From Amphiscolops sp. MND2022 (taxonomy: Eukaryota): DNA of 64,000 nucleotides. Made by a program: the position numbers and the translations under genes. Shown piece after piece: positions 1 through 64,000 of the stretch (within the stretch, counting starts at the first letter, position 1; each line of letters starts with the position of its first letter). The stretch is taken from contig OZ076420.1 of NCBI GenBank assembly GCA_964187785.1, forward strand, positions 20,274,001-20,338,000. Direction: 5' to 3'. Below the pieces are notes generated by a model. The model ran no database searches, was not told the DNA's origin, and worked only from the letters and a program-made list of their open reading frames with translations.

Positions 1-1098
1 CGATTGTCATATCAGCCTGAAGTCAATTCAATTTACAATTTACAAAGACTTTTTTCTAAGATAAAGCGTATTCATAATGCTTCTGTATCTTTTGTATCTT
101 TATTGTGTCTCAAAACCTAGCTACATCATCGGTACTGAAATGACAGTAAACACAAATATCGATAAACTGAGTAACATGAATCTAAAATGAATTGGCAGTC
201 TTTCTGCCGGCATTGCTACTCGGTATTTGCGTCGGTCTTGAAAAAAAAATGACAAGATAGGAACGTCCGCGAATTTCGGTCGAAAATATTTTTTCAATCT
301 TCCTGATATTTTTTGCTTTGCTCTTATCTGACTGCCATGGTTTTTTACAACAGAATCAATAAACAAGCTTTTAACCAAGAAACAAACCATTGCAGCTATA
401 GTGGTGAAACCATTTGCTTCTTTAGCAATGGCTTTTTTAGTTATCAGCTTTTAAATAAAGTGAAATTGGTGAAACAAGTCTCAGGGAAAGATAAGGTACA
501 TCCTTTGAATTACTAACGATTTGAAAGACTAAATTTAGAAAAAAAAATTCATAAACGCTTTTCCATGGCTGATACTAGATCATGAATATATATGGCCACT
601 GCAATGAGGTTTTTGAGCTAAACTATGCTGAAATTGTTGAAACAAAAATTTTCCCTAGTTTCCACACATTTGGGTTCAAAGGATAATCTTCTAAAAGATT
701 ATTCAAACTCGCTTTTTGGGTCAATAACTTTCGTAATAATTGCAAACGAAAGTCCCTTAGAAGTACAGAAACGTAACAACCACCTTTTCTCGACTGGATT
801 TCCACTTTTTTTGGATGTATTTATTGAAAAAAGTAACACAGACGACAATCGCTTTTGTGTTTTTTCTCTCCAGCTATTTTATCTGCTATAATTATTTCAC
901 GACATTCCTCCTTAGAAGGGGGAAAAGTTCATTTCACCCACGGAAATTGGGCAATGTGTTACTTAGCTGGAGCTAACTTGATCTTACCTCGCATTAAGAT
1001 CTATTTAATTTTACTAACATTGAAGAATATATTTGACTTGTATATATTTTGCGAATAAATTATTAACCGCCACCAACAATTGAGTATGTTTGAGACAT

Positions 1099-1322
1099 TC
1101 AAATGGCAATAGCGAGAACTTTACTTAGTGGAATGCAGTACCAGAATTTGAAGCCACAGTGCATGTAATCTGCATACCCCAGCTTCTGTTCCGAAATGCA
1201 GATATTCTTGTTCATGTCATATTTCTCCAAGCAATGCAAGAAACTGCCAATTTCATCATTATCATCAATGCATGATCTAGCTTTGGACCCGCAGTCATTT
1301 TCGTCTTCATAGGTATGCTTAC
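1099..1322 (-). CDS. Terminal exon of an unknown cysteine-rich protein (six-Cys domain 2): (G)KHTYEDENDCGSKARSCIDDNDEIGSFLHCLEKYDMNKNICISEQKLGYADYMHCGFKFWYCIPLSKVLAIAI*
   Basis: Manual translation, not in the ORF track. Acceptor TGTTTTAG| at 1324-1323, phase 1, joins in frame to the exon ending at 2251. Cys spacing C-x6-C-x12-C-x10-C-x14-C-x6-C mirrors the upstream exon. TGA at 1101-1099. Confidence 0.8.
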
Positions 1323-2250
1323 CTAAAACAAGTACCCAAGCTTCAAACTAGGATCCCACCGCCTTCTTTGAAAAATATTGTGCGAGGAATTTTTTCCATT
1401 GAAGGACTTTCTAGTGGTAATGTCGATATAATGAAACGGCGGATATATCCACCTTACGACGCTAATAAAAAAGACCGTATGATTGCGCTGTTCTATTTAA
1501 AACACCCCCTCCTTTGAAACAAATTTCAAATGTGTTCTTGATAAGCTGTTTTTTTTCAAAAACGAAACACCTTTGAGAAATAAGCAGCATTGGATGAAGA
1601 AGTGATTCAATTTGGATTGAATTTGATCAACTCTACGAGCGCATAATTCTTTGTTCAACCCTTTAACAAACATCAGCTTCTACGTAGTAAATAGCCGACC
1701 GACCGCTGAAGCATTTATGTTTTGCAGAATTTTATAGGAGCCATTCACGATTAAATTTTTGATTCATAAGGAAGTAATTTTTTTAGATCAAAAGTGTCCG
1801 ATTCTTGCATCGGCTTGTTTTTGTTCCGTCAAATGACAGACTTCTGGGAAAAATACACTTTTTGTAGACTTTTCGACTAAGGTCTAAGTTCTAATAAACA
1901 TTTAAAGAATCCCACCTTTGGTTACACACATATGTCAGTCTTTTTACACAAGACGACACAAAGAAATTCTCGCTTCACGTTTTTTGGTGTTTTGAGCTTT
2001 TAAAGTTTCGCAACCACTCGCAAGTGAAAAATGCATGATGGATCCTCTTTCGATTTAGTTGGCACTCTAAGACTTTTTGAAATTTCCTCAAAACTTTTCT
2101 TGAGCGGCATAAAGAACTTTGGCCTTTTTTGAGTATCAAACGGACACCAAAATGGGCCTTTCCAGGTTTGTGATTTTACTTTAGTTTTATTATTTCCAAG
2201 GAAATATTTCGTTCTGCAGTGAAGCTTGAAACCAAATGAATTCTACTTAC

Positions 2251-2463
2251 CACCCATTATTTCAGTTACCAATTTGTCGCAATATTGCATGATGTACCCA
2301 CAACGAACAAACTCTCCGTGTCCTTCCTCTTGTTCGTTCACGCATTTTGTGAAGTTCCCTTCCGTTTCCAGACACTGCATAAAATTGCGAACCTTCTCGA
2401 TTTTTGGTTCACACTCTTGCATTTTTGTTCCACATTCCAGCAGATCCATGCCACTTGTCGCTT
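2251..2463 (-). CDS. Exon of the same cysteine-rich protein (six-Cys domain 1): (E)ATSGMDLLECGTKMQECEPKIEKVRNFMQCLETEGNFTKCVNEQEEGHGEFVRCGYIMQYCDKLVTEIMG(G)
   Basis: Lies within track ORF 2243..2518. Canonical donor G|GTAAGT at 2251/2250. Candidate phase-1 acceptor CTGTTAG| at 2465-2464. Spacing C-x6-C-x12-C-x9-C-x13-C-x6-C. The 5' end of the gene is unresolved. Confidence 0.75.
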
Positions 2464-5400
2464 CTAACAGCAAAGTTATCACCAGAAAAATGGGACCATA
2501 TTTATTATACCCCCCCAAGCGAAAAAGAAACGGTTCAAATTAGGGCTAAGTTTATATTAAAGATCCATCTTACTTGAAAACAAATTTCTGCGCCTTAAAC
2601 CGATAACTCTGGCTGTTGAAAACTTATCATTTCTACAGGAACCCAATATCTACGCTGAAAAGACGTGAAAACCTTGCAAAAGAATAACTTTGATAGTAAG
2701 AATGTCAACCCGAAACTACATTACGGAAGAAATGAGCGCTGAGATGGACTCGTTTAATCTCCATCGTTCAACCTCTCTGACATGGGAAAGTGTTATGATT
2801 TTCCGATTGGCAAAATTGTGATAAGAATTTTCAATTCTTGCAGAAATATATTTTTAACGTATTAAATGTATTTTTGGACACTAAATTGAAATGAGCCCCA
2901 TCTTTGTTATATAATCCTGAATCAAAGCATCGCATACAAATTTTGCATGCATAATGCACAAACAACAAAGTTTCATACTGATCTTCGAAAAAGTTTTTCA
3001 CTAACCAGCTAACATATAAATGCCACAAAAAGGGAGCAAAATGGAATTCACAAACGAAATTTTTGTCATTGCGAGGCGTTCTGGTCTGTTTTGAATCGTG
3101 TTCAGCCGAAAGTCATTAATTGGCCAAATTTACATCATAAAAAATTGAATAATCACCACTGTATTTGAATCAGTGTTACACAACTTATCAAATTCAAAAT
3201 AATTGAATTTGGATAGTTTTGGAATGATTGTATTATTTAAAAGCGATTTTGATCTTCAAAAGTATTCGATATTTGAAAAGCAAAGTTCTTGAAAAATTCA
3301 TTTCCCGTAAAATAACAGACAAATTTTGAAAACATAAACTGGGCCAATTTTTGAAATTCAGACATACGATCAAGCTTCCGGTTTTTGAAATCCCAACCTA
3401 GTGAGCCAGAGATTGTTAGGCTGAATGAAAACAGTCTACCAAATTCCCTTATTTATGAAAACTTTCAATATATGAAGTATGACAATTTTTAGAGCTGACT
3501 CAAGTTTAAACTTCACAGAAAAAGTGCCAGATGTAATCATTAGTTTTTTTTACGCTTGAAGTTGTCTTTCAAATACTTTTTTTACAAAGAAGCTTTAATG
3601 ACTTGAAAAACTTGAAAACTTGACCGACTATTTGATGATCAGCTGAAAGTTTTAGTTGAGTGAAAAATGACATCTGAACAAGACTTTCTGAACTCTTGAC
3701 CTCTGCATTCCATCAAAGACTCATTGCTTATCTATCTTTCATCCAAAAAGAGCTTTTTAGCAACATTCAATTAACCGGTCAACCAATTTAGTCGAAATAG
3801 AAATAGCACATCAATTGACGTGGGCTGACAAAAAATGAAAGTGTATGAATCGGTTGCATGAAAGTGGCAAAAAAGTCGACAAAAATGCAGGGTGGGACTT
3901 TTCGATTATGCTGTTTAAAATCGGTGCCCTTTTTCCAAACTATGTCCCCATGCCAAGCCACGGTTTCACATTTGCCTTCGTTTTCAAGAACTTACCACAA
4001 AACTAGGCATGAAATAAGAGATTGAAATAAGAGATTTTAACGTGCATCCGGCTCAAAAGAAACATAATGCATTAATCAATACACCACAATCACCAAATAC
4101 TGAATATTTCGGTTCGGTTCAACAGTGTTTTGAGAGAAAAACGCCTCTATTTGAGGCAGTATGACTAATTTATTTAGTTTTGAACTCTTTGCCTTTTTCA
4201 TACCTACAAAAACTTCTAAAAACGTAGAAAAGCTGAAAAATGTTCGACAATTCATGTTTCGACTATTTTTTGACTCTTCAAGTATTTTTTCTAAAAATTA
4301 AGAATTTCTTTTCCAACATGTATGCCTAGTAACACAAAAACGGAGTGTTCTTCAAAACTGCAGTTATTCTAAGTTACAAAACATCCAGCTTTTGTTGAGA
4401 TCAGCATAACAGGTCTATCGACACAATGTAAAATTATAAAATTTCGATGAAAAATTCGAAATGTGCGGTATCAAATAAGCACATTCAAGATGGCCGACCC
4501 GGAAGGTACGGAAACCGTAAAAGAAGCAAAAAAACGCACAAAAAACACCCCCACCCAGCCCGAGAGAGAATACCCCTCCACAGAAGTATCCCCGAAATCG
4601 CCGTGCGGTGCCATCTCCCTCGGAAGACGTCCCAGCTACCAGCGGAACCCGAAGAATGGTCCAAAAGATGAAGAAACTCAGAAGTTTGCATAGTTAGCAT
4701 GTGCCATCGCGCAAACCCAAGACGCGCTGGCACTGACGCCTGATGTTTTCTTAGTCTGTTGTACTGTATTTGTGGTTTTCGCAGGTATTTGGTGATGTTT
4801 GACCCCTATTTTCGTTATTTTAGACGTTATTCATCTAATTAAAATGTACTTTAGCTAAACCCCTGTTTTCGGACCTCAGAGGTATGTAGAGTCGCAGAAA
4901 CGTTAGAAACCTTAGGATACGTTTTTACAGGCTTGTGGGACGTGTCCGGACCTTGAGTACGCCGGCACGTCGCCACGGAGCTCTAACTGAGGAGCCTCTG
5001 TAACGGCAAGCTGTTGTCGGTCGCTTAACACGTTAACAGAGGTGGAGGAACCTGCAGGAATGGGTAAATCGCTCGGGACGGGCGCCCATCACCACAGATC
5101 CATTTTGCCTCCAGGGGTGAAATACGTCCCGAGGCCGTGGGTGCTTCGACGAATACTGTCCAACCGGTCCTAGTCTTTGATTGCTAATAGTAGCGGGCAT
5201 CTTCCGGACTCTCTGAAGACCACCGTTTAACTAGCTTGTAAAAACAATGCCAAGAATAAGGTAAATTTCCAATTTCAGGGTGACATGGGTACTAAGTTCT
5301 AAAATGGGGAATAACGTCTAAAATGCCAAAACTAGCGCTTGAGCTAGCTAAAACCAGTGGAAATACATCAGAATAGGCACGAATATGGCAAACCACACAG

Positions 5401-8365
5401 CTACAAGTGGGGGCGCATGGGCTCCAAGCACCAAACAAGGATAATTAAGCCAAAAGACTCATTTTGCTGGTTTCCGCTACTTAAGGTAGCATAATGCTAA
5501 AATCAAAGAAAACCAGGGTTAGCACCTGAAAAAGAGTCTTTTTATGAGTTTTTTTAGCGCATGGGCTTCTTCGTTCTCTGTCTTCTCGCTCTGTCTTGCT
5601 CGGTCCTCCTTTTGCATGGAAAATGGCGAAAACAGCGAAAAGAGCAATCACATGCCCAGTGCCACGTCACACAGCGGATTAGAATTTTTGACAAAATTTC
5701 TGAACATGTCCAAGTCGCAAAATCGCTGTACCAGAGGTTCCCGTTACACTCCTTTGACGTTTGAAAAAGTCGCTCTTAGGAGACCATTTCGGGATTAAGA
5801 ACTAGTGTCTAGGGCTGTAGTAAGACAACGGTCTCCTGTTTAAGCACCCTAGGCATTGTCCCATTTCTATGATGTACTCTGCTAGGTGGACGTTACACAA
5901 GGAAACGAACCAGGCATTTCGTCTTCGCAGGCTATGACGGGATTTCCAAGGTTTTGGGTTGCGTTAGAATCTCATCTTGAACAGAAAGACAGAAATAGTT
6001 TGATCCTCACAAAACAACAATGCCGCGAAGCAAACAGGATTGAAGTAGTGCGCTCACAAACAAAAGCAGCACCTGAAGGCAAAGTTGCATCAAAAACTTG
6101 AATGGGACGATTTGAGAAAAGTTGAATATGTGTCATTTCACGCACTGGAAATAACATGGTGACTGTGTAGTCTTGCAACAGAATGGCAGTGATACACCTA
6201 GTTATCATGAAAGGTTAAAAAAACCTTTTGAAAAAATGCGATTCATGAAACCATAATGTTATATTCGGTTCAATCCGGTTTACATGATTACATGACCTCT
6301 GCCGAAATTCGGTCTACAAACTTACAGACTGTCTAGTACCTAGATACCAGAGTTGTGTACTAACAAACTCCATCTATATTAAATTACATTTGATACATTT
6401 GTACAACTGTGTTGCAAAGAAAACAGTCTAGAACTAGAGATAAACTTTCATTCTTATTTCATTCCCATTATAGCAGTAGAATAAAACAATAAAACACATG
6501 AAACGTTTTCTTGCATCAAAACTTGAGAGAGATTCGGGGAACAGATTTGAATAAAAAAGCCAGAAGAAAAGATTACATCGATTACAACAAGGACCCTGAA
6601 AACCTACTCAAATTCTCTGGGGGTTATTTACCCAAAACGCCACGGTTGATGTTAGCTCGAGGCGGAAGAAATACTCATTAAAAGGTTGTGGTTTGTTCCC
6701 CAAATTCAACTGTTTGTTAGCAGAAGCAATTTTTTTGTGAAGGCAACATCGCAGTGCTATTGAGCCTGATTTTGTTTTTCTGATTTTCAGTTAGTCGATG
6801 TTTGCCTTATCAAGATTCAGTATTGCAATTCTCCAGTTTTTCATTCACCGCATGGTCTTAGACCCAACAGTTAATCGAATGTGGAATTATTTTGTCTTAT
6901 CTTGAGCATTAGCAGCAGGGTATACACTGAAGTACCAAAAAGATAATGAAACTAGAATTGGCTATCGAAATTTTTAAAAGCGCAGGCTCATTATTTTTTA
7001 AATTATTCATTTTACAAAAAAGTCACAAGAGCAAAACTCTCAAATCAGAATTGTTGATCAGAACTACCGCAGTGGTTTTCCATTATTTTAGTACTACTGG
7101 TCAAAAGAAAAACCTTTCAATATCAATTTTGAATCCTTTGTACTCGGTTCTTCAGTTTTCATTTTAGGAACGTTTCTGAAAACGCTTTCTTGAAAAATGA
7201 ATGCCCCAAAACAGATGTCAATTCGACGAATCAAATCAAAGACCCAAAGACTCAGGCATATTTCGTTATCGAAGGCGATTTTTTAGATACTGCATTATGA
7301 GTTTCGGGAATTGCCAAAAATCAAAATTAGACCCAAATTTACAACAAATGTAATCATTGCATGATTTCGTAACAAAAACTACCGCCGTAGTTCTGATCGA
7401 AATTTGAGAAAGTTTCACAACTACGACATTTGTGTCAATGATTATGTAAAATTTAATTGCGATTTGATTTTTTGTCAGCGAAGTCGAGTGTCTTTAGTTT
7501 TTTGGTATCCTAGTGTAGCAATGGTGTTTTAAATCATTTTGTCTGTACATTCTGTGCCAATTAATTGCCGATATCTATCTTTTCATAGCACGTTTTCAAA
7601 TCTTTATTACCTGTAGAATTCTTCGGATGCGCTTTTCTTTTGAGAAAAATTTAAGCTGACCTGCTTAAAAACGAGTCGGCTGTCAGCTATTCCCTATTCA
7701 ACGAGACAGTCTGAAAAAATTTATTGTTCAGTCTTTTTTGTGATTTTCAACAATATCTTGAACATCAAACTTAATCACGAACAATCAAGGAAAGTAAACA
7801 ACAACGAAAATTTTTGCCATAATGAAAACTGCATTCCAAATCAATAGATTTTTATAGCCTTTAATTCTCAGACAAAGGCTGTAGCGCCAATTCCATTTTC
7901 TGTTCACCATCAGTGTTTGATTTGCGGTCTTTTCCCAGTTAGCATTTCTCGGGTTTCAAAAACAAAATGCTGCTTTTTCTCTTGAGAAAATCCCATTAAA
8001 GCGTCCTACGTTAACTGCTGCCTAATTTCTGTGGAGATGCGACGTCAACAGATTACATAGATACCTGAAAGCTACCAGGGAGACTTAATCGAATTTATGG
8101 AGCAAATGGTAAGTAATTTTTAGCGGTGTGCAAACCTCGTAACTAGCTTTCTCGATTTCCTATAGCTCCCATTGAAGGAAATATCACGTGATATTCAGTT
8201 ACTCTAACAAGAAACTGATAAAGAGACAAGCTCTAGTTTTCTAGCACTAAAAGCACACGCTGTCATTCATTACCCTTTGACGAAACGCTCTAAAACGGTA
8301 AGTTTTTGCGCGTGCACTCAAAATGTTCACACATTTTCTTCCGGCTTCTTACGCTTGATAATAAA

Positions 8366-8886
8366 AACAAGCTGAGAACGGCCCAAGTCGGCGCTATATC
8401 TAAGGCTCGAAAATAACAAAAGGACTTCAAAGTGTCATGTTTTCTCTTCTACAGTACCCGCATGAGGAAAATACTGGAAAAAATCCATTTATTTTGAAAT
8501 TTTTTTGGTCTCCGGTAAGTCGCATAGTGCCGAAAAATGTAAAAGGGGCCCTTGGGAGTTTTTGAACATCCCTTTTTTTGCAAATGAGAAAAAAAATTGA
8601 AGGGAGACCTTTTGGAGACACTAAAAAAATTTGCGGAAAAAAAGTGTCAGAAAGCAGAAATAACGCGCACAAAAAAATTTTTGGTCAAGGGCGGGACTCG
8701 AATCCACGTCCTTCTGCTTGACAGACCTCAAAAAATCTTCAATAATCATAAGCAGAAGAAGCTACATTAGTGTGGCAGTTAGTGGAAGCCAGCTTATGAA
8801 GCTTAAAAAAATATGTCATTTCGTTGGTCTTAAAAAGAGAAAAATCACTACTATAGTCTGCGTTTTTCTACGAAAAGCGCCGACTA
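8366..8886 (-). mobile_element. Non-autonomous Helentron/HINE-like element, copy A
   Basis: Subterminal inverted repeats AGTCGGCGC/GCGCCGACT. Terminal GCCG-TTCT-CAGC hairpin followed by TTGTT on the minus strand. Shared TTGAGCCTTAGATAT core. Confidence 0.75.
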
Positions 8887-9334
8887 GAAATAATTGTTTT
8901 TTTTCGTTTAATTATTGGCAAAACTGAAATTGTTATTTTTTTGTTATTGATTCTTCCAACGTTGTCTCAAGCTTCAGGTATTTTTCTGCCATAATTACCT
9001 TGGTTCTTTAACTAAATGTTTGTAACGTTTCGGAACTATTTGATCTCGAGTCCATAAAGAGGGTATCGACTGGGCTGGAGAACAAAATTCAATCTAGTGA
9101 GTACCTTTTTCTTTCACCTCAAAAATTCCGATTATTTGCGAATAGCACGAAACTTGCGAACGAGAGTCGAAAACATCATCGTACGTCGATTTCATTTGCA
9201 GTTTAGGACAACTGTTAAGCGTCGCATTTCCCAAGGCAGCTGTACTGTTTTCAGGCAAGAACGTACTCAAATGCTTTGTTGGTTTTTTTTCGGGGCTAAG
9301 AGGTGGGATCGACAATTTTTTCGTCACCGTTTTT

Positions 9335-9773
9335 AGTCGGCGCTTTTCTTGAGAGAAGTGCCCGACTATTACAATAGCTAGTTTTTTTTCTTTTTTCGTC
9401 AGACCACAGAGTTCACCCTGTATGTACCTTTTTAGTACAGAGTTTAATCGATTTAGGAGGAACCCAGCTTCAGCTAGAAACTTTTTCGTACATTCACGAA
9501 ACCGGACGCAGATGGTCCCGCCTTTCAAAATATTTTGGCATTGTGAGACTTTTTTGTCTCCAAAGGGTTTCCTTCAATTTTATTGAAGTCCCCCCACGTA
9601 ATATCCGGAGTAAAGCGCTACAATCGATTTTTTGACGTTATATCCGAACTATATTGCGTTTTACTAACGAAGACGCGAAGGTTCGGAAACAGGAGCTTTT
9701 CATGAAAATCATCCTACGCATATTTTGAAAACTGCGCTTTTTGAGCCTTAGATATGGACGTTCCCGTCGTGTT
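9335..9773 (+). mobile_element. Helentron/HINE-like element, copy B
   Basis: Starts TTTT-AGTCGGCGC with inner partial repeat CCCGAC. Ends TTGAGCCTTAGATATG-GACG-TTCC-CGTC-GTGTT (3' subTIR deleted). Confidence 0.7.
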
Positions 9774-10199
9774 CACACTTTCCTTAACACATGTTGAATT
9801 GCCCAAGTAAGAGTCAAATAGAGACAACCTGGAAATAAAGCTAAGCTGTTAAAGGGCTCGATAACAATAACTAAACAATAACTGAACTGTGATCTGTCTA
9901 AAATTAAAGAGAAATTTGTTGAGTGAATAATATTCAATTCTAGCAGCTGTATTTTACGTTGAGACCATATGGCAAATGATCTTTCACTCTTTTTCTATTT
10001 CTAAGGTTGTGTTTAGAAACAACCTGTTAGTGTAAGTGAGGTCAGTCTAGAGCTTGCGCTCTGCCACATCCCCTGGAATATACATAGCAGTATATTAAGG
10101 TAAACATAAACAAAACTCTTACAGAGTGGGTATACAGTAATGTACTATAGTGGTATACTCTTTTGCAACGATAACGTAAGTAGAATTACACGACTTCAA

Positions 10200-10895
10200 A
10201 TTTTGTTTTGGTTTGTTGGGTTAGTCAACTTGTTTTTCTCACTGTTGTGGTTTTTGATCTGGCCTGCCTGCTGGTGATAGTTGTGTTACCATGATGTTGT
10301 GCCCGAAGAAGTCGGGTTTATTCCTCTGTCGTTCTCCGCGACGTGTTTGTTGATCGTTCTTTGGTTCTTCTTTTTACTTTTTCTCCTCTTCTTATCCCCC
10401 GGTTGTTTGTCCTTCTTCGTTTGATGGCTCTTCTTCCCCGTTTGATTCGGATATGATGGTGTCCAGTTGTTTTAGCCATGCTTTCTCTCGTTTCAGTTTG
10501 TTCTTTTGTTGTTGTTGTTTAGCTTTCTTCTTCAATTGTTTTAGATTTTGTTTTGCTGTTTGATTTTTGATTGGCCCTGGTGGCGGTGGTTCGCTCTGAT
10601 TGGTTGTTTCCCCTTCGTTCGTCATTTCCCTTTCAGTTGGCATTTCGTTCTTTTTTGGCTGTTCGTTCTCAATTTGTTGGTTTAGCTCGATTGGTGTTTC
10701 ATTCTCTTCTTCGCTTGTTTGCTTGCGTGCTTGAGTGTTTCTTATTGGCCATTTGGAGCAGCATGGTTGATCATCGGGGTTGTGTCCCAGATCTCTTTTG
10801 GAGATTATTGTTGATGCTGTTCTGCCCGCTGGTAGGAAAGTAATGGTATGATTGCTGCCTGTCATAGTAGTAAATGCAAGAAGACTGAGATTCAT
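10200..10895 (-). mobile_element. Probable LTR-retrotransposon 3' tail fragment (low-complexity 167-aa ORF plus an RRGERQRNKPDFFG motif)
   Basis: A/C-rich minus-strand ORF 10392..10895. A downstream frame reads TRRGERQRNKPDFFG, resembling the RRS-R-R-P tails of Gypsy integrases. A TG..CA-bounded ~400-bp segment (9792-10190) follows, but no TSD was found. Confidence 0.3.
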
Positions 10896-11138
10896 ATTTC
10901 CGCCGCAAAACCGTCAAAAAATTCCCCTAAATTGTTTTGTAGACATTGAAAAAACTTGGCCTGTGAAAAGAGAACTTTATCATACTGTTTCAAGGACTTA
11001 CCTTGTTTGACGATGTTAATAAGCCCCTTGTATACCGGTCATTAATCCAGATAGTAATATGATAAGGTGTAAATTTAGTTCAATCTTAACTCCATTATCC
11101 CTTCAAACAGTACTATGTATGGGGTTCTCTTCGTTTTT

Positions 11139-11634
11139 AGTCGGCGTTTTCGAAGAAAATCCCGACTTTTACTGTAGCTAGTTTTTTTTCGCCAGTTCAA
11201 CGCGAAACGTCCACTTTTTGTGCATTAATGCATTTACCAACTTTTACCATATGTACTTAGTACTTCATTTTCAACGCATCCAAAGCCTCTGACATGAGAT
11301 AAAAAGTCATTCCAAAGCAGAAGGGTCCACTTTTGTCGACACTATGAGACTTTCCTTTTTTTTCGGCACTGTGAGACTGATTTTTTTTCCGAAATTTTTT
11401 TTATTGTTTCTCCCATCAATTTTTGATATTTTGCAACAGAATGGATGTTCAAAAAATCCCAAAGCATCCCCCCTTTTACATTTTTTGGCACTACGCGACT
11501 TACCGGAAACTTATTTCTCAATTTTTAGTTTTTTGAGAGCTTTTGTTGTCTCCAATTGTAGAAAAAGTGGTTTTCGTTTTCGAGTCTTTTTGAGCCTTAG
11601 ATAGGGCGCCAACTTGGGCCGTTTCCGGCTTGTT
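11139..11634 (+). mobile_element. Helentron/HINE-like element, copy C
   Basis: TTTT-AGTCGGCG ... TTGAGCCTTAGATAGGGCGCCAACTTGG-GCCG-TTTC-CGGC-TTGTT. Confidence 0.7.
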
Positions 11635-12231
11635 AAACCTTTTTTTTACCGTAGTGTAATCTGATAGCCTCGGTTGTTCCTCAAATGTACATTTTCGAAA
11701 AGGTTTTTTTGAATAACGCCAGTCGCACAGTTGTCCTAGTTTTCGGAGGAAACTGTCAGAGGAATATGTTTATCTGTCGGTAAGTAACTGTTACGTCGAA
11801 ATGAGTCAGTCTGTCAGTCGAACTATCGTGTTAAACAGGCGTAATTTTGATTAGCTGCTCTATTATTAGCTGAAAACGGTTGAATGCGTTCTGATCACTC
11901 TTGAGCGTTTTCTTTTTCCCGTAATGATGGAAAACCAGTTTTATTCCAGTCTGATTCAACATCTAGATTTCCTATCATCGCTCTTTTTCTGGAGATTTGT
12001 TCTGTCTCTTCTCGCTAAAGTTCCGAAACAGCAATCGAACGCTTGGCTAGGGCTGCAAATCCGAAAAATTTGAATCGGCTGATGGGATGGGTTTTCTCGG
12101 GTTCTTGATAAATGTAACTCAATAGGTCGATGTATAGTGCGAAACGTGGCCACCATAATTTAGATTCTGCTAGTTGTAGATATGCTTCTGAATTGTAGAA
12201 AACGGGTTTTACAAGGGGCTCTTTTCCTCGG

Positions 12232-14806
12232 TGTCGCAGGCTGCCGCCTGTGACGGTACGGTAGTGACTACATCGGCAAACGGGCAGGAGTTTGTACCCG
12301 GAACACTACCCATCTATTGATCAGGTTAAAACACAGAACTTAAAACTTTCACGCCATTTTGTTATTCAAACCATATTATGTTTGTTAATGTTGCTAGCCT
12401 TAATATATACTTGCACATGTAAAATTAGTCTGTTAAAAGTTACATTTGAAGGTCCAAATAATGCAATTGTGACTTTAAAGATTGAAAGGTGCTTTGCAAT
12501 TATAAAAGTAATACGTGGCAGTATAGCTGTACAACGTAAAGGAAACGAGTTCAAGTGAGCGAAACTCTTATTCCGGAGACGTCAATTGAACTCAACATAT
12601 TAGCCAATCACATCGCTTCCCTTTGCTATATTAGTACTGCTTTGATTGTATAGTGGCCGAGTATGGCCAACTGACTCAATATATACACTGCACTACGCGC
12701 TTTGGTCAAATGGCCGGTTCCGGCCACATAGATGAAATGAATTGTATACTCGTGTAATTAACCATACTAATCGGAAAATGCTGTAAATATACCCTTAATG
12801 ATGAATGAAACCTTCCATACCAATCAGTGCACCTAATAGACCTAGTGTTAATTTAAAGGCCTAATAAGGCTTTCGCCCTCCCTTATTATGATGCTAGATT
12901 AATAAACCGGATTTGTCCATTTTCGGCCTTGGTAAAAGGCGTGTTACTTTGATAGTGTAGTATTGTTTTAAACAAGCCGAACATGTAATATTTGATCTTG
13001 TTTCAATCTATGTTAAATGATGAACGCGTGGCAACGCGTGTCACAATGGCACTTCAAAAGGGATGCCTCTTGCATTCCTTCAGTGAGTATTGGTATTTGT
13101 TGACAAGATTATAGTGATGATGTTTTCATAAAACAATAATTAAAGGTGCGGTTTGTATACTTATCGAAGCGTTATTTATTTGATGTTGGATTCCTAGAAA
13201 TTACCTGAATGTCAGGAGTTTACCCGGTTGAGGCTTCAAACAAATATGTGCTTTGAAGTGTTGGTTACTTTACTAGTAATAATGATGATGTTTATCCCGT
13301 GACCTGTTAAGGCCACGATCATGTAATATTTGTCTTAATCAAAGAATCCGTGGAATGTGACTGTCACCTTTCGAGAGTATATATACCCATGTGTCGAGAG
13401 GAGAAGTCATAATTTCCACATCCTTGCTTGGATAAAGATTGAATTGACATAGCGATTCCTAACTAGTTTTCTGGTTTAAATAATTGAATTATTTGACCCA
13501 GTTCTGTCTTGATGCCTACTACAAGAAAACAAAAGAAAGCGAGGAAATCGAGAGGGATAGAGATGCTCTCAGATATAGAAAACTTAGATATTATGCTTGG
13601 CGAAAACCACTATGACAGAAATGAACGGGAAGAGAGTGTCATTAGTAATCAGGCTAGGAGACCGAGAAGTCTCTCAAGAGATGACACGAGGTAACATGAG
13701 GGAAACTCCTAAGAGTACCATAGAGCTCAAATTCGAAGTTGGTGACATTGAGTTCCATGAAATCTTTATAGTAATGGAACATCTGACAGGACCAATCATT
13801 GGACTAATGTTCCTTCAAAGAAATCAAACAGTACTGGACATGAGACAAGGAATCCTGAATTTCCCGTTCTTCTCAATGCAGCTCAAAACAGCTGATCACA
13901 AATACTCAAATGTCCTAGAACCAATTCTCAACCCTACTGAGATAGCCATTCCACCAAACGAGGTAACATGTTGGTTACTTTACTAGTAATAATGATGATG
14001 TTATCCCGTGACCTGTTAAGGCCACGATCATGTAATATTTGTCTTAATCAAAGAATCCGTGGAATGTGACTGTCACCTTTCGAGAGTATATATACCCATG
14101 TGTCGAGAGGAGAAGTCATAATTTCCACATCCTTGCTTGGGTAAAGATTGAATTGACATAGCGATTCCTAACTAGTTTTCTGGTTTAAATAATTGAATTA
14201 TTTGATCCAGTTCTGTCTTGATGCCTACTACAAGAAAACAAAAGAAAGCGAGGAAATCGAGAGGGATAGAGATGCTCTCAGATATAGAAAACTTAGATAT
14301 TATGCTTGGCGAAAACCACTATGACAGAAATGAACGGGAAGAGAGTGTCATTAGTAATCAGGCTAGGAGACCGAGAAGTCTCTCAAGAGATGAGTTTGAA
14401 AACAATGACGAGAATAATTACTTAGAAACGGGTAGTTTTGGTCCCGGTACAAGTGCCAACCATGGCCAAAATTCGACAGGAGGCAATTCAAGTGCAGAGA
14501 TCAATAGATTGTCCAGTGAGTTGAATTCGAGGCTATCTAGAGAACTTGATGACATGATGAGTAGTGTTAATACCCAGATCCAGAGAGCAATCAACGACAC
14601 GATCAGTGGTCAAATTATACCACAAATTCAATCTGCCTTGAATGCCGGATCTGGACAGTCGACATTAAATAAATGGAACGTTCCGTCCGAGAGACCTGAA
14701 GCGAATTCCGAAGAAACCTATAGTGAGAAAGCCAAGAAAAGCAAAAGAAGTGAGCAACGCATTGATTACCAAAATGGCAGTCAGCCTAACCTACGTGCTT
14801 ACGACA
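12232..14806 (+). repeat. 5' LTR (2575 bp) with an internal duplication and an inserted pol fragment
   Basis: Near-identical to 17752-19606 apart from the 13685-13968 insertion and a repeat of 13259-13684 starting at 13969. Confidence 0.92.
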
Positions 14807-14820
14807 TGGTGACAGGAGAC
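14807..14820 (+). promoter_or_regulatory. Primer-binding site TGGTGACAGGAGAC (resembles the tRNA-Leu-type PBS TGGTGTCAGGAG)
   Basis: Immediately follows the LTR terminal CA and starts with TGG, complementary to tRNA CCA. The tRNA identity is inferred. Confidence 0.75.
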
Positions 14821-15929
14821 AACGAATCTCCAATCGAGGCTCCTGAGTTTCTCACGGGACGAATGCCACCAAGAAACCATCTTCACAGTTCCCATGACAA
14901 CTTCGATTCACTACTAGACACGACGATCCCAGCACAAGAAAGAAATGCTTAGGCCCCTGAACTAGACCCCATCAACCGACTGGCTGATGTCCTGACAAGC
15001 ATGCAAAATCGTCCTTCAGCCGAACAGCTCACTATCCGCCCAGTCAACTCAAACACAATGACTTTCGATGGCAAAAGTGAGAAATTTGAGCGGTTTGAGG
15101 ATCTGTTCCACACGATGATCAAGATGCAGCCTGAAATGTCTGAAAAGATTAAAATTAACCATTTTCATTCGCTGCTAAGGAAAAACGCCTTACAAACATT
15201 CCGAAACATTAGCACAGCCAATCGACAGACACTTGAAGACGTATTAGTCATATTTCGACGAAAATACGTCAAACCTGAATCTCAAGCAACTGCCAAACAC
15301 AAATGACACCGTCTGGTGTTTGATCCAAACACAACAAAACTACCAGATTTCCTTGAAGAATTGAAACAAGATGCAGAAAAAGCGTTTGGAGACAACGCCC
15401 AAAAAACGATTGACAGCCTCCTATACGCAAAACTGCCACCGAAACTAAAAAGATCAGTTAATATGGCTAGATTAGAAAATGGCTCATATGATGAGATAGT
15501 TGCTCATTTGGAGAGAGAATTGGAGCTTAACGCCCTCGAGGAGTCAGACGACCTACCAATGGCGACAATGACTTCCTCATCCGCCAAGCCTAAAACTCCT
15601 CTGTCCACTGCGCAAATGTCAGACATCACTTGCAATTACTGCAAGGAAAAGGGCCACATGGTCAAGGACTGCAAAAAATTGAAAAAGAAAAAAGAGAAAG
15701 ATGCCCAACAAGGCAAGTCGACCCAGAAGAAAACATATCCGGAGTGTGGCACTTGTGGCAGAAAGAACAACCCGGAGGAAAGATGTTGGCAAGGTGGCGG
15801 TGCACATCTTAAACCCAAACGCACTAGGCCCGAAGACTCAACTGACAATAAGCCCAACCCAAAAGCTCAGAAACCTCAGCACAAGCAAACTTCATCAAGC
15901 TCCCAATCCTCATCTTCCAATGATGAGTC

Positions 15930-15936
15930 AAAAAAC
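15930..15936 (+). promoter_or_regulatory. Candidate -1 ribosomal frameshift slippery heptamer A-AAA-AAC at the gag/pol boundary
   Basis: The heptamer directly precedes the gag TAA. The -1 frame is open from here into pol (same frame as ORF 16035..16616). Confidence 0.7.
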
Positions 15937-17840
15937 TAACTTCGCCACGACTCCAATACAACGAACTAATATCTGTCCGACAATACATCAGATCGGACCC
16001 TCCAACGCAAACTTTTCATCAATACAATCAGCAATTGATGTGCTATCCCTCTGTTGTCTGGCAGCAGCAGATGGAAAAAGCTACCATCATCACTTACAAT
16101 AACACCCATTTGTTCCAGAAACCAATTCCTGTTCGGGATCCTGATTATACAACTACCTTTGCAACACGGTTCAGGCCCATTCCCCTGATCGATTATTACA
16201 ATCCAACATACATCGATCCAGACTACGGCAGAGATACCTACTGGGATACCGAGCTTTACAACCAAGATTCACTGCAATTTCAGTATGTCCTGGACGATAT
16301 TGACCATTATAACAGAACAGTCCACGAGAACCCTCCAATTACACATAACAAGAAAACACGAGCGCTAATCGAAAACTGGCAAATGAATGATGGTACAAAC
16401 CATCCAGTGTTCCCAAACCCATTGGGGACCGAGAATCCTGAAAACAGTGGCGAATCCACGCCACAATCATTATTAGATGAAAAACAATTCCAAAATGTAC
16501 TCATCACCAGAGATGGTGAACCAAACTGCATACCTCTGTCAACCAACATTAACCTCAAATGCAAGAAACGCATGCTTTACTTCCCAATGGACTTTGGGGA
16601 ACTGACCATTGATTGATTAATAGACACTGGGGCACTGTCCAGTGCAATCCCTGAAATGGACCTCCGGAAAATCCGCCTCCTATCTCCACAATCTGTTATA
16701 CGAGAAGGTCCACCTCCGAACTTCCAAATCATGGTCGCGAATGGGCAACGGGAAACTCCTAAGAGTACCATAGAGCTCAAATTCGAAGTTGGTGACATTG
16801 AGTTCCATGAAATCTTTATAGTAATGGAACATCTGACAGGACCAATCATTGGACTAATGTTCCTTCAAAGAAATCATACAGTACTGGACATGAGACAAGG
16901 AATCCTGAATTTCCCGTTCTTCTCAATGCAGCTCAAAACAGCTGATCACAAATACTCAAATGTCCTAGAACCAATTCTCAACCCTACTGAGATAGCCATT
17001 CCACCAAACGATAGAGTCCTAATCAGGACCAACTCCTTATTTAACCCTGAGAATGCGGTTACTGGGATTTTGCAACCGAGCGACCTTCTACACGAAGAAG
17101 GCGACATCACATTCTGCCCAGCATTGGTCACTCTGAATGATGGCAATATAATGATACCAGTGAACAACTTCACAGACCACCCTTACAAACTCAAAAAGGG
17201 ACTTCATATTGCCAATTTCTCAGTCATGACGCCAGAACAGATGAAGTACGTCAAACCGGTAGACCCGGCTTCAACCTGGCACCTTTTGCAAAATGACCAA
17301 GAACAAGCGGCCCATTACGTCAGCAGCCTCATCAAGACAAACAGAAATCCTCAAAACTCTGAAAATTACTGGTTCCCAACTCCAGAAAATCCTGGAAACC
17401 CCGAGGAACACACTCCAATACAGAAACGAATCCTACGGGAATTACAGGCCTTACAGGACCTGGAGACGCTTGACCCCACCAAAGATGAACAATCTCGCGC
17501 AAAATTCCTGGAAAACTTTGATTGGAAAGACTCCACCCTTACTCCTGAAGAAAAGGAGAAAATTGAGGAGGTACGTTATACCGGATGCATGGTTTGCGGC
17601 CGCTTGGTGGACTCAATCAAGGACGAAAAGCTGAAATGGTATATGCAACGATCTACACCGAGAGACGAACCTGGATACATCACGAGGCTCAGAAAGGAAG
17701 CATATGAAAACGGACTTAATGCTGGCTGTTTTCTTTTTATCACACCCGCAGTGTCGCAGGCTGCCGCCTGTGACGGTACAGCAGTGACTACATCGGCAAA
17801 CGGGCAGGAGTTTGTACCCCGAACACTACCCATCTATTGA
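15933..17840 (+). pseudogene. pol: pol remnant: aspartic protease (LIDTGALSS, DTG at 16623-16631) and a dUTPase-like segment, then an in-frame jump at ~17570 to the element's 3' terminal ORF
   Basis: One premature TGA at 16614-16616. No YxDD RT motif. The ORF runs about 29 codons into the 3' LTR. Confidence 0.85.
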
Positions 17841-19606
17841 TCAGGTTAAAACACAGAACTTAAAACTTTCACGCCATTTTGTTATTCAATACATATTATG
17901 TTTGTTAATGTTGCTAGCCTTGATATATACTTGCACATGTAAAATTAGTCTGTTAAAAGTTACAATTGAAAGTCCAAATAATGTAATTGTGACTTTAAAG
18001 ATTGAAAAGTGCTTTGCAATTATAAAAGTAATACGTGGCAATAAAGCTGTACAACGTAAAGGAAACGAGATCAAGTGAGCGAAACTCTTATTCCGGAGAC
18101 TCAACATATTAGCCAATCACATCGCTTCCCTTTGCTATATTAGTACTGCTTTGATTGTATAGTGGCCGAGTATGGCCAACTTACCCAATATATACACTGC
18201 ACTACGCGCTTTGGTCAAATGGCCGGTTCCGGCCACATAGATGAAATGAATTGTATACTCGTGTAATTAACCATACTAATCGGAAAGTGCTGTAAATGTA
18301 CCCTTAATGATGAATGAAAGCTTCCATATCAATCAGTGCACCTAATAGACCTAGTGTTAAATTAAAGGCCTAATAAGGCTTTTGCCCTCCCTTATTATGA
18401 TGCTAGATTAATAAACCGGATTTGTCCATTTTCGGCCTTGGTAAAAGGCGTGTTACTTTGATAGTGTAGTATTGTTTTAAACAAGCCGAACATGTAATAT
18501 TTGATCTTGTTTCAATCTATGTTAAATGATGAACGCGTGGCAACGCGTGTCACAATGGCACTTCAAAAGGGATGCCTCTTGCATTCCTTCAGTGAGTATT
18601 GGTATTTGTTGACAAGATTATAGTAATGATGTTTTCATAAAACAATAATTAAAGGTGCGGTTTGTATACTTATCGAAGCGTTATTTATTTGATGTTGGAT
18701 TCCTAGAAATTACCTGAATGTCAGGAATTTACCCTGTTGAGGCTTCAAACAAATATGTGCTTTGAAGTGTTGGTTACTTTACTAGTAATAATGATGATGT
18801 TTATCCCGTGACCTGTTAAGGCCACAATCATGTAATATTTGTCTTAATCAAAGAATCCGTGGAATGTGACTGTCACCTTTCGAGAGTATATATACCCATG
18901 TGTCGAGAGGAGAAGTCATAATTTCCACATCCTTGCTTTGATGAAGATTGAATTGACATAGCGATTCCTAACTAGTTTTCTGGTTTAAATAATTGAATAA
19001 TTTGACCCAGTTCTGTCTTGATGCCTACTACAAGAAAACAAAAGAAAGCGAGGAAATCGAGAGGGATAGAGATGCTCTCAGATATAGAAAACTTAGATAT
19101 TATGCTTGGCGAAAACCACTATGACAGAAATGAAAGGGAAGAGAGTGTCATTGGTAATCAGGCTAGGAGACCGAGAAGTCTCTCAAGAGATGAGTTTGAA
19201 AACAATGACGAGAATAATTACTTAGAAACGGGTAGTTTTGGTCCCGGTACAAGTGCCAACCATGGCCAAAATTCGACAGGAGGCAATTCAAGTGCAGAGA
19301 TCAATAGATTGTCCAGTGAGTTGAATTCGAGGCTATCTAGAGAACTTGATGACATGATGAGTAGTGTTAATACCCAGATCCAGAGACCAATCAACGACGC
19401 GATCAGTGGTCGAATTATACCACAAATCCAATCTGCCTTAAATGCCGGATCTGGACAGTCGACATTAAATAAATGGAACGTTCCGTCCGAGAGACCTGAA
19501 GCGAATTCCGAAGAAACCTATAGTGAGAAAGCCAAGAAAAGCAATAGAAGTGAGCAACGCATTGATTACCAACATGGCAGTCAGCCTAACCTACGTGCTT
19601 ACGACA
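17752..19606 (+). repeat. 3' LTR (1855 bp), carrying a copy of the gag N-terminal ORF (19021-19606)
   Basis: TGTCGCAGG...CTTACGACA. Matches the 5' LTR with scattered substitutions and one ~11-bp indel. Confidence 0.93.
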
Positions 19607-20306
19607 CTCGGTATGTCAGCAGACATTTCTCGGTTTCTTTGTAGAAGTTTAAAAAACTCTGTCGGCTCTATCAAAATCGTAAGATTGCTGATTGCGGAGT
19701 ATTGTAATTTTAGGTTAATAACTACAATGGAAAATTCAATCAATATAGTTTTAGTTTGAGTAAATGCACAAAGTAGCGACTGCCTCTCGGCGCAATTTAT
19801 CATCTGACGTTACAAATTATTCTGTTGCCCTCGACGGTAGGTTTTAAAGGACTTTTTGTATACCAGTCAGGACGGTTTTTTAGTACCGACGGATTTGTAA
19901 AGGAATGTCACTGAAAAGAATGGAAGTATGTTATACTTTTTGTTGACAAAAATGTTGAAAAATTGGTTCAAGAAGTATTCCATTCCCCCATATATGACAT
20001 ACGAGTGGAAAGAAAAATGGTTGAGTAACTTTGTTTTCTCAGGCTTTCCTAGTTCAGTTTCTACAAAAAACGAAAGATATAACTTCTCCGATACTGCCGG
20101 TTGAATTACAAACTAGCTGTTCTGTTTTTAAGGTCTATTTACTTCAAGGTATATTTGTGCCAATTTTGAAACAGATATTATACAGTTCATCCGTCCTGAC
20201 CTCTACAGTGTTTCGGTCTAGCCTACCTGCAAGTTGTTGAAAAACAAACTTGAATGAACTGAATCTGTACTGTTTGTTTATACTACAGTTTTGTTATGAA
20301 TTGGGT

Positions 20307-22412
20307 TGTCACAGCCCGCTCCCGGACTGGTTTGTAACTGTAAATGAGTCCGCATCGAGAGAGGACACGGATGCAAGTCGAGATCAACAAGATGGTCTTT
20401 TTACACTTGTAAATCTTTCTAGTGAAAATGAACTGTGACTTAACGAAGAAAACATACCAATTTTCAAAACTCTAAAATGAAAATGAATACCAAACCTGAA
20501 CAAATTGAAAAGATTTCACGCATTTCCGTGTAGACGTTCAAGCTGCGCCAAAAATGAGTCCATTCTCCACCTGACAACCTAATTAAAATACGCGTCTTCA
20601 TAAGATCTAAAATGAATATCACATTGCACGATGACAATGAAAGCATTTCTCCTTTCGCAGGAAGGCAGCTTATTTCTAGACTTGGAAAGCAACTAATTCT
20701 GAAAAGGACGGTATTAAGTCTCTAAATAAATAAACACTGCTTTAGGAGGCATTGAAAAATTTTTATGACGTCACGGCAACGGCAGAAAGCTGGCTTTCTC
20801 TCCAAGACTACATCGTGCTCACATCACAGTGATGGCAGCTAGCTAAATACCAGTCCAAAAATTACGTCAGCCATACGTCCACCATTATGGCTAGTTAGGA
20901 CTAGCATCAATTTAACAACCACACTACGTCACAAATTTATGAGAATCAATGTTTTGACTGATATTAAAATTGAAAGGTCTGCCGTCTCAGCAAGGGAATA
21001 TTGGATAAAACTAGCTCAAATTTGCGACGGTATTACGCAGATTAATGTAGGAGACAGGAACTCACATTCTTACGTTGAACCATCGCTACTTATTAAAAGG
21101 GTAACACAGGCGAAAAATTTTATTATTCTAAGCAAAAGTAACAGTTTATAGTTATTTACAAGATAGATCTGCTAGCATTTTGTTCAATTTTATAATTTTT
21201 GATACAACACTCAATACTTGATGATTTTCACCTTTTAGTTCTAAACAAATCTAATAATGTCGTGCAATATTTGTTGGAAATTAACCTTAATGTTGAAATA
21301 TTACTGAATAATTGTGTTGTTGCTTTCATAATCATATTTTCTGTTGGTAATTGACGTCGTCGTAACGTTCGCCAAATTGTCATTGATGTGCCTAATTGAA
21401 AACTGAGACTGATTGAGCAGAACAATGAAATCTTCACCATATTATTGAACCTTCTTCCTTTCCTGGCATCATTTCAAAATGTCGTTTTGGGAATTAGCTA
21501 TAATTTTTGTCAAGTTGAAATTCAAAATCAGGTACTAGTTGTTCACGTCAGCGTCATCTCCGCGTCAAATTTCCCCCGAACAGAAGCAATAAAACAAGCA
21601 AACATTTCCAGTTTGATAGGGGGAAGTAACATCTACTTCTTGCTTGTGACTCCCGACTTCCCGAATGTGGAATCCGAGAAGACTACCATGCATTCTCGAG
21701 TTTTTGCCCACCATTTCCCGACTTTTTGAGTTTTGGAAGGCCTTGCCGGGTACCCCTTTGTAATGGAGGAAATAAAAAGGACACCGGAATGAAATGAAAT
21801 GGTCATGTGTGAAGACTAGTATCAGAATAATAATCTTGTGCTTAGATTGTGACAAATTGTCGACGTAAAGTTGAGAATCTAAATTAAATTCACCCCAAGA
21901 TTACAAGAATAGACTAATTGTTCAAGGAAAATTCAGGTACGCCATCGTGATTGATTGATGCTAGGAGGGTATATATAGTTTACGTTTGTAAAATTATTCA
22001 TTTTTCTGCGATCTTGTATGAAACTCAACTTTGTTTTGTTTAAACAATAGTTTTGCAAATCTAAATTCAAAACCAACAAGCTCGAGAATGTTTTCATCAA
22101 GCTGTCAACAAGAAGTCAAAAGAGAAGAAATATTCTTCAAGAAAGCACCGGGAATGTAAGTGAATTTGTATTTTCTCCGATTTTGGTTGAATATGGAGGT
22201 TTAAGAGAGTAAGACGTCATTGTAGGGGGACTTTCTCACGCTAAATCTCCAAGAGTTGAAAATAGTACTTTAGAGAGTCTGCTCAAACGTAAATCAGGAG
22301 AAAATATTAGTGAGGAAGGCGAGACAATTCCCGAAAGTTAATCTAGGAGCTTTTTACTCCTACCAAATACGTTAGACCTACCAAAACAACGACCCTTATC
22401 CAAGTCGTAACA
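20307..22412 (+). mobile_element. Solo LTR (2106 bp) of a related Gypsy family, with a decayed gag N-terminus at ~22102-22412
   Basis: TGTCACAGCCCGCTCCCGG...GTCGTAACA. Flanks TGGGT/CGGGT form a 5-bp TSD with one mismatch. Remnant STRSQKRRN...KSPRVENS is homologous to ORF 22727..23209. Confidence 0.8.
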
Positions 22413-22767
22413 CGGGTGTTCGCGAACAGAAACTTATTTCAGTAATTACTGATTTTCCTAACCCTTGTGCTCGAATTAAACAAGAAGAAGATAACCAAGC
22501 ATTGATACAGCGACATTAATTGAATCTTTATGTCAAAATTGAACTGTTTTTATGCAATTGCTTTGCTGCTCGGCTACAAAAGAAAGACTTGTTCTGCGTA
22601 GAGAGATGATGAGTTTTAAAGTCAAGAGCTTAAACTAAGTTTTCATGTGATTCCATACATGAAACCATATAACCCATGACTTTATACTTTTCCATCAATG
22701 GAAGATGCAAGAATTTCACGCTGTAATTAAAAGAGGTGTTTATCCACTATGGCCTCCTGCTTCGGGG

Positions 22768-23167
22768 TGTTACGAATTATGCTATGATCTTCGTTTTGGG
22801 TAGAATTAATTCGCACTGTTTTCGTTGGAGTATAGAGGTTTCGCGTTTCATTTTCTAGCTCTTCTGATGCCTGATCCCTTACGTTTTCTTTCGTTTCAGA
22901 TCTCAAGAGTTTCAACATTTCCTTTTGGGACTCGAGCAAAAGAGCCCTAATCTCGGACGTTATTTCTTCCTTCAGAGAGGACCTTGTGCTTTCCAAGAAG
23001 CTATTTTCTACTCTCGGGGACTTGGGTCTCGAAGGACCCGCTAATTCTACGTTTTGGTCTAAAGGACAAGAATTCTCCATATTTATTGGCGATACAAATC
23101 CTTCACTTACGTTATCATCAGCTTCTCGCTGGGTATTCTTTCTCTTTTGGCTTCGTGTTGTAGACAT
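22768..23167 (-). pseudogene. gag N-terminal ORF inside the solo LTR (MSTTRSQKRKN...HSIIRN)
   Basis: ATG at 23167. 133 intact codons run to the LTR end. The basic N-terminus resembles MPTTRKQKKARK of the neighbouring element. Confidence 0.75.
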
Positions 23168-25157
23168 GTTGTTGAAGAAAGATTTATTCTTGAAGAATTC
23201 AATTTTCACTTTCTGATTTTCAACAGGGTTAGAAGAATGAAACTAGTTTGAGAATAGCAAGTTTGGAACAACTGAGTTGTAGCACTAGCAAAAGACTGAG
23301 TCCCTTAATCATCAAATCCTACCATATTTATACCCTCCCAGCATCATTTGATCACGACTATAATCCCTAACTTTCCTCGAACAATTAGTCATTTCCTGTT
23401 TTATCGATGAAAAAATCACGAAGTTCCCAAATTTGCGTTGACATTTCGTCGATTTTTAAGACACGACAATCTTAAACCAGCATTAGTCATCGAGTATGGT
23501 CATATCATTTCATCCCGGCGTCCTTTTGCTTCCTCCCAAGCAGGAAGTAGATATTACTTCAGTCTGTCAAACCGGAAATGCTTCCCTGTTTTACTGCTTT
23601 GGTTCGCGGGAAATTGACGCTAAGATGACGCTGACGTGAACAACAAATACCTGATTTTGAAATACAGCATGATCAAAATGCTATGACTAATTCCAAAGCG
23701 TGATTATTTGAACGATGCTAAGATGATAATTTATGAATTTGGACTCATTCTTTCGTCAGGAATAGAATTAAAAACATGGTATCGAATAATACACCATTAG
23801 CGAATTTGTCATGTCGTGACAAGTGCGACAAGTTTTACAAAATTAACAGCAACGTTTATTAAATAGCAACGACAATGCAACGCGTTTAATAAATAGCAAC
23901 AAGTGAATTAGTATGAAAAATATGATCTTGGCCATAAATATAGCGTCCAATATCATGAGGTATAATGTGCGAAGTATATGAAAATACATTTTCATTACAA
24001 AATATATTTTAGTTGAAAGCATAAACTGTGACGTTCCGATTATTTTACTATGAACTCACATAGGTGAAAAATGGTTTATGTAAGGGAATTTCCTCGTTGT
24101 TGATAAATGCGAGTCGATCAATTTCCGTGAGTTTAAACTATCCTATATGCGTCGACGCTACTTTAAGGCGGTACTTTAAGTTATAGGAATACCGCATCTA
24201 CACTTATTTTATGAATTGAAACAACCTGCGATCATTTTCTCTTAGCATAATAGCAGCTTTAGCGCGATGAAAACCTTATTAGATTCTACAAATACATCCA
24301 TTTTGTTCAACTTCATAAACTTGGCAACGTCGTGTTGACGAGTTTTCTTGGCAGAATTTTGAGCTTTGCAAACTTGTCGACGTCACGTTGACAAGTTTTC
24401 TTAGCAGAGTAGAGATTTGACTAGTTCGACGCAATGCTGACGAGTATTTTAGAAATGAGTCTCTCGCTAGCTGCCGGGGCAGTGACGTCACAGTGGCGGT
24501 AAATTGGAATGATTCCTAGCAATGCTATTAGTATAGGCGGATAATAGGAATGATTTGCTGGTACGCGTATGCGAGGCAGTGACGTCAATTGGTATACCTT
24601 CAAACTTGTCTGCGTCTTACCGACGACAAATATACATGGATTCTTATTTCTTTTGCCGCTTTGTTTACTCAGCGCAGTATTGACGTCCTAAACCACTTTA
24701 ATTGCTGTTCAAAGAGTAATTAAGCTGCCTTTCTACGAAAAGGCTTAAATCAATCGGTGTGCCATCTCAGTGTATTTTCTATTTTAGATCTGAATAATGT
24801 TCTTTTGGGAGATGATTTTGACTACGTTTTCATTTAGATTAGACCATGTTTTCTTTGTTTTAGAACGTAATTCAATTTAGTTTTCAGGTGGCGAATGTTG
24901 CTATTTTGACATGGCAAATACGTCTTACCGGAAATACGTGAAATCGTTTTGGTTCATTTTGTTCTCTGTTTTCATTTCCAGTTAAAGTTTGCGCGGCTTA
25001 GATGTATTTTCACATTTCTAGTCACAGTTTATTTCAAAGATAAAGTTTTAGAGTTACCAGTTAAAATAAGATTTGGGGAATCTCAGATTGCTTCCATGTC
25101 CTCTCCCTATCTTCAGTCGTCTGCAACCACAGGCCAGACCGGGAGCGGGCTGTGACA
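22768..25157 (-). mobile_element. Solo LTR (2390 bp) of the same family in opposite orientation
   Basis: Minus strand TGTCACAGCCCGCTCCCGG...TTCGTAACA. Perfect TSD CGGGG at 22763-22767 and 25158-25162. Confidence 0.9.
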
Positions 25158-26458
25158 CGGGGTATCTTCTTCAGGTTAAAGGTTAACGGTTAAACTAATT
25201 TATCAGGTGCTATTAAGTGTAAACTTCATTAAAACTGCACCAAAAAATACGGGTAAGGAAAATTTTGGCTTAGAAGTTAGACGAACTTGAAACTAATTTC
25301 GAACAAACTGCCAGTTTCAGCCGTTGCATGTGAAAACCATTGCACATAAAGTATGAAAACAGGGAGCACATTTTTTGATTGATACATTTTTCGAAGCTTG
25401 GTTGGATTGTTGATTTAGAATCAAAGAAGACAGAAGGCTCCGCATTCGAACAATGCAGCAACTTGTTACAATTGCAGTACTGTTTATCATAGTTGCAACG
25501 TCATGCAGATCCGGATTCAACATCTTCGTCATCGTCAGCAATCATCTGAATGTCAGAAAGCATGTTTTGTCTCAATCCTTTTTCTCCGAACAGCGAATGC
25601 TGAATATTTCAAAAGCTAGTCGAAGTTTTACATACAACCTGACAGCCCAAACAAAAGCAACGTATTCATACTGAAAAATCTCCTCTCGATCAGCGTGAAA
25701 AAAAAACATTTTCTTGTCCGCAGTTACAAATACCGGAATCAAAGTTCTTCCTGTTCATATCCTTGCATCTGTCGTCATTCACTTTCGCATCTTTTACCCG
25801 CCAAAAAAAAACATTCCGATTCAGTACCTGAGTTTTTTAAATCATTTTATCATTTAATCATCTCAAGAGATGCAATTTGAATTTGGAGTCAAAGAAACCG
25901 CTCAAGGTGCCTTGAGGTAGAACCATCTTAATTCACTGTTCAGTTTGTTTTTCTGATTTAAACAATTCGAAGGTCGAGTCAATTACTAGAATGAAAATGA
26001 GTAGAGGACGAATTGACGGCAAAATTCAGAATGGAACAATAGCTGCAACAATAGTTGTTTTCATAGAAATTCAAAACCACAAGCTTCGCTTTTAGATTAA
26101 TATCTATCATTTGGAGACTCCATAAAAAAGTCACAACGAGAAATCTAAATTTTGCTTAAGCCAAAATGTGTCGCGAACCTTCGATGAAAATTTAATTATG
26201 CCAATCTTCGAAAAGTTATTATAGTTTCCCATATGGATTCGCATCTCTTTCAGTTTTTTACAATGTTTTCTCACAAAAAAATTACATCTTTTCTCACAAA
26301 AAACCCATACGAAATCACATACTTGTGAAACAATTCATCTAAATACCTCAAAACGGAATTCTATACAATGTTTTTGAACATGCTTTCCGGTGATTTTCTA
26401 GCCAGATAAACCTGGAAAAGATTTCGATTTGTACTACCTGCCAATTTTCACCCTGCAG

Positions 26459-26618
26459 GTGATTTCCAGCTTGGCCATGGTGGTAGGCTGGGTGCGCCTG
26501 TTCCCGGAGCCCCTCACTTTGGGCGAATCGACATGTTTACCCAGTGCCGCTGTTCTCATCCAGTCAATTCTGGGAACATGCTTCATGCAAATCGCAATGA
26601 ACTGGTTAGAAATTGCGG
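26459..26618 (+). CDS. Exon of a divergent 7TM (rhodopsin-like) receptor, TM2-ECL1-TM3: VISSLAMVVGWVRLFPEPLTLGESTCLPSAAVLIQSILGTCFMQIAMNWLEIA
   Basis: Acceptor CCCTGCAG| at 26458 and donor G|GTAGGT at 26618/26619. Two hydrophobic helices with a Cys at the top of TM3. Confidence 0.6.
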
Positions 26619-26734
26619 GTAGGTCCAAAACTATTGCAATACGTGCTACAGTAGCGTTCTCAATTATCGCAACTTCAATTTACTTAAAATTGCAAATTTC
26701 AAAGCCAAATATCTTGAAACTTGCCATAAATACG

Positions 26735-27335
26735 AACAAGCCGGGACCGGCCCAAGTCGGTGCCATATCCAAGGCTCAAAAATAGCAAAAAGACTTTTTT
26801 TACAGTACTCGAAAATCGAAAAATTACATAGTCAAAAAAATGGACCGAGTGGCGCGCTAAAGTCTCACAATGCCGAAAACTGAAAGGGTGGACCCTTTGA
26901 GGTTTTTCAACATCCATTCTGTCGCGAAACATGAAAAAATTGAAGAAAACAAAAATTTTCATTTTCGGGAAAAAATCTCACAATGCCGAAAAAAACTGAA
27001 AGGGGGGACTCTTTGGGATTTTTCAACATCCATTCTGTCGCAAAACATCAAAAAAAATGCAGGGGGGACCCTTTCGGGAAAAATTTTTTTTCGAAAAAAA
27101 AAGTCTCGCAGTGCCGAAAAAAAATGAAAGGGGGGAGTCTTTGGTCTCGCCCGGTATGGTATGTTACGCGGAAGAACAGGAAAAACATTTTTGGTTCAGT
27201 TCGCTAGATCAAATAGTGCATTTTGATGCAATAATATTTTGTAGAACTTTTGTAGAACTATTTTGGTCAGTTCGTGTGGATAGAAAAAAAAAGAGTCACT
27301 ATAATAGTCGCGTTTCACTTCATGAAGCGCCGATT
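26735..27335 (-). mobile_element. Helentron/HINE-like element, copy D (in the receptor intron)
   Basis: AACAAGCCGGGACCGGCCCAAGTCGGTGCC ... GAAGCGCCGATT. Hairpin GCCG-GTCC-CGGC. Internal duplicated GGGGGAC-CTTT blocks. Confidence 0.75.
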
Positions 27336-28181
27336 AAAAATTGACAGTTAGAAACGTTTTTTTTAGAATTTTATCTAGTTCACAAAATTGTTTCTTTGAT
27401 GAAATTTTTGCAATAAAGATTACAAAAGTTAGAAATTGCGAGTTTCTACAAAATTTCATCAACTTTTTCTTGATTTTCTCAAAATGTTGAAAAAACATTT
27501 TTGAGAAATTTTTGGTCAATCTTTCGCCCAAAATCTCTCGAAGATGTTGATTTAATTTGCTTGAAAAACTTTTTCGACTTCAAATAAAAAAATTTCATAG
27601 TGAAAGATCCAAACATTCATTTAGGGATTAAATGTGTTCTAGTAATTTTACAGGAAGTTTTTCGGCAGCAGTAAAGATTTGAAACAATTTGAATGTACAC
27701 TATGGTACCAAAAAGCAGTTCAAAGTTCGCAGTTGAAAATGTTGAAAACGCTCGTTTCTTTGGAATGTGCATTTAATAAAAAAACCATGTTAGGAGCAAA
27801 ACTAACTGAGAATTCGATCGAATCACGATCATATTACAATGATATCTTATCGAATAAAAACTGGAATCGAAAAAAACCCTAAGAAAGAGCAATAACTGTG
27901 CCTTGTTACTTTATGAAGAAAAAATATTTATAGAAAACCACAAAATTTGTCCATGACAGAGTTCGGAAAATTCGAAAATTTACGGGAAAAAAATGAAATG
28001 TTTCTTGCGATTTCTCTTCAATGTCTAATTTACAATGGTACTCTTCGAAATTTGAAACAATTTTGGTTCTATATATTTTTCTTCGTCTAAATCTCGTGAA
28101 TGAAAATCTCATGATAAATGAAATAAAATGATAATAAATGAAATTATAGGTACAGAAAACAATCACGTTTTGACGTTTTAG

Positions 28182-28672
28182 TTGAAGGCAAACAACTGGC
28201 TCTGAATATCAGACATAAAAAAATAGCTGTTCAAATTGTGTTCAACGGGATAGCTGAAGCGTTCTTACAGTTTTGCGCAAACCTAGCATCAGGGCAAATT
28301 AACTGTCAGTACTTGCAACAGCTCGATTTCGACACAATTCTCCTATGGAAAAGCTTCGTATTCTTCGTCGGAGGTGTGGGCGCTTTCGCCTATTGCCTGA
28401 TAACATCATGGAAGACACTCCACGAGCACAAACAAATCTTCAACAATGTGACCTTTGACCCCCAGCCAGCGATTATCAATATAAGGACTCATCATGGAAC
28501 ATTGCTTCTGGAGTGCTCAGTCGGTTTCATAGTTTGCTCCCTGATAATTATACGCCAGCTATTGGTCAACTTTGTGGACCAATCACTGGTCAGAAATGTG
28601 CTGCATGTTTTCACTCCTGTTATCTTCACAACATTCTCCCTCTTGAGTTTCAGAAACGATCATCGAGTTTGA
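28182..28672 (+). CDS. Last exon of the 7TM receptor (ICL2, TM4, ECL2 with Cys, TM5-TM7)
   Basis: Acceptor GTTTTAG| at 28181, phase 1, in frame with the previous exon (G+TT=Val). Four hydrophobic segments. Ends FTPVIFTTFSLLSFRNDHRV*. Confidence 0.65.
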
Positions 28673-28801
28673 ACTTACAAAACCTTTTCTAATTTTTTGT
28701 TGTATAATTATCAAAATATAGTTTTTTCAACCGAAATGTACATTGATGTACAAATCGAAACAAAGTTCAATTTCAAAGACATTGTTAACTAGCTAACTAC
28801 G

Positions 28802-28913
28802 TGACAAAAAATCGGAGGTGTACCGATGACTTTGTTGCTCGACTGGTTCAGAAATGTGACCCAACAAAGCCATGCAATGCCCCGCTTGTCAACAAAGTAG
28901 CCGATTTTTGTCA
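28802..28913. repeat. Small inverted-repeat (MITE-like) element
   Basis: TGACAAAAAATCGG ... CCGATTTTTGTCA with nested CTTTGTTG/CAACAAAG repeats. Confidence 0.45.
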
Positions 28914-29912
28914 GAAAACCGATATGTTTGAAATTTTGCCTTAATTTTCTTCGCCCATAAACAGCCAGAAAATTTTTAATAAACAGCCTTAAAGTTTACC
29001 CAAACAACTCAACAGAAAAGAAAAAAATACTGTTTTTATTCGGTAATCAGAGGCCGGGACAAACATCTTTCATCCTAGAAATGATATTTTCATCAGCTAT
29101 ATCCTCGGTGCTTTTTTGTGATTGAAGTTTTGAAGGACAGAATTCTGAACAAAAACGTGAGACCTCCAACTATGTATACCCGTATGCCGACCAAGATGAA
29201 ACGCCCAAAGACAATTTAGGCTAAACACAACTCATTGAAGGAGTTCAATAAAACATGCAATGTTCAAATTGAAGCATGAATTTCGATGCAGACTAAAAAT
29301 AAAGAGTAAATTTAACAAAACAGATATTTTCTATTTTCATGAGCACCTTCTATTTTTAGCTAAGATAGTTATGTTGCTAATTGAGTAATAAAACGTACCG
29401 CGTTTCCAATCAAGTGAACTTTGTTAGTTCAAAAAAATCTTTTTGCTGAGTTAAATTGCGAATTATCATTAAAATTATTCAGTGATGCAAACATTGTCTT
29501 AACATACCAAATAACGCGTACTTCAACCTTGTGCCTCGGTTTTATAGAGCTGTGCAATTTAGCCAAGTTTTGAACTTATATGAATAAATCTTGGTGAGGT
29601 AAAGTACGAAAAAACCATTAAATTATTCAGTGATGCAAACATTGTCATAGCAGCTGCTGTCTAGACCAACGAGGGCGCCCATCAACCACGTGCCACTTTT
29701 TAATAAAGCTGGATGACCTTGCCACATTTTTGCCTGACATGAATTAACCTTTTCAAAAATGAAGTTACAAATATTGATCTTTTTAGATATAAACAAATAT
29801 CAGCCTAATAGATTCAACCTAAAGTAACTTTTCATCTATTGAAATTGCGGAAAACGAAGGAACAGAAAAACTCACTCTCACCATATGAGCCAATACTGAC
29901 CTCGTAAAACAA

Positions 29913-30047
29913 TTGTTTTTCCGACTAGAACCTGCCTTGTGGAATACCTTACCTAGTGACATTACAAAACACGTCGACTACGAGAAACTGAAAAAAGTTT
30001 TTAAAAGTTTTATCTGCGAAAATACGCAGGAGAAGTGGATTATTTAG
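29913..30047 (+). mobile_element. 3' fragment of a CR1/L2-type LINE ORF2
   Basis: Translates LFFRLEPALWNTLPSDITKHVDYEKLKKVFKS..., the WNxLP C-terminal motif of these LINEs. Confidence 0.55.
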
Positions 30048-32154
30048 CAGAAAAATTAAAAATGTTGGCGTGAGTTCCGATTCAACTACTCATACACTTG
30101 ATAATTGATTACCTAACTGACTAAAGTGTGCTGCTCCTTTTTTAAGCTATCATTTTTCCTAATTCATAAGTACATTGTCTCTCTCAGAACGTTTTTTTTA
30201 GTTTTCATTTTATTATGGAATTTTAGAGTTCTTCTAGATAATACGAACACAATAAACGCTTGATAAATTTCGTGGGCATTCACAAGATACCCGTCTCACA
30301 TCGACCTTTACACTCCCTTGTTGAAACGGCTTTTACTTTTTGCATGTACTTTAATGTTGCCAGCAACTTTTATAACGATTTTAAAACTCTTACGGAAACT
30401 TTGATGCAAAAGTTTTCACCTGTTGCGAATAACTTTATCAAGCTGCTTGAAAGATTCATCAAAATTTTGGCGGCAATTTAAAAAGCCTTGGAATATTGCA
30501 AGTTTCATCAAGCAGCAGCTGTAGTTTTGAAGCAAAAAAGTTGCTACCAGTTTTACCGCTAATTCAATGCGAAATAGTTACAGTTGCGTAACAAACTGCA
30601 ATTTATCGTCATGTTTTAGAAGCGGTGGTCACAACAGATGAGTCGTTGAGAAAACGAAGTTTGAATACAAAGTGATCATGTCGGTAAAATTTTCAAATCT
30701 GATTGCAGTACTGGAAAATGCAGCGTAATTGTACATGATTTACCACCCGAAGTTCAATGAATTTCCTAGGTTTTATAAAAACAATTACCTTGCAAGCAGG
30801 CCTGCAACATGTCAAAAGTTCCTGAAGTTTCAATAAGGGCTACCATGATCTTGTTACAGCTACCAAGACCATGCACGATTTTGATGACCATTACATGCAT
30901 TTTTGAATGTACTCGAGCCTCAGGAAAGTGTCGTTGCTGAAAAAAGGGGGATCCGCTTTCTTAGCGGACGTCTTAATGATCAAAACAAAGGCTTTCAGCA
31001 AAATCTAGCAAAACGCGGCTCTCAATCAAGAATTCGTGGAAAACAACTTTTTCAGTGTCTTTCAAAACTTAGTTACCGTTTATGTGAAGATGCAGCAACG
31101 TAATCACTCAAAAATTATCCCCAGTTTGTGTGGCTCTTTACTTTTATGGTGAAGTTTGACGTGTTCTCAATTGTTTAAATTAGAATTATGATTCAATTAA
31201 ACGTTGTATATTTACAATCTTCATAGGTGATCATCATCGGTCCATTCAAAAGTGGATGAGAAATGATGGCTTTTTGTTTTTTATCAATTTTTCCTGTGTT
31301 CAATTTAGATTCCTTACTCTTTTTTGTAAAATCATAAACTCAATGCAACGTTCAATTTTCACTCAGTGAAGGTCAATTACTCTGTCAAATAACAGAAAGC
31401 GTTCTTTTATATGATCATTGCTAACACAATGTTGAAAGAATTTGATGCAACTTTCTGGAAGAGTTTGAACTCAAAATTCTCACCTTTTGTCTGTTTTCGT
31501 GCTAATTTCCTAAGTTCTATACAGGAAAAATGAATAATTTCGGCATACAGGAAACGAAGCAGCAATTTGTTTATAGCACAACCATTTGTTTGAGTTGTTT
31601 GAACTCAAAAATGTTGTTCATGTGACAACAGTTGAAAAATTAGTTCGAATCAGTCTACTGGACATCAGATACGATGATGCTTAGCTCGTTTCGATCTTTA
31701 GTTGAGCGAAAACAGCATTTGGTGTCCAAGGATGATGCAACATGTCAACGCCAAATGAAGAGAAACTGGTTTGGATCCAGACCCTGAAAAAGACATCAAT
31801 TTGATGAGCATAGATCAGATAATGTATTGCCGCTGATTATCGGACGTGTTATCAAAACCGAAGATTAGGTTCCGGTAAGTATAGCTACCGTAAAAGTATG
31901 GGAGCTCATTTGAACTCATTTCCGTACTTCTACGCAGTGTTACACAATTGCCTAGCATCATAACTTTACAGCTATTTTGCAATTTCGTTGATACTTTACA
32001 ACTATCGATAAATTCAACTCTTGATCTGACTATCTCAGATCGTAATATTTAACAGACTAATACTAGATCCAAACTCAACATCATTATTAGACACAACAAT
32101 TGAGATCATTTTGAAACAAGCTAGATAGTATTAATAAAGTGAAACATTTCCTAC

Positions 32155-32383
32155 CTTTACATTCTCCAGTTGTGTTACCACCGCCAGATGTGTTACCACC
32201 GCCAGATGTGTCACCACCGCCAGATGTGTCACCGCCGCCAGATGTGTCACCGCCGCCAGCTGTGACAGCTTTCAATGTGAAGCAATCGATCTGATGTGAC
32301 GGATACTCCTTCGCACACGATTCATCGACCCACACAGTAGCTTTTACTTTACACGAGTGGTCCGTATTCGGTGGCATTGATAC
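32155..32383 (-). CDS. FN3-protein exon: second half of an FN3 domain (PPNTDHSCKVKATV) plus a GGGDTS/GGGNTS stalk
   Basis: Acceptor TTTCAG| (phase 0) at 32384 and donor G|GTAGGA at 32155/32154. Matches the FN3 L-PxT-Y-V-A strand pattern. Confidence 0.7.
32169..32257 (-). repeat. Coding 18-bp tandem repeat, 5 units (GGGDTS x3, GGGNTS, GGGNTT)
   Basis: Directly visible units such as CCACCGCCAGATGTGTCA on the plus strand. Confidence 0.9.
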
Positions 32384-32961
32384 CTGAAACATTTAAAACT
32401 CGGCTTGAATTTTTTAAAACTCGGGCTTGGTTTGAATTTTGTAAATTGGGAAACGTTTTTACTTTTTGCGTTAAAAACAATGCTTATGAATACACCATCT
32501 AGGAAATATGAATACACCATCACCAGTCGGTAATCTTCGGGAACCTTCTTCACCCTACGTGAATTTGAAATCAAGTTCTTTGTACCCTTCGTCCAAATTC
32601 AGAATGTGTTTCTGAAAATTTCGAAAAAATCACAACTTGTGAAGCTGTATGTGACTTGGTATCAGAACAATGTACAACACTTAAGACGCGTATATCAGGT
32701 GAAATATTTCAATTATTAGTTTTTCGTGTTCTTTGTATCTTGTTTTGTCTCCAATTAGGTCACCCATTCAGTCATGCAAAGTTCATCTTTCGAAATTACG
32801 ATCTCAAAAATTGAAAGAAAACAAACTGGCTTCCGGATTTTTTTCCGGAATGCAGGATACACGAATTTAGCTCCTGAGTGCGATGTGTTAACAGCAATGA
32901 AAAGATGTTGCACTAATATTGTCACTCAAAGTTAACATGTACTTTTGACGGTTTTTTTTAC

Positions 32962-33149
32962 CTCGAAGTTTGCGAGGCTTGTGGAGTTGAAGACAAACTC
33001 AGTGACATCGGTGTTTAAACTGGCTTCAATTTCTACATTGTCAAAGTAAATAGTGTACTCCGTGGCAGAGGTGACAGCAGTCCATTTTATTTTGATAGCA
33101 GTATCCGTTGTTCCTTCTCTGTCCATGGAAACTTGGAAAGGATCGGATT
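32962..33149 (-). CDS. FN3-protein exon: first half of the FN3 domain (GTTDTAIKIKWTAVTSATEYTIY)
   Basis: Acceptor CTGTTTCAG| (phase 1) at 33150 and donor GAG|GTAAAA (phase 0) at 32962/32961. Conserved FN3 Trp and Tyr. Confidence 0.75.
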
Positions 33150-33589
33150 CTGAAACAGAAATGGAAAAGTATGTAGAACAAATTTAGGACAAAAGTCTAC
33201 ACGATTCTCGCAATATTACGAGCCTGTAGGGATCGTATTGTAATGGACGGGCTACGTTCCGACAAAAGACACACTTTGCCACTTGTAATTAATTCCCTGT
33301 ATGAAGAGGCTCTGATTTTCTTGGATGTCCTCTGATCAATCCTAGACTGTAACTGATAACTGGTTTCCACTCACTCGGAACTACAGAGTTCCTAATGTGA
33401 CAAAAAACCGCTTTTTCTAGCATAAACTTCTTGCAAATTCAATAAGGAAACACGCATCAAGCAGTACAAAATACCAGCAATTGCGGAATGCTACTCTTTG
33501 TATGTGAAAGCTTGTGTGTAACTACAAAAACTTGTAGCTTCTGTAGATTTTCTTGAACTTCAGTATTGTATATTCGAGTTGTCATTATT

Positions 33590-33960
33590 CATTACTGGTT
33601 TCTTTCCAGTCAGCATTGATATAACTTACTTCCCTTATCTCATGACGTAACCATTTCATTTTATTTCTTCACCCAATTCACCAATTTTCAAATGACTAGA
33701 TCATACATGTATATATCTACGTGACTTGAATATTTATTATTTATTTATCAATACCCAATTCACTTTTACAATCACAATCTGATTTTGAACCTCAAACTGA
33801 ACAGTCAATGAATTCTTCTTCATCTCCAACCTGTTCATAAGTATTACCTAAAACTGCAGCTGCTCTGTTAGCGAACTCAGCTCCATTTCATCTGAGATCA
33901 TTTCTATCCAAAATAACGAAACATAACAAACCACAAGTGCTTTAACTGAAGCCAACACGT
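33590..33960 (+). repeat. Diverged direct repeat, partner of 46297-46640; probable LTR remnants of the decayed Gypsy element between them
   Basis: Shared blocks GACGTAA-CATTTCATTTTATTT, TACGTGACTTGAA, ATACCCAATTCAC, AATCACAATCTGATTT, ATCATTTCTATC and AAACCACAAGT. Confidence 0.55.
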
Positions 33961-34198
33961 TTCGTCTTCTGTTCCCAACTGCAATTCTGTACTAACCAAA
34001 TAACCTTTATTTGATCTTCATTATCGGTACAATGATCTTCCTTTCTTCTATACTAATTGCATCTTGAGTGATTCGGCTCAGTATTCGGTACATATTCGTT
34101 TCTGTACTAATGATCATAGTGATTCGACTTCCTTTCTCTTCTAACCTGAAAGACGCTTGGACATCCTTGTCGATAGAACATTCATCGGTACTAACTTG

Positions 34199-34693
34199 AA
34201 CAAGACGAGAACGTACAAAGTCGGCGCTATATCTAAGGCTCAAAAAGCGCAAAACATTTTTTTCGAAAAAAACTTGAAATTTTCGAAAAAACTTGAAATT
34301 TTCGAAAAAAAAATTTCAAGGAAAATGTCGCACAGTGCAGAAAAAAATCAAAAGGGGGGACCCTTTAGCCTCGGACGGTTTTGTAGATTACGTTAAAAAA
34401 GTACAAAATGAAAGGGGGGACCCTTTGGAGACAAAAAAATTTCGAAAAAAAGTCGCACAGTGCCGAAAAAAATTGAAAAAATCGAAATGGGGGACTCTGT
34501 AGTCCCGTCCGGTTTTGTAGGTTACCTCGAAAAAGGTTTGCACTAAATTTGCCTTGGCCTCTTTGCCGGACTGGGCGCCTTGGGTGGTTTCAGGATTAAT
34601 TCTACAAAGTGGACCGATCAGTGTGAGGCTGAAGAAAAAAAAAGGTCACTGCTATACTCGGGCATTTTTCCTTAAAAGGAAAACGCGCCGACT
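34199..34693 (-). mobile_element. Helentron/HINE-like element, copy E
   Basis: AACAAGACGAGAACGTACAAAGTCGGCGCTATATCTAAGGCTCAAAA ... CGCGCCGACTAAAAA. Confidence 0.75.
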
Positions 34694-35317
34694 AAAAACG
34701 GTTCGACATTTATTGTCGGAACATCCAATTGCATTTATTTCTATATTTTCTAATTCAATGCCTCCTGCTACTGATTGTGTTTGTTTTTTCACGATAATTT
34801 AATATTTATTTGGCGTTTTTGCAATAGTTGCCCTTGCTGCCGACAAATTCGTTCTTGACTTCAATCCTCAATACGTTCGTTCATTTGTTTCGTTGTTTCG
34901 TACTAATAATCTTGCAACAAGAGTTTTTTCCACATCTAATATCTTTGCAAAGCCGGTCTTTTTAACGCCTCTCCTTGAGAAAATTGTTGCTTTTTTCTTT
35001 AACTCCCATTCCCCAGTTTGTCAACATATTGTCTCTCTTTTTTCCATCTCTCCTTTCACAATAACACTATTTTAACAACAGTTTGGGAATGTTAAAATCT
35101 CCATTTCAGACAAATTTTTCGAACACCTGAAATTTTACTTCAACTCTTTCAGAAACCTCTACTCAAGTTTTACATTTTCATATTGCAAACAAAACTCCAC
35201 GGAACTATTCAAAAACTTTTATTACCATCCGTTCTTCAATTTTGAAACACCTTCCAATTTTACATCTTACTCAGACTCAAACAAACCAGTTTAAAATCTC
35301 TTCCCCGCAAATCTTTT

Positions 35318-35723
35318 ACAAGACGGAAACGTCTAAAGTCGGCGCTATAACTAAGGCTAAAAAGCGCAGGTTTGAAATTTATATACTTTTGTTTCGGACT
35401 TCCATTTCCTCCTTACTAAAACGCAATACAGTTCGAATGTAACGTCAAAATTCGGTTATAGCCCTTAACTCCGGATATTAGGAAGAGGGACATCAATAAA
35501 AAGCAAAGGGTGACCCTTTGAAGAAAAAAAGTCTCACAGTGCCGGAAACAATTGAAAGGGGTGACCCTTTAGATTCATCCGGCTTTTTATGTTAAGCTTG
35601 AAAAGTAAAAACTAAAAAGGGACCCTCTGCGATAACTAAACTGCGGTTCCGAGATCTTTGTTTAGCTTACCAAACCCAAAAAAAATTCGTCGCTTCGAGT
35701 CCAACTTAATGAAAGCGCCGACG
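35318..35723 (-). mobile_element. Helentron/HINE-like element, copy F
   Basis: ACAAGACGGAAACGTCTAAAGTCGGCGC ... AAAGCGCCGAC. Hairpin GACG-TTTC-CGTC. Confidence 0.7.
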
Positions 35724-37026
35724 AAAAACACCTCTTCAAAACGTTCTCCTACATTTTCCATGCTTTCTCCGCTTCCAACTCAGCCTTTCACATTCACTAC
35801 CCACATCATCTTCATTTCTATTTTCAAAATCGATTTCGCTAATTGTTCTACTTTCTTGAAACCTCTCCCTTTCACTACCGATGACAACTGACAACTGCAG
35901 GATCTCCAGGAAAATCTAGTCTTGCAGATTCTTAGACGACTTTATCCTTAGCTGTTCAACTCCACTTAGACTACTTTTTTAATTCGTGAGCATCTCGACT
36001 TCTACCACTATAATATAGACACTCATTCTCTTACTGAAACTTCAGATGAACCTGCCGTGCCAACATCCTCCAATCGTCTTAATCTGATAATTAAATTGAT
36101 AGGAGAAAACATATACCTTCTAACATACATTGCTTTTCGTTCGGAAGGCTCGAAAAACTTCGTTGCATTGATGATAACTTCCAACATTGGCGTCAAACCG
36201 ATAGTTTACATATTGACCTAATTCAAAACCAGTTTTTCCGGAACCTCACGCTAATCACAAGCTCCAAAGATCAAGCTCAAGTGTATTCGCTCTTTAGCAT
36301 ATTTTTTTTACACATAGCTATCATTTAATTTCGAACACGAGCTACCAAAAATGCTTTGCAGAAAATCCCCTCTCACAATTTCAACATGATGTACTACTCC
36401 TTTTTAGAACAAGCACTGACAGCAAAAATCCAGCTTTTTATACTCTTCTCGATTTTCCCGTTAATCAATTTATAAACCTCAAATAGAATAGTATAAGTAG
36501 CGATAAAGTCTTGAATTTCCTTCTTTCATCAGCCTTTTTTCAATATACACTCCTCAAATTTCTCTTAGTGGAATGAATCCGTTATCACTCTTTAAATTCT
36601 TCCATTCACTTCTAATTGTCCAAAGCTCTACATAGCGATCCTAATCCTAATTTGGATATCTCCTTCAGCTCCAATGACAACCCAACCTTCCACTTCTCAT
36701 TCACCTGACTTGTATATTACTCTTTCTACTTCCTCTTCTCCTAATTCCAATTCCTACAACTAAATCTTCAAATAATAACCTTATTAACCTTAAACATCTT
36801 TCTCTTCCCTGAAGTCATTTTTTTTCAAACTCACTTCACGTTATACAGAACTCTCTTCCAATCCCAACACAACTAAATTTCTCCTCTACTACCACCTTCC
36901 ACCCGCTCCCTCACTCGTCTTCTTATCATCTATCTCTTTCACATTCACCTCCCATCAAAACATTTCGTCAAATTTCCTATACTCAAAAGCTTCTCTCCAA
37001 CCTACCTTCCTAAACGGTTCAAAATT

Positions 37027-40000
37027 GTGCTCCCAACCTTCATCACCAAATCACATCCTACTTTTACTACATACCCTTTATATCAAAACCCTCAACAACT
37101 ATGTCCACAAATATTACAAATGACACCTTCCGTAACATTTGTTTCCCTCTCCGATCATATTAAACTTTTTAACGGCCTGGGTCGTACATATGCTCCTGAA
37201 AACTTCCTGGCTCATCTAAGCGCTTGAGTAACATTTCAACTTGGACCTTGACTTTTAGATACTCAATATTATCTACAATGGCACTCTAGAGGTAACCCAC
37301 AAATATAACGTTCCCTCACTGGTACTGTCTAAAATGGGTTGATTGTTCACCACAAGTATTGACGATTGATTGGTCTTGTTTTCCGCCAATTTTCAAAAAT
37401 GATTTCTAATCTCAAAAATCTGCATGACATGCCTAGTTTGAAACTTTCTTCTTTTCTCTTTTAAAAGAGGGAAACGAAAACGTCCACATTGAGGCAATAG
37501 AAGTTAAAACTCTTTGGTAAACAGGGATGGGATGAAGAAAATCCGTCCACCATTTATCTCAATTGTAATGAAATTTTGACAAAGGGTCTTCCTTAAAAAC
37601 TGAAAGTTTCTGCAGACAAACACCAAGTTGAACATTATTCACGTTCGTTTGAACACTTCTTTGAATTTCACTCGCTTGGTAATATGGTAGACGCTGAAGA
37701 TATCACACTAAAGAAAATAAGAACACAAGAACTTTCCTTTGAAATTGACATTTTGATACATTACGAACAAACACCTCCAAAACTGATAACTCATCAAATT
37801 CTTCTGATCTACGGGTTGTAAATCTAAATAATTGATCTGAATCCCAAGTATAAAAACGTGTACCTTCTGCCATAACAATGTTCATTCCAAATCCGCCTGT
37901 TATCTTCGCCTCAACACGCCAGCAAACCTCAATCTAAACACCAAACCTTCCTTCTTATATCATTTTAAACCAATAAAAAACTTCTTCTAAAACATCTTCC
38001 ATTCATTGTCCTTCTCGCTACCTTGAGATTCAGTACTCTTTTCCGTCTTTATCAAATTCACTCTCAAAATTCCGTCATCAGTACTATGACAAACATAAAT
38101 AAAATGACAAATCGCATTATGACAAATCTTAATAAGATCATTGCTCTTTTCACTCTGATCTTGACATGATCAATAATACTGAAGATCTTTTTCCAAACAA
38201 AAACTGCTGTTTCGGACTTTAAAAACCACCCTGTCGACCCCTTTCAAAGCACGCTAAGATCGATTCAGAAATGTTTTATCCTAACTCAAAACAAATTCTA
38301 CCTATAGATCTAGCAATACCTCAACTCAACACACTCATTCAACTCCAAATAATCACTCTCCGTTTGAAACCAAATTTGATATGAACAGTTTTCACTCCAC
38401 TTGTTCCCCATGTCTTCCCAATACAAAACTGAAGATCACACACACTCTCAAGCAGATGCTTTTACTCCCTCTACATGTTTTTTAAACCTATTAGATTTAG
38501 AACCTCCTGACGAGAAATCTTCATCTTCAAAACTAGATCTCTTCTTCGTGCTAGCTAGTGGTGCTTCAATCTCAATGTTGAACATACCCACCTTCACAAT
38601 ATTAGCAGATCATTTGTTAGTATCACAGTATTAACACATCATCGAATGTTCAGAAACACAATCTACATTTGATTATAAACTTTAATTGTTGGCACCTAAG
38701 CTGAAGTGGCAGGTATTGAAGATAACATTCTATTCTTGGAATTCCTTCCTTTGAAAAATGGGTTAAGAGATTAGATGTTGAAAGCACGTCTGTAAGTTTT
38801 AACAAACCTCGTGAGTCAAGTAGTACCAATCTTCGATTCACCGCTCATAACGGAAAGGACTATGTTTTCTTCTCTCACATGGATATAATCAAAGTTGCTG
38901 AAATTTTTACTTCAAACCAAAGTCATCAACGGTTCTTCATTTTCCTTTTTAACCTACGTCTCTATTAACATTTCCCACATCTGAAAACGGAGTTTTCAAA
39001 GGACATTCAATCAACTCCACGTCCAATTTTTGGAACAAGTTTGAACTCCAATTTTAAGTTCGTTCGAGTTTATCAAAACTCCAAGTCTGAACTTGATAGC
39101 TTTCCAGTTACTCGTCAAACGATAACTCATCTATTTGCAAATCTATCACCAAGTTATATCGGATAAATTGACGTTTTTGCTTCAACCATTGAACCCACAA
39201 ACTACCAAGTTAACGATAAAAACTTTGTAGTTCACTCATTCCCTCTTTAATATTTTCCCAATCATTCTGAACCTAAGCCTCCTATTCGTCGTTTTTTACC
39301 AATACAAAACGAAAAATGCAACATACTCAAAAACTAAAAAAACGTTTCTTTCTTTTCCTTATTTACTTGAAAGACAAAACTTTGTCAACAACTTCAAAAT
39401 TCCAGTTTTCTGACCTTTACAAGAAATATACTTACAACTTTATTTGAAACTTAATAAGTGTCAGAAGAGCTAAGCCACCTATCGAACTAATGTTGGCGAA
39501 ATAGTTACTCTTTTTAGCATACCCCTCAAACCTTCTGCTAAATTTTAAACTCAAAGACACACAAAAGCTCCTATACAATAAGAAGAAAAATATATTTAAA
39601 AAATCTATGAGGAGCTTGAACACCATATAATTTTCGAAAAACTAGCTCCACTCCTTCAGACAAACCTGTATTTGGCAGATTCTGTAGAAATCACACAACA
39701 GACAATTAGAACACGAGCATCAAAATAACACTCTTCCCGCTACATTACAAACAAACGCATCTAATACTGATAACTCATCCAAATCACCTCATCTAGGGGT
39801 TGTAGATCCAAAAATTCGATCGAAGCACCAATTTGAAAAATAATGTACATACTGTCATAAAAACAAAGACTTGATATCCACTTGCTGTTTTCGCCTCAAC
39901 ACGCTTGTAGATAGCCACCAATTCCTTCTTTCTATCCACACTTTAAATTTTCTCAACAAAATGCTTCCAAGTTTCATCCTTCTTGCTACGATGACAAAAA

Positions 40001-43000
40001 CTACAGTTATCCTTTACGACTTTTGTTCTCGAAAATTTAGATATTCCTCACGTTCAACTCCAGGCTCAAACTTAAGTATTATGCGAACCATACTATGACA
40101 GATGTTAAGCAGAGCATCGCTCCTTTCACTTTGATAAAAACAGATCAGGCCATGGTCAATATTCTATAAGATCTCCAACGCACAAACACCATAACAATCT
40201 TTCACCGTATGGAGACAAACCCTTTTCAAGTTCTCGTGAACGGTACAAAAACTCCCCTTTTGGGTAATAAGTATCACCCCATCGAACCGCTTCAAAACCA
40301 CGCCTTGATCAACGTAGAAGCCAAATTTATTCAAACTAAATTCAAATCCTATCTGTAAACCTACCATTAACTCAACTACCAATATAAGTTCTCAAGATCA
40401 CACATACTCTCAAACATTTGCGATTGCTCCCTCTAAAAGGTTTGTAGACCTACATGTTGTTCATATTCTCCTGAAGACAAATCTACATTTTTGAAACTAG
40501 AACTCTTGTTCCTGCTAGTTAGTGGTGCTTCATTCTCAAGCTTGAACATACCAGCCTTTACAATATTATTACCATATTGTTTAAACAAATGTTCAAATAA
40601 ATCTTAAATATAGCTGATTTAAAAACTTCAGTTGTTGCCAACCTCGCTAAGCTCATTTTTAAAACCAACCTCACATTACACACCTCCATTAACGGAACGA
40701 CCGGAGTTTTAGTTTTCCCTTTTGCAGTAGCAAATGTCATAGATAACTTTCTTGCAGTTCCTTTCTCTCAAAAGTTATGGTAAAACATGAGATATTGAAA
40801 GAATTTCTAACAATTTGAACAAACCGCATGAACTTACTAATACCACGCGAACTTTAGTTATCCATCTTGTAGCAGCAAGTATTGAAGACAACATTCTTGG
40901 GACTGTTTTCTTTAGAAAATTTGTTCGATCCTTTGTTGTTGTTGAAAGCATGTCTGTAGCTTTTGACAAACCCCATGAATAATATATCAACTGTCTTTCA
41001 ATCAATGCTCTTAACAAAAAAGACTACGTTTTCTCCGCTTACATGCATACAATCAATATTTCAAAACTAATTTTTTTCAAACCAAACGCATCTCAGATTA
41101 TTTAATTTCCTATTCAATCTAACTTTCATTAACATTTCACACAATTGAAAAGAATAAAATATTTCTATCGAATCCACACCCATGTTTCAATACACGTTTG
41201 AACTCCACTTTTGAGTAACATCATATTTATTAAGACTCCAAGCCTGAACCTAATAGCTGTTCAGTTACTCTTCAAAACACAACTCATCATTCTGCACACT
41301 ATCACCGGGTTACATCGACTACATGGAAGTAGCTACTACAAATAATAAACAATCACAAAACCAAGTAAACGATGTTAACTATTTATTTCACTCATACTTT
41401 CAATTATACCTTTCAAACCTTTCTGAACCTAAACCTCCTATTCGTAGTGTTTTACCAGTATTGTAACAAAAAATGTACAACCGTCTCAATCAATTAACAA
41501 AAACGTTCTTCAACTTCATTATTCACACCTGAAAGACAAAAATTGCTCAGCAAGATCAAAGTCCAATTTTCTGACCTTTCCAACAATGAATACTTTCAAC
41601 TTCGTTCCATACTTTCTTGATATCGATACAGCTGAGCTACCCATTGAAAATGTAATGGTAAAAAGCTTAAATTTTTTGAAACCGTTGAAAAACTAATACT
41701 AAAATCCAAACTCAAATACCCACAAAAAATCAATTTTGAGAAAAATTAAAGAAACTCCTCCACGAACTTGAACAACATAATTTTCGACAAAATGGCTAGA
41801 CGTTCAGAGTCTTACATTGATCGAGCATTTAAATCATAGTTGATAGAATCTTTGGACTCTCAATTAGCTAAAGATAACAAAAAATTAAGCCCACTAATGC
41901 TTTTTTGTATGCATGTGCACACGCACCTGTCGATGAAGTAACTACTACTTTGACAAGCTTTTCATCAGGCGTTCACTAGAGGTACTCAGGCAAAAAAATG
42001 TGTCCCTTTTTTCAAGTGGCAGATGTACTCCGTTTTTCGAAACGTATCGACTAAGATTTTGTCCTACTCTATATTAATGGTCTACTCCTTTCCTCTCACA
42101 CTAAACCTCATATGCTCGAACTTATTGAACAACTACATCAAAACGATAGCCATCACAATCTTAAAAGAGCTCCCGAAAATTCCTTTTATATACCACTCAC
42201 CGTTGAAAGTCTTGGGTACAAAAATGGTAATAACACTATTAAACCTATTTCTTCCATAGTAAAGGATGTTCAAAAATTAGAAACTCCCACGTCAATAACT
42301 GAAATACTGCGATTCATTAGTTATTTCAATGTTTACACAATATTTATTCACAAACTCCAGTCCTCGTTCAAACTTTTTCACACCCTCCTCCATGAATACA
42401 TTTGAATGGACTCTTGAATTAGACAAACTATTTAATGAAATTGAAACCTCTGTATCAAAGAATGCACAACTTGCTATTCCTTATACTTCTCATTGCTTCT
42501 ACATACTAGTGGACGCCTCTTCGATTTGCTCAGGTGAAGTTTTTTCAAACTACACCTACTAACTAAAAGCAAGTGGTCTTTCGCAACCACCGTATCTTGA
42601 TCACGCAAGAACAACAATTCTCAACATATGAAAGAGATGTCTGTTCTATTACAATTGTTCTCACTAAAAATGAGTTTATGACTTTTGATTCGCAGTTTTC
42701 AACCACTCTTTTTACCGACCTCAATCCACAAAACTTCTCAACAGAAAAGAAAACCGTGCACCTGGACAATATAAGGCTCAGATCTTTAAAAGGAAGTTTT
42801 TCTTATTTTAGAATAGTACATACCGCTGTACCAATCTAGCTGTTGTTGATATGCTTAGCTGCAATTTTTCCCCCATTACCAAAAAAACTTGCCAAAAACA
42901 ACATAAAACACTACCACCACATACTGAATGGACGCAACTACAAGGTGATAACTCTCCAAAACTCTTTGAAAATCTGATTATGTTGCAACAAATGGTTATT

Positions 43001-44500
43001 CAGTATAACATGAAGAAATATTACCCACCCGAAAAACTAGCCTTACCCAATAGTTTTCTATTACTGTAATTACCAATTGACTTTCCGAATTCAATAAAAA
43101 GGCCATACAAATAAATACCTTCATTTATATCCCTTCTCATTCCAATATGTTCCATCCATTCAAACAAATTTGAAAAAACTCTGCTTGAAACAAAGTTAAA
43201 ACACTCGTCCATGACATTTTCTTCTGAATGAATTGGGCATCTATTAAAATGAGGAGGTTGTTTCAAAAACGATTGCTGATCAAATTCAAAACTGTTCGAA
43301 AACTGTTTTCCTTGATAATTCTGTATTCCAAAAAGTTTCACATTGACATTTGTATAATCCTAATCTTTCCCATAAACAAGGGAAAAATTTTACTATTTTC
43401 AAACCAAATTCTCTATCTTTACAAACAACGTATTCATCAGCCGACTCTAATTTTTCAATCTTCGACTCCAATGCCCTTACTCAGACATCTATTGAACCCA
43501 CATATATGCAACCCTTACCATTTTTCGACAATCTTTTTCCACTAAGAAAAAAGCTTTGGAAAACTTTTCCTACCTCATGGTACATTCGTACTATTATCCA
43601 AGCTCTTCCAAGCCCAAAACGATAACCCTGTTCTTTCTATTAGATTTACGTTATCGAAAAAGGAACAAAAACTTGTTTCTCCAACTCCCAATATTAAAGC
43701 TAACTCTTTTATGAACACACATCAAAACCTAATCAATTTCAACACCTTACTTCTCACCTTATACACTATTACACTCCAAAGTCTCATATAATCGAAAAAC
43801 CCGTCACAAGATTGCTACTTATGGTATTCTGTGCTCTTTATGATAAAACCCATTCTCATGGCCATTCAGTCGAAACACCTTTTAGTTAAAATTTCAATCA
43901 TTTTCAGTGTTCCCCCAATGACCATTCTGGTTCTCTTCTTTCATCCATGTCTGTCGGAAATGTCAAACCAACAAACAACTTCCCCTTGAGCCTTCAACTA
44001 TTTTTTCTCCTTACCATTTCATGAAATTGCTACTGATTTTGATTATCGAACCTCAAAAGACACTAAAGGAACTATTTCACAATTTTCTCGAAAAAACGGG
44101 CCTTTTTATAGTCATCAACGCTTTCAGTCTTTTTGTTGATGCAAACTCCCGAGAATGCAACCCAAACTCTTCTCCACCATTAGATCACCAATTTTAGTCC
44201 CCTCAAAATTCAGTCACAGATCGAGGCACTCAATTTAGCTATCAAGATATAACTTACCTCTACTCTCCTTTCAAAAGTAACAACAGACCTATACTCTCCA
44301 TGGACACATGGTTGGGTTGAAAATCATAATCGTAATCTTGCAACACATTTATGTTTATCCTTACAAATTGCTCCTACAACTGGTAATTTCAGGACTCAAA
44401 CAAATGTAAACCCTCACAAGACTGCTCTTCTTTCTCACAATAAACTCTCACCGAATAATTTTTCATACACATCCATGCATACCATTAGTTTTTTCTCTGA
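37027..44500 (+). mobile_element. Heavily decayed Ty3/Gypsy gag-pol relic (PR-RT-RH-IN order)
   Basis: Motif remnants: gag-like KLFNGLGRTYAPENFLAHL (~37160); protease-like VLASGASISMLN (~38545, second copy ~40510); RNase H ILVDASSICSG (~42501) and FSTYERDVCSI (~42615); integrase VTDRGTQF (44213-44236) and SPWTHGWVE (~44295). Many stops and frameshifts. Confidence 0.7.
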
Positions 44501-46296
44501 ATCTTTATCGAAATTCCAACTTAAGTTTCAACCTATTGTGACACACTTCCACCTCATACACTCTTTTGTGACCAAGATCGTAATCCTTTTTTAATATTCT
44601 CTCATAGACAAACGATTTTTCATTCCTCATATCTGCAGAATAAGCAATGTTAGAACAATATTCCACCTTTCGTTAACCTAATCAGATTTTCAAAACATAC
44701 GTACCCTTAAAAACCTCATCCAACTTCACACTAATGATAAACAGACACATACAACTTCAACTTTCCATATCAACTATTTGTTCAAAAAGCTTACGCTTAT
44801 AGAAAGAACCTCCTTCATTTGCCGAACTTTCGTAACTTTTATTGTATCCTCTTGCACAAACATCTCTCACCACTTTGTAAATAGTTTGTACAAACACCCC
44901 AATTTCACATCTTTCTCTATCCGAATTTTCAATCTTCTCTTGGTAAAAAAAACAGCTTTTTCTTCACGAAAAACCCAAAGCATGAACTGTCAACGACAGT
45001 TTGTCCCATTAGAACATTGAACTACCTATTCTAAATTAATAATTACTTCTTTTTTGTTTCCATTAACTCTTTGCAAGTCGAACATTTTCTACCAAAATCT
45101 CAACGAAAACTTCTAGAAGTAAATAACTTCTGTAAATTTTTTTGTTGATATAAATAATTGTTTCTGGCCTCTTCTACTCCACCACACTCCTAAAATCAAA
45201 ATGAAACATCATAGATAGCTCCAATCTGATTGTGATATCACTTTGTTTCTGTCTGATATCATTTTGTCTGACATCTCCTCTTTCAACATTTCTTCGACTT
45301 TTCACGGTTCTGAAAACAATCTTCATGTCTTCCTCAACCGAATATCCTGATGCTCACATGGCATACCCACTGTTGCTGAAAATCCTGATTGCTCTCAACC
45401 CATCACTACAGATGTGGCATCTTTGATGTCTCCGTCGGCGGCAATGACGCCAGTTTCCACTTTGGTGCAACATTCTCCCGATTGAACTTTTTTCTGATTA
45501 TGTCCCCATTTCTTCTACTTCGACACCTTCTTTTTCCACGACATCACTCGTCTTCAATCCTGTGACCCATATGACCCATAGTCCAACTATTCATCTCCCA
45601 ACCCAAGATGCCACAAACTCACGGGTTCACCAACACCACGGTGTACGATAATTGACTGATTGACTCCCATCTCCAAACCTGCAAGCCTCGTCACCCGAAG
45701 AGATACCAGCTGCCCCCTAAGGAAGCTGGGTCTATTATCAAACGCATCGCAGTACTCTGCAAAGAGAAGTTACATAAGCGCAAAAAACTATGAAAACTAT
45801 TTAGATTCTTTTCAAATCAAATCTATTTCAAATCAAATTTCTGACCTCACCACTATGTCTGATTTTTTGAATGAAATTGCTGACGTGTACATGTATTGTT
45901 TCACCCTTTGTTCGGTGCTAACCAAATATAATAATAGTCTCCCTCATAAATTTGTTTAAATGTTAACATTCCTCAACCTCATCAGCAAAATGTGTCAACA
46001 AGATACCCCCAACGGCATAATCATAATTCTCACTCTTCTAATCACTACAATTGCTTCCACTCTTTTTGTGCAACTTCTAATTTTGCTCCACCCCTCTTCG
46101 CCAGCTATACAGCCTAGTCATGTAAATAGTAAGCATAATCATTCCCAAAAGAAATCAAAATCATGTCCCTTCTACTAAATATACTGATACACTTAACTCT
46201 CACCGATCTTTTTCCAAGATGTAGATTACCTTTGTTTACACTGTTGTACTCTTGTGCACTAATTCCAATGTTCATACAAATTCTGAAATGAAAAAG

Positions 46297-46640
46297 TTTT
46301 TCTTTTAAACTCGGTCGGATGATATAATCACCTTCCCTAAACTAAAGACGTAATCATTTCATTTTATTTTTTTCAGCCATTTCACCAAATTATAAATGTC
46401 TAGACTATATGTACGTGACTTGAACTTTTAATGTAAATTATTTATCTATACCCAATTCACCTTTATAATCACAATCTGATTTGTACTCTGTTAGCCTCCC
46501 TCTTAAAGTACTTCATCATCTCAGTTCCATTTCTTCTAAAATCATTTCTATCTGAAATAACAAAATATATAAATTTCATATATTTTGTTATTTCAGATAG
46601 AAATGATTATATATTTATATTATAAAACCACAAGTTCTTT
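46297..46640 (+). repeat. Diverged direct repeat, partner of 33590-33960
   Basis: Same shared blocks as the partner. Also contains a perfect 31-bp inverted duplication at 46540-46608. Confidence 0.55.
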
Positions 46641-46765
46641 AGCATTTTCCACAATTTCGAGGAATTTGCTAGTTTAATTTTCTTCGATTTTTTCTGCTGA
46701 GAAAAAGATGTTATCTCTCAATCTCTTCACTCTTGCAGTGAAATTGTTTCTAGAAAATGACTCAC

Positions 46766-47065
46766 TTGTGCAAAAAGAAGCCGTCTTCGAACCTATAGGG
46801 GCCAAATTGCCAGATGGTCCGGCCGCTACAGCTTGAAAGTCCATTTCATAAAACGTCCCTGGGATGAGTGGACCAACTAGATAGTAATGATTGGTAGCTT
46901 CCTCTGAGACATCGCCAACTGGACCAATGAAAGGAGATGTATTTCCCGAGGTTGTAAATTGTGCGTCACCCAAGACCCTTACAGAATCGTCGAAATTGTC
47001 GGGTGTGACGGAGATCTGGGCATACTGAGTACTCGTTATTGCGGCAACTGTTGCACCGAAGCAGA
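46766..47065 (-). CDS. FN3-protein exon: complete FN3-like domain (...HYYLVGPLIPGTFYEMDFQAVAAGPSG...SFCT)
   Basis: Within ORF 46674..47123. Donor A|GTGAGT (phase 1) at 46766/46765 is compatible with the 33149 acceptor. The 5' boundary is uncertain (acceptor at 47066 or ~47109). Confidence 0.65.
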
Positions 47066-47280
47066 CTAAAACCAAATGAGCAGAATCTTTGGTCGATCGA
47101 CTGCATTGCTGAATTATCCTCATCAGTTTAGTTTTTACACTGACTTTTCAGCTCACTTTCATAAAGAGTTGATTTTCAAGTGAAAATTGATTGATTAATT
47201 AATTTTATAACCAAATAAATCATAAACCCTGATAAGTTTTTGCACTTCGGCCCTATATAAGGTGGTCTCTGAATACTCAC

Positions 47281-47343
47281 TAAACTGGCAATCTGAACTC
47301 TATGGAGTGCAATTATTGTCGAGATCGCGGCCAAACAATACAT
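47281..47343 (-). CDS. Candidate first, signal-peptide exon of the FN3 gene: MYCLAAISTIIALHRVQIASL
   Basis: ATG at 47343, hydrophobic N-terminus and donor |GTGAGT at 47280. Joins in phase 0 to an ATTCAG| acceptor in ORF 46674..47123. Confidence 0.4.
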
Positions 47344-48569
47344 GTATGCTATATATAATCTCACATGACTTGGGTGAATGAAATCATACTTTGTTCATCC
47401 TGTATTGCTTTGGCTTCTTTGTTATTTTTGTGAGTGTTCGTTCTTTCCGTTTTATTCCATACGAAAAAAAAATAGCCTTTCGGACGCATTTTTTCTAAAT
47501 TCTGCTATGTTTTTTATTGTACTCAAAGAATGTTCTCTGTTCAAAATGAAACGAGCCGAAATATTTATTTTTGATCATTTTGACCAAGTTTGTCGAATTG
47601 CTGATAGTTTTCTTTGATCAGACAGCCTCTTAATGTCATGTTTACATTTTGCTCACAAATTTCGACAAGAGTTTAGAAATTGTATTTTTGATAGAAAAGA
47701 AAACAATTTTTGCACTCTTTATGATGGGTTGTCTTAAGTCATTGGAAAGGTGGAAATATGAGCTGTCGTTCTAACCTCTTGGGACCAAACCCATGATAAT
47801 CAGCAGCAACGAGAAGAATTTCATCATCGCCATTTTGTTGATTGAATTGGTCTGTTCGAATTGGAAAGTTCCTGAAATACCTTCCAGAGCTGTTCAACGG
47901 TGAAAGTTACAAATACAAAGTTTTTGAAATAAACCTTTTCCTTACTGGAAGCAAAGATGGTGAAAAAATTGTTTTGGTTTTGAAAATTTCATCAATTACT
48001 GCGCTCCCGAAACATTACTCAAATACAATTATTTCCAGAATTTTTCGTTTGAAAATGTTTCTTTTTTGAACAGTGCTGGTTTAAATCGAGCAACAAACTG
48101 CAAATCAAGTCAATAAAACTGGATTGAAAATGTCGAATGTTCGAAGGTGCTGTAAGAACCGAATCAAAAAGTAAGAATGCCAGTTTGTAAAGTAACGAAA
48201 CTGTTTCAACTTTTATCTGGATTGTGATTCGCTGCTTTTTGTTTCTATTTATATTTTTTGAATTTATTTTTTTCGATTACCTTGATATTTTTGAATGAAC
48301 TTTTGCAGAGTTTGCTTTGATAATTCTTTCATGAACATTTAAAATTTTTCTATTGCGTTAACGTTGCACGAAGTAAACCAAACGTTCTGTTAATCCTGTT
48401 TGCTGTCATTTTTGGTAGAGCAAAAGTATTCGAAAAACGATCGGTATTACTAACAGTTACTCTTCTGGAAACTTTGCCCAATGATCAAAGTAATCTCAAA
48501 CGAAACTGCGCCAGGATCAATTTGCTCCGTTTTCCTCTTTTCAGGCATGTCTCAACAATAGCAAAAGGT

Positions 48570-48958
48570 ACTCCTGACTAAATGTGGTCCCAAGCGATTT
48601 CTCCTTACTGAGTGTAGTCCCTATAATATAAGTGTGGTCCCTGCATATTTTGTCGGAATAATTATTTTAACGTAGTCAGCTATGTCCACATACCCCTAGT
48701 TCCCTAAATGCAGGAGCGAAGCGAAGCGGAGCGACGTGCTATATGGTCATGCCTCAATGTTGCAACTTGGCGAAGGGAGCGAAGCGAGCGAGCCATACAA
48801 CAAATATGCTAACCTCTTCAAATCAAGTTCCATGCATATTGGCTGTAACAGCGCTAAAAGATAGTAAATTGAATTTTGCTGTTTTGAACTAACTACATGT
48901 AATGTTTGCTTTACGTTGGCTCTTCTAAATTTGCTAGGGACCACACTTAGTCAGGAGT
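48570..48958. mobile_element. MITE with ~22-26-bp TIR (ACTCCTGACTAARTGTGGTCCC) and a GAGCGAAGCG-rich core
   Basis: TIRs at 48570-48591 and 48937-48958 with one mismatch. Subterminal GTRGTCCC repeats. Confidence 0.7.
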
Positions 48959-49649
48959 TTTCAGGCCGGCTGCATAAATCTAGCAAAAATTCTCATGATG
49001 TTCCTTTTAAACACATAACGTTGTCCAACCAATTTTAAGTAAAGCTTGCATGGTTGTGAACAAGAGACATCCAGGTTTAATGCATAATTTTCAGAGCGAA
49101 GCAAGGTCGCTTCGAAGGATTATACACTTCATCGGAAATTGTGAGTAACATCATCCAACACCCAACATAAAAGAACGCAGGAAGTATGAATTATGAACAA
49201 GACGCCCGCTAAACACCGGGATGATTTCCACCTTGTCAAAAAAATCAGTCGGTGGCGAGATTCGCGCCCACAACCTACTGATTGATAAGCAGATGAACTA
49301 CCAACTGAGCTATGGTTCTCATCGTCTTTATGAAACCTGCAAAACTTCGCGGCCCAGAATTGCCGCCAAATTTAGGATCCATCTTATAGGCAGCTTGATA
49401 AATTCAAAGTGCATCAGTGAAGTTTTAATGCATGGAGGTTTCCTTGAGAATTTTATAAAATCATGAAAAATTAGCTTGGTAACCTACAAATATTTGTAAA
49501 AAGTTCAAGCAGTTCCAACCAGGGTAAATCCTCAAAACTTTGCCTCATCATGTTTTTCCTTCTTCTTCAAACACAAAAACAACTCGAGATTCAACCACTC
49601 CCCAAACATAATCTGCTTCACAAATTCCTTCACCTGCTCCACGGAAAAT

Positions 49650-49755
49650 TTTGCTCAGAAACTTCCCAATCTCCCTCGTCTTCATGATGGAATTACTGCT
49701 ACTCACATCGACCCTTCATTATTCGCACATACATATTCAAAACTCGCCAAATTCT
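49650..49755 (+). repeat. Diverged direct repeat of 54838-54940 within a G-poor decayed retroelement-like tract interrupted by the LINE
   Basis: CTTCCCAATCTCC-TCGTCTTCATGATG...ACATCGACCC-TTC-TTATTCGCACATA-ATATTC-AAACTC-CCAAA is present at both sites. Confidence 0.6.
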
Positions 49756-51084
49756 TTAACCCTAACTGGACCAGGCGATTTCCCGATCCATCCAAAAATC
49801 TGGTGTTTAAACTTTAAACCACAATATCTCCTAAACTATTCAAGTCCGACAAACGATTTATAGCGCGTTCGAAAGAAGGCAATCGGGGCTTTCAATTTTT
49901 GAATCCCTCTCGTCTGAATGAATTGCAATAGTCATCACGCAAATGATGCTGATTCATTTTACGTTTTTCCATAAGATCAATGGCTTCCTTGAAAAGACCT
50001 TGAGGTCCGTCTATACTTTATTGCTGTTCGTTTGAGCTATTACAAACAATTACTTGCCAAAAACTCTGACAATACACAAAAACTCCTCGAAAAACTAATT
50101 CGCTATGATTTCATGAGTAAAACATCCTTTGGTTTCATAACAAATCACTTCTTAGTAGTCTTAATGACTATATGCTTCACGCAACTCGTTTTTTACACCT
50201 GAATGTTTCTCCAATGCTTTGTATGGAACTTTTCGGCTACCCATGCTACAAAATACCCCAATTTGGTGTATATTTTTCCACTGCTCGTTTCTTACATTTC
50301 TTTTTCAACACCCTCGTTAGTATTTACAAATCTTTCAATTCAAAACGAGTTCTCAAAAAACGTGTTATATTCCTCTCCGCTTTTGAACCTGAATTCTTTG
50401 GTAATATCCAACACTGTTGATTCTGACTCTAACGATGACTCAGAATCTCCAACCGATCCCGGACCTACACTGAACATTACCGCAAACACATTTATTACAA
50501 AATTGTTCCAATTGAAAGATAAATCAAACGTGCAACGATAACTACCTTCAACGAATAACGAAATTCCCCAATGGTACCTGTCATTAGCTTTATATGCTTT
50601 TCCTTACAACCCACTGAAACCATACCTGCACTTTCAAATTAAATTCACTCTTACACATATCTCTCGAATTAACGCCCTACTCTTCCGCCGCTGAAAACAC
50701 CCAAACGTTCGGTTTTTTAGATGGATCCTGACCTCTTATTGACATCCTTAGCGTTTCTCCGAATAAACTCCTATTCACATTGTTCCGAAATTATCCTAAT
50801 TATAACCTCTCACACCGCCTCTCATTGAACACAATGACATTTTACTAACTGATGTCAACGTCAAATTCAATCACTACCTGACTGTCCCCAAAATATTTAT
50901 TCATTCTGTAGTTTTCTACCTGAACATTTCTACCCACTCTCTCTGAAAAGAAAGAAAAGTTAAATTTTTCCAGATGTTCTGAATAGTTTGATTTATAATA
51001 AACACAAGGCAAAACATGAACATCCGAAACGGACGAGGAATGAGCGTAATCGCTCTTCAAGTCCTCGCCCTCAAGAACCAATTT

Positions 51085-53760
51085 TTAACACTTTTATTCA
51101 TTATTTAAATTTTTGAAGTACGAATACACAATTCTCTTTTAGAACAGAATAGAATGTAATTCCTTGTTATCTATGATAAACAAATAACCTAATTTAGTAA
51201 GGTAGGCCCGCATTTTGTGTGAACTCAATTTGTTTATGTCATTAGGTATCAAGTCCATCCACTTCAACCAATTGTACGTTTTGCGTAAAGTATTTTCGAG
51301 TGATTTCCGTTTCGTGACAGTTCTGCTATAAGTAGTGCTAAAGAGCCCATTTGCCCGCCAACGTGTTGTCATAATTGCATCTGTAACATTTGGTATTTCT
51401 AGATACTGAACTGGTGACTCATTACGTAGTTGTTTAAAAAGTTCTTTAACTATGTCAAGAGTATAAAGTTCGTAGACAGTGAAAGATTTGTTATCTAACA
51501 CTATATCTCTCAAGGAGTCAAATTTCTTTTTGAGAAATATTGCTCTCAAAATGCGTCTCTGAGCGTTCTCAATTTTCTTCAAATTGGTTTTAGCAGCTGA
51601 TCCATACACAATTAGTCCATAGCAAATAATTGATTTGGCAAAAGAATTATAAAACATTAGTAGACATTTACGTGGATACATATGCCTTACTCTGTATATT
51701 AAACCACAGAATTTGTTAAGTTTTTTTGTGGCATAATCGATATGTTCTCTAAATTTGAGGCTGCCGTCTAAATGTAATCCTAAGTATTTACATGCCTTTT
51801 GATAAGGTAACTCATTTCTCAAAATAGTAACTTTGTCTGGTTTGCCGCATCCAAAGGAGATTGCTTCACATTTATCTACGTTAACTGTTAGTTTATTTGA
51901 AACGAACCAATTTGTCATGTTTTTCAAGTCTTGTGTGATGAGAGTACTTGTTTTATCACCAGCGTTTCAGACTGTTGTATCATCAGCAAACATGGCAATT
52001 CTACTATCTTTAATGACTTGGTGTAGATCGTTGATATATAAAAGGAAGAGAAGAGGACCTAAAACGGAACCCTGAGGTACACCTGTACAAATTCTTCGCT
52101 TAGATGATATAGAACAATCAGATGCCACAAACTGCCAACGATTATCGAGATAGTTTTTCACAATGTGATAGATAGGTCCTCTGAAACCGTACTTTTCAAT
52201 TTTATTCAACAAAATATTATGATCCAGCGTGTCGAAAGCTTTCTGTAAGTCAATGAAACAAATTTGTCCAATACTTTTTCTATCAATTTCAGTTCTAATA
52301 TACTCCGTTACAGTACTAATTGCATCGACACAAGACCTTTTTGATCTAAAACCGTATTGAGTTGATGTCAAAATCTTTTCCTTTTCACAGAATTTGACCA
52401 TCCGTTTATGCAATAGCTTCTCGAACAATTTCCCGAGAGAACTAAGAAGGCTGATTGGTCTATAAATGGCTGGGTCCGAATCATCACCTTTTTTATGTAA
52501 CGGTATGACTTTCGCCACTTCGAAACACGTAGGATAGGTTTTCTCCAAGATGCATTTATTAAAGGCTATTGCTATATATTCATCCACAATGGGAGAACAG
52601 CACTTCAATATCTCGTTACTGATACCATCCTCACCACAACTTTTCTTATTTTTCATCGTTTCAATTATTGATGTAACTTCAGACGCATTTGTATATGGTC
52701 TTAGCTGTAGGATTATTTCCCAATTTGCGAAAATTTTCTTCTCGTTTTGATTCTCTGGTGATTTGGGTAACGTAATTACGGAATTGCCGGTATCTCTCCC
52801 TGTTCTCAGTACTCGAATTATCTAGCCATATCTGATACAATCGATCTCTTTTCTTTATCGCATTCTTGATTTTGTTTGTAATCCATTGGTTTTCATTTTT
52901 AATAGATGGAACATTTTTCACAGGAGCAAATTTGTCGACGCAATATGTGATTGTTTCTATCATCTGCGAGACAAATTCATCTACCGGAAGTGTTTGAGGT
53001 ATCGATTTAAGTTTTTGATCGAGAAGGAACAGAAAATTCAAAGACCTGTCACCTTTCAGATTATTTAAGCTACGGGTAATATCAGATTTTTCACATATCT
53101 TAGAATCATTTACTGGCACAGGTATTTTTGCCAATACTGTATAATGATCGCTAATAGTCGTAGTAAGGGTTTGGGTTACTATTTCGTTCTGCGTTATGAA
53201 ATGGTCAATACAACTTTTCGACTTCGTTGTCACGCGAGTTGGTTCAAAATTACGAAGTTCGAACGCATATGCTGCTAATAGTGTTTCATAATTTTTTCTA
53301 TCTGTGTCATCTTTCAGTGTATCGATGTTAAAGTCGCCAAAAATTACCGTTTCATTGCTTCGTGAATTCAAAAAATGTATAAGTTTTTCTAAAACTGATT
53401 TAGCCGCAATGTTTCGGGCATGTATATAACACAGATTGTTGTAGAATAGGTATCTGTAAACTGTACTTCAATTATATTACACTCAATGTCAGAGGTAAAC
53501 TCAATTGGCTTGTATTTAATGGGATTTTTCACATAAAAGGCCACCCCACCAGACTTTCTCTTGAAGTTTTTACGAGGTACAGATTCAATTGGTTGGTAGT
53601 CTGTGAGAGTATATTCTTCAGCACTGTCTTCCTCTGCAATCCAGGTTTCAGTTAGTGCTAAAATATCTGGCTTGTGATCTATTGTTTCAAGTAATACTGT
53701 TAGTTCATCTTTGTGATATCTAAGGCACTGTATATTCAGTCCAAGTATATTCATTCCAAG
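51085..53760 (-). mobile_element. CR1/L2-clade LINE, 5'-truncated ORF2 (AP endonuclease plus RT) with frameshifts and an internal deletion
   Basis: APE motifs LNIQCL, LALTETW, IFGDFNID, EPTRVT...CIDH and ISDHY. RT motifs YRPISLLS, QYGFR, DLQKAFDT, GVPQGSVLGPLLFLLYINDL and FADDT. Short 3' UTR with AATAAA. Split over four track ORFs. Confidence 0.92.
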
Positions 53761-56700
53761 TATGAAACTCTCTGAAAGTTTCCATCACTCTATCTTCTTG
53801 TTGAAATACTCTAATACTCTACAGTATTGTTCTACCACCTCTATTTCTTCGCCTACTTTGAACAAAAACAAGCATCTCAATCGGAAAATTTTCTGATTTC
53901 GGAGATGAAGTGATCTCTAACATTGCCTTTCCTTCCCCAACTGCCTCTCTCAAACCGATGTGCTCGAACTAACTTTGCGTACTTGAAAAACCCGTCAAAA
54001 GCATACGTTAACCAAATATACTATTAATTTACTTCCTTTCTGATAGTACTCACACTCAAACGTCCACAATGACTCCTCTCTTTCAATTATCACTACAATT
54101 TTTTTCAAGGCATGCATCCACATGTACATCACTCTTAATTCCTCGGAATCAACAGGAGAAGATGTAAATCCCCAAAAGAACCAATTGGCATGTTAAACGA
54201 CCCGGTTTTCATTGAATCCGTAATAATGCCACCAGGTAAAATTTTTTCTCAAATGAAATCTATTTCTGATGACTTCCTCGAAGTTAAGCCAATGTCAAGC
54301 TAACGTTCTTCTTTTTTACACCAGAAATCTAACCGCTTCAGCATTTTTAGAGGTAGAAACTTCAACCATTATGTTGCGTATGCTTCAAATTAATTTTTTG
54401 TTTCTTGTTTTGCAGACCAAAAACTTAAAATATTTGAAACATAATTCACCTTTTAAAACACATCCAGTTTAAGTACAACACCAAACCTACAGAGCATTTC
54501 TCGAAAAAAAACCTACTCAAGACATTATCTTTCGAGACTATAATATGAATTCTCCCCACCATACTTGTACTATGCACATACCTAGATTGACATTATCTCC
54601 ACCGTCGTTACTATTAAAAATTACGACTCAGTGAAACAAAAACATTACAAAAACTTCCCTGTCACTACTAATGTAGAAAATTGAATCCTCAAAATATTGC
54701 CTAACATGTTCATCATTCCTCTCAATTACAAACCCATCTTAAAGTTGAACCACTCCCTATACAAACTCTGCTTTTGTTCTCCAAACAACTAATTGTAATG
54801 TCTGAAGAAACTCCTTCACCTGCCCCTATGACATTTTTACTCAAAACCTTCCCAATCTCCTTCGTCTTCATGATGAAACAGCTGCTTCTAACATCGACCC
54901 CTTCTTTATTCGCACATATATATTCGAAACTCACCAAACTCTTTAAAACATTATACAAGCTCACAACGCTGATTTTAATTCACTCTACTTCAAACTGCTT
55001 CTTTCGTCAAATTACCATAACATTTTGAATACGCCTCTTTAAATGTCTTCATCGTCTTCAAAATTCTTCTAATTCAATGATACATTAACAAACACTCCGA
55101 AAACGTCTGGTTCTTCAACGAACTCATTGATTTATTACAAATCATCTCATTCGTCTTCTATCTAACTTTCCGTTACGAAGATTGAAAAACAATAATTTTC
55201 TATTTTACTTTCTTTCAGAATACCGGTCTTTCTCCTTTTAGTTACTTGACATTCATTATCTTTATTAACTCAGTGACAAAACTACTTTTATTTCATGCTA
55301 ATTTCAACAGTTTCTCCTTTCTTGAATTCACAATACCACCCTCTCTAAAGAAACGATTTCCTTTACGTTACCATTTATGTCGAAACTCAGAATAAACTTG
55401 ATTTAAACTTCCAACTTTCTCAAAGGTCAATTGAAACTATTCAACTTCTAAAGCTAAGTTTTTGCTTTCATCTCTGGAAGATGTTGGTTGCCGATTTAAA
55501 AACTGACTCAACCCATAATGCACTCTTTTATTGTACTTCATAGAAAAATGAAGTTAAAAATATCCTGAAACTTCTAACACTGAAATAAAAAATTTATCCT
55601 CTTAAAGTAACTCAACTCCTCAAATTGATTCCACCATTAAAAAACCTATATTCAACTCACATCTGTCATAATGAAATTTCAACACATCCCACGTTATATA
55701 TTGCCAACGCACACTGGTTTCTCAAAACCCGGTCTGATGGTATGACGTACGACACCTCATCTCATCTGCACTCATTCGCTGTAAAATTAGTCTAGAGGTA
55801 TACTTCTTGTCTACCATACTATTGATGACAATAAAATCTTACCTAATGTGATTAAAATCTATCAGACGGACAAACGTTTCTTCACCATCCAGTTGTTTTT
55901 AAGACCCGTTAACTCCAGCGCCGTTAGCGTCTCTTATTTTCTAAAGTACTTCATCTTCCTCCATCTATATTAGAAATGAACAAACCTAACAAGAAAAGTA
56001 CTTTGATACTCAATTCAACCTTTCCGCTAATTGCTGGACATTTGGTGAAAAAACAACATTTATTCAACGCATTTTGTTGTTATCCCTTCAGGTAGCCTCA
56101 AAAGACGAAACCTGGAAAAGGGTTCGGAAGGAATCTGTCTAGTTTTTTTTCCATTTTCATCCAAAGAACACCTTTTATTCATGTATATGATTAAATTTGT
56201 CAGAGAATTCGTGATTCAACAACCTAAGTCGGAGCCCAAAAAGCAAATACTGGACTTGTACAAATTCAATATCTATCTCCCAGAGCTAAGCAAGGACCAA
56301 TTTGTTGAGCTGAGCCAAGTTTCCTGCTCCTCCCTCTCTCCAGGCTCAACTTGCATGTAGCTCTAAATTTTGAGTGTGTCTCAAAGTTTGTTCCACTTCC
56401 GATTAAATTGGTGTTTTTCATCGCTTGTGTTCCTTTGTGGTCTCATCATCATTTTTTGTCGGACTTGCCAAATACTTTGTAGGAGTTTGGTCTCGAATAT
56501 TCATGATCTGGCCTCCATGTTTACAAAAAATCTAAGGCGTAGCCAACTTCTCTTTTATTAGTTGTTATGTTTCGACTAAACATTCTTTGCCGCCGATGAC
56601 AATTAGTTCAACAACTTTTCCGACGTCCACTTTTTTTGAGAATTCGAGTCTCCCAAAATCTTTCAAACGTAGACACGACCGCTCAATAATCTTGACCTAC

Positions 56701-57481
56701 ATGGTCGATATGTTTTCAACGCCAGGGAAATCTTCTACGTCAGTACGAGTGCGAGGCGTCGTTACCACTCTCGTTTAATTGGAATGAATAAGTTATCACG
56801 CAACTAGCGCTTATTTACACGTTTTATTGTACGTTTCGCTATTTTTTTCAGGTCCTTAAAAGTATTTGTACTCACATAATGTTGCTACATTTCAAATTAG
56901 GTTCCTAAAGTCAAATGTCACTCAAATATACATCAATGCGGTTTGTTTTTGAACTATTAAAAGCCGTAGTAAAATGTCAGGCTTGTGCACCTGGTCCCGC
57001 ATACCTTGAACAAACAAAACGCTTTGCGTGCGGAACTAAATAGGGTATCTTCCATGTAATTTACTCAAGGTTATTAATCGAACATCTTGAACAGATTTCA
57101 TGCCCTCTGCCAAGTCTTCCTCGCGTTGGGTCTAAAATCTGAAAGCTATAAGCTGATACAAGACCAAAAATCACATTCAAAAAATTTTTCACTTTTTCGA
57201 ATGTTCCGGAACTACCGTTTTTTTTGAAATCGTGTAGAACAAAATTGCGCAAGCAATTGACTTTTTTGAAAACGGAAAATCAGCATTTTTGAGAAACTTT
57301 CGCTCAAACAACTCAGGTGGCTGCGTAATTCCAATAATCTACACTTTTCGAGAAAAAAATGAAGACTGTCCAATTATTCAATTCTGTCGAAAAAGTAGAC
57401 GATTCTTCATATTACAAACATATAAATGACAGTTGAAACCCCTGAGTTAACAATTTGCTATCAAATGGTAAAGGTAGTAAT

Positions 57482-57728
57482 TCATTTCAACATAGTGGAA
57501 GTTAGAATTCGTTTCAAGACATTGGGCATCTCGTTGGTATCCATACACACAAACGCTGTTTGTGCTGGCAGTTGTGACGTCAGCCGATTAGCCTGGTCGC
57601 CCAAAGAGCCAATAAAAATGACGAAGCAGTTGACGATGTTGGCATTCGTTGACGTCATCGCTTTCTTGAGATGCTCGGCTCGGATCCCGTACCGACTCAA
57701 GTTTGCATCGGAGAAGAGAATAAGGAAT
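57482..57728 (-). CDS. VWA8: VWA8 terminal exon (FSDANLSRYGI...FIGSLGDQANRL...ILTSTMLK*)
   Basis: Recognised similarity to the C-terminus of von Willebrand factor A domain-containing protein 8. Acceptor GTTTAG|, phase 2, in frame. Confidence 0.92.
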
Positions 57729-58473
57729 CTAAACATTGAATGCCTGTCACAAATTTATTAACTTGCAAGTCTAAAAAATTCCAGTAAAATTCAACGAGCA
57801 ACAACTGCATGTGCGGCAAAGGATTCGGAAACGTACTTCATTGTCATTTGGTCATTTTTGGACTAATTTTGGCTATGTTTCTGAGATCCCAATCATACAA
57901 TTTTGATGCCATTGCGCACACAGGGGCACCTTTGGGTGTAGAATGACTGTGCTAACTTTCATAAAATTCGTATGGACAGTTTGAGAAATTGGAAATTTTC
58001 ATCGAAAGGTCGGGAGAAAAAAAAAGGTACGAGTCAATAAATCGTCGAGATTTTTTTCCGATTTTTAAAAGTTTTCCGGAGTTCCAAGAAAATCCAAATT
58101 GCAAGAATATAGAAAATGAAAACCATTGCTAGTAATTTTTGGTAGGGAAATCAAGTAGTCATATGGTTGAACTGATTGGGGGAAACATTTAAAAATATGT
58201 ACCCTGTTACGCATGCATCGATTGACATGACCCATTTTACTAAGACTTAATATAGAATGAACCGCCCCTTAGTGTTAGAAAACAATAAATTACTGAGATT
58301 AATTTCAAGCACAGCTGTTTTTTCTATAAACCGCCGCAAAAATGAAACTTTCAATCGAAAGGGACTTTCATTTGAATTTAACGTGTACCATAGAGGCCAT
58401 TGCAGAAATTTGAATACAAAACTGCTGAATAAAAACTTCAATCAAGGAAAAACGATATTGACAGATAGACTTT

Positions 58474-58874
58474 TTGGATGCGGGACAAAACAGCCAATTT
58501 TCAAAACGGAACAAAATGAATGGTTACAGCCAATATGCATGGAACTTGATTTATTTGAAGAGGTTCATATTTGTTGTATGGCTCGGTCGCTTCGCTCCCT
58601 TCGCCAAGTAGCAACATTGAGGCATGGCCATATGGCACGTCGCTCCGCTTCGCTTCGCTCCTGCATTTAGGGCACTAACTAGGGGTATGTGAACATAGCT
58701 GACTACGTTATAATAATAATTCTATTGACTGTTAATCTTACGCATTGACAAAATCGGCGATTTTTATTTTTACCAATCGGCGATTTTGTACTGTTTTGAA
58801 ATCGGCTGTTTTGTCCTATTTTGAAAATCGTCTGTTTTGTCCCGTTTAAAATCGGCTGTTTTGTCCCGCTCCCA
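58474..58874. mobile_element. MITE with TIR GCGGGACAAAACAGCC and subterminal AATCGGC/TTTTGTCC repeats; carries the same GAGCGAAGCG core as 48570-48958, inverted
   Basis: TIRs at ~58480-58500 and 58848-58869. Core 58522-58718 is the reverse complement of 48661-48849. Confidence 0.65.
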
Positions 58875-58926
58875 GAATTTTTTAAGGATAGATTAGCCTT
58901 AATTTAATGATTTAATAGTTATTTTT

Positions 58927-59327
58927 AGTCGGCGCTTCATGAAGTGAAACGCGACTATTATAGTGACTTTTTTTCAATCCACACGAACTGAACAAAATAG
59001 TTCTACAAAAGTTCTACGAAATATTATGGTGTCAAATTGAACCATTTGGCCTAGCGAACTGAACCAAAAAAATTTTCCTTTTTTCGCGTAACATGCAATA
59101 CCGGGCGAGACTAAAGGGCCCCCTTTGTTTTTTTGGCATTGTGAGACTTATTTTCGAAAATTCTCCCCCTTCACTTTTTTGATGTTTTGCGGAGGGGGCC
59201 CGCTAGCGGCCATTCGATCCAACTTTGGGTTTTTCAGGCACTGTAAAAGAATACTTGACACTTTGATTTCCTTTTGCTATTTTTGAGCCTTAGATGTGGC
59301 ACCGACTTATGCCGTTCCCGGCTTGTT
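58927..59327 (+). mobile_element. Helentron/HINE-like element, copy G (VWA8 intron)
   Basis: TTTTT-AGTCGGCGCTTCATGAAGTGAAACGCGACT ... GCACCGACTTAT-GCCG-TTCC-CGGC-TTGTT. Same 5' variant as copy D. Confidence 0.75.
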
Positions 59328-59510
59328 GAAATATATAATTTAATTATGAATACAACTTAGGCGTGACTGAAATCCATTTTACCGGGATGTGTCTCGTAAT
59401 GAAGACGCTTGCTAAACATATGAATATTTTCCCCTGAATTTTCTTTTAACTTACGTTCAAAAACTGCAGAAAAAGCTTTTGGCATTTTTCTCCACGAAAC
59501 TAATTTTTGT

Positions 59511-59882
59511 CGTTGAATTCTGAGGACAGAGCTCAACCTTTAGATTATAAAACCAGAATTGGCAAAAAAAATAGTTGCAAAAACCGCTGCGGACAGGCTA
59601 ATTTTCCGCCATTGCATATATATCGGAGGGGAAAAAGATTTAAACGAATAAGATCTCCATTTCATTACTTTCCCCACAAATATATGTTGAGGTGGGTATT
59701 AGATCTCAAGGTATTAGAGGTAAAAAAAAGGGAATAAGATCTAAAATTAAAAAAAATCTTTTCCCCCTTCGATATATATGGAATGGCGGAAATAAGTCTG
59801 TCCGCAGCGGTTTTTTCAACTATTTTTTGCCCAGTTCTGGTTTTATACTCTAAAGGTAGAGCTCTCTCCTCAGAATTCAACG
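59511..59882. mobile_element. Foldback/MITE with ~130-bp inverted arms (VWA8 intron)
   Basis: CGTTGAATTCTGAGG...CCTCAGAATTCAACG. The arms pair through AAAACCAGAA, AAAACCGCTGCGGACAG, CCGCCATT and ATATATCG. Confidence 0.8.
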
Positions 59883-59996
59883 TTTATACGTTTATCGGCA
59901 TATACGTTTATGGAAACTTTTCGAGACAAATGCCAAAAGCTTTGAATGTGGGGAAAGTAATAAAGTAATAAAGTGATCATGATGGATGACACATAC

Positions 59997-60252
59997 CGTT
60001 CGTCTGCGTCGATGGCGCTGAGGTCGCTCACTGCCCGCTGGAGGGCGCTCACAGTGGAGTCGCCCGAGAGACAGAACTGTGCGTGTGCGTGCATGAGTTG
60101 GAGCACCTGCAGCCTCTGCTTCTCGTTCTGGGGCATCTTGTCCCCCCTCTCCACCAGGGGCACACACTCGTCCTCGCCCGAGTGCCCGTACACGTCCAGG
60201 TTGAACTTGCTCTGGAATCCCTTCAGTGCTTCCATCACCATGCACACCGTTT
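59997..60252 (-). CDS. VWA8: VWA8 exon (ETVCMVMEAL...YGHSGE...MHAHAQFCLSGD...DADER)
   Basis: Acceptor GCTAG| (phase 1) and donor CG|GTATGT (phase 2). 256 nt, phase-consistent with the neighbouring exons. Confidence 0.92.
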
Positions 60253-61209
60253 CTAGCAACGAACAAAACAACAACCAACGTCTCCAGATATTAAGATCAC
60301 AGTCTCCTAAATACGCTATTGGGTAGACTATTGGAATAAAAATCGATCGAGTAAGTCAATTGGGACCCCTAACCTCCGACTGATACAAATTAGCTAACGG
60401 TTACTACAGCACATCTTTCATTTTAAAAATTTTTGAAAACAATGAGATTCATTTTTATGAATGACATTATCAGGCTTCAATTAAGCGGGCATCTGCCATT
60501 GGAATATTCTACTATTTGATACTATTTGTACACTACAATTTGTATTCACCCTATCATTTATATGCCTTATCATTAACAAGTAGATAAATTCTAAATTTTA
60601 AAATTTAATATAATTAGGGTTTTTTGAAAACAACATTTTGAAAATCTCGCAGTGCCAGAACGTTTCCAAAGAAGGCCATTTGGTATCATGCAGCTTTTTA
60701 TTTCCAGCTAAAATGTAAAATAGGAAGACAATTGGGATCCTTTAAATCTTATGCGAACAAAGTCTGTGAGGGTAAACCTTTCAGATACATTTTATGGTCA
60801 GACGACTAATCACTGTAATAGTCGGGCACGTTTTACAGCAAGCTATGTCGGCAAAATTATATAAGGCTCGCAAATTAACACAAGTCGTGCATCAGACAGG
60901 AAAAACGAATATATATTAAATGCAAACTTCAAGTTTCAGAAGCAGTTGCTTCACTTAATACTTTTTTGAAGGCAACAACATGGGTGATCCCAGACAAGAC
61001 TAATTTTGGCAGAAAAAAAAATTTTAGAAACCCCAAAGATTGAAGACAGATTGCACACAAAATACAAAAATACACAGAAAAACCCTAAAGATTACAAGTC
61101 TTGAGTCAAAAACTTCGACTTCGCAGTCTATACATTATATTTTTTCCCAAAAAAAAATTAGAAATAGCATCGAAATTGCGGTTGATGCAATAAGATGCAG
61201 TAGACGCAC

Positions 61210-61463
61210 CGAGTTCGCGTTGCAGTCTCAAATCATGGCCATTGAATCGATACATGCTTCCACTGATGTCCACGAGGAGTCTGAGGTACTTGGGTTTCTT
61301 CTGCTGCGCCCCTGGAACGGAGTCTCGCTTGCCTCTCTTCTTGTAGATGTTCTTCTCTCCCAGAATGGAGTCCACCAGCTTGGTGTCATCGAACTCGCCC
61401 ATGGTTTGGTGTCGGATCCACTCCCGTTCCTTCTCCTTGGCCTCCAAACTCTCGATGACTACC
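61210..61463 (-). CDS. VWA8: VWA8 exon with the VWA MIDAS motif (LLVDISGSMYRFN)
   Basis: EREWIRHQTMGEFDDTKL...IYKKRG...KPKYLRLLVDISGSMYRFNG matches VWA8. Acceptor GCTAG| (phase 2) and donor G|GTGCGT (phase 1). Confidence 0.93.
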
Positions 61464-62130
61464 CTAGCAAAAACAATGGTGGTTACGGCAATTGTGTAAT
61501 TAAAGGAGGAGGCGGAGGTTCAAAAACAAGCGCTCTCATTTGTCACAGCACGCTATATCCGAACTTTTGACGTTATATCCGAAGTAAATTGTTTTCTTAC
61601 TACGGAGGAAGCTAAGGTTCGAAAATATTGCGCTGTTTCCAAATTTTGACGCTACATCAGAAGTAAATTGCATTTTACCAAGGAAGAGGTAAAATTTCGA
61701 TTGAGCGTCTATTGTTAGTCAATTGAAGGCGGAAAATATCCCGGTGCATAGCGGTTGTGTGTCTTGATATCAGTTGCACGTTGTAGGCAATCAAAATGTG
61801 TAGAGATGATGCAAGGTGTAAACTAGTCAACTACTGTAATTTCCGATGGTGTAAACTGGTCACTGTACGAAATTGTGTCAACTGGTTTAAAGAATTATCA
61901 CTGCGTGTAATGTGTGATAAGTGTAAATCTTCCAAAAAATATTCGTGCTCTCAATGGACAAAAAATCGAACTAGCAGGATCATGCTAGCTTGTTACAGGG
62001 ATGTGTATTGTAATGAAAAATGAGAAGCAGTTTTAGGTCGAAGATTTCTGCATGCACGAAACTGGAGTTTTCTCAGACTCGCCTGGTAAATCCAGTTGCC
62101 AGCTCAGAAAATAACATTGATATAGGAGGA

Positions 62131-62585
62131 AACAAGACGGAAACGTCCCAAGTCGGCGCCATATCTAAGGCTCGAAAATATTCAAGGAACAACTATTGGA
62201 AACATTTGGAAATAATTTTTTTTTCAAAAAAAGTATTTGGTTAAAAAAGTCGCACAATGCCGAAAAAGCCAAAAAGAGGTCATTTAGGCTCATTAAACGT
62301 TTTTTACAAACCTAAAACCGCAAAAAATGCAAGTGGTACCCTTTGATAAAATTCGCAAAATTTTCGAAAAAAAAGTCGAAAAAACTTTTGCCGAAAAAAA
62401 ACCCAAAGGGGGACCCTTTGGTCTCACTTGTACTTTTGAAAGCATAAACATATTCATGGTTTAGTGCGAGAATCGAACCCACGCTCTCCGGCTTCAGAAA
62501 ATTGGTCGAAGTGTGAGATCATCAACTGAAAAAAACTACTCACTGTAATAGTCGGGCTTTTTCCTTAAGGGAAAAGGCGCCGACT
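62131..62585 (-). mobile_element. Helentron/HINE-like element, copy H
   Basis: AACAAGACGGAAACGTCCCAAGTCGGCGCC ... GGCGCCGACT. Hairpin GACG-TTTC-CGTC. Confidence 0.75.
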
Positions 62586-62588
62586 AAC

Positions 62589-62940
62589 AATAAGCCGGGA
62601 ACGGCTAAGTCGGTACCATATCTAAGGCTCAAAAATAGCAAAGGACTTCAAAGTGTCAAGAAAACGTTATATCCGAACTTTGAAAACGTTATATTCGAAC
62701 TTCCAAAACGTTATACCCGAACTTTGGAAACGTTATATCCAAACTTTGAAAAATTTAAATCCGAACTCGAAAACTTCACATCCGAACTTTGAAAACTTTA
62801 TATCCGAACTTTGAAAACGTTACATGAGAACTTTGAACCGTTATATCCGAACTTTGAAAAAGTTTGAACAAATGAACAAAAAATTGGACAATTCAGAGTG
62901 AACTGAAAAAAAACTACCCACTGTAAGAGCAGCGCGTTTT
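62589..62940 (-). mobile_element. Helentron/HINE-like element, copy I, head-to-tail with H, carrying a minisatellite
   Basis: AATAAGCCGGGAACGGCTAAGTCGGTACCATATCTAAGGCTCAAAA. The far end is degenerate (ACTACCCACTGTAAGAGCAGCGCGTTTT). Confidence 0.65.
62661..62856 (+). repeat. Minisatellite, 9 units of ~22 bp (AAAACGTTATATCCGAACTTTG)
   Basis: Contiguous degenerate units with no spacers. Confidence 0.9.
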
Positions 62941-63496
62941 GGAATCTACACATTTCGATCTTCGCAAAGTTAATCTAATCTATGTGAATATAAACGCATT
63001 CTAAATAGAACGGGTGTAATCAATTGTTTGTTCATGACAAGATGGCATCAAGTAAATATGCTAAAGTGTGTTTCTTTAGAAAATGCCAAAATGGCTCTGG
63101 ACTTTGCGCCAAAACTCCGCACGCGTCGTGTATCTGACTGCATTTCAGCATGTTTCAAAACATGCTAGGGCCACTTTGACCCAATTTTGTCCCCAGTGGT
63201 ATAAATTGGTCCCGTTTTCTTGATTTTGGAGACATCAAGTCAACAATCCTTGAAAATGCGTGCAATGTCATGTATTATTGTCTAAAAATCTTATTCAAGA
63301 GTTTTCTTTACCATACGGTTAGGTCAGCTGGTGCCTTTAGAAGTTTGCAGATCTTAAGTGGTGCAAAAACGTACCACAATGCTATTCAGGGTCAAAAAGT
63401 GAACCATTTAGTTTAAGCGCTGTGGTCTGACAAAAAACATGTCAGTGTAAGAGTCGAACGATAAAAGAGGAAATAGATGCTGGAAGGCAATGTGAC

Positions 63497-63621
63497 CTGA
63501 TGGCATTAATGTGGGACTGGACAGATTGGTAGAATGAGTCATAGAGAGAGGCATCGAATTCACTCATCTGGATCTCCTTCAGTTTCTCCTTGTACGCTTC
63601 ATCTCTCATCTCTTTGGCGGC
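63497..63621 (-). CDS. VWA8: VWA8 exon (AAKEMRDEAYKEKLKEIQMSEFDASLYDSFYQSVQSHINAIR)
   Basis: Manual translation resembles the LKEIQMSEYDA region of VWA8. Acceptor TTGTAG| (phase 0) and donor AG|GTCACA (phase 2) join in frame to 61463. The gene continues beyond the window. Confidence 0.88.
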
Positions 63622-64000
63622 CTACAACAAATTACTTTTGGGCAGACAGGTTACAGTTATCAGTTGTTTTCAGACAACATTAAAAAACCTAGTTCAGAGA
63701 GCGATAAATTCGACATTTCAGTATCTTCATCTCCCAATCTTCTTCGGAGCATTGAATTTTTTTCATTCATCAGGATCAGGCTTCGACACCGCTAAAAGCG
63801 AATTACCGAAATAGTAAGGCATTTCATATATAATCGGAAATTTCGTCTAATACAGCTCGCTAAAAGTTAATCGTTAGTCAGTTAGCCTATGAAATGATGG
63901 GAATGAACAGTGAAAGTTTGAACCAGTAAGAATTTTTTCACATGTGCTATCAAGATTCAACACATCTAATTTATTCTTTTTGGTAATTGACTTCAGGCAA

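Follow-up and report, generated by a model that had tools for sequence, protein, structure and literature searches.

A gene from Amphiscolops sp. that very probably encodes a secreted protein with two six-cysteine domains, and its two paralogs

Orphan families of small secreted proteins are common in invertebrate genomes. CHCH proteins (PF06747; for example, Cox17 and NDUFS5) are helix-turn-helix hairpins in which two facing cysteines per helix, arranged as twin Cx9C motifs, form two inter-helix disulfides, and, made in the cytosol and lacking a cleavable signal peptide, they enter the mitochondrial intermembrane space by Mia40-type import. Saposin-like proteins (SAPLIPs) pair their cysteines in a nested manner (C1-C6, C2-C5, C3-C4) and often occur as tandem repeats. 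The NMR structure of attractin likewise consists of two antiparallel helices with nested disulfides. Attractin is a water-borne peptide pheromone of Aplysia, 58 residues long, whose six cysteines form three intrachain disulfides (PMC3484142). Taxonomically restricted families of secreted cysteine-rich proteins are known from invertebrates, cnidarian examples being the SCRiPs of corals and the species-specific peptides of Hydra (PMC2652719, PMC10945409).

The locus described here lies on the minus strand of the window, the whole 64,000-nucleotide stretch of Amphiscolops sp. MND2022 DNA that was analyzed (contig OZ076420.1, positions 20,274,001 to 20,338,000). Very probably it is a genuine and intact animal gene of three exons, whose product is a small, acidic, secreted protein of two domains. 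The spliced product has 166 amino acids and 12 cysteines, its ORF is intact, and all four splice sites are canonical. The coding part of exon 1 (3069-3006, as all features here on the minus strand) starts with the ATG at 3069-3067 and comprises 21 codons plus one base, ending in phase 1 at the donor G|GTTAGT (GT at 3005-3004). It was located by a scan for an ATG followed by a hydrophobic core and a phase-1 donor, and its peptide, which ends in ...CGIYMLA, is a predicted signal peptide. Intron 1 (3005-2464; 542 nt, GT..AG, phase 1) is followed by exon 2 (2463-2251; 213 nt, phase 1-1), which encodes the end of the cleavage region and the first six-cysteine domain, D1. Intron 2 (2250-1323; 928 nt, GTAAGT..TTTTAG, phase 1) leads to the coding part of exon 3 (1322-1099), which encodes the second six-cysteine domain, D2, and a hydrophobic C-terminal tail and ends with the TGA at 1101-1099. 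A conserved promoter or 5'-UTR block is found upstream of the start codon at 3142-3085; it contains GGCCAAT at 3125-3119, which may be a CCAAT box. A candidate poly(A) signal, ATTAAA, was read directly from the sequence at 1009-1004, about 90 nt past the stop codon.

Much of this model was anticipated by a sequence-only reading of the window. That reading had noted that the ORF at 2243-2518 (minus) runs through the donor G|GTAAGT (GT at 2250-2249) into a TAG at 2245-2243, as it does. It had also proposed to join 2251 to 1322, and such a splice would indeed remove 928 nt with the acceptor ttttAG, keep phase 1 and add D2. The first 18 codons of that ORF (2518-2464), with the signal-peptide-like IFLVITLLLE, are non-coding and belong to intron 1, of which they form the pyrimidine-rich 3' part.

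Six-frame searches of the 1.07-Gb genome of the same animal found exactly six domains, which belong to three genes. The two paralogs, genes A and B, are arranged in tandem on a contig (C6) other than that of the window gene, and the exon/intron plan they share with it bears out the proposal of a hitherto unrecognized gene. All three spliced genes have complete ORFs (166, 164 and 162 amino acids) in which the 12 cysteines align, and their GT..AG sites agree in position and phase. The acceptor of exon 2, with a split codon and nine codons before the first cysteine, is identically placed in all three, as is a methionine five residues before the first cysteine of D1. The paralog introns at the position of intron 2 are in the same phase and, calculated from coordinates, are 927 and 1383 nt long. 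The first exons of the paralogs (L008:4223-4268 and L009:4989-5034) end in ...LLLA, CAG|GTTAG, and are homologous to 3069-3006 in both peptide and DNA; a three-way alignment shows that the homology of exon 1 extends into the non-coding DNA upstream. A comparison of the window gene region with the 30-kb paralog locus by blastn gave three matches only, in which the exons and the promoter align and the introns do not. The match of the promoter block, 76% over 59 nt (E 4e-4), is to sequence just upstream of exon 1 of gene A. It is this conservation among paralogs that suggests that the window gene is spliced and expressed as modeled. Exact strings across the exon junctions, taken from the window gene and from gene B, did not occur in JGI metagenome contigs. 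The paralogs are about 35% identical, a divergence at which synonymous sites are saturated. The haplotypes of the paralogs differ by four substitutions in 984 exon positions, with no indel columns, and by 69 substitutions in 6967 positions of non-exon sequence, with 104 indel columns, and all alleles are intact. The four exon substitutions are all non-synonymous, though conservative, so that polymorphism alone is no proof of purifying selection.

The two domains of the window protein have nearly the same cysteine framework. The spacing is 6-12-9-13-6 in D1 and 6-12-10-13-6 in D2; the spacing given earlier was right in every gap except the fourth, listed as 13 or 14, which is 13 in both. As had been stated, each domain has a CG-x5-C motif at either end, and this helix-pairing Cx6C motif is present in all six domains of the family. 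No published description of the framework 6-12-9/10-13-6 was found. With the acceptor AG at 2465-2464 and exon 2 beginning at 2463, exons 2 and 3 both have a split codon and nine codons ahead of the first cysteine, again as proposed. D1 and D2 are 32% identical over 57 amino acids (BLASTP, E 3e-12), far beyond chance. In line with the suggested exon duplication, the two exons, each encoding one domain of about 60 residues, would go back to a single phase-1 exon that was duplicated. In a tree of the six domains, D1 and D2 form separate clades (support 100/99), which indicates that the two-domain plan was in place before the genes were duplicated and has persisted.

Structure predictions suggest that both domains are helical, as had been supposed. 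AlphaFold models, computed for D1 and D2 each on its own and from an input of only six sequences, show for D1 a helical hairpin with a short loop helix (pLDDT 91.8; helices 3-30, 33-39 and 41-65) and for D2 the same core (pLDDT 77.5 overall, core above 90). Each domain would be an antiparallel hairpin whose loop carries a short helix. Three nested disulfides would hold it together: C1-C6 and C2-C5 would connect the Cx6C motifs of the two long helices, and C3-C4 would close the loop. The proteins are acidic, with pI values of about 4.5-4.8 and 25-33 D+E against 15-16 K+R. Secretion, also proposed earlier, is predicted from exon 1: joining exons 1 and 2 produces an A-x-A motif right behind the hydrophobic core in all three genes (AEA, AVA and AGA), a conserved combination of h-region and cleavage motif recognized by eye and by rule of thumb. 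Cleavage after the A-x-A would release an acidic, soluble extracellular protein of about 143 residues with 12 cysteines.

No described family accounts for these proteins, in agreement with the earlier view that the gene could not be assigned to one. CHCH and BIG2_C are the sole Pfam matches at E≤10; D1 scores 14.9 bits against CHCH (E 0.03; cut-off 27.2 bits) and D2 has no CHCH match. A sequence profile search of the PDB gave nothing significant, its top match being a CHCH-type, NDUFS5-like subunit (E 2.9). Among 1.84 billion representative proteins, a profile search returned four true matches only, all ORF fragments of paralogs A and B; their contigs come from one ENA assembly of the same species (one 100% identical, the others haplotigs at 98% and 96-99%), and the remaining matches are low-complexity repeats. 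A word-indexed protein search with the 91-amino-acid ORF gave no candidate, and an ESM Atlas feature search with D1 gave nothing usable. In fold searches (Foldseek on the PDB, VIA-align wide and the Atlas by shape), all structures listed were coiled coils or helical hairpins of a generic kind (E>1, Z≤6.7). The family would therefore appear to consist of three paralogs known from one species, undescribed and lineage-restricted, and otherwise ordinary-looking.

The hairpin with two facing cysteines per helix and two inter-helix disulfides, the pairing here being predicted, resembles CHCH, but the motifs are Cx6C rather than Cx9C, and the only x9 gap is that between C3 and C4 of D1. The window protein also differs in its probable third disulfide in the loop, its much longer helices of about 25 residues, its two tandem domains and its predicted signal peptide. 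Like the predicted window protein, attractin is secreted, has a signal peptide and is the only product of its precursor, and it resembles one domain in size and general design. It is, however, a single-domain mollusk peptide with another cysteine spacing, and it gave no Pfam match at E≤10, no match among the 1.84e9 proteins covered by the profile search and none among the top fold matches. Saposin-like proteins share the design of a small, helical six-cysteine domain, secreted as this one probably is, but theirs packs four or five helices into about 80 residues and spaces its cysteines differently; there was no Pfam match to SapB_1 or SapB_2, and the fold matches from Foldseek on the PDB, VIA-align wide and the Atlas included no saposin. 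The resemblance to SCRiPs and Hydra peptides (small size, signal peptide plus cysteine framework, few tandem paralogs, homologs confined to a narrow lineage) is one of kind and not of family; the cysteine frameworks differ and there is no sequence relationship.

Several other readings of the locus have to be weighed, of which two concern the start of the protein. For the 5' end, the sequence-only reading had offered either an upstream phase-1 exon, which is now placed at 3069-3006, or a start at the ATG at 2499-2497, with one T missing from the assembly in the T5 run at 2490-2486 and the signal peptide MVPFFLVITLLLEATSG in a single exon. This ATG and this run are present as described, inside intron 1, and one added T would open the frame and create a hydrophobic N-terminus. 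However, positions 1127-2522 are covered by contigs from X1 and X2 that show neither differences nor gaps, and the indels listed for the four runs, which represent two samples, include none at 2486-2490. Moreover, the homologous site in both paralogs is an AG acceptor upstream of which no frame is open, the homologous exon 1 lies 542 nt upstream, and a hydrophobic translation is expected from a polypyrimidine tract. Since intron 1 includes 2518-2464 as its terminal part, no missing T need be assumed, and we give this start almost no credence. The start could instead be the conserved methionine at 2449-2447, with exon 1 non-coding or unrelated, in which case the product would be a non-secreted 12-cysteine protein, for example a twin-CxnC (CHCH-like) protein of the mitochondrial intermembrane space or a metal-binding protein. 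The presence of this methionine at -5 in all three D1 domains, the CHCH matches in Pfam and the PDB, and the CHCH architecture of a helical hairpin with paired cysteine motifs are in its favor. Both matches are far under threshold, however, and the motifs have the wrong spacing; the exon 1 ORF, its hydrophobic core, the phase-1 donor and the in-phase acceptor are kept in all three genes, and the exon 1/2 junction builds an A-x-A, a pattern not expected of a non-coding leader. This start is very improbable. It is also improbable that the tandem pair on the other contig are the functional members and the window locus only a duplicate that is silent or decaying, an unexpressed pseudogene-in-waiting. 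The window copy is alone in TE-rich DNA, its hydrophobic C-terminal tail is unlike the acidic tails of the paralogs, and its signal peptide is six residues longer. Against this stand the intact 166-codon ORF, the four canonical splice sites, all 12 cysteines, the promoter block conserved with gene A and the variation within the species. The sequencing runs found to contain the stretch are all of DNA. When the gene was compared with contigs of four of them (X1-X4) from two samples, the exon variants listed for X3 and X4 were four synonymous changes and one conservative change (E>D), with no indel. The E>D change and three of the synonymous ones are in exon 2 (X4), the other, from X3, is in exon 3, and exon 1 has none among the variants listed for X4, the second sample. 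Intron 1 in X4 has at least 14 SNPs and at least 3 indels.

The remaining alternatives leave the gene model unchanged and concern the role of the protein. It is somewhat unlikely that the product is a venom component or toxin, an antimicrobial peptide, or a component of a matrix (capsule, skeleton or mucus). Lineage-restricted, tandemly duplicated families of secreted cysteine-rich proteins in invertebrates are often venom, defense or matrix proteins, and the acidic, cysteine-rich composition fits matrix or calcium-binding proteins. The acidic net charge, on the other hand, is atypical of membrane-active, classical cationic antimicrobial peptides. No similarity to a toxin family was found by sequence or fold (Pfam, PDB, the 1.84-billion-protein profile search and the fold searches), and the genome holds three copies only, with no sign of large expansion. 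We favor a soluble extracellular binding or signaling role, in which the protein would act as a rigid module, either a carrier or a ligand; a membrane-lytic action is less likely. Overall, an intact and functional three-exon gene on the minus strand, whose 166-amino-acid product is a secreted two-domain, 12-cysteine module of this type and a member of a three-member family, is the probable explanation. A bolder reading is unlikely: that the domain is a new extracellular type, a three-disulfide alpha-hairpin with "twin CG-x5-C" motifs that arose recently in the lineage, was doubled in tandem through a phase-1 exon and serves water-borne or tissue signaling or recognition, by analogy with attractin.

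The result is a modest one. It provides a corrected gene model with its predicted signal-peptide exon, and a three-member family, in an unannotated invertebrate genome, as well as a clean case of domain gain in a lineage-restricted, probably secreted protein, with a phase-1 exon as the duplicated unit. Neither the 7tm_6 family of insect odorant receptors nor the Chitin_bind_4 family of arthropod cuticle proteins was found in the genome, which is therefore probably not that of an arthropod. The predicted scaffold, a simple, rigid hairpin stapled by disulfides, may hold some interest for peptide engineering and for the origin of orphan secreted proteins.

The contig depth over the window gene is at the single-copy level, about 28-64 (58-195 in X4), and that over the TE at 4249-6021 is 1e4-6e5. 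With three genes in 1.07 Gb, single-copy depth and no Pfam match, there is no sign of a transposon or viral protein, nor did the searches yield a confident match to a known domain family. The window gene stands alone in TE-rich DNA, and the DNA contigs of runs X1-X4 read straight through both of its introns.

Every statement about the sequence made in the sequence-only reading is borne out when 900-3320 is read on the minus strand. The ORF at 2518-2243 passes through a G|GTAAGT donor (GT at 2250-2249) and ends at a TAG. The 2251-1322 join excises a phase-1 intron of 928 nt with GT..AG ends, and the frame then stays open to a TGA at 1101-1099. The two exons (2463-2251 and 1322-1099) each encode a six-cysteine domain, D1 and D2, of close spacing (6-12-9-13-6 in D1, 6-12-10-13-6 in D2), and CG-x5-C is present at the start and end of both. 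BLASTP aligns the two domains over 57 residues at 32% identity (E 3e-12).

Paralogues, which the same reading had proposed to look for, are present. Six-frame searches of the 1.07-Gb eukaryotic assembly, in which the window occupies C12:20274001-20338000, with D1, D2 and a six-domain profile as queries reveal exactly six domains in the whole genome, two in the window and four on contig C6. The latter make up gene A (L003/L008) and gene B (L009), arranged in tandem at a distance of about 9 kb. Both have an AG acceptor before the D1 exon, a split codon and nine codons ahead of Cys1, a phase-1 donor about 10 residues past Cys6 of D1, and a D2 exon that stays open up to a stop. D1 and D2 sequences fall into separate clades of the six-domain tree (support 100/99); the domain was therefore duplicated within the gene before the genes themselves were duplicated, and the two-domain layout has persisted ever since. 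Several 550-630-bp repeats with a mutual identity of 87-94% are located between and before genes A and B (C6:16114000-16132000).

The 5' end had been left ambiguous between an upstream phase-1 exon and a start at ATG 2499 with one T missing from the run at 2490-2486. The region upstream of the paralogues was scanned for an ATG, a hydrophobic stretch and a phase-1 GT donor, and the window with looser thresholds. Each paralogue has one clear candidate (L008:4223-4268 in gene A, L009:4989-5034 in gene B) of 15 codons, ending in ...LLLA or ...ILLA followed by CAG|GTTAG. The window has a 21-codon exon at 3069-3006 that ends in ...CGIYMLA followed by CTG|GTTAGT. The DNA alignment of all three first exons continues into non-coding sequence upstream. 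Spliced together, 3069-3006, 2463-2251 and 1322-1099 form a complete 501-nt ORF of 166 aa, and the products of genes A and B are 164 and 162 aa. In all three genes the exon 1/2 junction forms an A-x-A right behind the hydrophobic core (AEA, AVA and AGA). A-x-A is the classical -3/-1 signal-peptidase pattern, and the junction is, as judged by eye, the predicted cleavage site. This completes the gene model, with a predicted signal-peptide exon.

Since the homologous exon 1 and the junction-built A-x-A occur in all three genes, a start at ATG 2499 with a missing T is unnecessary and was dropped; these bases belong to the polypyrimidine tract that closes intron 1. Contigs from runs X1 and X2 span 1127-2522 with no differences and no gaps, and no indel at 2486-2490 is among the differences listed for runs X3 and X4. 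When the window gene region is compared with 30 kb of the C6 locus by blastn, only three segments align: exon 3, a portion of exon 2 and the promoter block in front of the start codon. No intron of the window gene aligns. The window gene (3119-3125, minus strand) and gene A (L008 ~4167-4173) share GGCCAAT / GGCCAATNAATGA about 50 nt before the ATG, a possible promoter element of the CCAAT-box or homeodomain type. It is not found in gene B in the three-way upstream alignment.

The module had been described as probably helical, and AlphaFold2 models from the six-sequence alignment agree. For D1 the mean pLDDT is 91.8 and the helices span 3-30, 33-39 and 41-65; D2 (pLDDT 77.5, core >90) has the same three helices and a low-confidence C-terminal helix. 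In the predicted fold, two long antiparallel helices form a hairpin whose loop contains a short helix. Each long helix of the model carries one of the two Cx6C motifs, whose cysteines are seven residues apart. Disulfides C1-C6 and C2-C5 would staple the two long helices, and C3-C4 would link helix 1 with the short helix of the loop. The predicted mature proteins, counted from one residue past the A-x-A site, are 143-147 residues long and acidic (pI ~4.5-4.8; D+E 25-33 vs K+R 15-16), and each has one N-x-S/T sequon.

That the protein could not be assigned to any known family also holds up. In Pfam, D1 matches CHCH alone and below threshold (14.9 bits vs 27.2), and D2 has no match. The sole match in a PDB sequence profile search is a CHCH-type subunit (E 2.9). 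Foldseek finds nothing in PDB at or below E 0.001 (its best match has 1.4), VIA-align reaches no more than Z 6.7 among 48,161 chains, all of its matches being generic hairpins or coiled coils, and Atlas searches by shape and by features give no specific match. A profile search of all 1.84 billion representatives returns nothing beyond the paralogues' own ORF fragments. Together with the sequence, the paralogues and the fold, these empty searches support the main interpretation of an unrecognised, spliced, two-domain six-cysteine gene.

The three-gene family is undescribed and species- or lineage-restricted. Its gene type, a small secreted disulfide-rich protein, and its fold class, a stapled α-hairpin, are already familiar. 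Like CHCH-type and attractin-type proteins, which are disulfide-stapled helical hairpins, the domain would work as a stapled hairpin, but it departs from CHCH proteins in motif, score and targeting, and it falls outside both the attractin and the saposin families when tested for membership. Attractin of Aplysia has two antiparallel helices. It is a secreted pheromone of 58 residues with three disulfides (PMC3484142), and is the nearest functional analogy, as an analogy only. Secreted, cysteine-rich, lineage-restricted families are well known from invertebrates, cnidarians among them (PMC2652719, PMC10945409). Six-frame searches of the genome give no match for the insect odorant-receptor (PF02949) and arthropod cuticle (PF00379) families, so an arthropod host is improbable. 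The acidic charge and the low number of copies are the main grounds for a weak preference: the product would more likely bind or signal as a soluble protein outside the cell than act as a toxin, an antimicrobial or a matrix component.

Four runs (X1-X4) contain the stretch, none of them an RNA run; all are genomic, because their contigs cross both introns at even depth, and the exact exon-junction strings are not found in JGI metagenome contigs. We infer from good indirect evidence that the window gene is expressed and spliced. Per domain, the three gene copies are down to 30-48% identity, yet each still has a complete ORF, splice sites that are canonical and in the same phases, and the full set of 12 cysteines. 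Haplotypes were taken from contigs of ENA assembly ERZ25074608, in part identical to the genome and in part alternative haplotypes. Exons of genes A and B differ between haplotypes by 4 substitutions in 984 positions with no indels, against 69 in 6967 and 104 indel columns in the non-exon sequence around them. The four exon differences are all conservative amino-acid changes, none at a cysteine. Among the differences listed for a second sample (X4) and a second haplotype (X3), the window gene exons have four synonymous changes, one E>D and not a single indel, against at least 14 SNPs and at least 3 indels in intron 1 by itself.

ERZ25074608 is filed as a metagenome, yet contains long contigs of this animal's genome (L011-L013), one 100% identical over 20 kb and the others alternative haplotypes at 96-99% identity. 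Prokaryote-style ORF calls that are single exons of animal genes therefore enter, and are held in, protein collections. One alternative haplotype, L013, departs from the assembly upstream of gene A by a large block in which an integrase (rve) gene is encoded. A transposon-like repeat of very high copy number lies at 4249-6021 in the window, about 1.2 kb upstream of exon 1, with a summed contig depth of 1e4-6e5 vs ~30-60 in the flanks and, in each of the four runs, numerous deletion joints inside it.
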